Virus record (IMG/VR): IMGVR_UViG_3300048839_001000
Coordinates: 1 to 56,456 of that record
Reading direction: 5' to 3' (one strand)
Length of the DNA: 56,456 nucleotides
From: a virus
Lineage: Duplodnaviria; Caudoviricetes
The translations under genes and the position numbers were made by a program. Of the stretch, positions 1-56,456 are shown piece by piece (position 1 is the stretch's first letter; each line of letters begins with the position of its first letter). The notes below the pieces were generated by a model, which saw only the letters and a program-made list of their open reading frames with translations, searched no databases and was not told the DNA's origin.

Positions 1-447
1 CACAGCTTCATCTACGTGCGTACGGATATGATTGTTGTCGAAGAACTGCCGACTGTCTTGCGCGTAGGTGCATCCAGCCGTGACCGCGCACAAATTGCGT
101 AGCGAATAGTGCATGTACTGCGCACAACCAAAGCATGGCATGGTAGTCACGTAGGCGTAGAAAACATCGTCTGCGAGTCCACGCTGCATTGCCTGATTCA
201 CTGCATTTCGTTCTGCGTGAATGGCTTTACATCGACGCAAATCGCCGCTCTCGTCGAATGCGCCGGCACACGGATGCTCAATGCAATGCGGTTCACCTGA
301 TGGCACTCCATTATACCCAGTCGATACCACGAAGTGATTGCGATCAACCAACACACAGCCTACCGCTCGTCGAATGCAAGTGGAACGCGTAGCGACAAGC
401 CGAGCCATCACCATGAAGTACTGTTGTCTGTCAGGCCTGAGAATCAT
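1..447 (-). CDS. dCMP deaminase (runs off the window start; absent from the ORF track)
   Basis: Hand translation MILRPDRQQYFMVMARLVATRSTCIRRAVGCVLV...TGYNG...IHAERNAV...TTMPCFGCA shows the HAE and PCxxC zinc-deaminase motifs; ATGA overlap with the upstream gene. Confidence 0.93.
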   Translation of the reverse strand, partial: MILRPDRQQYFMVMARLVATRSTCIRRAVGCVLVDRNHFVVSTGYNGVPSGEPHCIEHPCAGAFDESGDLRRCKAIHAERNAVNQAMQRGLADDVFYAYVTTMPCFGCAQYMHYSLRNLCAVTAGCTYAQDSRQFFDNNHIRTHVDEAV

Positions 448-815
448 CGTGCGCTCCTATGCATCACGTCATGCAGTAGACTGCGCGAGTTCTCAAAGTC
501 AATTCGTCCAGCAAGAGTTGGTTGCACGTGTGGCATCGGGTCTTTGCATCCTGACCGTGGCTCACGTCGCTTGACACGCTCGATGTGCTTCGCGATGTTA
601 AGGAGTGCGAGCGTGCGAAGGAACTCGCCTGGCGTCACGTCACGGTCATAGCGATAGTCGTGCAGAATATCGCACACGCGCGCGTATACGACCGGCTCAT
701 AGATTGGATGCTGAACGCGATCGAACAGATCGACCACAGCCTCCATCGTCACCGCGGCAACAACTGTCTCGTGCGGTGTGACGTGAACTATTACTTGACT
801 CTTATGCTTCTGCAC
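444..815 (-). CDS. hypothetical protein
   Basis: 123-aa ORF with AGAGAGGAG RBS; its stop overlaps the deaminase start. Confidence 0.7.
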   Translation of the reverse strand: MQKHKSQVIVHVTPHETVVAAVTMEAVVDLFDRVQHPIYEPVVYARVCDILHDYRYDRDVTPGEFLRTLALLNIAKHIERVKRREPRSGCKDPMPHVQPTLAGRIDFENSRSLLHDVMHRSAR

Positions 816-833
816 GGCCGTCTCCTCTCTACT

Positions 834-1166
834 CTAATGATTGCTGATGAGTGCGCCCAAGTCGATGGTGCGTGGCGTGTAGTCTCGATGCTTTGCGCCA
901 TACACCAAAACATTGAGCCGACCAAACTCATGCGAAAGCACGGCGACGGCAATCGCGTTCAGCATCGCGTTGCCACCGAGGACAATGAAATCCTCTTCGG
1001 TGATCTGATGCTTCTTGAAAAGCTCGTGCACCACAAGCGATACCAGTTCATCAGTATCGAATGGATTCGCACGATGGTCGAGTACGTCTATGCGCGTGCC
1101 GAACTTCTCGGCATCGTCATAGACGTGTTGGCCCGGCCCGATGATGAAGACTCTACGCTGCGGCAT
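834..1166 (-). CDS. hypothetical protein
   Basis: 110-aa ORF immediately after the helicase stop, AGGAG RBS. Confidence 0.75.
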   Translation of the reverse strand: MPQRRVFIIGPGQHVYDDAEKFGTRIDVLDHRANPFDTDELVSLVVHELFKKHQITEEDFIVLGGNAMLNAIAVAVLSHEFGRLNVLVYGAKHRDYTPRTIDLGALISNH

Positions 1167-1168
1167 CG

Positions 1169-3073
1169 CTATCTCCTGATCGTGTTGGCGAGGAACTCCT
1201 TCAACGACGAAACCATCTCCTCGGGGTTAGTAAAGAACTCTGCCATCTCGCGCTTGTCATTCAAGCGCTTGAGCACGAGCTCGTCTATCGTGTCCTCGCA
1301 CGTTAGATCGATGTACGTCACTGAGTTGTGCTGGCCTACACGATGCGTTCGATCCTCAGACTGCAATCGATTCGCCAGCGAGAAGTCATTACTGATGTAG
1401 ACGACGAGCGAGGCGGAGGTGAGGTTGATTCCAATGCCACCGGCCTGCGCGTTGCCCACGAACACCTTCGTTTCCGGATCGTTCTGGAAGGAGTCAATGG
1501 CGATCTGTCGATCGTCCTGCTTCACTCCTCCATAGTATTTGACGTGCTTAACGCCGGCCTTCTCAAGGCGAGCGCAGACAGACTCGATCTCATGGATGAA
1601 GCGAGACCACACCACGATCTTCGCTCCATTCGTCTCCTCAATGATGTCCATCAGCTCGTCGATCTTCACCTCGCCGCCTTTGATCGGCACTTCACGACCA
1701 TCGGACGTCTTCAGATAGCCGGAGGTGACTTGAGCGAGGCGGAGGTACTGCACCAAAATGTTCTGGATGGTCACCTCGGCGCCGAGCGACTCCAACACGA
1801 GCAAAACCTCTGTGGCCACTTGCTCGTAGATGCTACGCTGCTCATCAGTCATCTCGATCACGCGCCGCTCATACACCTTGGGCGGTAGATCGAGGCAGTC
1901 TTTCTTCTTCACGCTGAAGGACCACTTGCTTGCGTGAGTCAAGAGCTTGCCGGTGTCCTTCCACTTGGAGGTCCGTCCCCACGAGCTCTTCTCGCTGTAG
2001 GCGTTTTGGTACGCGTAGTAACTCGTGTAGCCAAGCAAACCCATTCCCGGTCCAAGGAACTCAAACTGCGCGTAGAGGTCCATCGGATTCTGCGTAAGCG
2101 GTGTGCCAGTGAGAACGTATCGCCGGCCGCACGTCATCGCGAGGTCGAGTACCGCCTTAGTGCGCTTGGCACCCATCGCTTTGATCTTGTGCGATTCATC
2201 AAGAATGCAGAAGTCAAACTTCACTGACTTGAGCAAGTCGAGCCGCCCCTTGATGCTGTCGTAGTTGATGATGGCTACTTGAAGCTTCACGTCTTGACAC
2301 CGAATCAACTCAAGAAGCGACTCCATCGATCCAAACTCGCCACCTTTGGCAGACACCAGATTCAATTCGCGAAGCTCTTGGCTCATCGAGCGACCAACAC
2401 CGGAGAGCATTGCGACGCGATACGGTGCGCTGACATCAGATGCGAGTTCGCGGACCCAATTCACAAGCACTGACTTGGGACACACGATGAGCACCCGCAA
2501 CGGGCGCTCCTTCTCAAAGCGCTGAGCTGCGTAATCGAGCAGATCAGAAATCGTTTTCGTTTTGCCCGTCCCCATCTCCATGAACAAACCAAGGAATGGC
2601 GACGTGCGGCAGCATTCGAGCGCTACTACTTGGTGAGCCATCGGTTTGCGTTTGAAGACGTGACCGGCGATGGTCGGCACGCTGTTCGGCGGCAGTGGCT
2701 CACCCTTCGGCGTGTTCTGCGCCGCGTGAATGTACCGGCCGATGATGTCGGCGCGGCGTTCCACCGCCTTCTCAAGTGCGAGCACAAGGTCGAAGGCTCG
2801 CCGAGCGTCTTCACTCTCCCACACCGTGTCCGGCCAGGACTTCACGATGAACTCTGCGCTGGCGGCAGTGAGTGGGAACACGAACACGTCGCGTGTACCG
2901 TTGTAGGTGCACTGCGGCATGTCGCGCAGCTCGTAACTGCGACGACGCTCATGAGAGTTAGAGCCGTTGAGAGGTCGATTGAAACGCACCACGAGATTCA
3001 CGCCATCGAAGTCTTCAACTACGATGTTGAGCGGCGCTACTTCTGCGGTGGATGCGGCTTGCTCGTTGTCCAT
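1169..3073 (-). CDS. SNF2-family (SF2) helicase/ATPase
   Basis: MEMGTGKT (motif I), DESH (II), LTGTP (III), GGIGINL and QSEDRTHRVGQ (V/VI); start moved to MDNEQ behind GAGGAG. Confidence 0.93.
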   Translation of the reverse strand: MDNEQAASTAEVAPLNIVVEDFDGVNLVVRFNRPLNGSNSHERRRSYELRDMPQCTYNGTRDVFVFPLTAASAEFIVKSWPDTVWESEDARRAFDLVLALEKAVERRADIIGRYIHAAQNTPKGEPLPPNSVPTIAGHVFKRKPMAHQVVALECCRTSPFLGLFMEMGTGKTKTISDLLDYAAQRFEKERPLRVLIVCPKSVLVNWVRELASDVSAPYRVAMLSGVGRSMSQELRELNLVSAKGGEFGSMESLLELIRCQDVKLQVAIINYDSIKGRLDLLKSVKFDFCILDESHKIKAMGAKRTKAVLDLAMTCGRRYVLTGTPLTQNPMDLYAQFEFLGPGMGLLGYTSYYAYQNAYSEKSSWGRTSKWKDTGKLLTHASKWSFSVKKKDCLDLPPKVYERRVIEMTDEQRSIYEQVATEVLLVLESLGAEVTIQNILVQYLRLAQVTSGYLKTSDGREVPIKGGEVKIDELMDIIEETNGAKIVVWSRFIHEIESVCARLEKAGVKHVKYYGGVKQDDRQIAIDSFQNDPETKVFVGNAQAGGIGINLTSASLVVYISNDFSLANRLQSEDRTHRVGQHNSVTYIDLTCEDTIDELVLKRLNDKREMAEFFTNPEEMVSSLKEFLANTIRR

Positions 3074-3100
3074 GCGTATCTCCTCGCTACTCTGCGGTCC

Positions 3101-3129
3101 ATTATACCACAAAATGGACCGGTGAACAT
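3101..3129 (-). promoter_or_regulatory. putative promoter ATGTTC-N17-TATAAT
   Basis: Perfect -10 box upstream of the helicase; same architecture as four other sites in the window. Confidence 0.65.
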
Positions 3130-3199
3130 CTTGAAACCTGAACTAAATTTCATTTCCGTCTCGCTCCACGTCGCCATCGTTGAATCGGCGGCGCAGAGC

Positions 3200-3231
3200 G
3201 AGACGGCGTGCGGTTGCCCGCACGTCGTCTC
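3200..3231 (-). terminator. GC-rich hairpin ending the small-protein operon
   Basis: GAGACGACGTGCGG-GCAA-CCGCACGCCGTCTC shortly after the stop at 3247; no classical U-tract. Confidence 0.5.
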
Positions 3232-3246
3232 TTTGGATTGACGGTG

Positions 3247-3642
3247 TTACTTGGCGTCGGCGCTGATGATGCCTTCGAGCTCGGCCTGGTACTTCGCCAG
3301 GCGCTCTTTGAGCTTCTGGAACGCGAGCTTCTTGCGCTCGATGCTCTTCTCGGAAGCCATCGGCTTGGTCGCGGCGGCTGTCCAGAACTCAGCGTCCCAC
3401 GCAGACTTCGCGGCGCAGAACTGTTTCCAGCTCTCGATCACCTTGCCCGCCTTGTCCTTGAGCTGGAGGACCTTCGCCTCCTTGAAGTTCACGCGGCGAT
3501 AGAACTTCAACGGCTCCTTCGCCTGGAGCTCCTTGATCTGGGCGAGGCGCTTCGCCTTCTGCGCTTCCCGCGCGGGGTCCTTCGCCTTCGGTGCCTTCGG
3601 TGCCTTCACTGCCTTCGATTCCTTCTCGTGTTCCTTCGCCAT
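3247..3642 (-). CDS. Lys/Ala-rich basic protein, paralogue of 5970..6410
   Basis: KAPKAPKAK stretch; C-terminal SEKSIERK...LAKYQAELE matches 5970..6410; GAGAGGAG RBS. Confidence 0.8.
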   Translation of the reverse strand: MAKEHEKESKAVKAPKAPKAKDPAREAQKAKRLAQIKELQAKEPLKFYRRVNFKEAKVLQLKDKAGKVIESWKQFCAAKSAWDAEFWTAAATKPMASEKSIERKKLAFQKLKERLAKYQAELEGIISADAK

Positions 3643-3743
3643 GTGTCTGACTCCTCTCGTCGCTGGCCGCGCGGTCATGGCTGATGCCGGCGGTCGGCTA
3701 TGTAAAGAGTCGCGCGGCATCTACCACGCGCACTCGGTGCTGC

Positions 3744-3802
3744 GACCGGGCTTGGAACCGGTCTGCCGCATTGCACCCGCGCGTACGCGGGTGTCCTCTG
3801 CG
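3744..3802 (-). ncRNA. twister ribozyme, type-P5-like permutation, copy 1
   Basis: CGCAGAGGA-[CACCCGCG UACG CGCGGGUG]-C^AAUGCGGCA-GACCGG UUCCAAGC CCGGUC; C rather than U at -1. Confidence 0.78.
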
Positions 3803-4522
3803 TTAGAGCTGAATGCCATCACGCTCGATCATCAAATCGCCGGCGCGGATCGCGTCTCCTGTTTCCTCGAGTGACCGCGCGCGGGCGTTTGCGCGGAGTG
3901 TCTCGCACGCCTTTTTCTCATCGTCGAAATTGAACTCCCACTCGTAATCGCTTATGCTGAGTTGCACCAAGTCGAGTACCGCGTACATGCGGTGTGGACG
4001 TCTGTTATCCTCATGATCCGATACCACCGCGTAGTCATCGCGAACCACGCCGATCAATTCACCACCACCCGCCATATCGAATACTGCGCGGCATGCATAG
4101 CCACAGACGTACGTCGGCATCAACGCAAAGCCGCACCCTGTCGTGACTCGCGACTCGATTGGATGCCGCACCATCGCTTCAGCAGCGTTGCGCACGAGCA
4201 GATCCTCGGCAGCAATCATTGGTCCGACCACGTCCATCGTCTCCTCCGCATAGAGCATCACGTCCTGTACTGCGCTAAGTTCCTGGCGGATCTGTTCGTA
4301 CGCGTGGAGCACTTTGCGTGCCTGCTCAATCTCATGCAGATGGATGGTGCCCTCACCCTTCACAAATGCCTCTGCGTGGCCGACGACAAGCACCACACTC
4401 GCCTTGCCATTCACCACCTCGACGGCAGTGACACCCTCGAACTCGTCGATGTCGTGAGCTGACGGTCCGTCTTCCGGACTCGAATGCTCCTCCATCCACG
4501 AGTGCTTCACCCAGTGAATCAT
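3803..4522 (-). CDS. hypothetical protein
   Basis: Start re-assigned to MIHWVK behind AGAGAGGAG; stop abuts ribozyme copy 1. Confidence 0.75.
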   Translation of the reverse strand: MIHWVKHSWMEEHSSPEDGPSAHDIDEFEGVTAVEVVNGKASVVLVVGHAEAFVKGEGTIHLHEIEQARKVLHAYEQIRQELSAVQDVMLYAEETMDVVGPMIAAEDLLVRNAAEAMVRHPIESRVTTGCGFALMPTYVCGYACRAVFDMAGGGELIGVVRDDYAVVSDHEDNRRPHRMYAVLDLVQLSISDYEWEFNFDDEKKACETLRANARARSLEETGDAIRAGDLMIERDGIQL

Positions 4523-4565
4523 CTCGTTTCTCCTCTCTAATCTGGCGGCCTCACCTTGAGCCATC

Positions 4566-4623
4566 GACCGGGCTTGGAACCGGTCCGCCGCATTACTGGC
4601 GCGTGATGCGCCAGTCCTCTGCG
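4566..4623 (-). ncRNA. twister ribozyme, type-P5-like permutation, copy 2
   Basis: CGCAGAGGA-[CUGGCGC AUCAC GCGCCAG]-U^AAUGCGGCG-GACCGG UUCCAAGC CCGGUC. Confidence 0.87.
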
Positions 4624-4625
4624 CT

Positions 4626-5024
4626 TCAGCCGGCGACTTTGACCAGCAAGCCGCTTTTCACTTCGTACATCTGGCCATGCCCGACACCGAGCAGACCACG
4701 CCCGTTAAGAATCCAGCATCCATCGCACATCTTGGCCCACGGACCGAACACCGTCGCTGCATCGTAGAGATGCGCTCCCTCTTCGGCGATCGTGGCGCCG
4801 CAGAAACTGCATTTCGGTTCGCCGAGAAAGCGTTTCGCCTTCTGTGGTTTGGGCTTCCCAGTCCCCATCTCCATGAACAGATTCGTGGAAGTGGTGGTCC
4901 CAACGAAGCCGCCGACTAACGCATCGTAGGCGCGCTCGGTGGCCTCACGCTCTGCACCGCATGTGCAGACTGGCGCGCCAGTCATTCGTCTGGCGCAGTC
5001 AAACTTGTGGGTGATTCTCGCCAT
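4626..5024 (-). CDS. small Cys-containing (CxxC) hypothetical protein
   Basis: CSFC and CDGC pairs; RBS GTAGAGAGGAG. Confidence 0.75.
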   Translation of the reverse strand: MARITHKFDCARRMTGAPVCTCGAEREATERAYDALVGGFVGTTTSTNLFMEMGTGKPKPQKAKRFLGEPKCSFCGATIAEEGAHLYDAATVFGPWAKMCDGCWILNGRGLLGVGHGQMYEVKSGLLVKVAG

Positions 5025-5062
5025 CGTTTCGTCTCCTCTCTACTCTCCAGCGGTCTCCATCT

Positions 5063-5121
5063 GCTCGGGCTTCGGACCGAGCCGCCGCATTACTGGCGCC
5101 TCTCGGCGCCAGCCGTCTGCG
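5063..5121 (-). ncRNA. twister ribozyme, type-P5-like permutation, copy 3
   Basis: CGCAGACGG-[CUGGCGCC GAGA GGCGCCAG]-U^AAUGCGGCG-GCUCGG UCCGAAGC CCGAGC; T1 covaries to CGG/CCG. Confidence 0.87.
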
Positions 5122-5125
5122 TTCG

Positions 5126-5464
5126 CTACTTCGAATTGCGCTTGGCCTTCTTGCTGCGGTTAGCGAGCTCGCGGCGCGCGATGGCGTAGCACTTGGCGAC
5201 GACTTCGCGGCTGGTACCGACGCCGTGGTGCCGGATCGTCACCTTGATGGCGTGGATCAGGACGTTGGCGACGTGCAGATTCTTGCGGTCGATGGCGCGC
5301 ACCTGTCGCGCCAGCTTCTTCGCGTTGGCGGCGGCCAGCTTCTTCGCTTTACGCTCCGCCGTCACCTTCGCTCGCGCGGCGGACTTCGCCTCACGGATCC
5401 GCTCGCGCACCGCCTCGAGCTCCTTGGCCAACTCGACGATCTGCTTCTCATTCTCCGTAAACAT
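5126..5464 (-). CDS. basic coiled-coil hypothetical protein
   Basis: 112 aa, K/R/A-rich, AGAGAGGAG RBS. Confidence 0.75.
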   Translation of the reverse strand: MFTENEKQIVELAKELEAVRERIREAKSAARAKVTAERKAKKLAAANAKKLARQVRAIDRKNLHVANVLIHAIKVTIRHHGVGTSREVVAKCYAIARRELANRSKKAKRNSK

Positions 5465-5546
5465 TGTACCGCTCCTCTCTTATCTTCAGCACGAAGGCCA
5501 GCGGGATGGAACACCCACCCCGTTGGCCGTGCTGTGGTGTGCGTTC

Positions 5547-5876
5547 TTAGAGCTCGCTCGCGGCGAGCTTCGCCATCTCCGCCTGGACCCGCTCCATCTC
5601 GGCGAGGAGCTCCGCCTTGCGGCTCTCCTTGTCGATCTTCGTCGCCATTGGAATCACCTGCTCGCGGAGCTCCGTCTCCTCGATCTTCGCCTTCGCGAGA
5701 TTCGCCTTCGTCCCCTCAAGGTGCGCCGCGATCTCCGCCGCCTTTCCCTCCCAGAACACCACCATGTGCTCGAGGTGCTTTCGCGTCTCGACCACCGCGC
5801 CGAGCCGCTCGCGAGCGGCGTTCTCGCGGCGGTTCGCCGCGTAACTCGGGAGTTCGCTGAGTTTCCGTCCGATCAT
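5547..5876 (-). CDS. coiled-coil hypothetical protein
   Basis: Start re-assigned to MIGRKL behind a purine-rich RBS; the longer ORF call runs through ribozyme copy 4. Confidence 0.75.
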   Translation of the reverse strand: MIGRKLSELPSYAANRRENAARERLGAVVETRKHLEHMVVFWEGKAAEIAAHLEGTKANLAKAKIEETELREQVIPMATKIDKESRKAELLAEMERVQAEMAKLAASEL

Positions 5877-5902
5877 GGTCCTCTCCTCTCTCTTCTTCGC
5901 GC

Positions 5903-5965
5903 GGCCGGGCTTTGGACCGGCCTGCCGCATTACTGGCAGCGATGCTCCGCCGCCAGCCATCTGCG
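5903..5965 (-). ncRNA. twister ribozyme, type-P5-like permutation, copy 4
   Basis: CGCAGAUGG-[CUGGCGGCG GAGCAU CGCUGCCAG]-U^AAUGCGGCA-GGCCGG UCCAAAGC CCGGCC; T1 covaries to UGG/CCA. Confidence 0.87.
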
Positions 5966-5969
5966 TTCG

Positions 5970-6410
5970 CTACTTCGAGTCGGCGGCGACGAGAGCCTCC
6001 AGCTCCGCCTGCATCTTCGCCAGTTTCTCCTTAGCGGCGACGAATTTCGCCTGTTTGCGGGCGATCGACTTTTCGCTGATCGCCGGTTTCTTCGCCTTGG
6101 CGGTCCAGTACTCGGCGTAGGCGGCGGCCTTGAACAAGCAGAACGCTGCCCAGGTCGAAACGGCGGAGTCGCCGACGAGCGCGGTGTCGCGAAGGGCAAC
6201 CGCCGCCTTGTACTCGTTGAAGTTGAGGATGCAGGGGACGCGGAGCGGGTCGTTCTTCTTCACCTCGGCGAGCTTGGCGCTCCGCTTCTGGCGGTGAGCT
6301 ACGCGGCGAGCTGTACGTTCCGCCTGCTTCTTCGCCTCGAGCGCCTCGGCGCTGAGCGGCACCTTGTTGGCGCTCGTGGTGGTGGCGGTGTTGGCGATCT
6401 GCTTCGACAT
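5970..6410 (-). CDS. Lys/Ala-rich basic protein, paralogue of 3247..3642
   Basis: Shared KxPL, WxxFCxxKxAxxAExWTA and SEKSIxRK...LAKxQAELE blocks; first gene after the promoter at ~6500. Confidence 0.8.
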   Translation of the reverse strand: MSKQIANTATTTSANKVPLSAEALEAKKQAERTARRVAHRQKRSAKLAEVKKNDPLRVPCILNFNEYKAAVALRDTALVGDSAVSTWAAFCLFKAAAYAEYWTAKAKKPAISEKSIARKQAKFVAAKEKLAKMQAELEALVAADSK

Positions 6411-6491
6411 GGTAAGTCTCCTCTCTACTCTCTTCTCTTCGGTCTGGCGGAGTCGGGCAAGTTGCCCGCCGTTCCCGTCATTCCTGAAGGT

Positions 6492-6519
6492 ATCTTAACC
6501 CGTTTTCGTGGGAGTACAT
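6492..6519 (-). promoter_or_regulatory. putative promoter ATGTAC-N16-TAAGAT for the ribozyme operon
   Basis: Matches the genome's TGTAC...TAxxAT motif, inside an AT-rich intergenic region. Confidence 0.5.
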
Positions 6520-6767
6520 TTCTTTTTGCCACTTTTCTGTCTCCGTAAGTCCTTATGTACCAAGGACTTATATCATTGTCCCAAACTATTTAATGTAACC
6601 TTGGCGGGTCCACATTCAACTTCCTCCGTATTCTGTTTTCATGTGGCGATACGCCGTTACATCTTGTTTCTACCTTCAAAAGGCTCCCACGTTCATGCAT
6701 CTTTGCCTACTATAGTCCACTATTTTACACCTTTGCGAGGCAATCCATCAACTTGATCAACCTTGTT

Positions 6768-7211
6768 CTATGTGGTTTCATCCTCCATTCCAAGCTCACG
6801 TTGCATCTTCTCCAGCTCGCGTCGCATCTGCTCGACGGCGGAGAGTTTCTCCTTTAGTACACGTTTTTTCAACCTGCGTTCGCGTAGCTCTCTGCCGTGC
6901 TCATTTGGTTGACGACTTTCGCCGGCGCGATTCTCTCCTCGTCGTTCCCACCGTAGATTCTTTGCAGAGCAGTCACTCGGATCTCCGTTCATGTGGCGAG
7001 CTTCGTGACCAACTGGCTTTGGTCCGACGAAAGCCTCCAACACAAGTCGAGCCACGGTGGTCGCGTGCCACCTACCTTTGTCATTGCGCATGTTCACGAC
7101 GCGGTACCCAGTTTCCAGCGAGTTCACCTTCACCGATTTGCCGTGGTGAAACACTGCGCCGCTTTCATCCACCTCGTAACCATCGTGTTCTTTAATCGCT
7201 ACTCTTGTCAC
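6768..7211 (-). CDS. HNH homing-endonuclease-like protein
   Basis: VARLVLEAFVGPKP...RHMNGDPSDCSAKNLRW (HNH_3-like); GTG start overlaps the polA stop. Confidence 0.8.
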   Translation of the reverse strand: MTRVAIKEHDGYEVDESGAVFHHGKSVKVNSLETGYRVVNMRNDKGRWHATTVARLVLEAFVGPKPVGHEARHMNGDPSDCSAKNLRWERRGENRAGESRQPNEHGRELRERRLKKRVLKEKLSAVEQMRRELEKMQRELGMEDETT

Positions 7212-9055
7212 ACTGCCTCCTCGTACTTCTTCTTGGTTGACCATGGTTGACCTTCGTCACACGCACTCACTTCAACTCGGATCGGTACGCGAAGTTCCAC
7301 GTGTGGTGACTCCAAGACTGGACGCACTGCTCGAATGAAATCTGCCACACCATCGCTTGGAATCTCGAGCAGAAGTTCATCGTGCACATTGGCGAGAAGT
7401 CGCGCGTTGAACTCCTTGAGCACTGGAGGAATGCTGGCGAGCCAATCCTTCAGCACGTCAGCCGCTGCACCTTGGATGACGTAATTGCGTGCCTTGTGTG
7501 CTAACTCCATTGGTAGATAGTAGTATCTCCTGTATACATTGCGCACGAAACCCTTCGCCCTGATGGTCTCTTCCACGCGTCGCGCGAATTGTCGGATCTC
7601 AGGCAGCACTCGATGCATGTAGTTGTACACGCCGGAGGCTACCACCGAGGCGTTTCGCTCCGTGACATCTTGATCGAAGTTAAAGCGTCGAAGCGCGGTG
7701 AGAATCTTCTCGTCGCTTTCTCGTATCGCTTGTCGAATGAAACTCACTAATGCGCCTTCGAGTTTCATTCGACCCATTCCATAAATGAAACCGAAGTTGA
7801 GTGTCTTCGCGGGCTTCCTTGGTATTCCAAGCATGTCAGCCATCGACTGGTGGTAGTCAGTATTCGGATCTTCATTGTACCTCTTAATGATACCGGGCGA
7901 GTTGGTGTAATGTGCGAAGAGACGAAATTCGATCTGACTGGCGTCGATGGAGATCAATCGATGTCCTGATCTCGGGTAGACCTGCGCCTTCGCACGCATG
8001 TCGAGATTCTGAAAGTTCGGATCTTCACATGCAAGGCGACCTGTCTTGGTGCCGTACTGTTTGAAGTTGGGATGTAAGGTGTCATCTGGCGCGAGTCTCT
8101 TCAACCAACCTTCACCGAACGAAGCATAGGAGTAACTCAACTCCTTCACGTCAGCTGCTAAGTCGCCTACTGGCAATCCATATGAACGAAGTGTTTCTGC
8201 ATCCCACGATGGGTTACCGGTCTTCGTCCACTCCTTCGGTTGCATGGACAACTTGTCTCGAAGGATGCGAGTCATCTCTTTGTTTGACCCGGTGTCGAGA
8301 TGTTCACCCGCCAGTTCATCGAGTTGGTCTTGCTTCGTCAAAAACTCCTCGAGCGTTTTGGTAGCGAATTGAAGCAACTGTTTGCGCGGTACATTGACAC
8401 CGTGTAATTCCGAGTCGAGGAGAGTACGTGTCGCCTTGCGTTCGATCTCAAATAGTTGCATGCATTCCGGTGGAAGTCTCTGGAGAAGTTTCTCCTTCAA
8501 CTCCATGGTAGCATTCAAGTCATGGCAGCAGTAGGTGCCGAGGATGTCAATGGGCACCTTGCCGTAGTCCTTTGTCTTTGCTGCTTCGCAATACGCGTTA
8601 ACAGCATCGGAGTCTTTACGTGCGCTTATGTCACAGTAGTCTTTTGACAACGCCGCCAATGATGCTTGGAAGCGAAGTGAGTCCACCATGCGCGCGAGGA
8701 CCATCGTGTCAAGCAGATCACCGAGCAGATAGATGCCGTCCTGATAGGCGAATCTACAGTCAAACTTGATGTTGTGCCCCACCCACGTGCGTGGGCGCGA
8801 CGCAAGATCTTTCAACCATCGCATCGTCTGCTCGTAGTCGAGGTTCTTAGCGTCTGGCGAGCGGTGCCTAATTGGCAGGTACCACGCCTCTCTACTCTTC
8901 GCCATCAAACCGTAGCCGGCGACTCGGTGCCCATTGAATGGATGAAACGCCGGTTCTTCATCGTTGAACGACGTGGTCTCCACGTCGATCCCGAGTTCAT
9001 CCTCGGAGGACAGGTCGGGCAACTGCGCGGTTGAAGTCAGTACATTGATCTTCAT
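7208..9055 (-). CDS. polA: family A DNA polymerase (3'-5' exonuclease plus polymerase)
   Basis: DVETT, HNIKFD, TKTGRLAC, DASQIEFR, KTLNFGFIYG (Phe at the 762-equivalent position), NVHDE. Confidence 0.95.
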   Translation of the reverse strand: MKINVLTSTAQLPDLSSEDELGIDVETTSFNDEEPAFHPFNGHRVAGYGLMAKSREAWYLPIRHRSPDAKNLDYEQTMRWLKDLASRPRTWVGHNIKFDCRFAYQDGIYLLGDLLDTMVLARMVDSLRFQASLAALSKDYCDISARKDSDAVNAYCEAAKTKDYGKVPIDILGTYCCHDLNATMELKEKLLQRLPPECMQLFEIERKATRTLLDSELHGVNVPRKQLLQFATKTLEEFLTKQDQLDELAGEHLDTGSNKEMTRILRDKLSMQPKEWTKTGNPSWDAETLRSYGLPVGDLAADVKELSYSYASFGEGWLKRLAPDDTLHPNFKQYGTKTGRLACEDPNFQNLDMRAKAQVYPRSGHRLISIDASQIEFRLFAHYTNSPGIIKRYNEDPNTDYHQSMADMLGIPRKPAKTLNFGFIYGMGRMKLEGALVSFIRQAIRESDEKILTALRRFNFDQDVTERNASVVASGVYNYMHRVLPEIRQFARRVEETIRAKGFVRNVYRRYYYLPMELAHKARNYVIQGAAADVLKDWLASIPPVLKEFNARLLANVHDELLLEIPSDGVADFIRAVRPVLESPHVELRVPIRVEVSACDEGQPWSTKKKYEEAV

Positions 9056-9576
9056 TCTGCCACCCGTCTTTCATACATTGACATGATCGAATCAATTTCA
9101 AATACCCCGTCTTGCGCTGTCACCACCATCACCGGTGATCCTGTGATCACGCAGTTCTTTCGTAACAAATACTCGTCGTACATCTTGTAGACATCACGAA
9201 GATCTTTGTGGTCCAGCAATGGATCGCCACGCTGTTTCAATCTGTTCAAACACACGTCGTACTCTGGCCTAACGTAGACAGTCAAAGAGCGGGCCGCGTC
9301 CATTCTGTCGGCAACGTCGCCAACGTTCTTCTGCGTCAATTTGACGTTTGGTCCACCGCGCCACAGACGTCCATAGACAAACTCACTCACGATAAATCGA
9401 TCCAACACAGCAAAGCGTTGGCAGCTAACCATGTAGTGGTGACAATAGTCCCACCACGTTGGCAACAACCCGTAACACTCGAAGCGTTTGAGTCGCTCGG
9501 TGTCAAGCAATCTGCGAGCAACGATGCGCGCCAGGGTACTCTTACCAGCACCATCGGCTCCTTCAAAGATGATCAT
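9052..9576 (-). CDS. dNMP (thymidylate-like) kinase
   Basis: IIFEGADGAGKST P-loop, LDRF and RLKQRG motifs. Confidence 0.88.
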   Translation of the reverse strand: MIIFEGADGAGKSTLARIVARRLLDTERLKRFECYGLLPTWWDYCHHYMVSCQRFAVLDRFIVSEFVYGRLWRGGPNVKLTQKNVGDVADRMDAARSLTVYVRPEYDVCLNRLKQRGDPLLDHKDLRDVYKMYDEYLLRKNCVITGSPVMVVTAQDGVFEIDSIMSMYERRVAE

Positions 9577-10670
9577 GTAGTCTCCTCTTTCGCTATCTTA
9601 TCTGATGCGCACATACACGTGAGCGACATGAAATCGTTCACGAACTCAAAGCCTAGTTCCTTTGCGCGTGTTGCCACACGGGGTTCAAAGGTCGACAGCA
9701 AGCATGACCTGAAACTGACACTGACATGCTCCATCGCTCTGATGAAACTCGACCACTGCTTTGCTTTCCACAAGTGGTACGCCATCATCACCATGAACGC
9801 ATCGCACCACCACGTCGTGCCATAGTCGGAGAGCAAACGGAGTTGCTCTTGTCTCATGCGTTGAAACATGTTCGGCGGTTCTTCTCGCATCTCCATGTCA
9901 AACTGCACGATGTCTGCGCAAAGTTGAATTGCACTGTTGCAGTCCACGTCCGGTCTGCCGTTGGTGCATGCCCACATTCTACCTCTCGTCGCAGCCATCA
10001 AGACAGCGTCGAGAATGTCATCATACAGGCCGGTGTAATAGTGGAGTGAATCTACAGTCTCCACCATCTCACCTGTGGCCATTCGCAGTGATCTCGCGAT
10101 GGTGTCGTGTATGACAGTGAACACAACGTGGTCATGCGGAACTCCCCAAACCAAATCGCTGGAGCGCCGAATCACATGTGCGTGAAGTACATTGTCGACT
10201 GCCTTCAACATCATCATGACATTGCACGGATAGTCGAGTCGTCCATCGGTAGCATCCAATGCTGGATTCCATATTGTCATTAGCGCGCGCCTGGAGCCAG
10301 GATCTCGCGTTAGCTCATTGACAACAAAAGCCAATTGATTGTTGGTGTGGAGTCTTTGACCATAATGACCTTCGAATGTCTTGCCGTCGTGGGAGAACTG
10401 CTTCACGTTGGCATTGTAGAATGCCAAGTACTCCGTGCTGTTATGCCCGGCCAGTATCGACACTGTCTCCGCGAGACTAAAACAGTGGTTAATGCCGCGA
10501 CCTGGCACCACTACGAATCGAGCAGAAGTATCCGGCGTAATCACCATCACCGGTCTCTGCTCTACCGATTTGGTGCCTCTGCACTCTCGAAGGCGCCCGA
10601 ACCTATTGACCGATCTCACTTGATTGCCGTAAGAAGCTGGCCAGTGCGGTCCAGTAATGAGAACACCCAT
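9573..10670 (-). CDS. thymidylate-synthase-family enzyme, probable dCMP hydroxymethylase/methylase
   Basis: SRRA, catalytic PC, RSSDLVWGVPHD (Asp at the E. coli Asn177 position), SLHYY. Confidence 0.85.
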   Translation of the reverse strand: MGVLITGPHWPASYGNQVRSVNRFGRLRECRGTKSVEQRPVMVITPDTSARFVVVPGRGINHCFSLAETVSILAGHNSTEYLAFYNANVKQFSHDGKTFEGHYGQRLHTNNQLAFVVNELTRDPGSRRALMTIWNPALDATDGRLDYPCNVMMMLKAVDNVLHAHVIRRSSDLVWGVPHDHVVFTVIHDTIARSLRMATGEMVETVDSLHYYTGLYDDILDAVLMAATRGRMWACTNGRPDVDCNSAIQLCADIVQFDMEMREEPPNMFQRMRQEQLRLLSDYGTTWWCDAFMVMMAYHLWKAKQWSSFIRAMEHVSVSFRSCLLSTFEPRVATRAKELGFEFVNDFMSLTCMCASDKIAKEETT

Positions 10671-11191
10671 TAGTATCCCTCCTTCTGACGTCTGCTGTTC
10701 TCCGACATCTTGGCGAGGTACAGATGCGCAAAGCACTCGCCATCACCGCCAAGCAACAGCCAGCAGTTCATCAAGAAGCACATAGCGTCCATCACTTCGA
10801 GCCGTGCCTCCCATACCTCGTCGGCTAACATCACCTTACCGTCGTTCTGACGCCATGGTTTCCATGGTGTTGTTTCGAGGAGCTCTGTCATCTCGGCGAT
10901 GGTGGCCAGTACGTTGACACGCATCATCTCGCGCCACAGCGGGTCACCAGAACGTAGCAGCGCGTGCGCGTCGTCGTTTACTTCAACGTTAGGACTGAAA
11001 TTGGCGTTGCGTTCTTCACTGACGGGCTTGCACTCCTTTTGGAAGGCACGTTGCACCTTCACTAAGTTAGCCATCAGTAAATCCGACCTTGGCAGACTAG
11101 GAGAGACAATACGGTGGTGTTTAGTCTCTTCGACCTGTTTGAAGTACGCTTCCATCACCTTTGGCCAAACCTTCTTCCTGTCTTCTGCCAT
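10670..11191 (-). CDS. all-alpha dimeric dUTPase/dCTPase (T4 gp56-like)
   Basis: AEMTELL..PWKPW...LEVMDAMCF and YLAKMSENSRRQKEGY. Confidence 0.85.
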   Translation of the reverse strand: MAEDRKKVWPKVMEAYFKQVEETKHHRIVSPSLPRSDLLMANLVKVQRAFQKECKPVSEERNANFSPNVEVNDDAHALLRSGDPLWREMMRVNVLATIAEMTELLETTPWKPWRQNDGKVMLADEVWEARLEVMDAMCFLMNCWLLLGGDGECFAHLYLAKMSENSRRQKEGY

Positions 11192-11192
11192 C

Positions 11193-14042
11193 TTAAAGCT
11201 CCTCCTCTGCGTGCTTGGGTGCCGCCGGTACCTTCAACTCGTTACCATCCCTCAGGTCCTTCAGCAATTTCAAGAATGCCGGCGTCTTCACATAGGCATT
11301 CCTGTATCGTCGCAGCGCTCGTTTTCGAACGAGCAACCCGAGCAAGGCACGAGCTTCATCGAATGACTGTCCAGCCCAGTCGACTAGATCAGTGTGCATG
11401 ATGAGTGATGCATTCAACATCGCATTGACTACGTCCACTGCGTACGGTAAACTCGTGATGGCCTTACTGATAATCGGTTCATCGTCCATGGTGGATTCAC
11501 CGAGAAGCAGCTTCGAGTACTCTAAATATCCGAAACTAGCGGAGTCATAAATCTGTTGAATCATCTCTGACACCACTCTAACGTGACACTCGCGTACTAC
11601 CAACGTGTTTCCATCATCGGTGGAGAACAGACGCGCAGCGAGCGAAGCAGAAAGTCGTGCGAGCTTCAAACGTTGGTCCGCTGATTCCACGATTGGTACC
11701 GACGATGAGTACTTGCGTCCCATTGCCGTCGCTATTTCTAAGATAGCATCGACAGCGTTCTCTTCAAATCGCACTTGATTCGGTTTGCGTGACCACGCCC
11801 AAAGCACTAACTCACGGCAGGCATCCGAGGTGTACTTATGAGCGACAGTTGGCAGTCTATCGATGCGTGCATTGATGACTTCTTCTGCCACTTCTTTGGA
11901 GCCGAGACAAATGGCGACATCGAATCTTCGCACATCTTCAAGAGAGCCGATCAGCTCCCTCACTGCCTCGATTCCATAGTTGTAGGTGTCCAGTTTTCTG
12001 CCTGAACGCGAATTGCTAATCCAGATGAGTCGACATCTGCACGTAGTCTTGGCCTTCTCGATCTTGCTGATCTCGATGATACCTGACGAGCGTGCATCCG
12101 TCATCTTGGCGATCATGTCGGTGCCGAGACCCTTCGCTTCTTCGAGCGCGACGAGTCTTCGATCGTTGAGCGTAATGACACCCCATGAAATGAACCATCG
12201 CCTGCTGGTCTCTTGTAGACCTCCGAGTAGGCCGGCGATCGACGATCCCTTGCAGTCCACCTTCTCACCCAATCTGTAGTGCTCCATCAAGGCGGTAAGT
12301 GCAGCGGACTTTCCTTGAGATGAATCGCCGACCACCAACGCCTCGACCCATCCTTTGTAGACCTTACCTTGGAATGGGACGTAGAGAACACTGTGGTACA
12401 CCAAGTCGTAGACGAGATGAAGATGCGGACGTTGCCGAATCAGCGTCACGTTGGACTCGAAGTCGGTGTAGATGTCCTTCAATTTGTCTCGCACCGCAGC
12501 CTCGGTGTTCTCCGACTGAAACATCCTCAATCGATCATGCATCTCCGGTGTCATGTCAAACAGTTCTAACGAATCGACTTGAGCCTGCGCCCTATTGATC
12601 AGTAATGTAGCGTACTGCGTGTTCGGCTCCGGCAGACACCGTGCTTCTACCTCGTATGAAGTATTGGTCTCGATGCCGTGCCCAACGTAGAAGGCTCTGC
12701 GAACAACATGCTCTCCACTGTTCTCCGCTATCTTTAACTGCGGGATCAAACGCACCTCTTCAACGTTGTACATCTCTATTGGAACGAAGACGCACGAACG
12801 ACAGATCTGTGGTATGCGAGCCGCCTTCTTCAACGCGATCGGTTGACGCTCCAATTTGATATTCACCAGCTCAAGAAGCGCTGGGTCGGTGTCCTGCAAA
12901 GTGACCTCAGGAAGTTCCTGCTCTGCTTTGAACACGGAACAGAAAGCACAGTACTCCTGATCGCGTAGACATCGCACTTGAAATTTCTGTGGAACGGTGT
13001 ACGGCGCAGTGTCCTTAGCGGATACCACGCAGGAAATCTTGACCATCTTCGAGTAGTACTTTGCATGCGAAGACTCGCCGAGAGACACGTCGTACACCTT
13101 CGCGTCACGAGTCACCTCGTCAGCGAGCGGGGCCGGCTTCCATTCAGGTGCATCGACAAGTACCTGCTGTAGTTCTTCCTTTGTTCGCTTCGCTTTCACG
13201 ATGAAGTCAGTCACGTCACCATGCGGGTACTCTTCGATAGCCAGTGGAAGCAGAATGCTCTTCACCATCTGTGCATGCGGTGCTACGCTATGGAGTACTG
13301 CGAACGACCCGTCTCTGCCCGGTTTATCGATGTCATACATCACCATCACGATCTTGCCGGCGAATTGTTCACCCCATTTGCGAAGCCATTTACGAGCTCC
13401 GCCAGTGGCAGACACCGCGTGAAACCCAAGTTGATTCAACAGCAGAGCCTTCATCTCACCTTCGACAATAATGATGACGTCGTTTGAGAGCTCGCTGACT
13501 GGGTAGAGGCGCAGTTTATTGTGGCCCGGTACTCCAATCACCTTCTTCTCTTGATCAGTGGATGACCACTGCCGGATGTTCAGCACCTTGCCATCGCCGG
13601 CATACACCGGCATGGACACTCTATTCCCAGTCCATCCAAGTCTGTACTTGACGATGGTATCGTGAGTGAGTCCTTTGCGCTCCAGCAAAGTCTGCTGCGC
13701 CTGTTTGTTCTGCAGAAGTGCCTGATGCCACTTCTCCACCAATGCTACATCTATCTCGCCCTCTTCAGTCTCATCATCCCTATCGTTGAGACCGTCGATG
13801 ATGGAGAGGACCGCTCCACGAGAACTCTTTGTCCAGCCAGCAATGTAGTCAGTAGCGTCGCCGCTCTTTCCGCATGCGTGGCAAAAGTACTTTCCACTCT
13901 CCAAATTGATCTCACAACTTGGATGCGCATCGTCATTCTGATGTTGATCTGGGTGCGGGCATCTCACCTTCGCCTTAGCACCATCAGCAAATTCAGAAAT
14001 CAGTTCGACGTCGAAATGTCGAAGTAGTTCTGACACTCTCAT
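11193..14042 (-). CDS. primase (Zn finger plus TOPRIM) fused to an MCM-type AAA+ helicase
   Basis: CP..H/CHAC zinc finger, VEGEMKA and YDID TOPRIM; C4 zinc region, GDSSQGKS, GSSIAGL, LEE, RRFD. Confidence 0.85.
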   Translation of the reverse strand: MRVSELLRHFDVELISEFADGAKAKVRCPHPDQHQNDDAHPSCEINLESGKYFCHACGKSGDATDYIAGWTKSSRGAVLSIIDGLNDRDDETEEGEIDVALVEKWHQALLQNKQAQQTLLERKGLTHDTIVKYRLGWTGNRVSMPVYAGDGKVLNIRQWSSTDQEKKVIGVPGHNKLRLYPVSELSNDVIIIVEGEMKALLLNQLGFHAVSATGGARKWLRKWGEQFAGKIVMVMYDIDKPGRDGSFAVLHSVAPHAQMVKSILLPLAIEEYPHGDVTDFIVKAKRTKEELQQVLVDAPEWKPAPLADEVTRDAKVYDVSLGESSHAKYYSKMVKISCVVSAKDTAPYTVPQKFQVRCLRDQEYCAFCSVFKAEQELPEVTLQDTDPALLELVNIKLERQPIALKKAARIPQICRSCVFVPIEMYNVEEVRLIPQLKIAENSGEHVVRRAFYVGHGIETNTSYEVEARCLPEPNTQYATLLINRAQAQVDSLELFDMTPEMHDRLRMFQSENTEAAVRDKLKDIYTDFESNVTLIRQRPHLHLVYDLVYHSVLYVPFQGKVYKGWVEALVVGDSSQGKSAALTALMEHYRLGEKVDCKGSSIAGLLGGLQETSRRWFISWGVITLNDRRLVALEEAKGLGTDMIAKMTDARSSGIIEISKIEKAKTTCRCRLIWISNSRSGRKLDTYNYGIEAVRELIGSLEDVRRFDVAICLGSKEVAEEVINARIDRLPTVAHKYTSDACRELVLWAWSRKPNQVRFEENAVDAILEIATAMGRKYSSSVPIVESADQRLKLARLSASLAARLFSTDDGNTLVVRECHVRVVSEMIQQIYDSASFGYLEYSKLLLGESTMDDEPIISKAITSLPYAVDVVNAMLNASLIMHTDLVDWAGQSFDEARALLGLLVRKRALRRYRNAYVKTPAFLKLLKDLRDGNELKVPAAPKHAEEEL

Positions 14043-14323
14043 TGACGTCGCCTCTTTCCAGCGCGATAGTCGCGCATGTACGCAGCTCGGTGCGCTCTCA
14101 CAGCGTCTGGGTCGTCCCAATTAATGGTAGACTCAGCCTTGGGAAGTTCTTTGATGAACCACTCGCACGATGCGCAGCTACCATTAGGTAACTGGCACGT
14201 GGCTCTCGTTGAAATGAATCGGCCGCATCGGTAGTACTTCGAGCCTCGGCCCGGCTCCCAGTTCTTGCACATGCTTTTCTGTGCAGTTGAACATTCACAC
14301 GACGACCCTAATCGACATGGCAT
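14039..14323 (-). CDS. Cys-rich hypothetical protein
   Basis: 94 aa, many Cys, basic C-terminus; ATGA overlap with the primase. Confidence 0.6.
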   Translation of the reverse strand: MPCRLGSSCECSTAQKSMCKNWEPGRGSKYYRCGRFISTRATCQLPNGSCASCEWFIKELPKAESTINWDDPDAVRAHRAAYMRDYRAGKRRRQ

Positions 14324-14346
14324 CGCTACTCTCTCCTCGATCTCTT

Positions 14347-14408
14347 CGGTGTCCGCGTCCTCCTCGAAGACGCGGGCACCGGCGCTCGTGAATGACTAAC
14401 GAGCGCCG
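14347..14408 (-). terminator. tandem GC-rich hairpins after the SSB-like gene
   Basis: CGGTGTCCGCGTC/GACGCGGGCACCG and CGGCGCTCGT/ACGAGCGCCG inverted repeats. Confidence 0.5.
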
Positions 14409-14413
14409 ATCGG

Positions 14414-15217
14414 CTAGAGATCCTTGCCGACTTCAGATTCAGCTTCTGAGGTGTCTTCCGACTGGTAGTTGCCGCCGAGCTTGCCCGTCTTGTGCGCTTC
14501 ACTCAACATCTCGTTGAGAGTCTTCGCAGCGTTGTACATCGTTTCGTTCGCCCAGTACGCTTCAGCCGTCTTCTCCGGATTCTTGAACTTGGTTGTCCAG
14601 TACGTCTGATTGCGTTTGTTGGTGTCCTGCTCAGTGTAGATGAAGAATCTGCCGGCGTAAATCGGCACGTTGCCCCGACCATTCGCCAGGTTGAGCAGAC
14701 CACTTCCGTACCTCGCGTTGCTGCGCATCAAACCAAGGAGCAACGGATCGTTCGGGAAACCATCGCGCAGTACTACGAAGTTGTGCACATCCTGCACTTT
14801 GCGTACTTCGCCTTTGCTCACGCGTTTCTTAACCCACTGGCGAGATTCCTCCGCCAGTTTGCTGCTCGGATCAGTGGTGCGAGCTACCACCATCGAAGAC
14901 GACGGATCGTCACGATCACCAAACTCTACCCACTCCTTGAAGTAGTAGGCGATGATGATTGGCATCGGCGCCGATCCCGGCATGAAGCACACCTCATTGG
15001 TGCTTCTCCGGTACAACATTCCAGCGCGGAGTTCGCTCCCCGCCTTCTGCACTTCCGGTGACATCGCCTGGAGCAGTGAGAGTCGTTCGAACGTCATGTC
15101 GACCACGTTCTCGAAGCCCGCACGCTTGTTCTCAACGTGAGAAGGCAGCGCCGGTAAAGCGAGATCGTTGTTCGCGCTCACTGTGGCCAGTTCGTTGTTC
15201 TCGTTCTTCTTTCCCAT
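14414..15217 (-). CDS. putative ssDNA-binding/annealing protein
   Basis: RLSLLQAMSPEV motif typical of siphovirus replication-region proteins, acidic C-terminus, position before the primase. Confidence 0.55.
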   Translation of the reverse strand: MGKKNENNELATVSANNDLALPALPSHVENKRAGFENVVDMTFERLSLLQAMSPEVQKAGSELRAGMLYRRSTNEVCFMPGSAPMPIIIAYYFKEWVEFGDRDDPSSSMVVARTTDPSSKLAEESRQWVKKRVSKGEVRKVQDVHNFVVLRDGFPNDPLLLGLMRSNARYGSGLLNLANGRGNVPIYAGRFFIYTEQDTNKRNQTYWTTKFKNPEKTAEAYWANETMYNAAKTLNEMLSEAHKTGKLGGNYQSEDTSEAESEVGKDL

Positions 15218-15297
15218 CTGAGTGTGACTCCTTCTGTGTGCATCATTGTCGTTGATGGTCGCGCGCGTCGACGTACGCGACACCTGGTGGATAGTCG

Positions 15298-16017
15298 TTA
15301 TGCTTTGCGCATCATCACCTCCTCACGCTTCATCACGCGGATGAAGTTAGGCGGAGTCTGACCACCTTCCGTCAAATCCTCGACGTGCTTCTGAAGTGAC
15401 TGCCAATTGTAACCTTCGTGAGTCAAACCGAGGTCGCGCATGTAGAGCATGAAGGTGGTGTACTTTGGCATCTTAACACCACGCTCCTGCGCGATCTGTT
15501 CTGCCATTTTGAGTGTTGTGGTATTCAGGTCGAGGTCGAGACCAGCCGACTTGCACAGCATGGCGAACTCGACGATGGCTCGCTCTTCTTCCTTCTTGCT
15601 TGGAGGAAGCGCGACGTCCTTCGTCTTGATGTAGAACGTCCCGACGTCATCGATCTTCACCGAGTTGAGACCGGCCTCACGCATGCGTTCCGCGAAGCGT
15701 TGCGTATGACCATCGTTACCAGCCCGCTCATCGGTACCACCGAGAGCTCTCTCGGCGTTCTGCTGCATCTCCTTCGCGGTATCCTTCAGCGTGCGCAAGA
15801 AGTAATGCAACTCGGCGTAGTCAATGAGCTCTTTGACTTGCACCTTCTTGTCATCACCTTGCGGCGTGTACAGCGTGCCATCGACCACGCATTGCGCAAT
15901 GGCACCAACCCTGGCGAGATGCTTCTCAAGTTCCATCGCCAGTTCCAACAAGGAGGTGATCCGCAACTTCCCCGCCTTGATGTGTTCCACACCCTCCATC
16001 AACAGTTCTCCGTCCAT
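15298..16017 (-). CDS. replication-region hypothetical protein
   Basis: Start MDGELL behind AGAGAGGAG. Confidence 0.7.
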   Translation of the reverse strand: MDGELLMEGVEHIKAGKLRITSLLELAMELEKHLARVGAIAQCVVDGTLYTPQGDDKKVQVKELIDYAELHYFLRTLKDTAKEMQQNAERALGGTDERAGNDGHTQRFAERMREAGLNSVKIDDVGTFYIKTKDVALPPSKKEEERAIVEFAMLCKSAGLDLDLNTTTLKMAEQIAQERGVKMPKYTTFMLYMRDLGLTHEGYNWQSLQKHVEDLTEGGQTPPNFIRVMKREEVMMRKA

Positions 16018-16018
16018 A

Positions 16019-16150
16019 CTACACTCCTCTCTGCGCTGACACGCGCGTTGACCGATCACACAAGGCAAGAAGGACACCCAACGTGCTCTTGTTGATCGTG
16101 ATGTACACTTGGTGGTGATGATGACCGTCGAATACGGATAACACAATCAT
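16019..16150 (-). CDS. 43-aa small ORF (below the ORF-track cutoff)
   Basis: MIVLSVFDGHHHHQVYITINKSTLGVLLALCDRSTRVSAQRGV; strong AGAGAGGAG RBS directly after a promoter. Confidence 0.55.
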   Translation of the reverse strand: MIVLSVFDGHHHHQVYITINKSTLGVLLALCDRSTRVSAQRGV

Positions 16151-16183
16151 GGCGGCTCCTCTCTAATCTCCAACTGTAAGGGT

Positions 16184-16212
16184 ATTATACCTTACAATTG
16201 CGCCTAGTACAT
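16184..16212 (-). promoter_or_regulatory. putative promoter ATGTAC-N17-TATAAT for the replication operon
   Basis: Perfect -10 box, flanked by an inverted repeat. Confidence 0.7.
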
Positions 16213-16494
16213 CTTTAAAACAATCTAAAAGCACCGACAGACCCAATTACTTTTCAAGTAACAATGGTATGCATATTGAAGTTAGGCCGTACACTTGGAA
16301 ACGGTGTATACTCGAGGTAAATGACCTTGAGTTATAATGAATGGTTAATTACACGCATTGTTTTGGGTATAATTAAACTCTCCACGTGTTTGGGTATATT
16401 CTATTATCTTCCAGATTTGGGTTTAATTATAACCATATAACTAGGCATACTGACCTAACTTGGACCGAGACTGGGAGAGAACTGCTAGAAACAG

Positions 16495-17118
16495 CTAAGT
16501 TAGCGTCAACATGTAGGCGTATGCCCACGGCGGCGGTATTCGCGTGTCCCACAGTGGAGTATGCTCGCGGCTGTCATGTTCGTGGTGAAGAATCACGTCG
16601 AGACACGGATCAAGCACCAGATATCCAGCTTTGCGAGCCATCGCAATCACGCGATTGTCAATCGCCTGCACACCGAGGAACTCATCTACATTACTTATTG
16701 GCAGTCTATCTCGATACAACCACGCATCAGCGCTACCGAGATTCGTCCACGTCTCCCTGCTCAATGAGATGAACAGGTTGTCCCACGAACCGTCCCACTT
16801 AAGAAGCTTCTCCACCGACTTGTCAAACCACACGTCAGCATTACACAGTCCAACAATACCAGTCGGTGCATGCGAGTTGACGAGAGCCGCCATCGCAGCC
16901 CACGTGGCCCTGACACCGCTACGTCTAAACAACACCTTTGGATTGTCGAGTAGTTCACGGCGCTTTCGTCCAATCCTATCGATGCCCGTCTCCTCGACCA
17001 CGACCATCACGCGTTCAATCTGTTCGCACTCGATGTTCTTCTGCAATGCGATGGCGTACTCCTCTTCACGCTTCTCCGTCTTGGCCGGTGGTAGTCCAAT
17101 CCCAAGCACCTTAATCAT
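16495..17118 (-). CDS. GT-A glycosyltransferase-like protein
   Basis: LCNADVWFD, SADAW, DNR..A and HEHDS motifs; ATGA-coupled to the GT9 gene. Confidence 0.6.
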   Translation of the reverse strand: MIKVLGIGLPPAKTEKREEEYAIALQKNIECEQIERVMVVVEETGIDRIGRKRRELLDNPKVLFRRSGVRATWAAMAALVNSHAPTGIVGLCNADVWFDKSVEKLLKWDGSWDNLFISLSRETWTNLGSADAWLYRDRLPISNVDEFLGVQAIDNRVIAMARKAGYLVLDPCLDVILHHEHDSREHTPLWDTRIPPPWAYAYMLTLT

Positions 17119-18482
17119 CGTCCCATTCTCCTCTCTGCTTCTTTCAATGCTCTCACTGCATGACCGAAGACCACCTCCGGTTTCATGTCCCACATAGCTT
17201 CACATTGATGATCACACGATGGCCGATACCCATGCTCTGCTTGCCAATTGCATGGACTGCACTCTCCTGGAGACTGTAGTATCTTCACCGTGTCATACCA
17301 ACCGAATACTACCTTGCCATCAGTAGCGGAACAGATTGCAATCGTTGGTACACGCATCACTCCGGCGAGATGAGACATACCACTATCATTGCCAATGACG
17401 AGATTCGTTTTGGTAAACAACGCAACAGTGTGGTCCGCTCCCCATCCCCAATAACGAAGGTATGGCATGTGCTTTGTTCTATCCGGTTCGTTTCCATCAA
17501 CCACATAGACAAAGCATCCGAGCTTCGTGAGCATTCCTGCGAGATCTATCCAGTGGTGCATAGACCACGTACGCTGCGGACTGTTGGAGAATGGAACGAT
17601 CGCAACAATCGGTTTGCCGTTAGTAACTCCTTCAGTCAATTGCCCACGGCTCCACTCTGCGACATCGTTACTTGGCCGCAGTCTAATGTCTCGCACTGGT
17701 TCATCGACGCCAGCCGCCATACACCATAGATGATGTCTGGAGATTGGCGGGTTGTGCTCTTTGGCACAGATGTCATCGATGAGTCCCATTCGTTCGGGAC
17801 AGAGTTTGATGAGCCACTCACCACGAGAGCTCCAATCATCGGTGGACATCACATTCGCCCAACCGAGTTTCGCCCATGGCACTCTGTTTGGCACCGCGCG
17901 TATCCTGACTTGCTTCGACGGATACTTCTGCTGAATCGCATGCACTACTGGTAGACACGCGACCGTGTCACCAATGCCAGTCATGTCGAGTTCTTCTTCA
18001 TTGGTGCGAGCGTAGTGGAGCTGCACGTCAATGACATCCTTCAGTACTTCGGAGTGCCGTATCTGCACTTTGAATTGACGTCCAATATTGTTGCCCGGTC
18101 CCCACCGCGCGCGCGGACACACGGACTGGTCGTAAAGCGCCTTCTCTCTGACATTGCATCCGCAACCAGTCTTCTTCTCATCACGATACACTTTGGTCAG
18201 ACTATTCAGCCGTGGTTCCCCACAATACTCCTTCTTGTTTATTCTTCTGAATAGACGTGTCTCTGTGCCTTGTTCCTTCTCATCACATGTGTGACAGAGA
18301 GCAAGGCGCATCTTCTGCACGGTTTCTGATACTGTCTTCCCCATGCGCGCACGAAGAAAACTGACGACACCGAGATCTTTCGTCCCCTCGATCTCTGCGA
18401 GTGTCTTGCACGGTTGACACTCTGATGTCACGTCACCTTTGAACGACGGGTACGGCGAACACTTCGGTGCTACCGGGTCCAT
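17115..18482 (-). CDS. GT9 (ADP-heptose:LPS heptosyltransferase-like) with N-terminal Cys-rich domain
   Basis: GIGDTV, IGNDSGMSHLAG..VPTIAI..AT, CSPC...C...C. Confidence 0.85.
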   Translation of the reverse strand: MDPVAPKCSPYPSFKGDVTSECQPCKTLAEIEGTKDLGVVSFLRARMGKTVSETVQKMRLALCHTCDEKEQGTETRLFRRINKKEYCGEPRLNSLTKVYRDEKKTGCGCNVREKALYDQSVCPRARWGPGNNIGRQFKVQIRHSEVLKDVIDVQLHYARTNEEELDMTGIGDTVACLPVVHAIQQKYPSKQVRIRAVPNRVPWAKLGWANVMSTDDWSSRGEWLIKLCPERMGLIDDICAKEHNPPISRHHLWCMAAGVDEPVRDIRLRPSNDVAEWSRGQLTEGVTNGKPIVAIVPFSNSPQRTWSMHHWIDLAGMLTKLGCFVYVVDGNEPDRTKHMPYLRYWGWGADHTVALFTKTNLVIGNDSGMSHLAGVMRVPTIAICSATDGKVVFGWYDTVKILQSPGECSPCNWQAEHGYRPSCDHQCEAMWDMKPEVVFGHAVRALKEAERRMGR

Positions 18483-18499
18483 GCTACTCTTCTCCTCTC

Positions 18500-20674
18500 T
18501 TAGTTGGTCGACTCTACTGGCGGATCTCCGAGGTACTTGATGGTCACGTATGTTTTGGTGAATGTAAGATCTTCATTTTGAACGAAGTCCTTAATCACCG
18601 TCACTTCTTGATTTGGCACCATGTTGCCGAAGCCGAAGCCGAGGACCTGTCCGTCCGGACCGAGGCTCAACCATTTCAACGCCATGCTGCATGGGCACGA
18701 ACTGCGGCGACCAACTCCGCTACCTGGAGGTGGCGCGCTACTTCCGCTACCAACACCGCCGCTGCTCGTGCCGTATCCGCTTCCAGTTTGTTTACACTCT
18801 GCGGCGCAGTCAGCGTAGAAGTTGTATTCACCAGTGCGACCACCAACGCATCCGATACCTGGGTCGCAATGCCACTTGCATCCAACGTAGAACCAAATAC
18901 TTCCAGGCGGATGTGCATCGAGGCACTCTTGCTGCGTTCGGTACTGACCATCGCCAACATCGCGCGCCGCTACACATCCTTGACAGTCAATAAACTTCCA
19001 TCCGAAGTCTGGAGTGATGCAGCGGTTTCTGCACGTGTCCCTAGTTTGAAACTCCCCACCAGGGCCGTCTCGCTCTACACATTGCCATGGCACCTGCATC
19101 TTGTCACAGTCATAGCTCTTCTTACCACCTTTTCCGCCATGGCCACCGACTGGATTGCCGCTCTCGTCGCGACCGACTGTACCACCTTCGCAGAAACAAT
19201 TGTCGATTTGAATGACTCTCGGTTGGTACCAATTGCCACCTTCGAGCGTACCATCCTTCAATCCTTGCTTGACAGTCTTCATCGCATTACGCAGCGGTAT
19301 AGTGCTGATGCTCACGTTCATCGTGCGTCGTACCAGATCGTATGATATGGTCTGCGCACGTGCATTACTGAAGTTCGTGATAGGGCTGCCAAGCTTCAGA
19401 TTTGCATTGATTCCCTTGATGTGTATGCCGACACTTCCGGTAGTGTCTGCGGCATCACAATAGCGAAGCGCGAGCGCATTGGCTAATGCGGTGAGCAGCG
19501 CACTTTGGTCGATGGTACCAAGAGAGCTCTCGTATTTGATGAACTCGTTATGCTGCTCGATGTACGCACCTTCGCCAGCTAATTTTGGATCTGACGAAGT
19601 GTACTCTGCCACCATCGGCCCTTCTTCCGCGGTGTACGTGAGCCACGCGCTCACCATCGGCGGTGTCCAATCCGGATCGATGCCGAAGTAATTGATGCAT
19701 TGCATCTGCATCGCAAAGAACGACCGCCCAAACTCATCGACCTGAATGACTGGATTCTCCCAATCAAACACCATCGGTCCAAGCGCGATATCGTCGGGAC
19801 CGATGCCGAACTTAAATCGCACGAGCATGTTGTCGACGCACTTACCATCAGCGTCAATGTATCTGCCGAGGATACGGCGGCGCGGTGTGTCAGGAATGTA
19901 CCATCGATAGAAATACATTCCAGTAAGTGGATCAGAAGCATAGAGCGTCGCTACCATGTACTGTAATTCATACCGCTTGAAGTATCCGCATCCCTGCACT
20001 AGCACCTTCTCATACTTGCGGTTCAAGCTCTTACCAATGTCTGCTCCTTCCATGAGGAGTTCACCGCTAATTGGATTGATGATGTTGTAGGAGCCGATGG
20101 TCAAAGTGACTGACGACGCGGCGGTGAAGTCGGTGATGTCAAGTCGTGGTGAACCGCCGTTCGGATTCACCCACGCGATTCCTCCTGGCGTATTCTCCAA
20201 CAGATCGTTGAGCCACGTATCGAAGCCTTGGCCGCCCTTGTCTACCGCAGGTGTGTCTGCGTCGGTGATGGCGAAGTTCAACCCACCTGGAAGCACCGAA
20301 GCCACTCCACTTCCATTGAAAATGGCTGTGATGATAGCTTGAATGCTCGTGCCGGCCGTGAATGCGAGCCGTGTCTCCTTCAATCCATTGGTGATAATTG
20401 CCGCTGGTGTCTTAGTCAATGTTCGGTACGCATCGCTGCAGGTGTATCTAACACCTTCACCTGAACGGTACGCTGCCTTTACATCGGTGATCTTTCCGAC
20501 AAAACACGCACCTAAATCCGGGTCAGTGTAGGTGACCTGCGTCCCCTCAGCGAGAGCACTTCCGCTGTCTGCCTTTACTGCGTGAAACGCCGTGAGCACG
20601 CGGGCTTGGTTCGGCGCCCACATGAACTGCTCCACGGTGACACCGGCCATCGTGTCCAATGCAATCGCAGGCAT
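18500..20674 (-). CDS. tail tip/baseplate hub protein with Cys-rich C-terminal repeats
   Basis: Position after tape measure and Dit; FVGKI motif; Cys repeats and a Gly/Ser linker. Confidence 0.65.
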   Translation of the reverse strand: MPAIALDTMAGVTVEQFMWAPNQARVLTAFHAVKADSGSALAEGTQVTYTDPDLGACFVGKITDVKAAYRSGEGVRYTCSDAYRTLTKTPAAIITNGLKETRLAFTAGTSIQAIITAIFNGSGVASVLPGGLNFAITDADTPAVDKGGQGFDTWLNDLLENTPGGIAWVNPNGGSPRLDITDFTAASSVTLTIGSYNIINPISGELLMEGADIGKSLNRKYEKVLVQGCGYFKRYELQYMVATLYASDPLTGMYFYRWYIPDTPRRRILGRYIDADGKCVDNMLVRFKFGIGPDDIALGPMVFDWENPVIQVDEFGRSFFAMQMQCINYFGIDPDWTPPMVSAWLTYTAEEGPMVAEYTSSDPKLAGEGAYIEQHNEFIKYESSLGTIDQSALLTALANALALRYCDAADTTGSVGIHIKGINANLKLGSPITNFSNARAQTISYDLVRRTMNVSISTIPLRNAMKTVKQGLKDGTLEGGNWYQPRVIQIDNCFCEGGTVGRDESGNPVGGHGGKGGKKSYDCDKMQVPWQCVERDGPGGEFQTRDTCRNRCITPDFGWKFIDCQGCVAARDVGDGQYRTQQECLDAHPPGSIWFYVGCKWHCDPGIGCVGGRTGEYNFYADCAAECKQTGSGYGTSSGGVGSGSSAPPPGSGVGRRSSCPCSMALKWLSLGPDGQVLGFGFGNMVPNQEVTVIKDFVQNEDLTFTKTYVTIKYLGDPPVESTN

Positions 20675-20677
20675 CTC

Positions 20678-21934
20678 TTAGCTCCCGTATCCATACGCAA
20701 AGACTAGTTTGAACGAAGGCGTCTCGAGCCCCGTGATGTCATTAATCTGTACATCACGGAGATGCGCCAACACTTGCCCACCGCCAAGCAGGGCGTCATT
20801 GTTAATTCGCAACTGTCGCTCTCGTCCCTTGTGAAGCCAATTCAACATCCGCACTCGGTCTTCCACAAGGAATCGTTTCCCCTGATTGCTGCCATGGAAG
20901 TCATCGAGCACCGTCGTACTGTACGGGTAGAGATTGAACTGCTTGATCGCCAACTGAGTGCCAGAACCGACAGCAGTCACGTTGAGTTTCAAGTATGGGT
21001 AACTGAGCCCGGCCGTCAGATCGAAGGTCTTCTCCACCCCTGCTGCCCACAGACCGACTCCGGTCCACGATTGAATGCTTGTGTAAGTAACGCCAGCATC
21101 GCTTCCAAGCAATTCGAAGTTCACCGGCGCCGTTGCCACCGACACCGGGATGATCCCAATGCGCGCCGGTTTGAAGAGTGGGAATGGACCTCGGTAGAAG
21201 ATCAATGAGTGAGGCAGCGCTCCTGATCCTGACATGAAGTATTTGGAGCCAGACGGATCAAGGAGTTTGTTGGCTCTGTAATCCGACCCGGCGTCGGTGT
21301 CACCAACCACAGACCAGAACGCTGGCGTGTTCTTCTCCACAATGTTGATGCAGTTAATGAGTCTAAGTGGTACTGCACCTGGTACGCGGATCGGGGCGGC
21401 TCTGAAGATCTCCTTGAACTGGGTCTTGTCGCCCTCGTCTCCAAGCTCTATCACCATATCTTTCGAGTTGATGAAGAGCAGATCGGAATCGTTCTCAGAA
21501 CCGAACTCTAGTCGGTGCGGTATCTGCACACCGCTCGTCCCACCTCCGCCGGCAGACTTGTAACTGAACTCCAGTACGTAAATGAGCAGATCGTTGGTGT
21601 CCTGCGTCGGACTGAACGACTGCAGTGTGATGCCGGCGTACACCTCTTCCTCGGCGGTACCTTCGTCGACGGTGAGCGTACCCTGCTTGCCTAGCATGTC
21701 GCGGAGTTCAGCGACACGATCCTCGATGTATTTGCGACGAGGCCGACCCTGTGTCACTGTCGTGTCAGCATGCTCCCAAACTTCATTGAGCACCACTGTC
21801 TGCACAATGTCAGAACCAGCACCGCTCAATTCGCCACGATGGTCTACCCAGAAGTCAGTGGCTAGCATCGACTTCGTGATGCCATCGTAGACAAACTTCC
21901 AACTGCGCTGCCCGTTCATCCCAGTAGCTGGCAT
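20678..21934 (-). CDS. distal tail protein with inserted discoidin/F5-8-like domain
   Basis: Directly after the tape measure; APVNFELLGSDAG..YT..QSW...YPYLKLNVT resembles F5/8 type C. Confidence 0.6.
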   Translation of the reverse strand: MPATGMNGQRSWKFVYDGITKSMLATDFWVDHRGELSGAGSDIVQTVVLNEVWEHADTTVTQGRPRRKYIEDRVAELRDMLGKQGTLTVDEGTAEEEVYAGITLQSFSPTQDTNDLLIYVLEFSYKSAGGGGTSGVQIPHRLEFGSENDSDLLFINSKDMVIELGDEGDKTQFKEIFRAAPIRVPGAVPLRLINCINIVEKNTPAFWSVVGDTDAGSDYRANKLLDPSGSKYFMSGSGALPHSLIFYRGPFPLFKPARIGIIPVSVATAPVNFELLGSDAGVTYTSIQSWTGVGLWAAGVEKTFDLTAGLSYPYLKLNVTAVGSGTQLAIKQFNLYPYSTTVLDDFHGSNQGKRFLVEDRVRMLNWLHKGRERQLRINNDALLGGGQVLAHLRDVQINDITGLETPSFKLVFAYGYGS

Positions 21935-21943
21935 GTCTGTCTC

Positions 21944-24900
21944 CTAGTATCCGGCGGCAGCGGCTTCGCTACCACCTTCATTCTTTAGGCTATTGAGATT
22001 TGACTCGATCTTCTCAAGTCTCTTTGTCACGTCGTTCCACCGCGCCTTCATGCCGGCGGCGAACTCGACGGTGGTGTTACCCAGTTTCTCCATGCTGGTA
22101 GCCATTGAACTTTGTGCATCCAACGCGGAGTTCATTGCTTCGGGGACAGGTGCAACGGCGTCTTGCACCTGTTGCGCCTTGTCGACTAAGGCCTGAGTCG
22201 CTGGCTGCAGATTGGCAACTGCAGCAGAAACATTCGCCCACGCTTGCTCGGTGGTAAGTCGCACTCCTTCAACAGCAATAGTGCTGGCTTCAACGGCGGC
22301 CTGCGCCTCGGTGACTTTGGTCTCAGCCTCCTTCACCTTCGTAGCGGATTCCTCAACACCGACTTTGGCCTCCATGAACGACTGCTTCAAACCTTCGACA
22401 GCGGCCGTGACAGCGGCTGTGAACGATTGTTCCGGCACTCCAAGGTTTTGCTGCTCAGTCTGCAAGCTCGTAAGTGTCACCTGCTGCGCCGCAAGTGTCC
22501 CAGACTTTTGGTATCGCTCGGCAGCCGCCTCGGCGCCAGGTGTAGCAGCGAGTTGGGTGACTTCCTTTTGGAGACCGATGATGCTAGTCATCAAGGTCTC
22601 CATGCGCTCGAGCCGTTTGACGGCATTCTCAAACTCGGCGACTGACTTCGCCACCTCCTTGGTATACTCGACCTGTGCATCCTTGATGGCGAGTTCACGC
22701 TGCAGTCTTTCATTCTGCAGATCAGCGATGCGTTGGTCGCGTTCATTAGCCGCCTCCTGTTGGGCAGCCGATTCTTCCTCGAGTTTGAGCTTCTCAGCGG
22801 CAGCCAGTTTGGCGCGATCGTCGAGAAGCTGCTTTTCCTTTGCGGCGTTCTTCTCTAACTCAGCCACCTTTGCGGCATCGGTGGCGAGCCTTTCTTTGGC
22901 GTCGGCCTCGCCACGCGCGGCATCTTTGCGCGCTTCTGCTGCAGTCTTTTCAGCTTGCGGATCGCCGCGGGCTTCACCTTCTTTAGTCGCGGCCTCGTTG
23001 AGACGCTCACGTGCCTTCGCCAACTCTTCCTCATCGCGAGTCAGTTGCTTGCGGGCAGCCGCAAGATCTTCTGCGATACGTTTGGCGTCTGTCTCATCCT
23101 TCGCCAATCGTTCCAACTCGGCAGCGACCTTCGCGAGTACACGCGCGCGGGTCTCCTGGTCGGTGGAATCCTTCAACGCGGCCGCAGCACTCTCAACGAG
23201 ACTCTTAATCTCAGCCTGCGTGGCGTCTGTTCGTCTCAGCGCATCCTGATCGAGTTTCTTCTCAAAATCTCGAGCGCGCTCATTGGCAGACTTTCTGATC
23301 TCCTCCTCACGTTTGATCTCTTGTTCAATTTCATCGACACGTTTACGTTCGATAGCGACGAGTTTGTTCTTCTCATCCTCTGCTTTCTTAATTCGATCCT
23401 TAGAGTAGTTCTCCTGCGCTGAGAGCTGCTTTCTGAATGCCTCTTCAGTAATTCGCAGCTGCTCCTGCGCAGCAATTTCGGTGTATCGGCGAATCTCTTT
23501 GAGAGCATCGAGTTGCTTGCTAATGTCCGCCTGAATGGTTTCGCCTGAAACCGCGCTTGACGTTTTGGTTTTGAACAAATCAGCAAGAACGGTTTGATGC
23601 GCTTGCGCACGCGCGCGGAAGGTCTCCATCGCCTTCCCAAGCTCTTCGATGCCGACAACCGCCTTGCCGACGTCTTCGCCGAAGTTGAGTTTGATCTGCG
23701 TCTCGTCCAACTTCTTCTTGTATTCGTCGAAAGCTTTCTGCGTGTCAGCCAGAACTGCTTTCGCGCCACCGAAAGTCTTTGCAATGTCCTCGGTCGACTT
23801 CTTTACGAGCCCCATCTGCTCCGCGTACCGCTCGGCAAAACCTTGCACCGAGTCGCCCAGCTTACGGTACAGCGTATCGAGCTCCTGTTGGCCGCCGAGG
23901 GACTCGAACATTCCCTTGTTTGCAGTCTTCAAGCCGAGGAGATACTGGAAGCGAGTAATCTCACCTGCAGTGTCGCCAATCGCCGCCTTCAATGCCATCC
24001 AATCAACCATTCCCTCCTTCAAGTATTGATTGTAGCGAAGGAGTTGTTCTGGATTGAGCGCATCAACCTGCTTCTTGATCTCTGCAGCGTTGGTCGTACG
24101 AATGCCCTCTGCCTGAGCCTCGTAGTATTTCTTCCATGCTAACGCGAACCATCCAACAACTGGAATGGCTGCGAGCACCACGTCTACGATTCCGCTCTTT
24201 ATCTTGTCGCTGGTATCCGCGGTGCCTTTGATCACGCGTTCTTCAGCGTCCGCCAATCCAAAGAACTGTTCGATCATTCCACCGATCTTGAAACCAGCAA
24301 TCGCAGTGCCTGCCGCGAGCGCCGCAGTACCAAGCGCAGAGAACTGCGACACGTTGGTGAGTAGGGCAGGACTGAGTTCGCTGCCGAGCATGTTGACGAA
24401 GGTACGCAAACCAATCTCGCCTCGGAGCAGATGTCCACCGAGTGTCAATACGCCGTCAGCCATCTTTGTCAACCCAGTCCAAGCGTTGAACATCCAGTCA
24501 CCGACCTTCGTTGCCACCATGCCGGCCCACGCTTTGGCATTCGTGAGGACTTGGCCGGTGGTTGCGCCGAGGATTCCTTTTACAACGTCGACTGCCTTAC
24601 CAACGTTGCTATTGGCGATGGCCGATGCTGAAGTGGCGGCTGTGTTTGCTTCTTTTGCAGCCGTGTTCGCCACAGTCGCGGCAGTGTCTGCGGTGGTAGC
24701 CGCTGCGGATTCAACCATGCTGCCAGCAAACGCAATCTGTATTCCAGTCAAAACAATCTGAGCTGCTGCGAATTGTTTAAAGGCGAAGGTTACTGCGGCG
24801 ATTGTCCCTGCCAACAGACCGACAGCAGTGACGATACCGACGAGCGCGAGTCCTAACGACACGGCGGTCTTGGTCAAAGCTGGATTCGCTTCAATCCACT

Positions 24901-25912
24901 CTTTGATCTTCACCACCACCTTCGTAATGTCCTCGATGAATGGTTTTATGATCTCATTGACTGACGCGCCGAGCGCACCAAACGCCTCAGACACAGCAGC
25001 GGACATGTCCTTCATCCGCTCGGTGAACGTTTGATTCTCGCTTGACGCGGCTCCCAAATACTTCGTCGTGTCCTTCAAAATGATCGCGAGCTTTGCCTGT
25101 GCCTCTTGCGCTTGAGTGGCAGTCTTTGGATTAATGCCCTTTGCGAAGAGCTCCGCTTTGACGCGCGCCTCGTCGAGATTGATGCCGTATTGACGAAGAG
25201 CGCGGCCAGACAGCAGTAGACCGGTTCTGAATTGATCGACGATAGTGGCAGCATTCGTTCCAGTCACGGCGCTCATGTCGATAGCAATTCGAACAAGTTG
25301 CTCTGACATTCTGGCAGCTTCATCGCCAACAACGCCGAACGATGCAGCCGCCAAATTGGCCGTCGCTAACAGACGTTGAACATCGGCCGTCTGTCTGCCT
25401 GTCGCCTTGGCGATTTCTTCAGAGGTCCGAATGGCTTCGTCCGCGAGTGCGCCGTAAGCCACTCGAAGCTCCGCCACCGCGGCTTCGTCGTCCATCGCCT
25501 CGTTGGAAGCTTGATTGAAGATGGCGCTTACACCCGCGGCGGCAATGCCGACGGCAATGAGACCTCCTTGTAACTCTCGCATTGCTTCATCAGCATTCCG
25601 CATAGCCGTCGCAGTCGCTTCAGCGGCGGCCTTCATTTGATCGGCCATCTGCTGAGCAGCCGCAGCCGCTTCACCTTCGATAGTTGCGAGATCTTGTGCT
25701 GCAGCCGCTGCAGCTTCCTCCTGCTCACGCAGTTGGCGCATTTCATCCACAATCGGACCGATGTTCTGGTCCATCTGGACAGCCATTTGAATTGCTACAG
25801 GATCCGCAGCGGCCTTACGTTTAGCGGCATCAATATCACTGACGAGTTTGTTGATGGACGATTGATCAATGCCGATGCTGACTAGAAATTCTTCAGTGCT
25901 GGCCATCATCAT
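21944..25912 (-). CDS. tail tape measure protein
   Basis: ~1320 aa, Ala-rich and helical with hydrophobic segments, RALRQYGI motif; follows the chaperones. Confidence 0.9.
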   Translation of the reverse strand: MMMASTEEFLVSIGIDQSSINKLVSDIDAAKRKAAADPVAIQMAVQMDQNIGPIVDEMRQLREQEEAAAAAAQDLATIEGEAAAAAQQMADQMKAAAEATATAMRNADEAMRELQGGLIAVGIAAAGVSAIFNQASNEAMDDEAAVAELRVAYGALADEAIRTSEEIAKATGRQTADVQRLLATANLAAASFGVVGDEAARMSEQLVRIAIDMSAVTGTNAATIVDQFRTGLLLSGRALRQYGINLDEARVKAELFAKGINPKTATQAQEAQAKLAIILKDTTKYLGAASSENQTFTERMKDMSAAVSEAFGALGASVNEIIKPFIEDITKVVVKIKEWIEANPALTKTAVSLGLALVGIVTAVGLLAGTIAAVTFAFKQFAAAQIVLTGIQIAFAGSMVESAAATTADTAATVANTAAKEANTAATSASAIANSNVGKAVDVVKGILGATTGQVLTNAKAWAGMVATKVGDWMFNAWTGLTKMADGVLTLGGHLLRGEIGLRTFVNMLGSELSPALLTNVSQFSALGTAALAAGTAIAGFKIGGMIEQFFGLADAEERVIKGTADTSDKIKSGIVDVVLAAIPVVGWFALAWKKYYEAQAEGIRTTNAAEIKKQVDALNPEQLLRYNQYLKEGMVDWMALKAAIGDTAGEITRFQYLLGLKTANKGMFESLGGQQELDTLYRKLGDSVQGFAERYAEQMGLVKKSTEDIAKTFGGAKAVLADTQKAFDEYKKKLDETQIKLNFGEDVGKAVVGIEELGKAMETFRARAQAHQTVLADLFKTKTSSAVSGETIQADISKQLDALKEIRRYTEIAAQEQLRITEEAFRKQLSAQENYSKDRIKKAEDEKNKLVAIERKRVDEIEQEIKREEEIRKSANERARDFEKKLDQDALRRTDATQAEIKSLVESAAAALKDSTDQETRARVLAKVAAELERLAKDETDAKRIAEDLAAARKQLTRDEEELAKARERLNEAATKEGEARGDPQAEKTAAEARKDAARGEADAKERLATDAAKVAELEKNAAKEKQLLDDRAKLAAAEKLKLEEESAAQQEAANERDQRIADLQNERLQRELAIKDAQVEYTKEVAKSVAEFENAVKRLERMETLMTSIIGLQKEVTQLAATPGAEAAAERYQKSGTLAAQQVTLTSLQTEQQNLGVPEQSFTAAVTAAVEGLKQSFMEAKVGVEESATKVKEAETKVTEAQAAVEASTIAVEGVRLTTEQAWANVSAAVANLQPATQALVDKAQQVQDAVAPVPEAMNSALDAQSSMATSMEKLGNTTVEFAAGMKARWNDVTKRLEKIESNLNSLKNEGGSEAAAAGY

Positions 25913-26226
25913 TCTCCATCGTCGGCAGGTAGATCTCTCTTCAACCGGACCTTGCTCAGTCCATCGAAGAGACGAACTATCTGCGGCTTCTTCAATTCTT
26001 CACGCATCTTCCAGATGCGTTCCGGCGTCCCAATCAAGTACTTCACGTGGCGGCTTCTATCAGATTTACTGGTAGTGTGCGCCACTGTCGTGTCTACTAT
26101 GAACTCAAGTCTCCTCTGAGCTCGGAGGCGCTGAATCGCGTGGTAGTGCGCCTCAACTTCGTCCATCGAGTATCTGTCTAACACCGCGGTACTGTCGTGT
26201 CCAGCGTCGAGTAGTTCGGCAACCAT
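25909..26226 (-). CDS. tail assembly chaperone T-like ORF
   Basis: Between the chaperone and the tape measure, in the -1 frame relative to 26232..26678, no clear RBS. Confidence 0.6.
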   Translation of the reverse strand: MVAELLDAGHDSTAVLDRYSMDEVEAHYHAIQRLRAQRRLEFIVDTTVAHTTSKSDRSRHVKYLIGTPERIWKMREELKKPQIVRLFDGLSKVRLKRDLPADDGE

Positions 26227-26231
26227 GTCGG

Positions 26232-26678
26232 CTACGACGTCGCCGTAGTCTCTTTGCTGCCGCCGCTTTCCAACACCACTCGTTTTAGGTCGCTGAACGC
26301 GTCTCGTAAAGGGACGTAGTTCTGCCTCATCACATGACCGAGAAGATTGACCACCTCGTCGAGTGACAGTGTGTCAAACCATTCAGTCGCCATCTCTCGC
26401 GACTCGAAATTGTCTTCGGTCCAAATCGTGTCGATCAGGATGTGGGCCATCACTTCCGCTTGATTGCGGAGGACGAGCAGAACATCGTTCTTTAAGAGAT
26501 CAGAAATCGATTTCCCGCGAACGACTTCGCCGATGGCGTTGATGAACTTGTCACCATGGGTCAGCCCTTGTCTCCAGGTCCACTTATGGAGATGCAGGAT
26601 CTTTCCAGCCACCTTCACGTCGACCACGGCGTTTCGTACCGCCTCAGTCAACTCGCTTACAATCTTCTGTTGTTCCAC
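26232..26678 (-). CDS. tail assembly chaperone G-like
   Basis: Canonical position after the tail tube gene; GTG start with RBS. Confidence 0.7.
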   Translation of the reverse strand: MEQQKIVSELTEAVRNAVVDVKVAGKILHLHKWTWRQGLTHGDKFINAIGEVVRGKSISDLLKNDVLLVLRNQAEVMAHILIDTIWTEDNFESREMATEWFDTLSLDEVVNLLGHVMRQNYVPLRDAFSDLKRVVLESGGSKETTATS

Positions 26679-26702
26679 GTATCGCTCCTCTCTATGTTGC
26701 CA

Positions 26703-26735
26703 CCATGGTGAGCGGAAACACTCCGCTCACCATGG
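26703..26735 (-). terminator. 14-bp perfect hairpin after the tail tube gene
   Basis: CCATGGTGAGCGGA-AACAC-TCCGCTCACCATGG. Confidence 0.6.
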
Positions 26736-26744
26736 CGCGCAGTC

Positions 26745-27566
26745 CTACAGGTTCGTGCCGACGCCGAAGTGCTTGAAGACGCCGAATGGTGCGGTCGGAA
26801 CCGCATCGGAGTCATCCAAGATGTCGACGCGCAGCTGGAACTTCGACCAGTCGTCAGCGGACAGGGCGAAGTTGCCTTCGGGGTCGAGCGTGACATTGTT
26901 GAACGAGCGCATGAACTCGTTGCCGATGTCACTGACACCGAAGAACAACGCCTGCCCTTCGCGAAGGGCCTTCGTCTGCGGGTAGAACGTCTTGTTGGCG
27001 CGGACATCGTGCGTGTAGTTAACGCGCACGTACGCTCCGTCGGTGATCGCGCCACCGGACACTCGGCGGATGCCTTTGTAGCCGGTGATTGCGTCGGTCT
27101 CGACAATGTAGTCCGTCGTCAGGACGTACGTCGTGACGCCCGTGATGTCCTTCACCACGATGGCCGTCGGGTTGTACTCGAGCAGGAAGACGAACTCAGT
27201 GCCGTTGAGTTGCATGACCTCATCGACAACCGAGCCCGTACCGCTTCCAGCAGCAACCGTCGTGATAGCGTCGCCGCGGAAGAAGTTCTTCATGTTCAAG
27301 GTGCTCACTTCGTCGAGGGTGACAACCAACGACTCAGTGATCTGCCGATTGACGGAACGATCCTTGCGCTTCGACCCCGTCTTGGTCGAGAAATGGTCGA
27401 GGACTTCCTTCGCTGTTTCGAAGCTGTGATCGACCACGTTGCCCAGGTCACGCCACCCTTTTCTACGAGGAGGCGTCAGCGTGAGGTCAACAGATTCGTT
27501 GAACCACAGCCGAGCACCACCGATGGTGTAGTTGGATGGCGAGCCGTTCTCAAAGTAAGAACCCAC
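26745..27566 (-). CDS. major tail tube protein
   Basis: NYTIGGARLWF, DLGNV and LDPEG..AL..DDW motifs; position in the tail module. Confidence 0.85.
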   Translation of the reverse strand: MGSYFENGSPSNYTIGGARLWFNESVDLTLTPPRRKGWRDLGNVVDHSFETAKEVLDHFSTKTGSKRKDRSVNRQITESLVVTLDEVSTLNMKNFFRGDAITTVAAGSGTGSVVDEVMQLNGTEFVFLLEYNPTAIVVKDITGVTTYVLTTDYIVETDAITGYKGIRRVSGGAITDGAYVRVNYTHDVRANKTFYPQTKALREGQALFFGVSDIGNEFMRSFNNVTLDPEGNFALSADDWSKFQLRVDILDDSDAVPTAPFGVFKHFGVGTNL

Positions 27567-27592
27567 TCGTGTATTCCTCCGAAGAGTCTCGC

Positions 27593-28030
27593 CTACAGTA
27601 CTCGCGGCCGCTTCACAACGAAGCGGAGCACGCTGGCCTTACGTGGGACGATAGGATGTGCCTTGGTGCCAAATTCTACGTGCAACGCATAGTTGATATT
27701 TGTCCCGACGGTGTAGCTCAGTTCATCACGTTGCTTAGCAGTCAGCGAGCGACGCAGATGACCAGTGTCGACGGGACAAAGTCTCTGTGCTGTGCGTAGT
27801 CCGTAGAATGCAGCTCGAGTCACAGCCTTCCCCAGTTCCTGCACCATCAACGGCTTGCTCGACAATCCGCCGCCTCTCGTCAGCACCTTGAACGCGGCAG
27901 GCAGGAAAACTTTCTTCAGCTGCACTCTCGCGTCCTCGATCGCCGGCAATAAGAACGGCTGTGCGCGCGTCCCAGGGTGGTCGACGTGCTGTGTGAAGAC
28001 TACTTCTTTCTTCATTCGTGGTCGAGGCAT
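27593..28030 (-). CDS. HK97 gp10-like tail/neck component
   Basis: CPVDTGHLRRS...YALHVEFGT and HPGTRAQPFL motifs. Confidence 0.8.
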   Translation of the reverse strand: MPRPRMKKEVVFTQHVDHPGTRAQPFLLPAIEDARVQLKKVFLPAAFKVLTRGGGLSSKPLMVQELGKAVTRAAFYGLRTAQRLCPVDTGHLRRSLTAKQRDELSYTVGTNINYALHVEFGTKAHPIVPRKASVLRFVVKRPRVL

Positions 28031-28452
28031 TAGAGACTGCCCTCCACCATTTTGAATGAGAAGGCCGTGGTCACCCGCCACGACTCTTCAGCTTTGCCTG
28101 CATCTGTCGCCTGTGACTGTTCCTTGAACAGCATGACGAGGATGCCATCGCCAGTGAGTGGAATCGGCACGAGTGCTCTGCGCACCTTCGCCATTGTCAA
28201 ATGCGCTGCCATCTTTGACTTTGGGTTACCGACCGTGACCTGCATCACTCCCTCAAATCGACGGAACTTCAAATCCTCGGAGGATGCCGTCATCGAGTAA
28301 ATGATCGATGAGCCAGCAACGACTTCGAGCGGATCGTCACTTGGGTGAACGTTGGCGACCGGCACATCACCGCCGCTGCCAACATCCACGAGCCCAGGAT
28401 ACGCCTTGAGCGCGGAGAACATTCTGTCATACAGCTTTTCAAAAGCGCTCAT
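28030..28452 (-). CDS. tail terminator-like protein
   Basis: Size and position; ATGA coupling. Confidence 0.6.
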   Translation of the reverse strand: MSAFEKLYDRMFSALKAYPGLVDVGSGGDVPVANVHPSDDPLEVVAGSSIIYSMTASSEDLKFRRFEGVMQVTVGNPKSKMAAHLTMAKVRRALVPIPLTGDGILVMLFKEQSQATDAGKAEESWRVTTAFSFKMVEGSL

Positions 28453-28814
28453 AGCTTCTGTGTCCTCGTGAGCTGACACTGCACGTGACGAAGAGCTCCA
28501 TCCACGTCGTACTTGTACATCACATTCACAATGACAAATCTGAAGAGATTCATGCCTTGTGGAGTCAGCGGCGACACCAAATCGTCCACGTTCACCCGCG
28601 TATCGGAAGTGTACATGATCGCGTCAACTGGATACGCAGCACCTTCTCCCTGCACGAGACGAGATCCGCCGCGCATCTGCAGCATGCAGCGCACAGTGAA
28701 TGTCGTCGCCGGCGGCACGGTGTAACTCAGCTCACCGGCGTTGTTGCCGGCGTCGCGCGTGCGCGCGGGTGTGACAATTGCCGCTTGATGCGGCTGCTCG
28801 AAGATCTCGTTCAT
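28449..28814 (-). CDS. head-closure/stopper-like protein
   Basis: 121-aa beta-rich ORF at the start of the neck cluster. Confidence 0.6.
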   Translation of the reverse strand: MNEIFEQPHQAAIVTPARTRDAGNNAGELSYTVPPATTFTVRCMLQMRGGSRLVQGEGAAYPVDAIMYTSDTRVNVDDLVSPLTPQGMNLFRFVIVNVMYKYDVDGALRHVQCQLTRTQKL

Positions 28815-29110
28815 CGAGTCCTCTTCCTGCGTGGCCTCTCTTCTTCGATGACTTCCTGCGCAGGCGTCGCCGGGGCGGAGAAATCGGCGACCGGTACTTC
28901 AGGGTTTGCCTCTTGGGTGGGCACCTGCGCCGGAGTCATCTCCTCTGCGTTCTCGACCTTCGTGCCGGCGAACAGTGCCTGCAGCCTTGTGAGAAGTCGA
29001 TGTACACGCAGAGATCCATCGTCGTCAACAATACACACTGAACTCTCGAAATGGAAACCGCACATGTCGCCGGTGTAGTTGTCGAGTCCGATCGTCACTT
29101 TGATCTTCAC
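28811..29110 (-). CDS. hypothetical protein
   Basis: GTG start overlapping the upstream stop (GTGA) with GGAGG RBS. Confidence 0.6.
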   Translation of the reverse strand: MKIKVTIGLDNYTGDMCGFHFESSVCIVDDDGSLRVHRLLTRLQALFAGTKVENAEEMTPAQVPTQEANPEVPVADFSAPATPAQEVIEEERPRRKRTR

Positions 29111-29463
29111 AGGATGGCCTCCAAATCTTCTTTTGTTCGCGGCTTTGCCCATCTGAAACTTCGTCTTCCACCCAGCACCACCGCTGAGAAGAAGATGAAG
29201 GACCAGATTGCGTACGTCGGCCACCATCGCTTCTGCTGCTTCAACGTAGAAGACAAGCAGTCGATCAAGAACTGCAAGTCAGCGCCGAACTTGTCCAACA
29301 GTCCGCCACCCTCCCAATACGCCAAGTCGTGAGCGTCGCCGGCCTCCTTGAAGCAGAACTGGGGGATGAGTCTTGACACCCACCCCCAGTTCGCCGGTCC
29401 GCAGCCATTGCAGATAATGTTTCTCTGCGACGGCGTTAAGTCTTCAAGCTTGAGCAGGCCCAT
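29107..29463 (-). CDS. phospholipase-A2-like protein
   Basis: NGCGP...F.EAGDAHDLAY..GG...ADLQF...AVVLGG. Confidence 0.6.
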   Translation of the reverse strand: MGLLKLEDLTPSQRNIICNGCGPANWGWVSRLIPQFCFKEAGDAHDLAYWEGGGLLDKFGADLQFLIDCLSSTLKQQKRWWPTYAIWSFIFFSAVVLGGRRSFRWAKPRTKEDLEAIL

Positions 29464-29471
29464 CGCTCACC

Positions 29472-29561
29472 TCAGAACGGTCCAAGCTTCTTCAGGTCGT
29501 GGTGACAACCGGATGCCATGACCATCGCCAGAACTGCCATCACAATGTAGAACAGACGCAT
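29472..29561 (-). CDS. 29-aa lipoprotein (not in the ORF track)
   Basis: MRLFYIVMAVLAMVMASG-C-HHDLKKLGPF with AAGGAG RBS, filling the intergenic gap. Confidence 0.6.
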   Translation of the reverse strand: MRLFYIVMAVLAMVMASGCHHDLKKLGPF

Positions 29562-29573
29562 CGCTCCTTCTTT

Positions 29574-30428
29574 CTACGGTGCTTCTGCCTGCGCCGTTTT
29601 CTTTGACTTCAGGAACGTGTCAAGGAGACTGTTCGCAGCCTCCAGGCCTTGTGATGCTGACATCTGTACTTTCGCCTGCTCACCCAGATAGGTGCTCAGG
29701 TCGTTGATGCTACGAGACGCATTCGCTGCGTTGATGTTCATCTTGGCTACGCGCGCGTACTCGCCCGAAGCAATGCCGGCTGCCTCTGCGTACTTCCTAC
29801 CCTTCTCCTGCTGTAGGGCGGCCATCACGCGCGGATCGATCTGAGGCATCTGTGCCTCGCGCATTTCGGTCTTGACCTCCTCCTTCACCGAGCCATCAGC
29901 GGCGACGGTCTTCACAATCACCTGCGTCGGTACCTTCACGGTGGCCAGAGTAGTGTGCGAGTCGACCGACTGTTGATGCAGTTCATCCGCGACGGCGATG
30001 TTCTTGGCGAGCTTTTCATCGATCAGTTTTGCGTCGAAATCATCGCGCTGCGTGACGTAGGTCGTCAAGCTGAGCTGTGCATCGGTGGCCAACTGTTTGC
30101 CGGCAGTGGAAGCACATCCACCGAGAAGCAGAACCATCATCAGTACCACGCCGACGCCCATCACCTTCTTGGCTGCGCCGAGTAGGAAGCTGATCGCGTT
30201 GGTGATGATCTGATTCCCTTGCGCCTCTGCCATCGCGGCCGCAGCGTGGTCATTGAGCTGCTGCTGTGAGAGCACCACTGTGGTGTCGCAATTCGCCGTC
30301 GGGTCAGTGTACGTCCAACCGAAGTTCTTGATGTCCTGCGGTGTCACCAACGCTGCTGCCTGATCCGCCGGGATTCCTTGCGCCACGAATGCCGCAACTG
30401 CTTTTGCCTTTGCTTCTTCGTAAGTCAT
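29574..30428 (-). CDS. membrane/lipoprotein, possible spanin-like
   Basis: KKVMGVGVVLMMVLLLGG-C lipobox about 100 aa in, followed by a helical region. Confidence 0.6.
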   Translation of the reverse strand: MTYEEAKAKAVAAFVAQGIPADQAAALVTPQDIKNFGWTYTDPTANCDTTVVLSQQQLNDHAAAAMAEAQGNQIITNAISFLLGAAKKVMGVGVVLMMVLLLGGCASTAGKQLATDAQLSLTTYVTQRDDFDAKLIDEKLAKNIAVADELHQQSVDSHTTLATVKVPTQVIVKTVAADGSVKEEVKTEMREAQMPQIDPRVMAALQQEKGRKYAEAAGIASGEYARVAKMNINAANASRSINDLSTYLGEQAKVQMSASQGLEAANSLLDTFLKSKKTAQAEAP

Positions 30429-30471
30429 TGCTCCATCCTCCTCTTCTTATCTGTTGCCGTAGGCCGCATAC

Positions 30472-30858
30472 CTACGGGCGATACTCTTTGCTGAATGGAC
30501 ACATCTTCTGTGAAAAGATGATTTTGATTTCCTTCAGCACATCGATCTGTGCGTTCGTTTGAGAGGCAAGACCTTTGAGAACCTCATTTTGAAGTTGAAT
30601 CGTGGCTTGAAGATCTTTCTGCATCTTCGTGACAGTCACGAGATCATTCTCCAGTTCATCGATTCTCTTCGCCATGCGCTTCTCCCTTAACCATGTCGTG
30701 ACAACGATCACGAGCATCAAGAGAGTCGCTACTGCCGCCCAGACGCCGAACCTGTCTGCAATCTCAGCAAATGCCTTGGTGTACCCGTCTTGGACATCCA
30801 TCGCAACAGGCACTCCGAGCATCGCGAAGCACGTTGAACCGAGGTAGAGAAGCTTCAT
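30472..30858 (-). CDS. holin-like membrane protein
   Basis: Two hydrophobic segments followed by a coiled coil. Confidence 0.5.
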   Translation of the reverse strand: MKLLYLGSTCFAMLGVPVAMDVQDGYTKAFAEIADRFGVWAAVATLLMLVIVVTTWLREKRMAKRIDELENDLVTVTKMQKDLQATIQLQNEVLKGLASQTNAQIDVLKEIKIIFSQKMCPFSKEYRP

Positions 30859-30902
30859 GAAGTAAATGTCTCCGCTATCAGCCTTTGATTGCTCGACTCT
30901 CC

Positions 30903-31241
30903 TTACTCGTCGCCGAGTCTGTCCAGTAACTCGGCGTAACCCTCACTCAACATTCCAGGTACACCGTGGGAAGTACGCGCGTGGAGCATCTCAGTCAAGT
31001 AAGTGATCGTCGAGTCATCGCACTCAACGATGCCGGGCACCCATGTAAACTGGGTACGCGCCTCATCGTTGAATCGACGGCATCTGCTGTTGAGCACTGA
31101 GAACAGCTTCGCGTGCTTGCGAATTTCAACGCGCCCTTGCGGCTCGGTGCGTGACAACATATCGGCCAACGCCATCACACCGACTTGCGTGAGCTCCAAT
31201 TTCTTAGAGCCATCCTCGCCAGCTAGTTCGTTCTTCGCCAC
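30903..31241 (-). CDS. hypothetical protein
   Basis: GTG start with GAGGAG RBS, downstream of the promoter at ~31.3 kb. Confidence 0.7.
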   Translation of the reverse strand: MAKNELAGEDGSKKLELTQVGVMALADMLSRTEPQGRVEIRKHAKLFSVLNSRCRRFNDEARTQFTWVPGIVECDDSTITYLTEMLHARTSHGVPGMLSEGYAELLDRLGDE

Positions 31242-31301
31242 GTGTTTCTCCTCTTCTTCTCTCTACTCACTGATTGACGGCACGCGCCGCCTCTATAAGA
31301 T

Positions 31302-31330
31302 ATTATACCATGTTTCGCTAATTTGTACAT
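31302..31330 (-). promoter_or_regulatory. putative promoter ATGTAC-N17-TATAAT inside a 48-bp inverted repeat
   Basis: ATTATACCATGTTTCGCTAAT-TTGTAC-ATTAGAGAAACATGGCATAAT. Confidence 0.65.
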
Positions 31331-31352
31331 TAGAGAAACATGGCATAATGCT

Positions 31353-31673
31353 TCACGCTACTACAGTGGCAAACTTGTCTGTCAGCATCTCAAGCGCGAG
31401 TGCCACCTGCCCCGCCGTCAAGGTGATGCCGCCAGCCTCGGCAGGAAGCGTGACGGTCTCCGCCAGCACTTCGGAAAGGTTCTTTTCAACGGTGTAGTTC
31501 TGTCCTTCACCGTTTTCACCGCCATTGCGGTATTCCTTGCCATCCTTCATCAGCACTACCTGGCGGTAGCACGTGATCTTCACATCTTCGCCCACAGGCG
31601 CCGCAATCTGCACGAGATAGTTGCGGTCGCGTTTCTCAACGGTGGTGTTCAAGGCAACGTCTTCAATCTTCAT
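31353..31673 (-). CDS. hypothetical protein (possible fibre chaperone)
   Basis: 106-aa ORF directly after the adhesin, strong RBS. Confidence 0.65.
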   Translation of the reverse strand: MKIEDVALNTTVEKRDRNYLVQIAAPVGEDVKITCYRQVVLMKDGKEYRNGGENGEGQNYTVEKNLSEVLAETVTLPAEAGGITLTAGQVALALEMLTDKFATVVA

Positions 31674-31687
31674 GGTCCTTCTCCTTG

Positions 31688-34600
31688 TTAGGAAACAACC
31701 ACTTCAAGGTCGTTTCCGGTTTGTTGAAGCGTCAACGTCTTTCCGGTGCCGTTGGTTCCAACGATGGGCAACGTCCCCGACATTGTTCCTGTCGCCGTAA
31801 TCAGCTTGTACGTGCCATTGGTAGTGATTCCTGCGGGGAAGTCAATCGTGCATCCACCAAGCGCCACATCTCCAGTTACGGCAATTTGACTGAACGTAGT
31901 GGTCGTACTGTTTGCGATCATCTTAGCGCTAGACCCACTGAAAGTAAGCGCGCCTGTGTTCAGGGTGTTGTCACCAAAAGATCCGGGTTGGATGATTGAC
32001 GACGCCGAATTTGTGAGCGTCACAGTCCCTATGATCGTTGCACTGTCGCCGGTTGTGTTTCGCCCGAGCAGCGTTCCGCCACTAACAGAGACAGCGGTAT
32101 TTGCGAGCGATCCGGTGATCTGAAGTGTTCCTCCGATTATGGACGTTGATCCCGTGTACGTGTTAATCCCAGATAGGGTAAGCGTACCGGCGCTCATCTT
32201 GACAACAATTCCGGCTCCGCTAATTACTCCGGTGTAGGTGTACGCATCTGAACGGCTGAATCCAAGAGTTGCTCCGATGCTTATCGAGATGTCAGAGGTA
32301 ATGCTCCCCGATGTTCCTCCGACGCCTATTTGAAGGATGCCTTCGCTTACCGTGGTCGGGCCACTGTAAGTACACGCGCCTGTGAGAACGAGCGAACCAC
32401 TAGCACCTAGCTTTGTTAAAGTGTACGCACCAACAATCGCCCCGCCAACCTGAAGTGACTGTGCGGAGACGGTAACTTGTCTGTTGCCGGTGAGCGTGAC
32501 GGTTCCCGTCCCAACATTCAATGCCGCAGTGGTTCCGTTGTATGTAAAATCTCCGGCCCACGTTTGCGGATTATTATTTGTCAGCGTAATCAATCCGCCC
32601 GTGGTGTTGTCAATCGTTCCGCCGTTTATTGTGAACGTGCCGGTTCCGATTGCCGTAGCATGATTGATGTTGAATGTTCCAGCGGTCAGCGTAGTCTCGC
32701 CGCTGTAGGTGTTTGAACTACTGAAGGTGACTACACCTGAACTGTTGATGACAACGCTTACTGTGCGGGTTCCACTGCCAAGCACATTTTGAATCAAGCC
32801 CGCCCAAGAGCAAGTTCCCGTGAGCGTCAGCGTGGAATTGGATGTGGTAGAACTGTTGCCGACATTCGCCGCATTGGTGCTCTTGGTTATTCCGGCAAGC
32901 GATTGGTCGAATCCATTCAAATCCAAGTTGGCAGTTGCGAGTTGCCCAAGGGTTATGGGTGCATTGGTAGCCAATCCATTAGTTGCACCAACTCTTGCCG
33001 TGCCAGCTTGAACAAGCAAGCCGGGTGTGTAGCTACCGCCACCACTGTAGATGACAATGCCTAGGCGTTGAACAAGCGCGTAGCTATTACTGGTGATCGC
33101 ACCCGAAAGCGTGAGCGTTCCAGTGCTGACGCTGGCGAAAAGTCCACCATTAGCGACTTGTCCGTTGTTTGTAATCGTGCCGCTGATGGTTGCGTTCCCT
33201 GTCCCGCTGTTTTCAATGACGCCGCGCCCGTTCGCACCAGAACCAGAGCCGGTATTCACAATGATGTTATTGGCAATCGTCAATCCGTCCGTGACAGTCA
33301 TGCGAAGTGTTGCGGTGCCAAGCGTGACGGTTCCCGTCCCCAACGCGCTGTTTGAACCACTGACAACAAGCGCGGCCCTGACAATGTTCACGCCACCTGA
33401 AAACGTGTTGACGCCGTTAAGCGTCAGTACATAGGTGGTGCCTGTGTTCGGATTGTGCTGAACAATGCCGCTTCCAGAAATCACGCTTCCGAAGTCTGTC
33501 CCTTGCGCGACGTTGTTTGAACGCCTGATACTGAAGGTTCCGTTGTTGACGATTGCGCTACTGAGAGAGAGTGCCCCGCCGGAACTGTTGTTTCCAAGTT
33601 GCAGCGTTGTTCCTACATCAATGGTTGTGGGACCGCTGTACGTCTGCGTTCCCGCAAATACCAGCAATCCGCTTCCTGATTGTCTCACTCCACCAGAACC
33701 GGAAATCACGTTGTTGAAGTTCGTGCCGCCAATGATTGTACTCGAACGGTTGAACACCAGCGTTCCATTATTGACGATTGCGCTGCTGGTGGAAAGTGCG
33801 CCGGTTGATCCGCCGTTTCCAATCTGAAGCGTTCCGCCGCTGATTGTCGTATTCCCGGTATAAGTGTTCGCGCCGGAAAGAATGGTAGTTCCTGCGCCAC
33901 TCTTTGTTAGCGACAATGTTCCAGACGTGGGATTGGCAAGAGCGCCAGTGATTAGAATGGTATTTGTGCCGTCAACTTCAAGCGTCTTGCTTCCATCCGC
34001 AATCGGGAATGGGGTAGCGTGCGTCAGCGTCAATGTTCCAGTGCCGTTGTTTGAAAGTTTGAGCGTTCCGCCAGAACCAACCAACGAGAAAGTTCTGTTG
34101 GTCGAATCTCCCGATCCGATGTACTCCAAGGTCGCGTTGCGGGACACGGACGCTTGACCGATTTCAACAACAGAGCCAGCGCCGAATGCAGAATTAGCGC
34201 CGCCATTGGCAATCGAGTTAAAACGAACTGTGGGTGTTCCCATGCCAGAGGCAGGACCAGCAGCGCCAATGATTGTTTTCCCGGTGTACGTGTTGACACC
34301 GTTAACGACTACAGTGCTTGTGCTCCAACCAAAACGTAATTCGCCAGCGCCGGAAATAACGCCATTCAGTGTGAGTGTGTCGCTGCTTTCTGCGGTAACG
34401 AGTCCGTGATTCGTTCCATCAAGTGTGATGTTGTTAGAAAGAGCAATGGTGTTCTCTGCCCGTATTGATCCGCCATTCAGCGCGATTGTTCCTGTGCCGC
34501 AAGAATCGCTATGGTAAACGTCAGCGTACACATTGTTCTGAATGGTAAGCTGTCCGCTGAATGTGGAGTTGCCTACGAAGCGAACGCTCCACGGAGAATT

Positions 34601-35026
34601 ACCGCTGAGGGTAATGGAGCCGGTGCCAAGGATGTTTTTTATTTCAAACACCCCGGTGTTCACGATGAAGTTTACTGAGTTGTTGACGATCATATCGGGC
34701 AGGACTTCTTGGACAGTGTTATCGTTCTGAATGATCGAGCCAAGCAGTTCAAAACGATTTCCAGTCAAATAGAATCCAGCCGAACCGGTATCAAACACGA
34801 GAGACTGGAACTTCGTGTCGACTGGATAGTTGTTGATGGGATTCGGACGAACAGTTCCAGCGAAGTGCAGAGTGTCACCGGACTCAGGAGATTGAGCGGT
34901 CGCCCAGTTATCAGCCGTCGCCAAATAATCGTCGGCGCCACCGCCATCCCACACGTTGGAGCGGAGAATAGATTGCTCAACGCAAACAATCTGCCGTCTA
35001 TCACGAACATTGTGGAAATGGCGCAT
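31688..35026 (-). CDS. autotransporter-associated beta-strand-repeat (PATR) adhesin/fibre
   Basis: Repeated LTKSGAGT..LSGANTYTG.T.I..GTL units; N-terminal WDGGG...W..A.NW; no beta-barrel. Confidence 0.88.
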   Translation of the reverse strand: MRHFHNVRDRRQIVCVEQSILRSNVWDGGGADDYLATADNWATAQSPESGDTLHFAGTVRPNPINNYPVDTKFQSLVFDTGSAGFYLTGNRFELLGSIIQNDNTVQEVLPDMIVNNSVNFIVNTGVFEIKNILGTGSITLSGNSPWSVRFVGNSTFSGQLTIQNNVYADVYHSDSCGTGTIALNGGSIRAENTIALSNNITLDGTNHGLVTAESSDTLTLNGVISGAGELRFGWSTSTVVVNGVNTYTGKTIIGAAGPASGMGTPTVRFNSIANGGANSAFGAGSVVEIGQASVSRNATLEYIGSGDSTNRTFSLVGSGGTLKLSNNGTGTLTLTHATPFPIADGSKTLEVDGTNTILITGALANPTSGTLSLTKSGAGTTILSGANTYTGNTTISGGTLQIGNGGSTGALSTSSAIVNNGTLVFNRSSTIIGGTNFNNVISGSGGVRQSGSGLLVFAGTQTYSGPTTIDVGTTLQLGNNSSGGALSLSSAIVNNGTFSIRRSNNVAQGTDFGSVISGSGIVQHNPNTGTTYVLTLNGVNTFSGGVNIVRAALVVSGSNSALGTGTVTLGTATLRMTVTDGLTIANNIIVNTGSGSGANGRGVIENSGTGNATISGTITNNGQVANGGLFASVSTGTLTLSGAITSNSYALVQRLGIVIYSGGGSYTPGLLVQAGTARVGATNGLATNAPITLGQLATANLDLNGFDQSLAGITKSTNAANVGNSSTTSNSTLTLTGTCSWAGLIQNVLGSGTRTVSVVINSSGVVTFSSSNTYSGETTLTAGTFNINHATAIGTGTFTINGGTIDNTTGGLITLTNNNPQTWAGDFTYNGTTAALNVGTGTVTLTGNRQVTVSAQSLQVGGAIVGAYTLTKLGASGSLVLTGACTYSGPTTVSEGILQIGVGGTSGSITSDISISIGATLGFSRSDAYTYTGVISGAGIVVKMSAGTLTLSGINTYTGSTSIIGGTLQITGSLANTAVSVSGGTLLGRNTTGDSATIIGTVTLTNSASSIIQPGSFGDNTLNTGALTFSGSSAKMIANSTTTTFSQIAVTGDVALGGCTIDFPAGITTNGTYKLITATGTMSGTLPIVGTNGTGKTLTLQQTGNDLEVVVS

Positions 35027-35069
35027 GGCGCATCCTCGCTTACTTTTGAACTACACCGCCGCGACGTGG

Positions 35070-35354
35070 TTAGCTGACGTCAGTCACAACCAGAAGTACG
35101 GCGGTAGCGGCAGCCGTCTTGTGGTAGAACTTTCGCATCGCGCGTGGAAGCGGGACAGGCACGTTGACGGGGAGGAACATCTCACCGTCGTGCTGCGCCT
35201 GATCGGCGGCGATCACGTTGCTCTCGGAGATGTAAATGATCTCCGGACCAACGTTCAGCAGAGATGCCATTCCCGGCAGCTCCACCAAACGAGCGGTGCC
35301 ATCACTCTGCACCGTCCCGATGTGTCTTTGGAATGCAATGTTTCCAGCCGGCAT
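35070..35354 (-). CDS. small putative virion protein
   Basis: 94 aa after the capsid gene, AAGGAG RBS. Confidence 0.65.
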   Translation of the reverse strand: MPAGNIAFQRHIGTVQSDGTARLVELPGMASLLNVGPEIIYISESNVIAADQAQHDGEMFLPVNVPVPLPRAMRKFYHKTAAATAVLLVVTDVS

Positions 35355-35382
35355 GGTGATCTCCTTTTATCGTCCCTTCGTC

Positions 35383-35440
35383 GCGTCCGTCGGATCTCGC
35401 GTGCACGAGAGCCGGCGGACGCGGGCGGGCCGAAGCCCGC
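35383..35440 (-). terminator. GC-rich hairpins after the major capsid gene
   Basis: CGCGTCCGTCGG...CCGGCGGACGCG and GGCGGGC-CGAA-GCCCGCC. Confidence 0.5.
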
Positions 35441-35461
35441 CGCGCGTCATCCAGTCCTTCC

Positions 35462-36571
35462 TTAGTTGTTGATCCCATGCGCGATGGAGAGCGCCAATTC
35501 GCTCTTCAGCGCCAGGCCGGTGTACCAGCGAACGCGCCAACGCGTCGCATCCTTGTTCTGCACCGGGCCGACGAGCTTGACCTCGATGCCTGCCTGCATC
35601 GCCGCAATCAGGCCGTGGACACCTTCCTCTTCATCCAACGACATGTGGATGATCGGGCAGTACGACGCCTTGTAGCAGGTCCAGACGACCGTGCCGCCAC
35701 CTTCCGAGGTGGTGCCACCCGGCGTGGTACCCCACGTCGGTTCGACGGTGTGCGTGGTGCCGGCGGTCGTGCACAGATACACGTGGCCGTTCGCCACGGT
35801 GGGTTTGCGCCACGTACCGAGCGCCGTGACCGTGGAGGCGGTCCACGCGGTGGTGAGCGCCTCACTGACGGCGCCGGTGCGGTCCATGTCCACCGGGATG
35901 TAGTCATTCTTCAGGATCGGAATGCCGCGGTACGAAGGCAGCCCCGGAGCGGTGACGCCCGGGATCGCGATGTGCAGCGGATCCGTGCCGCCGAGAGCGC
36001 GGCAAAGAGCGAAGTACGAGCGGATGGTGCGCGAGTTCATGACGAGCACGCGCGACATCCCGACCTTGACCTTGTCGATGAGCTGATCGAGGTGATCGAA
36101 GGCCAACGCCACCGCGGCGGTGTCGCCGAGGCCGATGCGCTGACCGGAGGGGAGGAGCTTCAGCAACCCGTCGAACTCTTTCGGGTTCGTCGTGTTGTCG
36201 CCGTTGATGAGCTTGTCGGCGAACGTGATGCCGACCTTCTTGCTCTTCTTGGCGATCTGAACGGCTGTCTGATCCTGCTGGTCACTCATCGTGCCCTGCA
36301 GGAAGTCATCGACGTCCACGTCGCTGACGATGCGGCGCAGTTTCTCGGTGACCGGGGTGAACGTCGCTGCGCTTTCGGAAATCGCGTCATCGGTGTCGAC
36401 GAACGCGGCACTGCCGAGCGTCAGCTCGCGGTTGTACAGAACCGCTTTGCCTTCCACCGGAGTGAAGGGCAGAAGCGAGTAGAGCTGGTCCGACGTGACG
36501 ATGTTCTCGATCACGCCCTGCACCAACAGGTTCTGCGAAAGCTTCTCGGCTTCCGCGGTTAAGAGTGGCAT
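35462..36571 (-). CDS. major capsid protein with inserted carbohydrate-binding-like module
   Basis: LTAEAEKLS..LVQGVIE, LLPF, DVDVD.F, EFDGL, RVRWY.GLA motifs. Confidence 0.9.
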   Translation of the reverse strand: MPLLTAEAEKLSQNLLVQGVIENIVTSDQLYSLLPFTPVEGKAVLYNRELTLGSAAFVDTDDAISESAATFTPVTEKLRRIVSDVDVDDFLQGTMSDQQDQTAVQIAKKSKKVGITFADKLINGDNTTNPKEFDGLLKLLPSGQRIGLGDTAAVALAFDHLDQLIDKVKVGMSRVLVMNSRTIRSYFALCRALGGTDPLHIAIPGVTAPGLPSYRGIPILKNDYIPVDMDRTGAVSEALTTAWTASTVTALGTWRKPTVANGHVYLCTTAGTTHTVEPTWGTTPGGTTSEGGGTVVWTCYKASYCPIIHMSLDEEEGVHGLIAAMQAGIEVKLVGPVQNKDATRWRVRWYTGLALKSELALSIAHGINN

Positions 36572-36615
36572 GTACGGCCTCCGTTGTCGTTGTTGTCTGC
36601 CCTATGAACAGTGCC

Positions 36616-37494
36616 TCACGACGATCGCGAGGTGCGCAGTCCATGGGCAATCTTCTGCGTCGGCGACAGATTACGTCCATCATCTCCGCCACCGCCGCCC
36701 TTCGAGCCAGGTCGGTATCCCATTCCGCCTGCGCGTTCGGACAAGAACAGATTTGCGAAGTCATCCGAAGAGCGCATCTGAGCGACGAATTTGTCCACGG
36801 TGAGCTTCTGCTCCTCGAGGACTCCCTTGTCGTTCTTCACGCGCACCTTGACGAGCACCACGTGCTTGCCCGTCGGGATCAACTTCTCGTCCTTCTCATC
36901 CTCGACGACTGTCATGGGCCGCACAATTGCTTCGATCTGCTGCGGGTTGAAAGCCTTGTGCAGCGCGGCTGCGCGACTGATCTCGGTGGAGACCATTGCC
37001 CCGGTGTACAACGCCCAGTTCTGCTCGGCGCGAGCCTTCTCGGCATTCGCCTTCGCTTCGTAGTCGTTGCGCACCCTCTCGATCTCCTTCTTGGCGCGAT
37101 CCTTCTCGCTGAGCAGCGCGTCCTCGAGCTCGTTGCTTCTCTTCTCGAGTGCTTGCCTCTCAGCATCCGTCAGGCCTTGCGCCTTCTTCAGCCGATTGAT
37201 CTCATCGAGATGCTTCTCGGTGATCTCTCTCCGCTGCTTGGCCACGACGCGATCCATCTCAGCTTGGGTGAACGTCTTCGTTGACGGTGACGTAGCGGGT
37301 GTCCCCGTCGAGCCATCGCCAGTTCCGCCGTCTCCCGTGCCTCCGGATGCGTCGCCAGTCCCACCGCCGCCGCCACCGTCGCCGTCGGGGATGAGACAGA
37401 GCCCGAGTCCAAACGGCGTGAAGTGGTACACGCGCCGCCGAGACCACGAGCACGACCAATTGCCCAGACCATTCACTTCCGTTCCATGCAACAT
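36616..37494 (-). CDS. capsid scaffolding protein
   Basis: Gly-rich N-terminus, KTFTQAEMD, coiled coil, LSPTQKIAHGL C-terminus; directly before the capsid gene. Confidence 0.8.
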   Translation of the reverse strand: MLHGTEVNGLGNWSCSWSRRRVYHFTPFGLGLCLIPDGDGGGGGGTGDASGGTGDGGTGDGSTGTPATSPSTKTFTQAEMDRVVAKQRREITEKHLDEINRLKKAQGLTDAERQALEKRSNELEDALLSEKDRAKKEIERVRNDYEAKANAEKARAEQNWALYTGAMVSTEISRAAALHKAFNPQQIEAIVRPMTVVEDEKDEKLIPTGKHVVLVKVRVKNDKGVLEEQKLTVDKFVAQMRSSDDFANLFLSERAGGMGYRPGSKGGGGGDDGRNLSPTQKIAHGLRTSRSS

Positions 37495-37574
37495 CGTCGG
37501 ACCTCCTCTTTACTCGCGCGTCGAAATCGCCCGACGCTAGGCTGTGACGAGCTACTCGCTCGCTGACTGTGCTT

Positions 37575-38045
37575 TTAGTTCACCCTCAACAAATCGATCT
37601 CTGTCTCATCGACGAGCCACTTGCGAAGCAGTTGCGCCGCGCGAATGCTTGGAAGACCAGCCGCCATCCCGAGCGGAGCCAACGCGCCATTCGCGTCGTA
37701 ACTGCGCGACGTATCGCCGATCGACTCCGACGTGACACCTGCTTTGCTGATTGACATCTCCTCAGGAAGTCTGCCCTTGAGCAGCTCCAACGCCACCTCG
37801 CAGCAGGCCTGCAGCACCTCTTCGGGTACGTACAGATCGCCATCACGAGGAAACTCGTGATCCTGCGTCTCGTCGGTCTTCTCAAGGACAAACTCACAAC
37901 TGTCGATGAGCCGCGTTGCGTGCTTCAACGCCTTGTTACGATCAGCGACGCTCGCGCTGTCCCATGCAGTCGTCCCCATCCGCTCAGCGAAATACTCCGC
38001 GGCGTAGATGGAGTCTGCGTACGGTACCGTCGGGATCGTGCTCAT
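37575..38045 (-). CDS. head-tail adaptor (DnaT-like/gp6-like)
   Basis: YA...A..YF..R....W...ALKHATRLID...EFPR...VP.EV..A..E.A. Confidence 0.75.
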   Translation of the reverse strand: MSTIPTVPYADSIYAAEYFAERMGTTAWDSASVADRNKALKHATRLIDSCEFVLEKTDETQDHEFPRDGDLYVPEEVLQACCEVALELLKGRLPEEMSISKAGVTSESIGDTSRSYDANGALAPLGMAAGLPSIRAAQLLRKWLVDETEIDLLRVN

Positions 38046-38203
38046 CGTTTCCCGTCCTTCAATTTCTCAAGCGCCTTGTCGAGCAGGCGCTGCATGTCGG
38101 CGCCAGTTGGACGGCCAGTCACCCGCACCCGCCCTGTGGAGGGGTCCCCAGGTGGGTGCGGAGTGAACTGACCGTTTTCTCTTCGCACGTGGAACTTACC
38201 CAC
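38042..38203 (-). CDS. 53-aa hypothetical protein
   Basis: GTG start behind GGAGG; HVRRENGQF motif. Confidence 0.55.
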   Translation of the reverse strand: MGKFHVRRENGQFTPHPPGDPSTGRVRVTGRPTGADMQRLLDKALEKLKDGKR

Positions 38204-38213
38204 GTGATTCCTC

Positions 38214-38585
38214 CTAGGCCTGGCGGGCGCGGCCGGCAGCCGTCTGCCACGCATCCATAGTCTGATCGTGGGGAACCGTCATCTGCTGCGCGGTGCCGTC
38301 GGCGAACGGACTCGCACCCATGATCGGCGTCACCGTGACACGCAGACTCACCGAGCCGTCGGCGCCGACGACAGGAAGCGCTTCCAGCTTGAAGAGCGTC
38401 TGAACGTCTGCGCCGCCGGATTCGTCAGCGTCGGCTTTGAACAGCGCGTGAAGCTCGCCGGTTGTGCCAGTACCACTGATGTCAACCGGTGCATCGGGCT
38501 TTTCAGACGCGAACAGCGTTACGTCGATGCCCGTGCTGTTGACCACCACCGACTTCGGTCGATCGTAACTGAACGTCTTTGGCAT
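38214..38585 (-). CDS. hypothetical (head-region) protein
   Basis: 123 aa, GAGGAGGAG RBS. Confidence 0.7.
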   Translation of the reverse strand: MPKTFSYDRPKSVVVNSTGIDVTLFASEKPDAPVDISGTGTTGELHALFKADADESGGADVQTLFKLEALPVVGADGSVSLRVTVTPIMGASPFADGTAQQMTVPHDQTMDAWQTAAGRARQA

Positions 38586-38635
38586 GTTCGTCTCCTCCTC
38601 ATTGTTCTACGTGCCTCGCGCCACGCGGCGCGTAG

Positions 38636-38962
38636 TTAGTATCCTCGGGCGTTTTTCGCTGCTGCTCTCTGTAACCAGCTCACCTCGCGTGACGTACTGT
38701 ATTTAGACGTGTGCACTGCTGCGCGCGCCCTCTTAACCGCGCCGGCCCGCGCCAACTTGACCGCCTTCGCATGCTGCCCTGGTTTGTATGCACCCGAACC
38801 TTTGGCAGCTGAAGCAGCTGCCCAATCCTTTGCGCGTTGAACCGCGCCAGCCTGCGCCAGCTTGACCGCTTTCGCATGCTGCCCGGGTTTGTACGCACCG
38901 CCGTTGCCACCGCCTCCCTTACTCCCAAAGCGGCCCTTTGCATCGTGGTAAGGATTAGGCAT
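38636..38962 (-). CDS. small basic protein with internal duplication
   Basis: NPYHDAKGRF N-terminus; two copies of GAYKPGQHAKAVKLAxAGAVxRA. Confidence 0.7.
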   Translation of the reverse strand: MPNPYHDAKGRFGSKGGGGNGGAYKPGQHAKAVKLAQAGAVQRAKDWAAASAAKGSGAYKPGQHAKAVKLARAGAVKRARAAVHTSKYSTSREVSWLQRAAAKNARGY

Positions 38963-38965
38963 TGT

Positions 38966-40219
38966 TCACCTCGCTCCTGCTGGTTGCCTGACGCCACGCT
39001 TCTCATCGCGCTTCGCACGACGATTAGTGACGTCTGAAGGAACACCCGGCCTTTCGCCGAATGTGAATCGTACCTTCTTCTCCGCAGCGACGTCCTCGCG
39101 GCGAAGCGTCTCTTTGCTCACCTTACGCACCCCGAGCTTCTCGGCGAGCGACTGCAGTCGAGCGTCGCCGGGGTGCAGTGAGAGCGCGCGGCGCACCACC
39201 TCAGGGTCAGTGCGCGTAGTCAAGTCTGGCGCAACGAGATCGGTGAACGGCACTTTGCCGCTGCGCCACAGACTGTTCTTGATCTCTGAGCCAGTGACGT
39301 TGATCGTGGCGTCCGACGGTTGTTTGCGGAGCCACGATTCAAAGCGCGTGTTCGACGGAATCAATTCCGTCCTACGACTCCGCTCACCACTCTCCAGCAG
39401 AGGACGTGCTCGTACGTACTCCTCTTTGTCCGGCTCACCATCTTCCTTAAGGTGCGGTGTCAGCACGCACCGACAGTTCGGATGGAGCGGCGGTCCGGGC
39501 GGCTTTGAACCAAGCGGGAAGAACGTGCCGTGGAGCACGCCACACCGCACGCAGACGCGTTCATCGAGGGTGGCGTCCCACGTGTATCCGTCGAGCACAT
39601 CCTCGTTGGCTTCGTATGCCATGCGCAACGCGTCATTGCTCGCGGCGGCAAGGTTCGTGCGCACCATGCGCGCGGCCGCTGTCTCAGTGAGCGTCGCAAT
39701 CTCTTCCACCTCTGTCGCGATCTCGCCTATCGACGATCCTTCCGCGAGACCGCCAACGAGCGCCGTGCGGAGGTCTTCCTCCATGCCTGACGCAATGCGC
39801 CGCGCCGACTGAAGAGGCGTGACTCCAAACAACGGGCGCGCAGCCATTTCACGAACAGCACCCTCCGGCACTTGTGAGAACGTAGCAGCGAGCGACACTC
39901 GCTGACCCGCTTCCTCGGCGAGGCGCGTGGCGTCTGCGAGCGTATTCAGTATGACTCGCTCTCGCATCGCGTTGACCACTGTTCCCGCGTCCTCTGCCGC
40001 CATCCTTGCGAGCCCACTCACCTCGGCGAGCACCGCCTCCGCCTGTCCTTTGATGTAGACGACTGACTGGCCAGCCTCCTCCATTTTGCGCAGCATGTCG
40101 ATGCGCTCTTGCAGGCGCTCTGAAGCGTACTCGTACCCACGCTGCACGCGGCGCACGGCCTCCCGTTCACCGCGCATTGCGGCTGACCGAGCATCGATGA
40201 TGTCGTCGATGAAGCTCAT
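38966..40219 (-). CDS. MuF/SPP1 gp7-like minor head protein
   Basis: RMVRT, WDATLDERVC..C..LHG, PPLHPNCRC. Confidence 0.9.
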   Translation of the reverse strand: MSFIDDIIDARSAAMRGEREAVRRVQRGYEYASERLQERIDMLRKMEEAGQSVVYIKGQAEAVLAEVSGLARMAAEDAGTVVNAMRERVILNTLADATRLAEEAGQRVSLAATFSQVPEGAVREMAARPLFGVTPLQSARRIASGMEEDLRTALVGGLAEGSSIGEIATEVEEIATLTETAAARMVRTNLAAASNDALRMAYEANEDVLDGYTWDATLDERVCVRCGVLHGTFFPLGSKPPGPPLHPNCRCVLTPHLKEDGEPDKEEYVRARPLLESGERSRRTELIPSNTRFESWLRKQPSDATINVTGSEIKNSLWRSGKVPFTDLVAPDLTTRTDPEVVRRALSLHPGDARLQSLAEKLGVRKVSKETLRREDVAAEKKVRFTFGERPGVPSDVTNRRAKRDEKRGVRQPAGAR

Positions 40220-42036
40220 CAGTTAGCCGCGGCTCCCTCACCCGTTTCCTCGTCGTCCGTCTCGTCTTCATCTTCTACTTTGGCGGGCTCCTCTAACTTC
40301 CCGGCGGCGCGCTTCCTCATGAGTTCGCGCTCTTCAGGCAACATCATACCGATCATCCCCGTGGAGCCAGTGCCAAAGCCAGCACGCTGATCCGCCGCCT
40401 TCGCCGCTTCGCTGGAGACGGCGTCCGTCTCCCCTGGCGGATAGCCGCGTATCGTTGATGCAGTGGACTTCGACACGAGGAGCGCCTCGACATCTGCCTT
40501 GACCATGGCGGCACGTTCGACGGACTCATCCATCGGGATCGCTGCGTCCACCTCTGCCTTAGCGGCAATCAGCACCTGCTCGTCCACTTCGCCTTCGAGT
40601 TGTGACTCGATGATCTGCTTAGACATCTCCTTCTGGTACGTCGCGCTGCGCACCGCTCCACGCGCCTTAACGAGGCGGTCGAGCTCGGCGGCGCGTTCTT
40701 CATCGCTCGTGTCCTTGTACTCGTCAGGATAATCGACGCCGCCGATCTCTGGATTGGCGCCGAGATAGAGATGCACGAGCTCACAGACCGTTCTCTCACC
40801 TGACTCGAGCTGTGTCGCGATGTACCGTAGGCCAGCGGACAAACCAACGCGATCCTGTTTCTTCGATTCTCCCGACTGCTGCACCGCGGCGACGCTGAGC
40901 GATGTGAGCGCGAGGTCGCACGCTGCACGAATACGTTTGGAGATGTCCGCCTGCTTATCCATCGACGCCGTGAGGTTCGCTGTGGGAGGAGCGACGTAAC
41001 CCGGCCGCTCAACTCCCTTCGTGTATCGCCGACCTTTCTGCGAGCCAACACCCTGACCGTTGTCAACGTCGTCGAGCGGATCGAGTGTATCGACGCGATC
41101 GCGATTCTGATCTGTGCCCGTCGTGAATCGCTTCTCACCGCGCGGTTTGATGATCGCTGTTGCCGGATCAAACTGCTCGGTGTACAGTGGGAAGTTTCCT
41201 CTGAACAGAAACGCCATGTCCGTGGAGCAGAGATTCATCAGCGCAATCTGCATGTCCGCCATGTCGGTCATGAGCGACTGTGAGATGCGGAACTCCGCCA
41301 CGGGCAGGCGCGGAATCTCGAGCTTCATCGCCGATTTGAAATCGCCTTTGTGATCGTAGATCTCCACCAGCGTGCCAGGCCCGACGATCGTCGTACCAGG
41401 CACCGACTCACCAGGCGCGAGGCGCCGCATGTAACGGAATTGGCGCTCCGTCCCCGTGGTCAATCCAGTAATCGGATCTACCACGTCGACGAGCAGCTCA
41501 ATGAGCACCGCAAAGAGTTCGCCGTCATCGTCATACGTCCACGACTTGCACTGCTCGGCGGTGAATGTCCACAGATACGGCATACCTGGGAGTTCATCGG
41601 CGCGCGTCGGCGGCCTTCCTTCAACAGGCATCGTCACTTGCTTGGGTGCATCCACGCAGACGTACACTTTGCTCTGCGTAAGAAGGCGCGGCAACACCTC
41701 TTCGCCGATGAACGTCGTCATCGAGGAATCGAACGTGTCGACATCCTCTTTCATCATCTCGAGGTAACGCGGGTCGCCGGCGCGTTCCACCTCGTGCAGA
41801 TGGCAGAGGAGAGCGTCACGCACATCCTCGATCGCTGACTTAGAGTCGCCGGGGTTGTACGTGACATCGAGGCGATTGTCAAAGTCTCTCTTTGTCTCGC
41901 GCTTCGAGTACCGCTTCAGGTACATCATGATGAAGTCACGGCCGCCCGCGTAGGCGTGCCAGTACTTCAGCCATTGCCCGATGTTCGCGGTGTATTCGGG
42001 GTGTGTCAGTTTGTCGAGCTTCGTCTGCTCTGCCAT
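40219..42036 (-). CDS. portal protein
   Basis: HPEY....W.....AY.GG..F...YL N-terminus; position after the large terminase. Confidence 0.85.
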   Translation of the reverse strand: MAEQTKLDKLTHPEYTANIGQWLKYWHAYAGGRDFIMMYLKRYSKRETKRDFDNRLDVTYNPGDSKSAIEDVRDALLCHLHEVERAGDPRYLEMMKEDVDTFDSSMTTFIGEEVLPRLLTQSKVYVCVDAPKQVTMPVEGRPPTRADELPGMPYLWTFTAEQCKSWTYDDDGELFAVLIELLVDVVDPITGLTTGTERQFRYMRRLAPGESVPGTTIVGPGTLVEIYDHKGDFKSAMKLEIPRLPVAEFRISQSLMTDMADMQIALMNLCSTDMAFLFRGNFPLYTEQFDPATAIIKPRGEKRFTTGTDQNRDRVDTLDPLDDVDNGQGVGSQKGRRYTKGVERPGYVAPPTANLTASMDKQADISKRIRAACDLALTSLSVAAVQQSGESKKQDRVGLSAGLRYIATQLESGERTVCELVHLYLGANPEIGGVDYPDEYKDTSDEERAAELDRLVKARGAVRSATYQKEMSKQIIESQLEGEVDEQVLIAAKAEVDAAIPMDESVERAAMVKADVEALLVSKSTASTIRGYPPGETDAVSSEAAKAADQRAGFGTGSTGMIGMMLPEERELMRKRAAGKLEEPAKVEDEDETDDEETGEGAAAN

Positions 42037-43610
42037 CAGCTCGGATCCTCCACTGACTCGCCCGCGTTAACTGAGTTGAGCATCATTCCCGCCTTGCGCA
42101 TTGCCATCTCTAGCGCGTCAGGACCGTCATCGTGATCGCCGGTCGGCACCACCGAGGCCTGCTCAACGAGCATCCTCGCGCCCGGTGAGCGGCGTTTGAA
42201 TCTGAATCGCCGGCGCGTCACGTACGGATCGAGGCGCCTGATGCGGACGATCTTGTTGACGCCGCCACATTCAAGTGGAACAATAGGCGTCATCAAGTTA
42301 CGACGAACCGCTTCATCCTCGCACTCGTTGACGATGCACTCTTGGAATTGATTGCTCTCGACGACGCAGACATCAGGGCGCATGTCGGCGCAGTACGACA
42401 CCATGTCGGTGACGAGCTGCCGCACGGGGCGCCGGCGCATGTCGCAGTCAACGTAGAACAATCCATCCTTGCCAACCACCAGAAAGACGATCGCCTGATA
42501 GTCACCGCGCTTCGCGTCCTTACCCTTTGAAGGGTCAAGAGCGATCACCGAGTATGCCCAGTCTTTGCGAGGAGGGAAGTCATCGAACCAAAGATCGTCG
42601 CCGTCGAACATCCCGCCCCATTCGCAGAGCGCGTAGTCAATCGGGTTGCACTGCATTTCCTGTTCAAACGATGCGTGGCCCATGGCGCGCATCTTCATGA
42701 GCGCGAGCACGCTGTACAACTCCGGCCACGCAACCGAGGCGCCGTCGATCATCTCCGCCTCATGCTCCCGGTAGAACTCGTCGGCCCTCGCCTCCGAGTC
42801 AGCCTCCACCGAGGAGTAGATCGCCTCCCACTGCTCCCACAAATCCATGCGCACTGGCCACTTGAAGAAGGCGCGGAAGATCTTCTTGTCCCAACCAGGT
42901 GTCTTGAGGAGCGTGGAGACGAGACACTCCTTGTGGAGCGGTGTGCCTATCACGACGACGTTCGTGTCAGCGTCGCCGGCCTTCATGACGCCGTTGAAGA
43001 ACCAATCGCGTTTGTGCTCGCGCGTGGTGGTAGAGAACTTCGAGCGATCGTTCTCAGGATCGTCGATGACAATGAGCGACGGCCGACGTGAGCCGTGGCG
43101 GCGACCACGAATGCTGTTGCCCGCGCCAAGTGCCTCGATGCAAATGCCGTTGCGCGTGACGATCATGTTCTTCGTCCACTCAACGCCTTTACCACACGCG
43201 TGCGGATAGTCTTCAATCAGGCGTTCATTCGTCTCGAGCTCGTCTTTCACCGAGGCGAGATATTTGCGTGCTTGTGGCATCGTGTCGGCGCACAACATTA
43301 TGTACGGCTCCGTGCCGAGACAAGCGTTGTAAATCGGCAAGGCAAGGGTGAAGAAGGAACTCTTGCTCGAACCACGATGCGCAAGACGACAGACATGCGA
43401 GCCGCGATGCGTCTGCAGTTGATGCGTCACGTTGATCGCAAAGTCGCGGTGCATGTAAGAGAAGGGGCGCGTGATGTAATGACCGAGGTACGTCTTGAAC
43501 CACCCGAGGAAGCCGCCGTGTTCACGCCGACGCTTAATGACAGTGCAGCGCCTCGTCTGATCGGCGAGGTGAGTGCGCATCAAGTGAAGCGCCTCGGCGG
43601 CTGCCATCAT
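42036..43610 (-). CDS. terL: terminase large subunit
   Basis: AHRGSSKS, IRGRR, IVIDDPE, IGTPLH, ALDPS, HDDGPDAL. Confidence 0.93.
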   Translation of the reverse strand: MMAAAEALHLMRTHLADQTRRCTVIKRRREHGGFLGWFKTYLGHYITRPFSYMHRDFAINVTHQLQTHRGSHVCRLAHRGSSKSSFFTLALPIYNACLGTEPYIMLCADTMPQARKYLASVKDELETNERLIEDYPHACGKGVEWTKNMIVTRNGICIEALGAGNSIRGRRHGSRRPSLIVIDDPENDRSKFSTTTREHKRDWFFNGVMKAGDADTNVVVIGTPLHKECLVSTLLKTPGWDKKIFRAFFKWPVRMDLWEQWEAIYSSVEADSEARADEFYREHEAEMIDGASVAWPELYSVLALMKMRAMGHASFEQEMQCNPIDYALCEWGGMFDGDDLWFDDFPPRKDWAYSVIALDPSKGKDAKRGDYQAIVFLVVGKDGLFYVDCDMRRRPVRQLVTDMVSYCADMRPDVCVVESNQFQECIVNECEDEAVRRNLMTPIVPLECGGVNKIVRIRRLDPYVTRRRFRFKRRSPGARMLVEQASVVPTGDHDDGPDALEMAMRKAGMMLNSVNAGESVEDPS

Positions 43611-43660
43611 GTCCCAGGTCCCTCTATATACAAGGAATCACGCGTACGTACGCGCGTACC

Positions 43661-44431
43661 TTATTCAGTATCCTCTGTCGGTTCGGCCGGCGCGAGGTCT
43701 TCGTCACGTTCAAAACCAGGATCGCTCTTCGCTATCTCATCGCGTAACGCTTTCGCCTGCGCACGAAGTTCAGCGATCTTCTCACGAGCATCAGATGTTA
43801 ATGACTCACGAGCAGCGGCACTGCTATTGCCGATGCCGACGCCGCTGTTATCGTTCTGCATCGGCTCGATGGGCTGTCTACCGAGCGATACGTGATCACG
43901 CCTGAAGCCAGACATATCTTGTGGGAGCGGCATCTCGAGGATCGCCGATACCACAGACTCCGCGAGATCTGGCTCCACCTTCTTCGAGAGTTCATCGGCG
44001 ATCAACTGGATGAAGAAGAGGAGCACCTCCGTCGGAATCATGCCCTTCGTGCGTTGTTCGAGGCGCGCCACCACGTCGCACATCTTACCGATCTCTGAGG
44101 ACAATGATGTGATAGCGGCAATCGCGTGCGCAGACAACTCCTTTGACTCAGTCGCCTGGCACGATGAAATCACCCCGTCGAGACACACGCGCATGAGCGC
44201 CAGCTCGTTGTCCAACGTGTAACGATCATCCGCCTTGAGCATCATCTCGAACGTCTGTTGAAGCTGAGGCGATTTGAATTGGTACATACCACTCTTGAAA
44301 CGACGAGCGTGATGCGGCAGATGATCAGGGCAACGAGTCGTACCGAGCATTGCACGATGCGTGCAGCCTTCATACTCACACTTGCGTGCGCCATTTTCAG
44401 CTAGACAAGGCTCAGTATGTCGCTTGTGCAT
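43661..44431 (-). CDS. terminase small subunit-like protein
   Basis: Upstream of terL; N-terminal C/H zinc motif (RCPDH) and LDNELALMR helix. Confidence 0.6.
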   Translation of the reverse strand: MHKRHTEPCLAENGARKCEYEGCTHRAMLGTTRCPDHLPHHARRFKSGMYQFKSPQLQQTFEMMLKADDRYTLDNELALMRVCLDGVISSCQATESKELSAHAIAAITSLSSEIGKMCDVVARLEQRTKGMIPTEVLLFFIQLIADELSKKVEPDLAESVVSAILEMPLPQDMSGFRRDHVSLGRQPIEPMQNDNSGVGIGNSSAAARESLTSDAREKIAELRAQAKALRDEIAKSDPGFERDEDLAPAEPTEDTE

Positions 44432-44469
44432 CTGCTACCTCGTGACAATATGTTCCCAAATCTGAGGTT

Positions 44470-44499
44470 ATTATATCCTACACCACTGCAATTGTACAC
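44470..44499 (-). promoter_or_regulatory. putative late promoter GTGTAC-N18-TATAAT
   Basis: Upstream of the packaging operon; same motif as the other promoters. Confidence 0.6.
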
Positions 44500-44847
44500 G
44501 CCTGGAACATTGCAAATAGCACGTTGCGCCAAGTTTCTTTACACCACAGACAACTCACAAACTCCTCCGCCTCATCACCACAGGAGTAGACTCACCGACA
44601 GATCCTCCGAATAAGTCGCCGTCGAAGCGTAACAACCATGTGCATGTGGGTAACCACTACGTGCGTACGGGAACCGCCATTACTGAAAGAACCAACCTAG
44701 AAAAGGTATAATATATAAGATCCAAATTAATCAAGTATTATATGTATTTACAACTTGGCTTCGTGAGATATACTACCCGGAGGGTACCCTTACCTTTACC
44801 CCATATACATACCGTTGTTACGCGGAATGGGCATACGTCTGAAGACT

Positions 44848-45204
44848 TTACTGGAGGTACGCAGAAGAACGTCGAACTACGCGTTCCGCTCTTCTCAATA
44901 TCTTGTGTTGCTCCACAGCCATCTTCACAGCAATATCAAACTCTATTCCATTTGGAGCGGTACCAACCTCTTCAGAGAGTGTCTCATATCTCTCAAGTAC
45001 TCTCACATATTCGTCGCACGCCGCTTTGAAGAATGCCACCCGTTGTGCTCTCTTCAATGCTTTCTTTCGTGATCTTATATCGTCATTTACAGTGGTCTTG
45101 ACGCGTGTTCTTTTCATCTCACGTTCTTTACGCAGAAACTCTTCACATTCTGCTTTGCGTAATGCGCAAAGTTTATTGTACTCTTCATCCACTATCTTCT
45201 TCAT
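44848..45204 (-). CDS. basic hypothetical protein
   Basis: MKKIV start with AAGGAG RBS. Confidence 0.6.
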   Translation of the reverse strand: MKKIVDEEYNKLCALRKAECEEFLRKEREMKRTRVKTTVNDDIRSRKKALKRAQRVAFFKAACDEYVRVLERYETLSEEVGTAPNGIEFDIAVKMAVEQHKILRRAERVVRRSSAYLQ

Positions 45205-45305
45205 TCTCTTCTCCTTTATCAACTGTTGATCCTAATCCACAAATTTGAAAGCCCTGCTAGCCAAACAATGCACCCCCGTCGATCGCTCCTCTTCAACAGT
45301 GGCAC

Positions 45306-45944
45306 TTAGACAATCCAATTTCCATCTTCTTGCATACGTTTGATTTTAGCTTCAACTCCCACAGTATGATTGTAATGATAACAAACAGCTTCGTTCAACT
45401 TAAGTGGGTAGGCTCCAACTGGAAATTGATCTGACGGAAACATTCTCAATCTATCTTTGGTATGATTCCATCGCCACCTTTTTTCTATATACTCATCGTC
45501 CGATCTCAATGGTCCATTGGGGGTGAGAAATCTAATAGCGAAGTTTGTCGGTCGAGCGGCGACAATCCCCATACATACTGTCTTATCGACGTTCTGCTGC
45601 GCGCATATGTCCCACGCACCATCCGGTAAATACCTCCTGATGTCGTCAAATACAACGACGTCAGGATCAATGTAGAATACGTCTGAGATTTTCAATCTGT
45701 CGACGATGGTTTCTAATTTCCAACGCACTACTTCGCCCCAGCTACCCTGCGTGTACAGCTGCTCTCCTTTTGGGAGATAACAAGGTCGGACTACAACTCC
45801 ACATTTGAGATCGTATTCTCTGCGTGTTTCCTCATCCGGGACAACGACGACAATGTCCGTCGATGGTACATACCTTAATAGATGTGCGACGGCATTCGCC
45901 ACCATCTGCCTGTAAGCCATCGTTCCCGTCAGTAAAAACTTCAT
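45306..45944 (-). CDS. nucleotide-diphospho-sugar transferase (GT77-like)
   Basis: K...DPDVV, CMG, DDE, FPVG, HYN, KIKRM...W. Confidence 0.8.
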   Translation of the reverse strand: MKFLLTGTMAYRQMVANAVAHLLRYVPSTDIVVVVPDEETRREYDLKCGVVVRPCYLPKGEQLYTQGSWGEVVRWKLETIVDRLKISDVFYIDPDVVVFDDIRRYLPDGAWDICAQQNVDKTVCMGIVAARPTNFAIRFLTPNGPLRSDDEYIEKRWRWNHTKDRLRMFPSDQFPVGAYPLKLNEAVCYHYNHTVGVEAKIKRMQEDGNWIV

Positions 45945-45957
45945 TCCTTCCTCCTCG

Positions 45958-46584
45958 TTAAGGTTTAATCCGAAGCAATTCGTTGTGCGTGAGTCTTCGT
46001 CCATCGTGCATCCCGCTGTGTCTCTCAATCCACGTCGCCCTACTATTGCAGATGTTTGATCCATGCGACGTCTGAAAGCACGCGTACGGTGTTGGAACGA
46101 CGCCTTCGAGGACACCATCGCAAATGCACTGGCACGTCATTCTATCAACAACGTCTTGCGGTGTGTCGAGTAAAATTCGCGCGACTGACGGTGTTACAAC
46201 GTAAGCGTGCACTCCTTTTGCGAACTGCAACGTAGACAGTCCGCCTGGGGTGTAGTTCGAGAATGTCGCATGTATAACACCGAAGAAGAATATTGTCGTC
46301 GGTGATAGCGGCATTACTTCGTGCCTTCTAATGAAGAAGGCATCGTCCTCGTATATAGCCGTGGTTTCATTGCGCTTTGCGATCTCTCGCCACACATTCA
46401 AGTGTGCATCTGTAACGATAGTCTCTCGTTCATGCTCCGTTTCAGTAGTGAAATCGGCACCGAGAATAACCTCAGGCATCGGCATTCCAACGTTGCACAT
46501 GGTGCCAAGTGAAACTCGGAGTATCTTTGCACGCGCAGGCGCCGACAATATCACATGACGCTTAATGTATGTCGTCTGGTCCAC
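45958..46584 (-). CDS. GT25-like glycosyltransferase
   Basis: AHLNVWREI...IYEDDA, GVHAYVVT, VDR. Confidence 0.7.
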   Translation of the reverse strand: MDQTTYIKRHVILSAPARAKILRVSLGTMCNVGMPMPEVILGADFTTETEHERETIVTDAHLNVWREIAKRNETTAIYEDDAFFIRRHEVMPLSPTTIFFFGVIHATFSNYTPGGLSTLQFAKGVHAYVVTPSVARILLDTPQDVVDRMTCQCICDGVLEGVVPTPYACFQTSHGSNICNSRATWIERHSGMHDGRRLTHNELLRIKP

Positions 46585-46607
46585 GGTGTCCTCAATTCAT
46601 CAAGTAA

Positions 46608-46667
46608 GCTGCGCCGGCGGCTAATCGGGTGGAGAAGGCATGGCGTCCCTCTCCCCGCCGGCGCAGC
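46608..46667 (-). terminator. long GC-rich intergenic hairpin
   Basis: GCTGCGCCGGCGG...CCGCCGGCGCAGC 13-bp stem with an inner stem. Confidence 0.5.
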
Positions 46668-46674
46668 AATCATT

Positions 46675-47079
46675 CTACTTCGGCGGAGGCAGCAACCGTC
46701 CCTCGGGATCTTGCTCTTTGTACACCGGCAACTTCACCTCGGTCACGCGCTTCACTTCTGCTGTCTTGCCATCCACGGCGATGTTCACTGTGCTCGGTGG
46801 CACTTTGTTCTCCACAGTGATCGTCGGTGGTGGTACGTTAACTGCAGCTGGCTGCACGTTCACCGTTGCCGGCGGCACGGTCACTTCCACCCGCGGCGCT
46901 TCCGCCTGCTTCACGTTCACCACGGGCGGTGCCACATTGACCACCGACGGCTGCACGTCGACTCGCAGCTGCATGGTTAAACGTCCAGCGTAGAATGCAA
47001 GCGCAGCGGTGACCATTACTATCACCCACAGCCCAAACACCGCGCCCATCATTTGTTTGTACTCATTGTCCATCTTCAT
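46675..47079 (-). CDS. membrane-anchored protein with VxVxP repeats
   Basis: N-terminal TM helix then VNVAPP/VTVPPA/VNVPPP repeats. Confidence 0.7.
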   Translation of the reverse strand: MKMDNEYKQMMGAVFGLWVIVMVTAALAFYAGRLTMQLRVDVQPSVVNVAPPVVNVKQAEAPRVEVTVPPATVNVQPAAVNVPPPTITVENKVPPSTVNIAVDGKTAEVKRVTEVKLPVYKEQDPEGRLLPPPK

Positions 47080-47095
47080 CTCCGCTCCTTGTTCC

Positions 47096-47224
47096 TTAAA
47101 CCCGTGTGGATACGCACACAACCACGCACACCAACGCAACGACAATGCCTAACGCAATCACCAACCACGGCATTGCCCACACGAAAACGGCCTTGAAGTT
47201 GTTCCACGTCCAATCACCCCGCAT
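47096..47224 (-). CDS. 42-aa membrane protein (not in the ORF track)
   Basis: MRGDWTWNNFKAVFVWAMPWLVIALGIVVALVCVVVCVSTRV with AAGGAG RBS. Confidence 0.55.
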   Translation of the reverse strand: MRGDWTWNNFKAVFVWAMPWLVIALGIVVALVCVVVCVSTRV

Positions 47225-47251
47225 CGTGCCATTCTCCTTTCTTATCTGCTA

Positions 47252-47554
47252 TCACCTATTTACATCGGTAATAGCTTCACGTGCTATTACCACAGCCTTA
47301 GTTGCCGCGAAATTCGTCGCGCCGTACTTAGGATCGAGGGCAGCGATTTTCTCAAGAGCTTCGAGCAGTTTCGGCGCAGCAGCCAACAAGTTCGCATTAA
47401 CCGCCGCCACTCTGCAATCCTCGTCTGTCATTCCTATTGCGAAGCTGATGTGTACGACGCTAATCCCCTTGCAAATTTCAAGTCGACGAATGCTTGGGAA
47501 TGACTGTACCCAAGTCCAACGACTTTGCTTAGCGCTCTCGATGTCACTCTCCAT
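47252..47554 (-). CDS. hypothetical protein
   Basis: ANLLAAAPKLLEALE motif common in phage hypothetical proteins. Confidence 0.7.
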   Translation of the reverse strand: MESDIESAKQSRWTWVQSFPSIRRLEICKGISVVHISFAIGMTDEDCRVAAVNANLLAAAPKLLEALEKIAALDPKYGATNFAATKAVVIAREAITDVNR

Positions 47555-47588
47555 CTCCTGTCTCCTTTCTTATCTACGCGCACACCTT

Positions 47589-48599
47589 CTATCGCATCAC
47601 GACAGCCCACTCTCGCGTTGGGTATCCTTTGTCGCTCGCGATTTCTCTGTATCCTGTCTTGAGAAGATGTGTCAACACAACGCTCTCCACGTTGCGTTCA
47701 ACATCGTCGAACATGACCGGCACATCTGACTTGAACATGTCAAGATACTTGATGAGATTCAATCTGCTTTCAGATGCCGGTGGACCATCGACGATAAGGA
47801 GGTCATAGTCCTTCGGTAGTCGCGCCTTTAATGCTTCTGGGAAGTACCACCCATCAGGACCGAGAGGCACGTGAATGTACTTCGACGGATATTTGTTCGT
47901 CCAACGCATATCGTGCTCCACCGAGTAGAGCTGATAGTCTTTGCAAAGAGCGGCTGTGGTACCATTCCCACTGCCAAGCTCAAGGATCGTTTTACCTGCT
48001 GGAATATTCGCACGAATCCACTCAATCGCCGATGGTCGCATTTGCATTCCAGGTGGCGTCTTTCTAACTGCATCAGTTGATTTATTAAGTTGCGGGATTG
48101 AGAGTTTAACGGTATCCTTCCCAAGGAATGTGCAGAGGCTTTTCCACTTCTCTTCGTCACTCACGTTCTTGTCGCAAATGTCGATGAGTAGCATTCGATC
48201 ATAGGCGAACGTCTTTCCGAACCACTTGATAAAGCTTTGGTGCGCATCGTACATTACTCGTAGTTTCTTCTCGTCATACAATAAGCACCCATAACTCGCC
48301 ATAATGGCGAGTCTATCCCTATCGGGAAGTCCGGCGTGGTTCACCACGTCCATGTGTATCCGCATCGATTCGAGCCAACTCTCAACCTCACGCGTGGTAC
48401 AAATATAAAGCGCATTTGGCCAGCGTGCGTTAATCGACAGCGTGTAGAGATAAGTCGGCACGTCAACTATCGCGTCATATCTACTGTATGTCGTCGGGTC
48501 AACGATGTAGTGGCCCGTGTTGATCCCGAGGTTCTTCAGCATCCACGCTAATGTGCTGATGCCCGTTCTTCCAAGACCAACTCCAAAGACTTTTGCCAT
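47589..48599 (-). CDS. sulfotransferase-like P-loop domain fused to a class I SAM-methyltransferase domain
   Basis: VFGVGLGRTG...TTREVESWLES...W..LC.FLG; ILELGSG, SVEHD, IVDGP, FDD. Confidence 0.8.
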   Translation of the reverse strand: MAKVFGVGLGRTGISTLAWMLKNLGINTGHYIVDPTTYSRYDAIVDVPTYLYTLSINARWPNALYICTTREVESWLESMRIHMDVVNHAGLPDRDRLAIMASYGCLLYDEKKLRVMYDAHQSFIKWFGKTFAYDRMLLIDICDKNVSDEEKWKSLCTFLGKDTVKLSIPQLNKSTDAVRKTPPGMQMRPSAIEWIRANIPAGKTILELGSGNGTTAALCKDYQLYSVEHDMRWTNKYPSKYIHVPLGPDGWYFPEALKARLPKDYDLLIVDGPPASESRLNLIKYLDMFKSDVPVMFDDVERNVESVVLTHLLKTGYREIASDKGYPTREWAVVMR

Positions 48600-48641
48600 G
48601 ATGTGTCATCCTTTCAGGTAGCCTTTTACTGTCGCAACTCT

Positions 48642-48911
48642 TCAGAGTTGCATCGATTGTTCCGCTCCAGTCAACCGATGATTGGAATTACTTCTTGGAT
48701 AGTTAGGTGTATCCACCCACTTACCATCCTTGAAGTCAAGGTTGCCCTTACGGTAGATGCGGTCTTCCTCGTTTGGAGTTAGCTTTCTCCCACAACAATC
48801 AGTGGTCAGTGTGCCTTCAAATCCACCGCAGACAGCGCAGTAACCAAGCCCACCGTCGCAGAACATGCAGCCTGTTTTCCCGCAAGAGCATTCAAACCAA
48901 ACGTGTTTCAT
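48642..48911 (-). CDS. Cys-rich hypothetical protein
   Basis: CMFCDGGLGYCAVCGGFEGTLTTDC. Confidence 0.7.
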   Translation of the reverse strand: MKHVWFECSCGKTGCMFCDGGLGYCAVCGGFEGTLTTDCCGRKLTPNEEDRIYRKGNLDFKDGKWVDTPNYPRSNSNHRLTGAEQSMQL

Positions 48912-48952
48912 GTTTGCTCCTTCATGTTTGCTCCTTCATGTTTGCTCCTTCA
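48907..48952. repeat. three tandem copies of a 14-bp unit TTCATGTTTGCTCC
   Basis: Exact copies at 48907, 48921 and 48935, plus a partial TTCA. Confidence 0.95.
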
Positions 48953-49526
48953 GGTAGTTGTAGTAGCACAGAGGTTCGTTCACGAATGTGAAGTCATCCA
49001 TGTGCCTGTTGTGAATCTGCTGTATGAAGTATCCATCGCCACCGCGCATTGTGTTGTGGTGCTTCACGTAATCTATCCATCGTACGCTTCCGATGGCTTC
49101 TCTCTTCACCGCGAACTGCGCGGTGTCAACAATCAAAGGTTTTAAATTCTCCGGTGATGCTCTCAATCGAAGGTCACCGTTCTTCCACACTTGGTCGACA
49201 ACAAGAGCGCAGCCACTCACGTTGCTCAACCTAGCGAGGAAGTCACGGTGTATGATGTTGTCGTCATCAACTCTATACACCCACCCATCTTTGATGCGCT
49301 CTAACGCAACATCGGTTTGTTTATCCCCCCATGGCTTTCCACGGACAGATCCTGTTTCAACGCGCAGTTTATTGAAGCGCGCCTGCACGTCGAAGAGCAC
49401 TCTGTCAGCATCAAAGATGATCCACCACGTGATGTTATCCGTGGGCATCCGTTGCGCGAGAATGCTACCGTACACCGCATCGAGGTGATACGGCCGTGAG
49501 CATGGGGTTATCAGGTGGTAGTTCAT
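48936..49526 (-). CDS. GT-A glycosyltransferase
   Basis: LITPCSRP, WWIIFD, VDDDN, VDTAQF, GDGYF, YYNYL. Confidence 0.8.
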   Translation of the reverse strand: MNYHLITPCSRPYHLDAVYGSILAQRMPTDNITWWIIFDADRVLFDVQARFNKLRVETGSVRGKPWGDKQTDVALERIKDGWVYRVDDDNIIHRDFLARLSNVSGCALVVDQVWKNGDLRLRASPENLKPLIVDTAQFAVKREAIGSVRWIDYVKHHNTMRGGDGYFIQQIHNRHMDDFTFVNEPLCYYNYLKEQT

Positions 49527-49527
49527 C

Positions 49528-49827
49528 TCAGCGCTTTGTCCCTACGACTCGCGTGATCCGCTCACCATTTACGACGAGGAACAGTCCACGCCGGTTCGAC
49601 CTCATGAGAGTGAGATTGACCGGATGGTCTTTACGAAGTGCGAGATGATGCGTGCCTCGCATCTCATACACTAACGTCTTGCGACGCCTGATGCTCTCGG
49701 CGCACGCCGCGCGCGTCTGACTCTGGAGCGTCTCCACTCGCGCCTGCTCTACCTCGAGCTGTATCTCTCGGCATCCGGTGCGCGTGCTGATTCTCCTGCC
49801 CCACACATCCTCGTTCGTGTTCATCAT
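49528..49827 (-). CDS. hypothetical protein
   Basis: Coupled ORF within the operon. Confidence 0.55.
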   Translation of the reverse strand: MMNTNEDVWGRRISTRTGCREIQLEVEQARVETLQSQTRAACAESIRRRKTLVYEMRGTHHLALRKDHPVNLTLMRSNRRGLFLVVNGERITRVVGTKR

Positions 49828-50018
49828 TCCTCCTCTTTCGTTATCTTTGGATTGATGACAATGCGTAGTGTTACTTTTCCATTGTCATCTCCGTCAAGAG
49901 TTAGCTCGGCATCTTCGAATGCCCGCTTTAAGTCGCTCCACTCGTACAACATTGAATCCGCATCACCGTCTTTAGATGTCGGAGTCACTTCGACGTAGAC
50001 TCTATGTTCGTCGCTCAT
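49824..50018 (-). CDS. hypothetical protein
   Basis: MSDEH start, ATGA-coupled. Confidence 0.55.
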   Translation of the reverse strand: MSDEHRVYVEVTPTSKDGDADSMLYEWSDLKRAFEDAELTLDGDDNGKVTLRIVINPKITKEEE

Positions 50019-50725
50019 GACTTGGCATCTCCCAAGAACCAGCACTTACTGGCGATCATCCTCTGAAGCTTCTGCGATGACGACGTCACCGCGTTGAAGT
50101 GCGTGATGTATCTGTCCTCTGACCTGCAGCACCAATCTTCTTTGACCGGAGCGAACTTTCCATCGGGGAAAAGGTTCGTCGGCAGTCCAAACCACTTCAC
50201 CTTCTCGGTAACGAGCCGCGCGTTGATCAGCTCCTCTTGATTGTGCCATCGATCAAACTCGTCACGCGACGGTTTGAAGAGTCGCCGGCACGCGTCAGTT
50301 GGGAACGCATAGTAGAAGCCATCGCACATGATGGTGAATCCAGGAAACACCGCTTGCTGTGCGATCAGGTCAACCCCGGCGACGTTGAACCACGGCGTCG
50401 GGTCGCGATGGAAGATCACGTCAACATCGCTAAAGAGCACCGGCTCGTCGTGCTGTAGCAGGTGCGTCATCAGCTCCATCTTCGTCCACACGAATGTCTT
50501 CCACTGTCTTGACCCGTACGGTAAAGCTGCTTCGTCCATGGATGCCACACCAGGCACTCTTTTCGCACGACTGTAAGGAGCGTACGGTACCATCGCCGCC
50601 ACTGCGGTGTCATCAGTACAGTACACCGTCAAGTCTTCGGTGTCAATACCCGCCTTCTTCAGACTAAGAAGCCAGTTACGCGCGTACCCGACGTACGCCG
50701 CGTTGATCAAGGTTGCGATGCGCAT
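50015..50725 (-). CDS. nucleotide-diphospho-sugar transferase (GT77-like), paralogue of 45306..45944
   Basis: NWLLS, K, FSDVDV..HRDP, CDGF, NQE, FPDG, HFN, KLQRM...W. Confidence 0.82.
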   Translation of the reverse strand: MRIATLINAAYVGYARNWLLSLKKAGIDTEDLTVYCTDDTAVAAMVPYAPYSRAKRVPGVASMDEAALPYGSRQWKTFVWTKMELMTHLLQHDEPVLFSDVDVIFHRDPTPWFNVAGVDLIAQQAVFPGFTIMCDGFYYAFPTDACRRLFKPSRDEFDRWHNQEELINARLVTEKVKWFGLPTNLFPDGKFAPVKEDWCCRSEDRYITHFNAVTSSSQKLQRMIASKCWFLGDAKS

Positions 50726-51090
50726 GGTGCCTCCTTACGTTCCTCACCAGTCATCGGGTCGTAGCGCATCAGGCCGCCACGCTCCATCCACTTCTCCGCG
50801 CGTCCCTTATCTCTTCCATCCCAGCAATGGATTGGACACTCGTTGTAGATGTATGTCACGATCTCGCGGAGGTGTGCGGAATTGTTCTCATCTGCGCGCT
50901 CCATTGCTTCGAGAAGATCGTTCCGCAAGACTGCGGACAAGAAGCCACCGACGTCAGTGCCAGTGAGCACCCACCGATCGATGCCCTCCAGGATCTCATC
51001 CCTGATGGTATGCTTCACGTAGTCAGGCCACTTCGCCCTACGTTCAGCCATCCTCGCCTGAAACTCTGCTGCAAATCTCTCGCTCGCCAT
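50707..51090 (-). CDS. hypothetical phage protein
   Basis: GGFLSAVLRNDLLEA..RAD motif. Confidence 0.7.
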   Translation of the reverse strand: MASERFAAEFQARMAERRAKWPDYVKHTIRDEILEGIDRWVLTGTDVGGFLSAVLRNDLLEAMERADENNSAHLREIVTYIYNECPIHCWDGRDKGRAEKWMERGGLMRYDPMTGEERKEAPCASQP

Positions 51091-51115
51091 CTCCTATCTC
51101 CTCTCTTATGCTTAC

Positions 51116-51385
51116 CTATTCGACGTCGATGTCATCATCGTCGTCTTCATCGTCAGTGTCATCGCCCACTTCTTCGTCGTCCTCTTCCTCGAGGCAATCG
51201 TCATCGTCACCTTCGCCTTCGTCATCTTCCTCGAAGTCCTCGTCATCACCAAGGTCGGGGTTTGGCTCGTTTTCGTCGTCCGCTGGCGTCGGTTCTTCTG
51301 GCGGATTCTCTTCGCCGAGCAGAAACCTTTCCATCTTTGTGTTTACGCACACGTGCGTTAGTACCGCAGTCTCCTCCACGCTCAT
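51116..51385 (-). CDS. small protein with long Asp/Glu tail
   Basis: AGGAGGAG RBS; C-terminal half almost entirely D/E. Confidence 0.65.
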   Translation of the reverse strand: MSVEETAVLTHVCVNTKMERFLLGEENPPEEPTPADDENEPNPDLGDDEDFEEDDEGEGDDDDCLEEEDDEEVGDDTDDEDDDDDIDVE

Positions 51386-51899
51386 CTCTCTCCTCCTTTT
51401 CCAGGTATCCTTTGCCCTCGATCACATCGAGGATCTTTTTACCGTATGAATCTCTGAACACGTCTTCCTTGGTGACTACGATGGTGTAACGTGACAAATC
51501 GCGCCCAGCATCGTGCAGTGTGTCGCCGTTCTTCATGGCGTCTTCATTCTCCGCAACGAAGATGCACACGTCCACCATCGGCGACGATCCCCACACGCCG
51601 GTAAGCGACACCAAGCGTGGATCCATTGTCTCTGCTGCGTCCGCGAGCGCGTACGCCGGCAGCAAGTCGACAAAGAATACATGATCACTTGCACTTGCAT
51701 TCTGTGCAATCGCCGCGTCACGCACCAACACGTCTCGGAGCGCGTTAACTGCACGGTCAGTTGTGTTCATGGTCGACACGCCAGCGTATCGGCTGACCAG
51801 ATCGGAACTCTTGACGCCACGCGTGTGCATTTCATCGCGAAGCTTTCGCTCCGCTACATTACGCCACCCATCATTCCATCCAATCACTGCTAGAAGCAC
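51246..51899 (-). CDS. hypothetical protein
   Basis: 217-aa ORF whose 3' end overlaps the acidic ORF. Confidence 0.55.
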   Translation of the reverse strand: MLLAVIGWNDGWRNVAERKLRDEMHTRGVKSSDLVSRYAGVSTMNTTDRAVNALRDVLVRDAAIAQNASASDHVFFVDLLPAYALADAAETMDPRLVSLTGVWGSSPMVDVCIFVAENEDAMKNGDTLHDAGRDLSRYTIVVTKEDVFRDSYGKKILDVIEGKGYLEKEERDERGGDCGTNARVRKHKDGKVSARRRESARRTDASGRRKRAKPRPW

Positions 51900-52162
51900 G
51901 TGCGTCTCCTACTCATTGCCTTGAGTACGTTCGCGGAGAGCGTCTCGACGCGCAGCGCACTCTGTCTCATTTGCTCCACGTGATCCTTGATCGCGCGCGA
52001 GTCGAAGCCATCCATCGCTTCTACCAGCATGTTTAGTTCCGCCATGACGCCGGCAATTTCGTCGTGCGTTGCCTTCTTGGCCTCGACGAGTTCCTTGTCC
52101 GCGGCCTCTTTGCGAAGCTTAAGTTCTTCGACGACTGTCATCTCTCGCTCCTTTTCATTCAT
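51890..52162 (-). CDS. coiled-coil hypothetical protein
   Basis: ATGA-coupled ORF; the start could be 52141. Confidence 0.6.
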   Translation of the reverse strand: MNEKEREMTVVEELKLRKEAADKELVEAKKATHDEIAGVMAELNMLVEAMDGFDSRAIKDHVEQMRQSALRVETLSANVLKAMSRRRTCF

Positions 52163-52368
52163 CGACGGTTTCCCCCCATCATCTCTTTCCAACACACAGA
52201 ACACCCACCGCTTATCAGCAGCTCACGTTCCTCTGGTTTGAGTTCTGGGAGTGCCTCATGTGCCGCCATTCCTCCTTTGAAATTCATGAAGCCAGTCAAC
52301 GACACAGTCATCTTGAATGACTTCCCACAAAACCTACAGCCAACTGTTATGTCAACGGCCTTGTCCAT
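52159..52368 (-). CDS. small zinc-ribbon protein
   Basis: CRFC...ERELLISGGCSVCW. Confidence 0.7.
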   Translation of the reverse strand: MDKAVDITVGCRFCGKSFKMTVSLTGFMNFKGGMAAHEALPELKPEERELLISGGCSVCWKEMMGGNRR

Positions 52369-52583
52369 CGTTCTTCTCCTCTCTAATCTCTATCTCGTCG
52401 CTTTAGTCCGATGATCAATCCAATCGCCAATCCTCCTATGAACGACAAGATGACGGCGACATCCACGATGGTCACTGTGGTCCTCCTCTCTTCTCTGTGG
52501 CAGGCACGCGGCGATGATTCGTCGGTATTGCCCCACTGGGCTTCGCTCTCGCCTCGTGACGTTATCACGTCAGCACCAAACCC

Positions 52584-53042
52584 TCATCGCCGCGGCCTGC
52601 CGAATGGAGGTCCACCTTTGCCCTTGCTCATCTCATGGCGCACACGCGCTGCCATGAGTCCAAACATGAACTCATCGAATGTTTTGCAGTACTTCACGCA
52701 CGGTAAGTATTGGAATGGCATCACCGGTTTGCCAATGAGAATGATCAGTTTGCGCAGTCCAACTGCGAAGCCCATTTCGTAGTGCATGCCACCGAGCGTC
52801 GACGGTGACTCAGAGAACTGCACGAACCAGTCAGCTTCGAGGATCTCCGTGAGACACTTCTTCGCGACGCTACGCGCACTCTCCGCGTCACCTGGCTTCC
52901 AATCGTGTGCACCATCGTCGTGCCACGTCGATGTCACCCTGATTTGGTGCAGACTCAACTTATCAGCGAACTGTTTCACAGCCGCCTTGTCGGTCATCGA
53001 CGATGAGATGTACACCGAGATGTCGGACAGTCTGTTGTTCAT
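52584..53042 (-). CDS. nucleoside 2'-deoxyribosyltransferase-like N-glycosidase
   Basis: VYISS, I..AD, GGMHYEMGFA.GL.K. Confidence 0.75.
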   Translation of the reverse strand: MNNRLSDISVYISSSMTDKAAVKQFADKLSLHQIRVTSTWHDDGAHDWKPGDAESARSVAKKCLTEILEADWFVQFSESPSTLGGMHYEMGFAVGLRKLIILIGKPVMPFQYLPCVKYCKTFDEFMFGLMAARVRHEMSKGKGGPPFGRPRR

Positions 53043-53959
53043 CGCTTACTCTCCAATTGATCAACGGTGCATTCCGTTGGATTCTTGTCTTCGCGCCATC
53101 TGATGAAGCGAGGGTGGTGTAGCCGACCTTTCGAGCAGACACCGTTAGCCTCCACTTCACAAACACGACCGATGAGTTCGTCTCGGTGCTCCGTCATCCA
53201 TTTGCGTTCCACCTCGGTCATGCCACTCACCGAGGCGACCTCGACTACGTGATGACTAGGATCTTCTTGGTAAGGTGCTATCATCCCAACTCGTAGCGCA
53301 CCGACGTCGCCGTAGAACATGCCGGTGCCATCCTTGGTGCCCATCACAATGCAGTCGTACGTGTGGGACACTTTGAGCTTCCACCATCGCAGTTCTTTGG
53401 TGTCGAGTTCCTTCAGTACGAAGCCTTCGAGTCGAGCGAACTTTGCAGCTTCAAGTAACGCTGCGAAAGTAGTATCGGGTGGGAGAGACTTACCATGCAC
53501 GTGTTCTTCCAATTTCAAATCGCGAGTCAACGTGCGAGGCACCAAGATGTTCCTATGCATTAACTCATCTCGGTGACCATGTACAGTGAGTTCGCGTCCC
53601 ACCATTCGATACGCAGTGAAGCGCAGCCGCCGACACAGTTCACCAGTCCAATCTGTTTCGCGCCCATTGACTAACGCACTCTTAACGTCGCTCGATGTAC
53701 CATTCTCGACGTGCAGTTCTCCGTGGATTGCGTCAACGCAGGCGACATCCTTAACCCACGGTGGCATGTCATCCCACTTGTTCTCACGATGGCCTGTCAC
53801 GTCACTGATGCGCCGACCGTACGCATTGTCACGCCAAATGATCATCGATTCGCCATCGAGTTTTTCTTCGGCGACGTAATGCTGCTTCGGCATCTTGTCG
53901 TCGGCCTTCTTCAATTTCGGAAAGAGCAGTTCATCAGGATGCATACGCCACCTCCACAT
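53039..53959 (-). CDS. ATP-dependent DNA ligase
   Basis: EEKLDG, HGEL, EGFVLK, WWKLK, LHHPRF.RWREDK. Confidence 0.9.
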   Translation of the reverse strand: MWRWRMHPDELLFPKLKKADDKMPKQHYVAEEKLDGESMIIWRDNAYGRRISDVTGHRENKWDDMPPWVKDVACVDAIHGELHVENGTSSDVKSALVNGRETDWTGELCRRLRFTAYRMVGRELTVHGHRDELMHRNILVPRTLTRDLKLEEHVHGKSLPPDTTFAALLEAAKFARLEGFVLKELDTKELRWWKLKVSHTYDCIVMGTKDGTGMFYGDVGALRVGMIAPYQEDPSHHVVEVASVSGMTEVERKWMTEHRDELIGRVCEVEANGVCSKGRLHHPRFIRWREDKNPTECTVDQLESKR

Positions 53960-54278
53960 TCATGCAGTCGTAATGCTCCTGCATCGCTGTTCGGAACGCC
54001 TCCTTGGTTCTACCCGATGCATCCTGCATCACGTAAAGCTCTGCCACCTTCTCGTAAAGCTTCGTGGACTCCTCGCGTCGTCCATGTTGGTCTGGCGTCA
54101 GGTTGCCGGCGACCACTTGCGCCGCGTGCCAGATGCATCCATCCTGAAAGAAGAAATGCGCGATGTCCCAGCGCATGCTCTCCAAGTCATCCTTCACCAA
54201 GGAAGGTGGACAATCCAGAAGGCGCGCCAACCAGGCGCACACGTCTTTTGGATTGTTCAAATCAAGTCCCGCTGCCAT
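53934..54278 (-). CDS. hypothetical protein
   Basis: 114 aa with GTAGAGAGGAG RBS. Confidence 0.65.
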   Translation of the reverse strand: MAAGLDLNNPKDVCAWLARLLDCPPSLVKDDLESMRWDIAHFFFQDGCIWHAAQVVAGNLTPDQHGRREESTKLYEKVAELYVMQDASGRTKEAFRTAMQEHYDCMNVEVAYAS

Positions 54279-54290
54279 TGTGTCTCCTCT

Positions 54291-54749
54291 CTACTCTCTT
54301 GTGTACGCCAAGTGCTTCACGGGACCTTCGCCCATGAGCATCGCGGCGATCAATCTCGATGTCTCTGCCTTACTGTTGGAAGGCACGAACCACTCCGCTG
54401 GAAAGTCACACGCCACCATGCTGTCGCTGAGTGAGCGAATGAACTTCGGCCATGGTCCACACACCGTGAACACGCCGGCGGCACGCTCTGTGCCGAAAGC
54501 GACCGTGGCGCCCGTACGTGAGAGAGCCATCGACCGTAGCACGCTCTCCTGTCCCGGTGTCAAAGCACTGACGCATGAGAGGAGCGATGCAGCGACCTTC
54601 AACTCAAACGTCATGATCGGTCTGTTCGCTGCCCAGTAGATGTAGTCGGGTAGCCCGCGCTGCATGGCGTCATTGTGGAGCTTGAACACCGTGGCTCCAC
54701 GCATGCGGAGATCCTTCGCCACCATCGACCCTAATTCATTCTCTTTCAT
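54291..54749 (-). CDS. VRR-NUC/Holliday-junction-resolvase-like PD-(D/E)xK nuclease
   Basis: MKENE...GLPD...FELK...LTPGQ. Confidence 0.8.
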   Translation of the reverse strand: MKENELGSMVAKDLRMRGATVFKLHNDAMQRGLPDYIYWAANRPIMTFELKVAASLLSCVSALTPGQESVLRSMALSRTGATVAFGTERAAGVFTVCGPWPKFIRSLSDSMVACDFPAEWFVPSNSKAETSRLIAAMLMGEGPVKHLAYTRE

Positions 54750-55920
54750 CGTCGCGGTCCCAATTGTTTTGTGGTTTGATGAAGCGATTGCTCACGTTCA
54801 CCTTGAACTCTCTGTCACCAATCTCCTCACCAATCATGTCGCCAGGCTGCCCGTTCAACGCTCGAGCCACCCACTTAGCGCACCATTTGCCGCAGTGCGT
54901 GGTGACTCCTTTGCCGAGCCATGCCGGCCCAGTCTTGTGGTCCGGCGCCATCTTCAGGCTCCACTCTTTTGGGTAGCCCATCAATGTCGCAAGCTCCCTG
55001 TACGTCATGCAGCGCGGTTTGGTGGGATGAATCTGCTGACCGAGTGATCCACCAGAGATGACTGGCCACAAACCGTTGCGCCGAACTCGCTCCACCGAAT
55101 GGAAGCCATCGTGCGCCGCGTCCACAGAGCAGGCAATGCATGCATGTGCCGGCCATCCAATCGCTTCGAAATCCTTCAGCGTGTAGCCGGCATCCTGTGC
55201 TCGGTCGATGGCTACGCCGATCTTCTCACCTTCTTCAAGGCGAGCGATCTCGAGAAGCTTGCGCACGCGGACGTGGTGGTCATCCTCAACATCGTGATGG
55301 CTATCACCATGACCGACGTCGTCCCAGGTCTCCTTGGCGTTCTCCAAGTGCTCGATGTGACTCCATCCAGTCTTGCACCGAGTCCACTCAAGCTGTTCCA
55401 CGCCGAACGGCACCCGTGACATCACTAAGAAGTAGCGGCGACGGAGTTGGGTGCCGCCCAGCGCGGCACAACTATGAAGCAGGTGGGTGATGGTGTACTT
55501 CTCACCGGTAATTGCCTCGAGTGATTCGCGCAGACTCACCATGAGCGGACGGCCCTTCGAGAACGCTTGCTGGACTGACTCCATCACGGTGATTATCGGT
55601 TTGCACTTAGCCGCGAACATCGTGAAGTCACGCATGCACTGATTGATCGGCGCGTCGATGCCCCTATTCTTGCCCGTGTTCAATGAAGAGAAGCCACTGC
55701 ACGGTGGATTGCCAGCGACAACGTCCACGCGTTTCGGTGTCCACAATGTTGGGTCAGTCATCTCTGTTTCCCAACCATCGCCTAACACGTGACGATTGCC
55801 TTCGCACGCTGGTACCCCGAAGCCGCCGGTATGCTCTCGCTTACCGACGAGTTCAAAGCCTTCTGAGACAAAGGAGTACGTTAATCCTCCGGCGAAACAT
55901 TGGCAATCCACAAACTTCAT
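54736..55920 (-). CDS. divergent DNA cytosine-C5 methyltransferase
   Basis: FAGG (I), GNPPCSGFS (IV), ESV for ENV (VI), QLRRRYF (VIII), RELATLMGYP (IX), GKGV for GNAV (X). Confidence 0.85.
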   Translation of the reverse strand: MKFVDCQCFAGGLTYSFVSEGFELVGKREHTGGFGVPACEGNRHVLGDGWETEMTDPTLWTPKRVDVVAGNPPCSGFSSLNTGKNRGIDAPINQCMRDFTMFAAKCKPIITVMESVQQAFSKGRPLMVSLRESLEAITGEKYTITHLLHSCAALGGTQLRRRYFLVMSRVPFGVEQLEWTRCKTGWSHIEHLENAKETWDDVGHGDSHHDVEDDHHVRVRKLLEIARLEEGEKIGVAIDRAQDAGYTLKDFEAIGWPAHACIACSVDAAHDGFHSVERVRRNGLWPVISGGSLGQQIHPTKPRCMTYRELATLMGYPKEWSLKMAPDHKTGPAWLGKGVTTHCGKWCAKWVARALNGQPGDMIGEEIGDREFKVNVSNRFIKPQNNWDRDDERE

Positions 55921-56456
55921 TCTGATTCTCCCATGCACAAAGCGATGAGTGACTTGGCGACCTTCCGAGGATCGTTATGAGTGCGAAGCGACATTCGATT
56001 CGCTTCAATCTTCTCGTCAAGCTCTCCATCGAGGTGCTGCTCGATGACTTCGTTAACCAGCTTAGCGAAGGCTGGCAACGCCTCTTGGAGCTCTGGTCTG
56101 TTGAACAGATTCTCAGTCAGATCGCTAGTCGGCACCATCGCGTCGAACCACGCGACGTTGAACTGTTCCGTAACCTCGGATCGCTGGCATCCGGCATGCA
56201 CCCCATAGGCACCAGAGTCCATTAGTTCGAGAGCCGTGTACTCGAACATCTCCTTCTGGAAGTGTGGCGAGGTTAACGCGGTATACACGGAAACGTCAAG
56301 GTCGTCGATCGAGCCGAACCCGCCGTGGTACCTGGCCGTATGCCCGTCGAGCGTGGCCTCCCATGGATGTGGCTTCAGGATTGGGTTTGACCCGCTTGCC
56401 TCGATGCTCTTACGCGTCTTCTCGTCAAGGTGCATCGTCCCATTGAATCCACGAAC
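55917..56456 (-). CDS. hypothetical protein/domain; reading frame open to the window end
   Basis: Frame stays open past the ATG at 56435 to 56456; stop overlaps the methyltransferase start. Confidence 0.65.
   Translation of the reverse strand, partial: VRGFNGTMHLDEKTRKSIEASGSNPILKPHPWEATLDGHTARYHGGFGSIDDLDVSVYTALTSPHFQKEMFEYTALELMDSGAYGVHAGCQRSEVTEQFNVAWFDAMVPTSDLTENLFNRPELQEALPAFAKLVNEVIEQHLDGELDEKIEANRMSLRTHNDPRKVAKSLIALCMGESE

Follow-up and report, generated by a model that had tools for sequence, protein, structure and literature searches.

Type-P5 twister ribozymes at the gene boundaries of a phage accessory operon, and their probable role in processing its RNA

What do self-cleaving ribozymes do when several of them lie within one phage operon? 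Their function in bacteria in general "remains to be deciphered" (PMC6765202). The window, a 56,456-nt stretch of viral DNA (IMG/VR record IMGVR_UViG_3300048839_001000), has the terminase, portal, head, primase, and PolA genes of a phage. Flanked by the PolA/HNH genes on one side and the SNF2 helicase gene on the other, six small open reading frames (A-F) occupy about 3.4 kb of its minus strand. Four similar elements within 2.2 kb partition these genes as A / B+C / D / E / F, and they apparently lie between the cistrons of one transcription unit (Table 1).

Table 1. Coordinates of the operon genes, the twister copies, and neighbouring elements in the window.
Feature	Position	Strand	Description
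Promoter-like site TTGATG-18-TAAAAT	6722..6751	-	Consensus scan only, 9/12 matches; weak
Gene A	5970..6410	-	146 aa, Lys/Ala-rich, no family; GAGAGGAG Shine-Dalgarno
Twister-P5 copy 1	5903..5965	-	T1 UGG/CCA; predicted cut U5932/A5931; 4 nt past gene A TAG
Gene B	5547..5876	-	109 aa, no family; start 28 nt past copy 1, after GAGAGGAG
B-C spacer with long imperfect hairpin	5465..5546	-	Fold -35.4 kcal/mol, z -3.2
Gene C	5126..5464	-	112 aa, basic, no family
Twister-P5 copy 2	5063..5121	-	T1 CGG/CCG; predicted cut U5092/A5091; 4 nt past gene C TAG
Gene D	4626..5024	-	132 aa, Cys-rich
Twister-P5 copy 3	4566..4623	-	T1 GGA/UCC; predicted cut U4595/A4594; 2 nt past gene D TGA
Gene E	3803..4522	-	239 aa, acidic, no family
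Twister-P5 copy 4	3744..3802	-	T1 GGA/UCC; predicted cut C3773/A3772; 0 nt past gene E TAA
Gene F	3247..3642	-	131 aa, paralogue of gene A
14-bp GC-rich hairpin, no U-tail	3200..3231	-	15 nt past gene F stop; palindrome in plus-strand scan
Extended -10 TGnTATAAT	3109-3101	-	After the 3200..3231 hairpin, ahead of SNF2 helicase gene

With Rfam cmscan at the gathering threshold (37.6 bits for RF02684), the four elements match the Twister-P5 family on the minus strand, which is also the sense strand of the open reading frames: copy 1 at 5965-5905 (61.5 bits), copy 2 at 5121-5065 (60.6 bits), copy 3 at 4623-4568 (59.1 bits), and copy 4 at 3802-3746 (61.0 bits). Each match spans positions 1-58 of the 58 in the model, with E-values of 2e-10 to 9e-10 and scores about 22 bits above the cut-off, and P5 is the best match kept within the twister clan. 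No other ribozyme class exceeds its Rfam threshold in the window. At E<=1, Rfam finds no further Twister-P5 in the 56-kb phage record, and the sole extra row is RsmY (21 bits against a cut-off of 57). A covariance model of our own (R1), run with filters off on 3100-6800, scores the four copies at 76.9-82.2 bits and the next best candidate at 11.7. It finds no match in 80 phage loci chosen only for their PolA gene (1,128,067 bases), and a chance occurrence of four copies is thereby excluded.

The twister class is said to have been described by Roth et al. in 2014. Minimum free energy folds reproduce P2, P1, and P4 in all four window copies (z -3.4 to -4.5), and P1 is a closed hairpin in every fold, as in the P5-type circular permutation. 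P4 has 6 bp, 3 bp longer than in the Rfam annotation, so that the elements, whose 3' ends (5903, 5063, 4566, and 3744) are taken as the ends of this helix, extend past the Rfam ends. T1 can form 3/3 pairs in each copy; its triplets differ among copies, and each matches its own loop. Judged by sequence, the four elements are confirmed as members of the type-P5 twister motifs: the core is intact, the two pseudoknots are present, and the cleavage junctions are where expected. The original prediction had described four sense-strand elements that begin 0-4 nt past a stop codon, with P1 and P4 always paired, a T1 triplet covarying with its loop, a twister core opened at P5, and N-1/A+1 junctions at the positions of the predicted cuts in Table 1, and it holds in all these respects. 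The P1/P2/P4 helices, the T1/T2 pseudoknots, the core, and the N-1/A+1 junction adjoining P1 are likewise those of the type-P5 twister as given in PMC5408937; the window copies differ in that T1 is diversified among copies of one genome, and otherwise in nothing structural beyond the longer P4.

The helices covary in an alignment of 89 related copies from 36 sources. This alignment was fitted to the nested helices of the model and is biased toward them, and in it 96.1% of pair cells are standard, compared with 69.6% in shuffles (0 of 500 shuffles as high) and 31-42% when partners are slid by 1-3 columns. Subject to the same bias, P2 is 97.7% paired, P1 92.9-95.5%, and P4 96.3-100%; 16 of the 18 pairs of these helices show double changes, as do 21 of 23 pairs when T1 and T2 are added. 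The two pseudoknots, which connect L1/J with loop L4, are absent from the search covariance model and thus exempt from the bias; the paired share is 97.3% for T1, whose three pairs show 17, 12, and 33 double changes, and 90.9% for T2.

It is scarcely credible that the elements no longer cleave and are only look-alikes or repeats in decay. The consensus core is present in all four cmscan alignments, and it departs from the family only at the covarying T1 positions, at N-1, where copy 4 has C for U, and at one A/G position, where copies 2 and 3 have G in place of the Rfam consensus A after the T2 "GC". The last two departures would speak for lost cleavage, but both variants are common in related copies (13 of 89 carry the C; 4 of the 12 alignment rows listed carry the G), and the margin over the cut-off and the intact helices and pseudoknots of all four copies argue against decay. 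PMC5408937 describes the N-1 uridine as "less conserved", with hardly any active-site contacts, so a C at this position in copy 4 is probably tolerable.

We estimate at about 0.7 the probability that the copies are functional self-cleaving type-P5 twisters that punctuate the accessory operon and cut its RNA into units. As the operon RNA emerges, each ribozyme would fold (P2, P1, P4, T1, and T2) and cut between N-1 and the conserved A, with no host RNase needed; the pieces released would be gene A, an 840-nt fragment with genes B+C, a 497-nt one with gene D, an 822-nt one with gene E, and gene F. Because the P5 permutation leaves P1 as a closed hairpin on the 5' side of the cut, the upstream products would end in that hairpin, 33-41 nt past the first base of the stop codon, with an overhang of 0-1 nt and a 2',3'-cyclic phosphate. 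These GC-rich terminal hairpins have predicted energies of -14.6 to -19.9 kcal/mol. The downstream product would start with a 5'-OH and the P4 hairpin, followed after a short spacer by a strong Shine-Dalgarno sequence. The likely effect is that the stability and translation of adjacent cistrons are uncoupled. We infer that the six genes are co-transcribed, that cleavage takes place in vivo, and that it has a stabilising effect.

No twister lies between genes B and C (5876-5126); the 840-nt fragment is therefore predicted to be bicistronic, and a rule of one cut per gene fails. Of the gene-sized messages that the original prediction foresaw, those of A, D, E, and F stand as predicted products, and B+C does not fit. 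The promoter that it placed at about 6.5 kb fares less well: the only consensus match is the weak site in Table 1, and promoter-like sites found by the consensus scan are as numerous as expected from shuffles. This site sits in the 357 nt of AT-richer DNA that separate the HNH gene from gene A and is a candidate start of the unit. At the other end, the hairpin past gene F is probably the 3' end or a stabiliser of the unit.

The ribozymes could also be active in negative or temporal control, with the cleaved ends hastening the decay of particular cistrons and accessory-gene expression being brief or graded along the operon. We regard this as unlikely. Such a fate has a precedent in the glmS product, which is degraded by RNase J1 in Bacillus. 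What becomes of a 5'-OH RNA depends on the host, and on this ground it may be either stabilised or destabilised. Host inference from the ribozyme subtype was tried and is uninformative, the pattern occurring in 16 stretches from very different phyla. The 103-nt leader of gene F is predicted to pair with its Shine-Dalgarno sequence, and the leader left after cleavage would mask it, which fits negative control, and the minimum free energy fold of the copy-2 leader after cleavage disrupts P4; in these predicted folds, exposure of the ribosome binding site by cleavage is thus not uniformly supported. On the other hand, every upstream product is predicted to have a strong hairpin at its end and next to no overhang, and a 3' hairpin is the feature that rescues expression in an engineered system (PMC9872166). 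Moreover, all six operon genes have GAGAGGAG, the strongest Shine-Dalgarno motif of the phage, and this does not point to silencing. The idea that GAGAGGAG is a cassette signal specific to the operon was rejected; it is the general strong Shine-Dalgarno sequence of this phage, with 16 minus-strand sites, 6 of them in the operon.

The proposed processing of the operon RNA into units has parallels in several known systems. In the engineered pRAP system, a twister placed between cistrons in E. coli converts a polycistronic mRNA into monocistrons, which were seen by Northern blot, and the expression of upstream cistrons required a stem-loop just 5' of the cut (PMC9872166). The order of parts is the same as in the window: gene, stem-loop, twister cut, ribosome binding site, gene. 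The twister of pRAP cuts at its own 5' end, so that a stem-loop has to be added to the construct, whereas P1 plays this part in the natural P5 permutation and gives the upstream message the stable 3' hairpin that synthetic biologists added by hand. The operon of the window would be a natural counterpart of such engineered operons with twister punctuation. In phage T7, RNase III cuts the early polycistronic mRNA between cistrons, and the discrete mRNAs keep a 3' hairpin; this host enzyme leaves 5'-phosphate and 3'-OH ends. In contrast, the window RNA would cut itself, giving 5'-OH and 2',3'-cyclic phosphate ends, and would be a host-independent counterpart of T7 processing. Felletti, Bieber, and Hartig reportedly located bacterial twisters in 3' UTRs and polycistronic mRNAs in 2017. 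According to a 2019 review, bacterial twisters have been proposed to process polycistronic mRNAs; there the ribozymes, like those of the window, lie downstream of coding regions, and structure after cleavage affects expression (PMC6765202).

The arrangement also resembles ribozyme layouts already described for prophages and is not unique to the window phage. Perreault et al. [quoted passage not shown] Given these hammerheads and the twister proposal of PMC6765202, the original view that no phage operon of this kind had been described was overstated. Both layouts have several same-sense ribozymes around variable genes, which in the prophages are mostly of unknown or anti-restriction type. They differ in ribozyme class, and the twister-P5 arrays are homotypic, reach 8 copies, and are flush with stop codons; no stop-flush rule is met in the available text of PMC3088659.

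A search of phage contigs for the same layout, which the original prediction had suggested as a check, finds it in other IMG/VR phage records and in the cultured Tunturiibacter phage Tunturi_4. The IMG/VR records carry 2-8 Twister-P5 copies and Tunturi_4 carries four, counts that are examples and not a measure of prevalence, as the records searched whole were mostly chosen for already showing several matches. All matches within a record lie on one strand. The short gaps between stop codon and ribozyme in the window (Table 1) are part of a wider pattern: the ribozyme starts at most 5 nt past the stop of a frame of at least 50 codons in 61 of 80 cases (59 of 78 in another count), where uniform placement in the spacer predicts 36.0 +/- 3.2. 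The placement of the ribozymes relative to stop codons is thus non-random. The next start preceded by a Shine-Dalgarno sequence lies a median of 28 nt past the ribozyme. Stop-codon adjacency may in part reflect only the tight packing of phage genes and the need for free RNA before the Shine-Dalgarno sequence. The window operon is a clean example of the recurrent order of stop codon, twister-P5, about 28 nt with a Shine-Dalgarno sequence, and next start. In 44 related loci, no hammerhead, pistol, hatchet, or twister-sister ribozyme scores above threshold, and the matches besides Twister-P5 are tRNA, tmRNA, and one DUF3800-VIII RNA.

The genes around the twisters are highly variable. Among 85 proteins that flank them, no PHROG or Pfam family occurs in more than one; the singleton families include an ArdC-like anti-restriction protein, a methyltransferase, a PAPS reductase, a helicase, and an HNH protein. 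In the window, genes A, B, C, E, and F have no PHROG or Pfam match, a protein atlas gives no usable match for gene A (best score 0.78) or gene E, and gene D matches PHROGs of unknown function (phrog_23287, 1.6e-11; phrog_29767, 2.4e-11). Close relatives were sought in several ways: blastn with 3200-6800 as query matches none of 50,697 phage records, related-locus searches with genes E and A find no relatives, IMG/VR relatives of PolA share at most 29% identity, and the closest cultured phages are less than 37% identical in terminase and PolA. The B-C spacer opens with GAACGCACA, which resembles the GAACGCAGA ahead of copies 1 and 2. A decayed fifth twister in this spacer was considered and rejected, as model R1 run with filters off scores it at 4.3 bits and Rfam gives no match at E<=1.

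This variability bears on a distinctly improbable reading, in which the repeats are mainly cassette boundaries whose roughly 30 conserved nucleotides serve as homology patches for the shuffling of accessory genes, catalysis being secondary. Besides the turnover of flanking proteins, it could draw on the 12 nt ahead of copies 1 and 2, which are identical and include the final codons of both gene A and gene C, on the paralogy of genes A and F (41% identity over 127 aa, E 1e-27), and on the GC content of the operon, 0.62 against 0.52-0.55 in the flanks. However, neither the compensatory changes seen in P1, P4, and T1 nor the conservation of the catalytic core would be required of homology patches, and the strict sense orientation and the fixed distances to stop and start codons point to a role at the level of RNA. 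The two roles are not exclusive.

It is very improbable, even more so than a boundary role, that the arrays make circular mRNAs from the fragments excised between neighbouring twisters. The ends of such a fragment would be the 3' half of one copy and the 5' half of the next, which are complementary; pairing in P2 and T1 could bring them together again, and either reversal of the ribozyme reaction or an RtcB-type ligase of the host could then seal them. The resulting message would be circular, resistant to exonucleases, and equipped with an internal Shine-Dalgarno sequence. The engineered "Tornado" design is the synthetic counterpart of such a circular RNA. Across the arrays, T1 halves are fully compatible in 34 of 51 consecutive pairs, and P2 is compatible in most. 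The gene E fragment (copy 3 loop UCC, copy 4 triplet GGA) is the only one in the window with full compatibility, and the differing T1 sequences of the remaining copies may just as well insulate them against cross-pairing. Circular or spliced products of hammerhead arrays were sought by Perreault et al. and none was seen (PMC3088659). Among the 55 other open reading frames of the window there are no RtcB, RNA ligase, or polynucleotide kinase families; the nearest are a DNA-ligase-like match and nucleotide-kinase matches.

The stop-codon-flush rule of these type-P5 twisters is found in none of the literature searched. That literature also contains no twister arrays in phage operons, although the supplements of Roth 2014, Weinberg 2015, Felletti 2017, and Perreault 2011 could already list arrays from environmental contigs. 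The stop-flush rule and the T1 "addresses" of individual copies lead to testable predictions on translation, folding, and insulation. The four copies of Tunturi_4, at 63149-63092, 62226-62165, 59991-59934, and 58409-58349 of its record, lack annotation there, and neither "ribozyme" nor "twister" occurs in the main text of the paper describing this phage. Together with its host, Tunturiibacter empetritectus M8UP27, Tunturi_4 forms a cultured pair with four copies, and the function of the array can thus be tested in a real infection.

The window comes from a tailed phage whose minus strand encodes the terminase large subunit, portal, head-morphogenesis protein, primase/helicase, family-A DNA polymerase, thymidylate synthase, HNH endonuclease and SNF2 helicase. 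A close cultured phage was not found, the best terminase and PolA matches having <37% identity. Between the HNH gene and the helicase gene lies a minus-strand block of six small ORFs (A-F), each preceded by the motif GAGAGGAG; searches of PHROG, Pfam and a protein atlas returned no known function for any of them. A 357-nt AT-richer spacer with one weak promoter-like match precedes the block, and a 14-bp GC hairpin without a U-tail closes it, 15 nt past gene F. The block looks like one transcription unit of ~3.4 kb. The next element, ahead of the helicase gene, is a textbook extended -10 (TGnTATAAT); it overlaps the TTG listed as start codon of the SNF2 helicase ORF, whose real start therefore probably lies further downstream. 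Genes A and F, at the two ends of the operon, are Lys/Ala-rich paralogues (41% identity over 127 aa) without a family.

Coordinates of the operon, its Twister-P5 copies and other features (gap, nt from upstream stop to ribozyme; start, nt from Rfam 3' end to the next SD-preceded start codon; T1, triplet/P4 loop)
Feature	Record	Position	Strand	Remarks
Window record	IMGVR_UViG_3300048839_001000	1-56,456		56,456 bases; complete IMG/VR entry; linear; CheckV completeness 71
HNH gene	window	7244-6768	minus
Promoter-like match	window	6751-6722
Gene A	window	6410-5970	minus	ORF
Copy 1	window	5965-5905	minus	gap 4 (A); start 28; T1 UGG/CCA
Gene B	window	5876-5547	minus	ORF
B-C spacer	window	5465-5546	minus	-35.4 kcal/mol; z -3.2
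Gene C	window	5464-5126	minus	ORF
Copy 2	window	5121-5065	minus	gap 4 (C); start 40; T1 CGG/CCG
Gene D	window	5024-4626	minus	ORF
Copy 3	window	4623-4568	minus	gap 2 (D); start 45; T1 GGA/UCC
Gene E	window	4522-3803	minus	ORF
Copy 4	window	3802-3746	minus	gap 0 (E); start 103; T1 GGA/UCC
Gene F leader	window	3642-3745	minus	103 nt; z -3.0
Gene F	window	3642-3247	minus	ORF
14-bp hairpin	window	3231-3200	minus
Extended -10	window	3109-3101	minus
Tunturi_4 copies	PP885687.1 (L049)	63149-63092, 62226-62165, 59991-59934, 58409-58349		48-62 bits; among early/replication-region genes
TAG-overlapping copy	L045	1962-2018		example
Weak Twister-P5 match	L026	12687-12763		38 bits
tmRNA	L026	13276-13663
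tRNA, then DUF3800-VIII RNA	L032	12018-12157

Four twister ribozymes had been proposed in this block from inspection of the sequence, and both the observation and the identification are correct. The Rfam Twister-P5 model (RF02684) matches all four sites over its full length at 59.1-61.5 bits, above its gathering score of 37.6, and at E<=1 the rest of the window gives only an RsmY row of 21 bits, far under the RsmY cut-off. With our own model and filters off, the four copies reach 76.9-82.2 bits, against 11.7 for the best remaining candidate. Minimum-energy folds recover helices P2, P1 and P4 in 4/4 copies; in the alignment, P1 and P4 vary in sequence and always keep their pairing, and the T1 pseudoknot triplet matches its P4 loop in every copy, as had been claimed. 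The 0-4 nt spacing behind upstream stops is borne out by the measured gaps, counting along the sequence puts the predicted N-1/A+1 cut junctions where the original prediction had them, and a 6-bp P4 accounts for its element ends. By every in-silico feature the elements are Twister-P5 RNAs, with catalysis predicted.

Selection at the RNA level was assessed on related copies. Scanning viral contigs for the conserved 3' half gave 40 stretches, and Rfam scans of these and four longer regions (loci with L numbers) gave 112 Twister-P5 matches and none to other ribozyme classes; after removal of 23 matches at loci duplicated by L045-L048 and addition of the window's four, 93 remained (82 unique). A model from the window's four copies yielded 89 copies in 36 sources. 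In this model-fitted alignment, which favours nested helices and not pseudoknots, 96.1% of pair cells hold standard pairs vs 69.6% in column shuffles (0/500 reach 96.1%), and sliding the 3' partners by 1-3 columns lowers pairing to 31-42%. Pairing is 97.3% for T1, a pseudoknot that the model is unable to encode, and GC, CG, AU and UA types occur at all three of its pairs; for the T2 pseudoknot it is 90.9%. Immediately 5' of the cut, 69 of the 89 copies have U, 13 have C, and G and A occur in 3 each; the C of copy 4 is therefore an ordinary variant, in agreement with the description of this uridine as 'less conserved' (PMC5408937). In some copies of L034, L038 and L045 the stop TAG overlaps the first two bases of the ribozyme (TAGCAGAGGG), and the first P2 pair is altered to match. 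The whole of P2 is replaced (GGU/ACC) in several L038 copies.

The position behind a stop codon is common among these copies. A same-strand frame of >=50 codons ends <=200 nt upstream of 78/82 unique Rfam matches, and for 59 of the 78 the distance from the end of the stop to the ribozyme's first base is between -5 and +5 nt (median 1); the median distance to the next start is 28 nt. In the 89-copy set, 61 of the 80 copies with both flanks identified lie <=5 nt from the stop, where 36.0 +/- 3.2 are expected if the ribozyme falls anywhere in the available spacer after 14 nt are reserved for a Shine-Dalgarno (SD) and spacing. At least one flush copy occurs in 28/33 loci with an upstream frame. 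A mundane alternative is that flush placement reflects compaction together with a requirement for free RNA in front of the SD. Another reading is also conceivable: the 9-13 nt from stop to P1 would about equal the cover of a terminating ribosome, judged from general knowledge of footprints; the product would then keep almost no naked single strand, and P2/T1 folding would be blocked transiently while a ribosome occupied the stop. The flanking genes are of varied kinds, resembling those reported beside hammerhead arrays (Perreault et al. 2011, PMC3088659): no PHROG or Pfam family was matched by more than one of 85 flanking proteins, and those with a name are few: an ArdC-like anti-restriction protein, a methyltransferase, a PAPS reductase, helicases and HNH.

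The layout recurs in related phage contigs, as the original prediction had invited one to look for. Whole-record RF02684 searches of ten other records, most of them picked for already showing several matches, found 8, 6, 8, 2, 0, 7, 7, 5, 4 and 4 copies over the cut-off, always on one strand within a record. The fetched parts of 38 pattern-found contigs hold >=3 copies in 11 and >=2 in 13; these are lower bounds, three of the contigs being apparently near-identical. To gauge the background, the same model was run on 80 phage loci (1.13 Mb) selected solely because they encode a PolA relative, and it gave 0 matches. Tunturi_4, the last of the ten records and a cultured phage of the acidobacterium Tunturiibacter, carries four unannotated copies, three starting 0, 0 and 4 nt past annotated CDS ends and the fourth 25 nt past one; 'ribozyme' and 'twister' are absent from the main text of its paper (PMC11924767). 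Elsewhere, a weak match lies ~500 nt upstream of a tmRNA in L026 and likewise in the near-identical L028, and in L032 a tRNA is directly followed by a DUF3800-VIII RNA.

Most likely, the operon RNA would be cut at the N^A junction of every copy while still being made. In the P5 permutation P1 is a closed hairpin 5' of the cut, and the upstream message would thus end in a hairpin 33-41 nt after the first base of the stop codon, predicted at -14.6 to -19.9 kcal/mol with a 0-1 nt overhang and carrying a 2',3'-cyclic phosphate. The 5'-OH of the downstream message would be followed by about seven bases and the P4 hairpin, and then by a short spacer and the SD. In the engineered pRAP system a twister between cistrons gives monocistrons in E. 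coli, and a stem-loop just upstream of the cut is essential for upstream-cistron expression (PMC9872166); in the natural P5-type twister that stem-loop is built in. The mechanism is plausible and in line with precedent, cleavage being predicted. Some features misfit a 'one gene, one exposed RBS' picture. No twister separates B and C, which are left together, the MFE of the copy-2 leader disrupts P4, and in the predicted fold of the strongly structured gene F leader the GAGAGGAG SD pairs with an upstream GACUCUUU stretch, which may represent translational control of the last gene. The B-C spacer, the only twister-less one of the operon, forms a long imperfect hairpin without a U-tail; it is ruled out as a twister at 4.3 bits and may serve as an RNase III-type site or as a stabiliser.

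A ribozyme-punctuated operon is a known kind of arrangement. In prophages, multiple hammerheads flank genes and processing to gene-length mRNAs was proposed; cleavage was demonstrated in vitro, and one array was also cleaved in E. coli (Perreault et al. 2011, PMC3088659). The same idea for twisters, along with their association with phages, appears in a 2019 review (PMC6765202). The suggestion that such a phage operon was new is thus too strong. In the reviews and other papers that our searches covered, no account turned up of homotypic twister-P5 arrays with as many as 8 copies, of a stop-codon-flush rule or of the Tunturi_4 case; what is added here is a placement rule put into numbers and a test system that can be cultured.

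Two kinds of array can be distinguished by T1: in each of L034, L038, L045, L046 and L047 all copies have a single T1 (GGG/CCC or GGA/UCC), and in the window, L006, L012, L029 and L039 the T1 differs from copy to copy but is always self-complementary. In arrays of three or more, 58/61 copies form 3/3 T1 pairs with themselves. Between consecutive copies, 34/51 loop/triplet combinations are fully compatible; the window's consecutive copies score 2/3, 1/3 and 3/3. Diversified T1 may insulate neighbouring ribozymes from mis-pairing. A uniform T1 would permit re-association of halves in trans, the basis for supposing that the arrays yield circular mRNAs, which we regard as very improbable.

The GC content of the ribozyme operon is 0.62 (window 4001-6000; genes A-F 0.58-0.65) vs 0.52-0.55 in the neighbouring replication genes, which hints at separate ancestry. 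Among 55 other minus-strand ORFs scanned are a dCMP deaminase, thymidylate synthase, nucleotide kinases, a nucleoside 2-deoxyribosyltransferase, several glycosyltransferases, a sulfotransferase-like protein and a C5 methylase; this set is suggestive of modified DNA.
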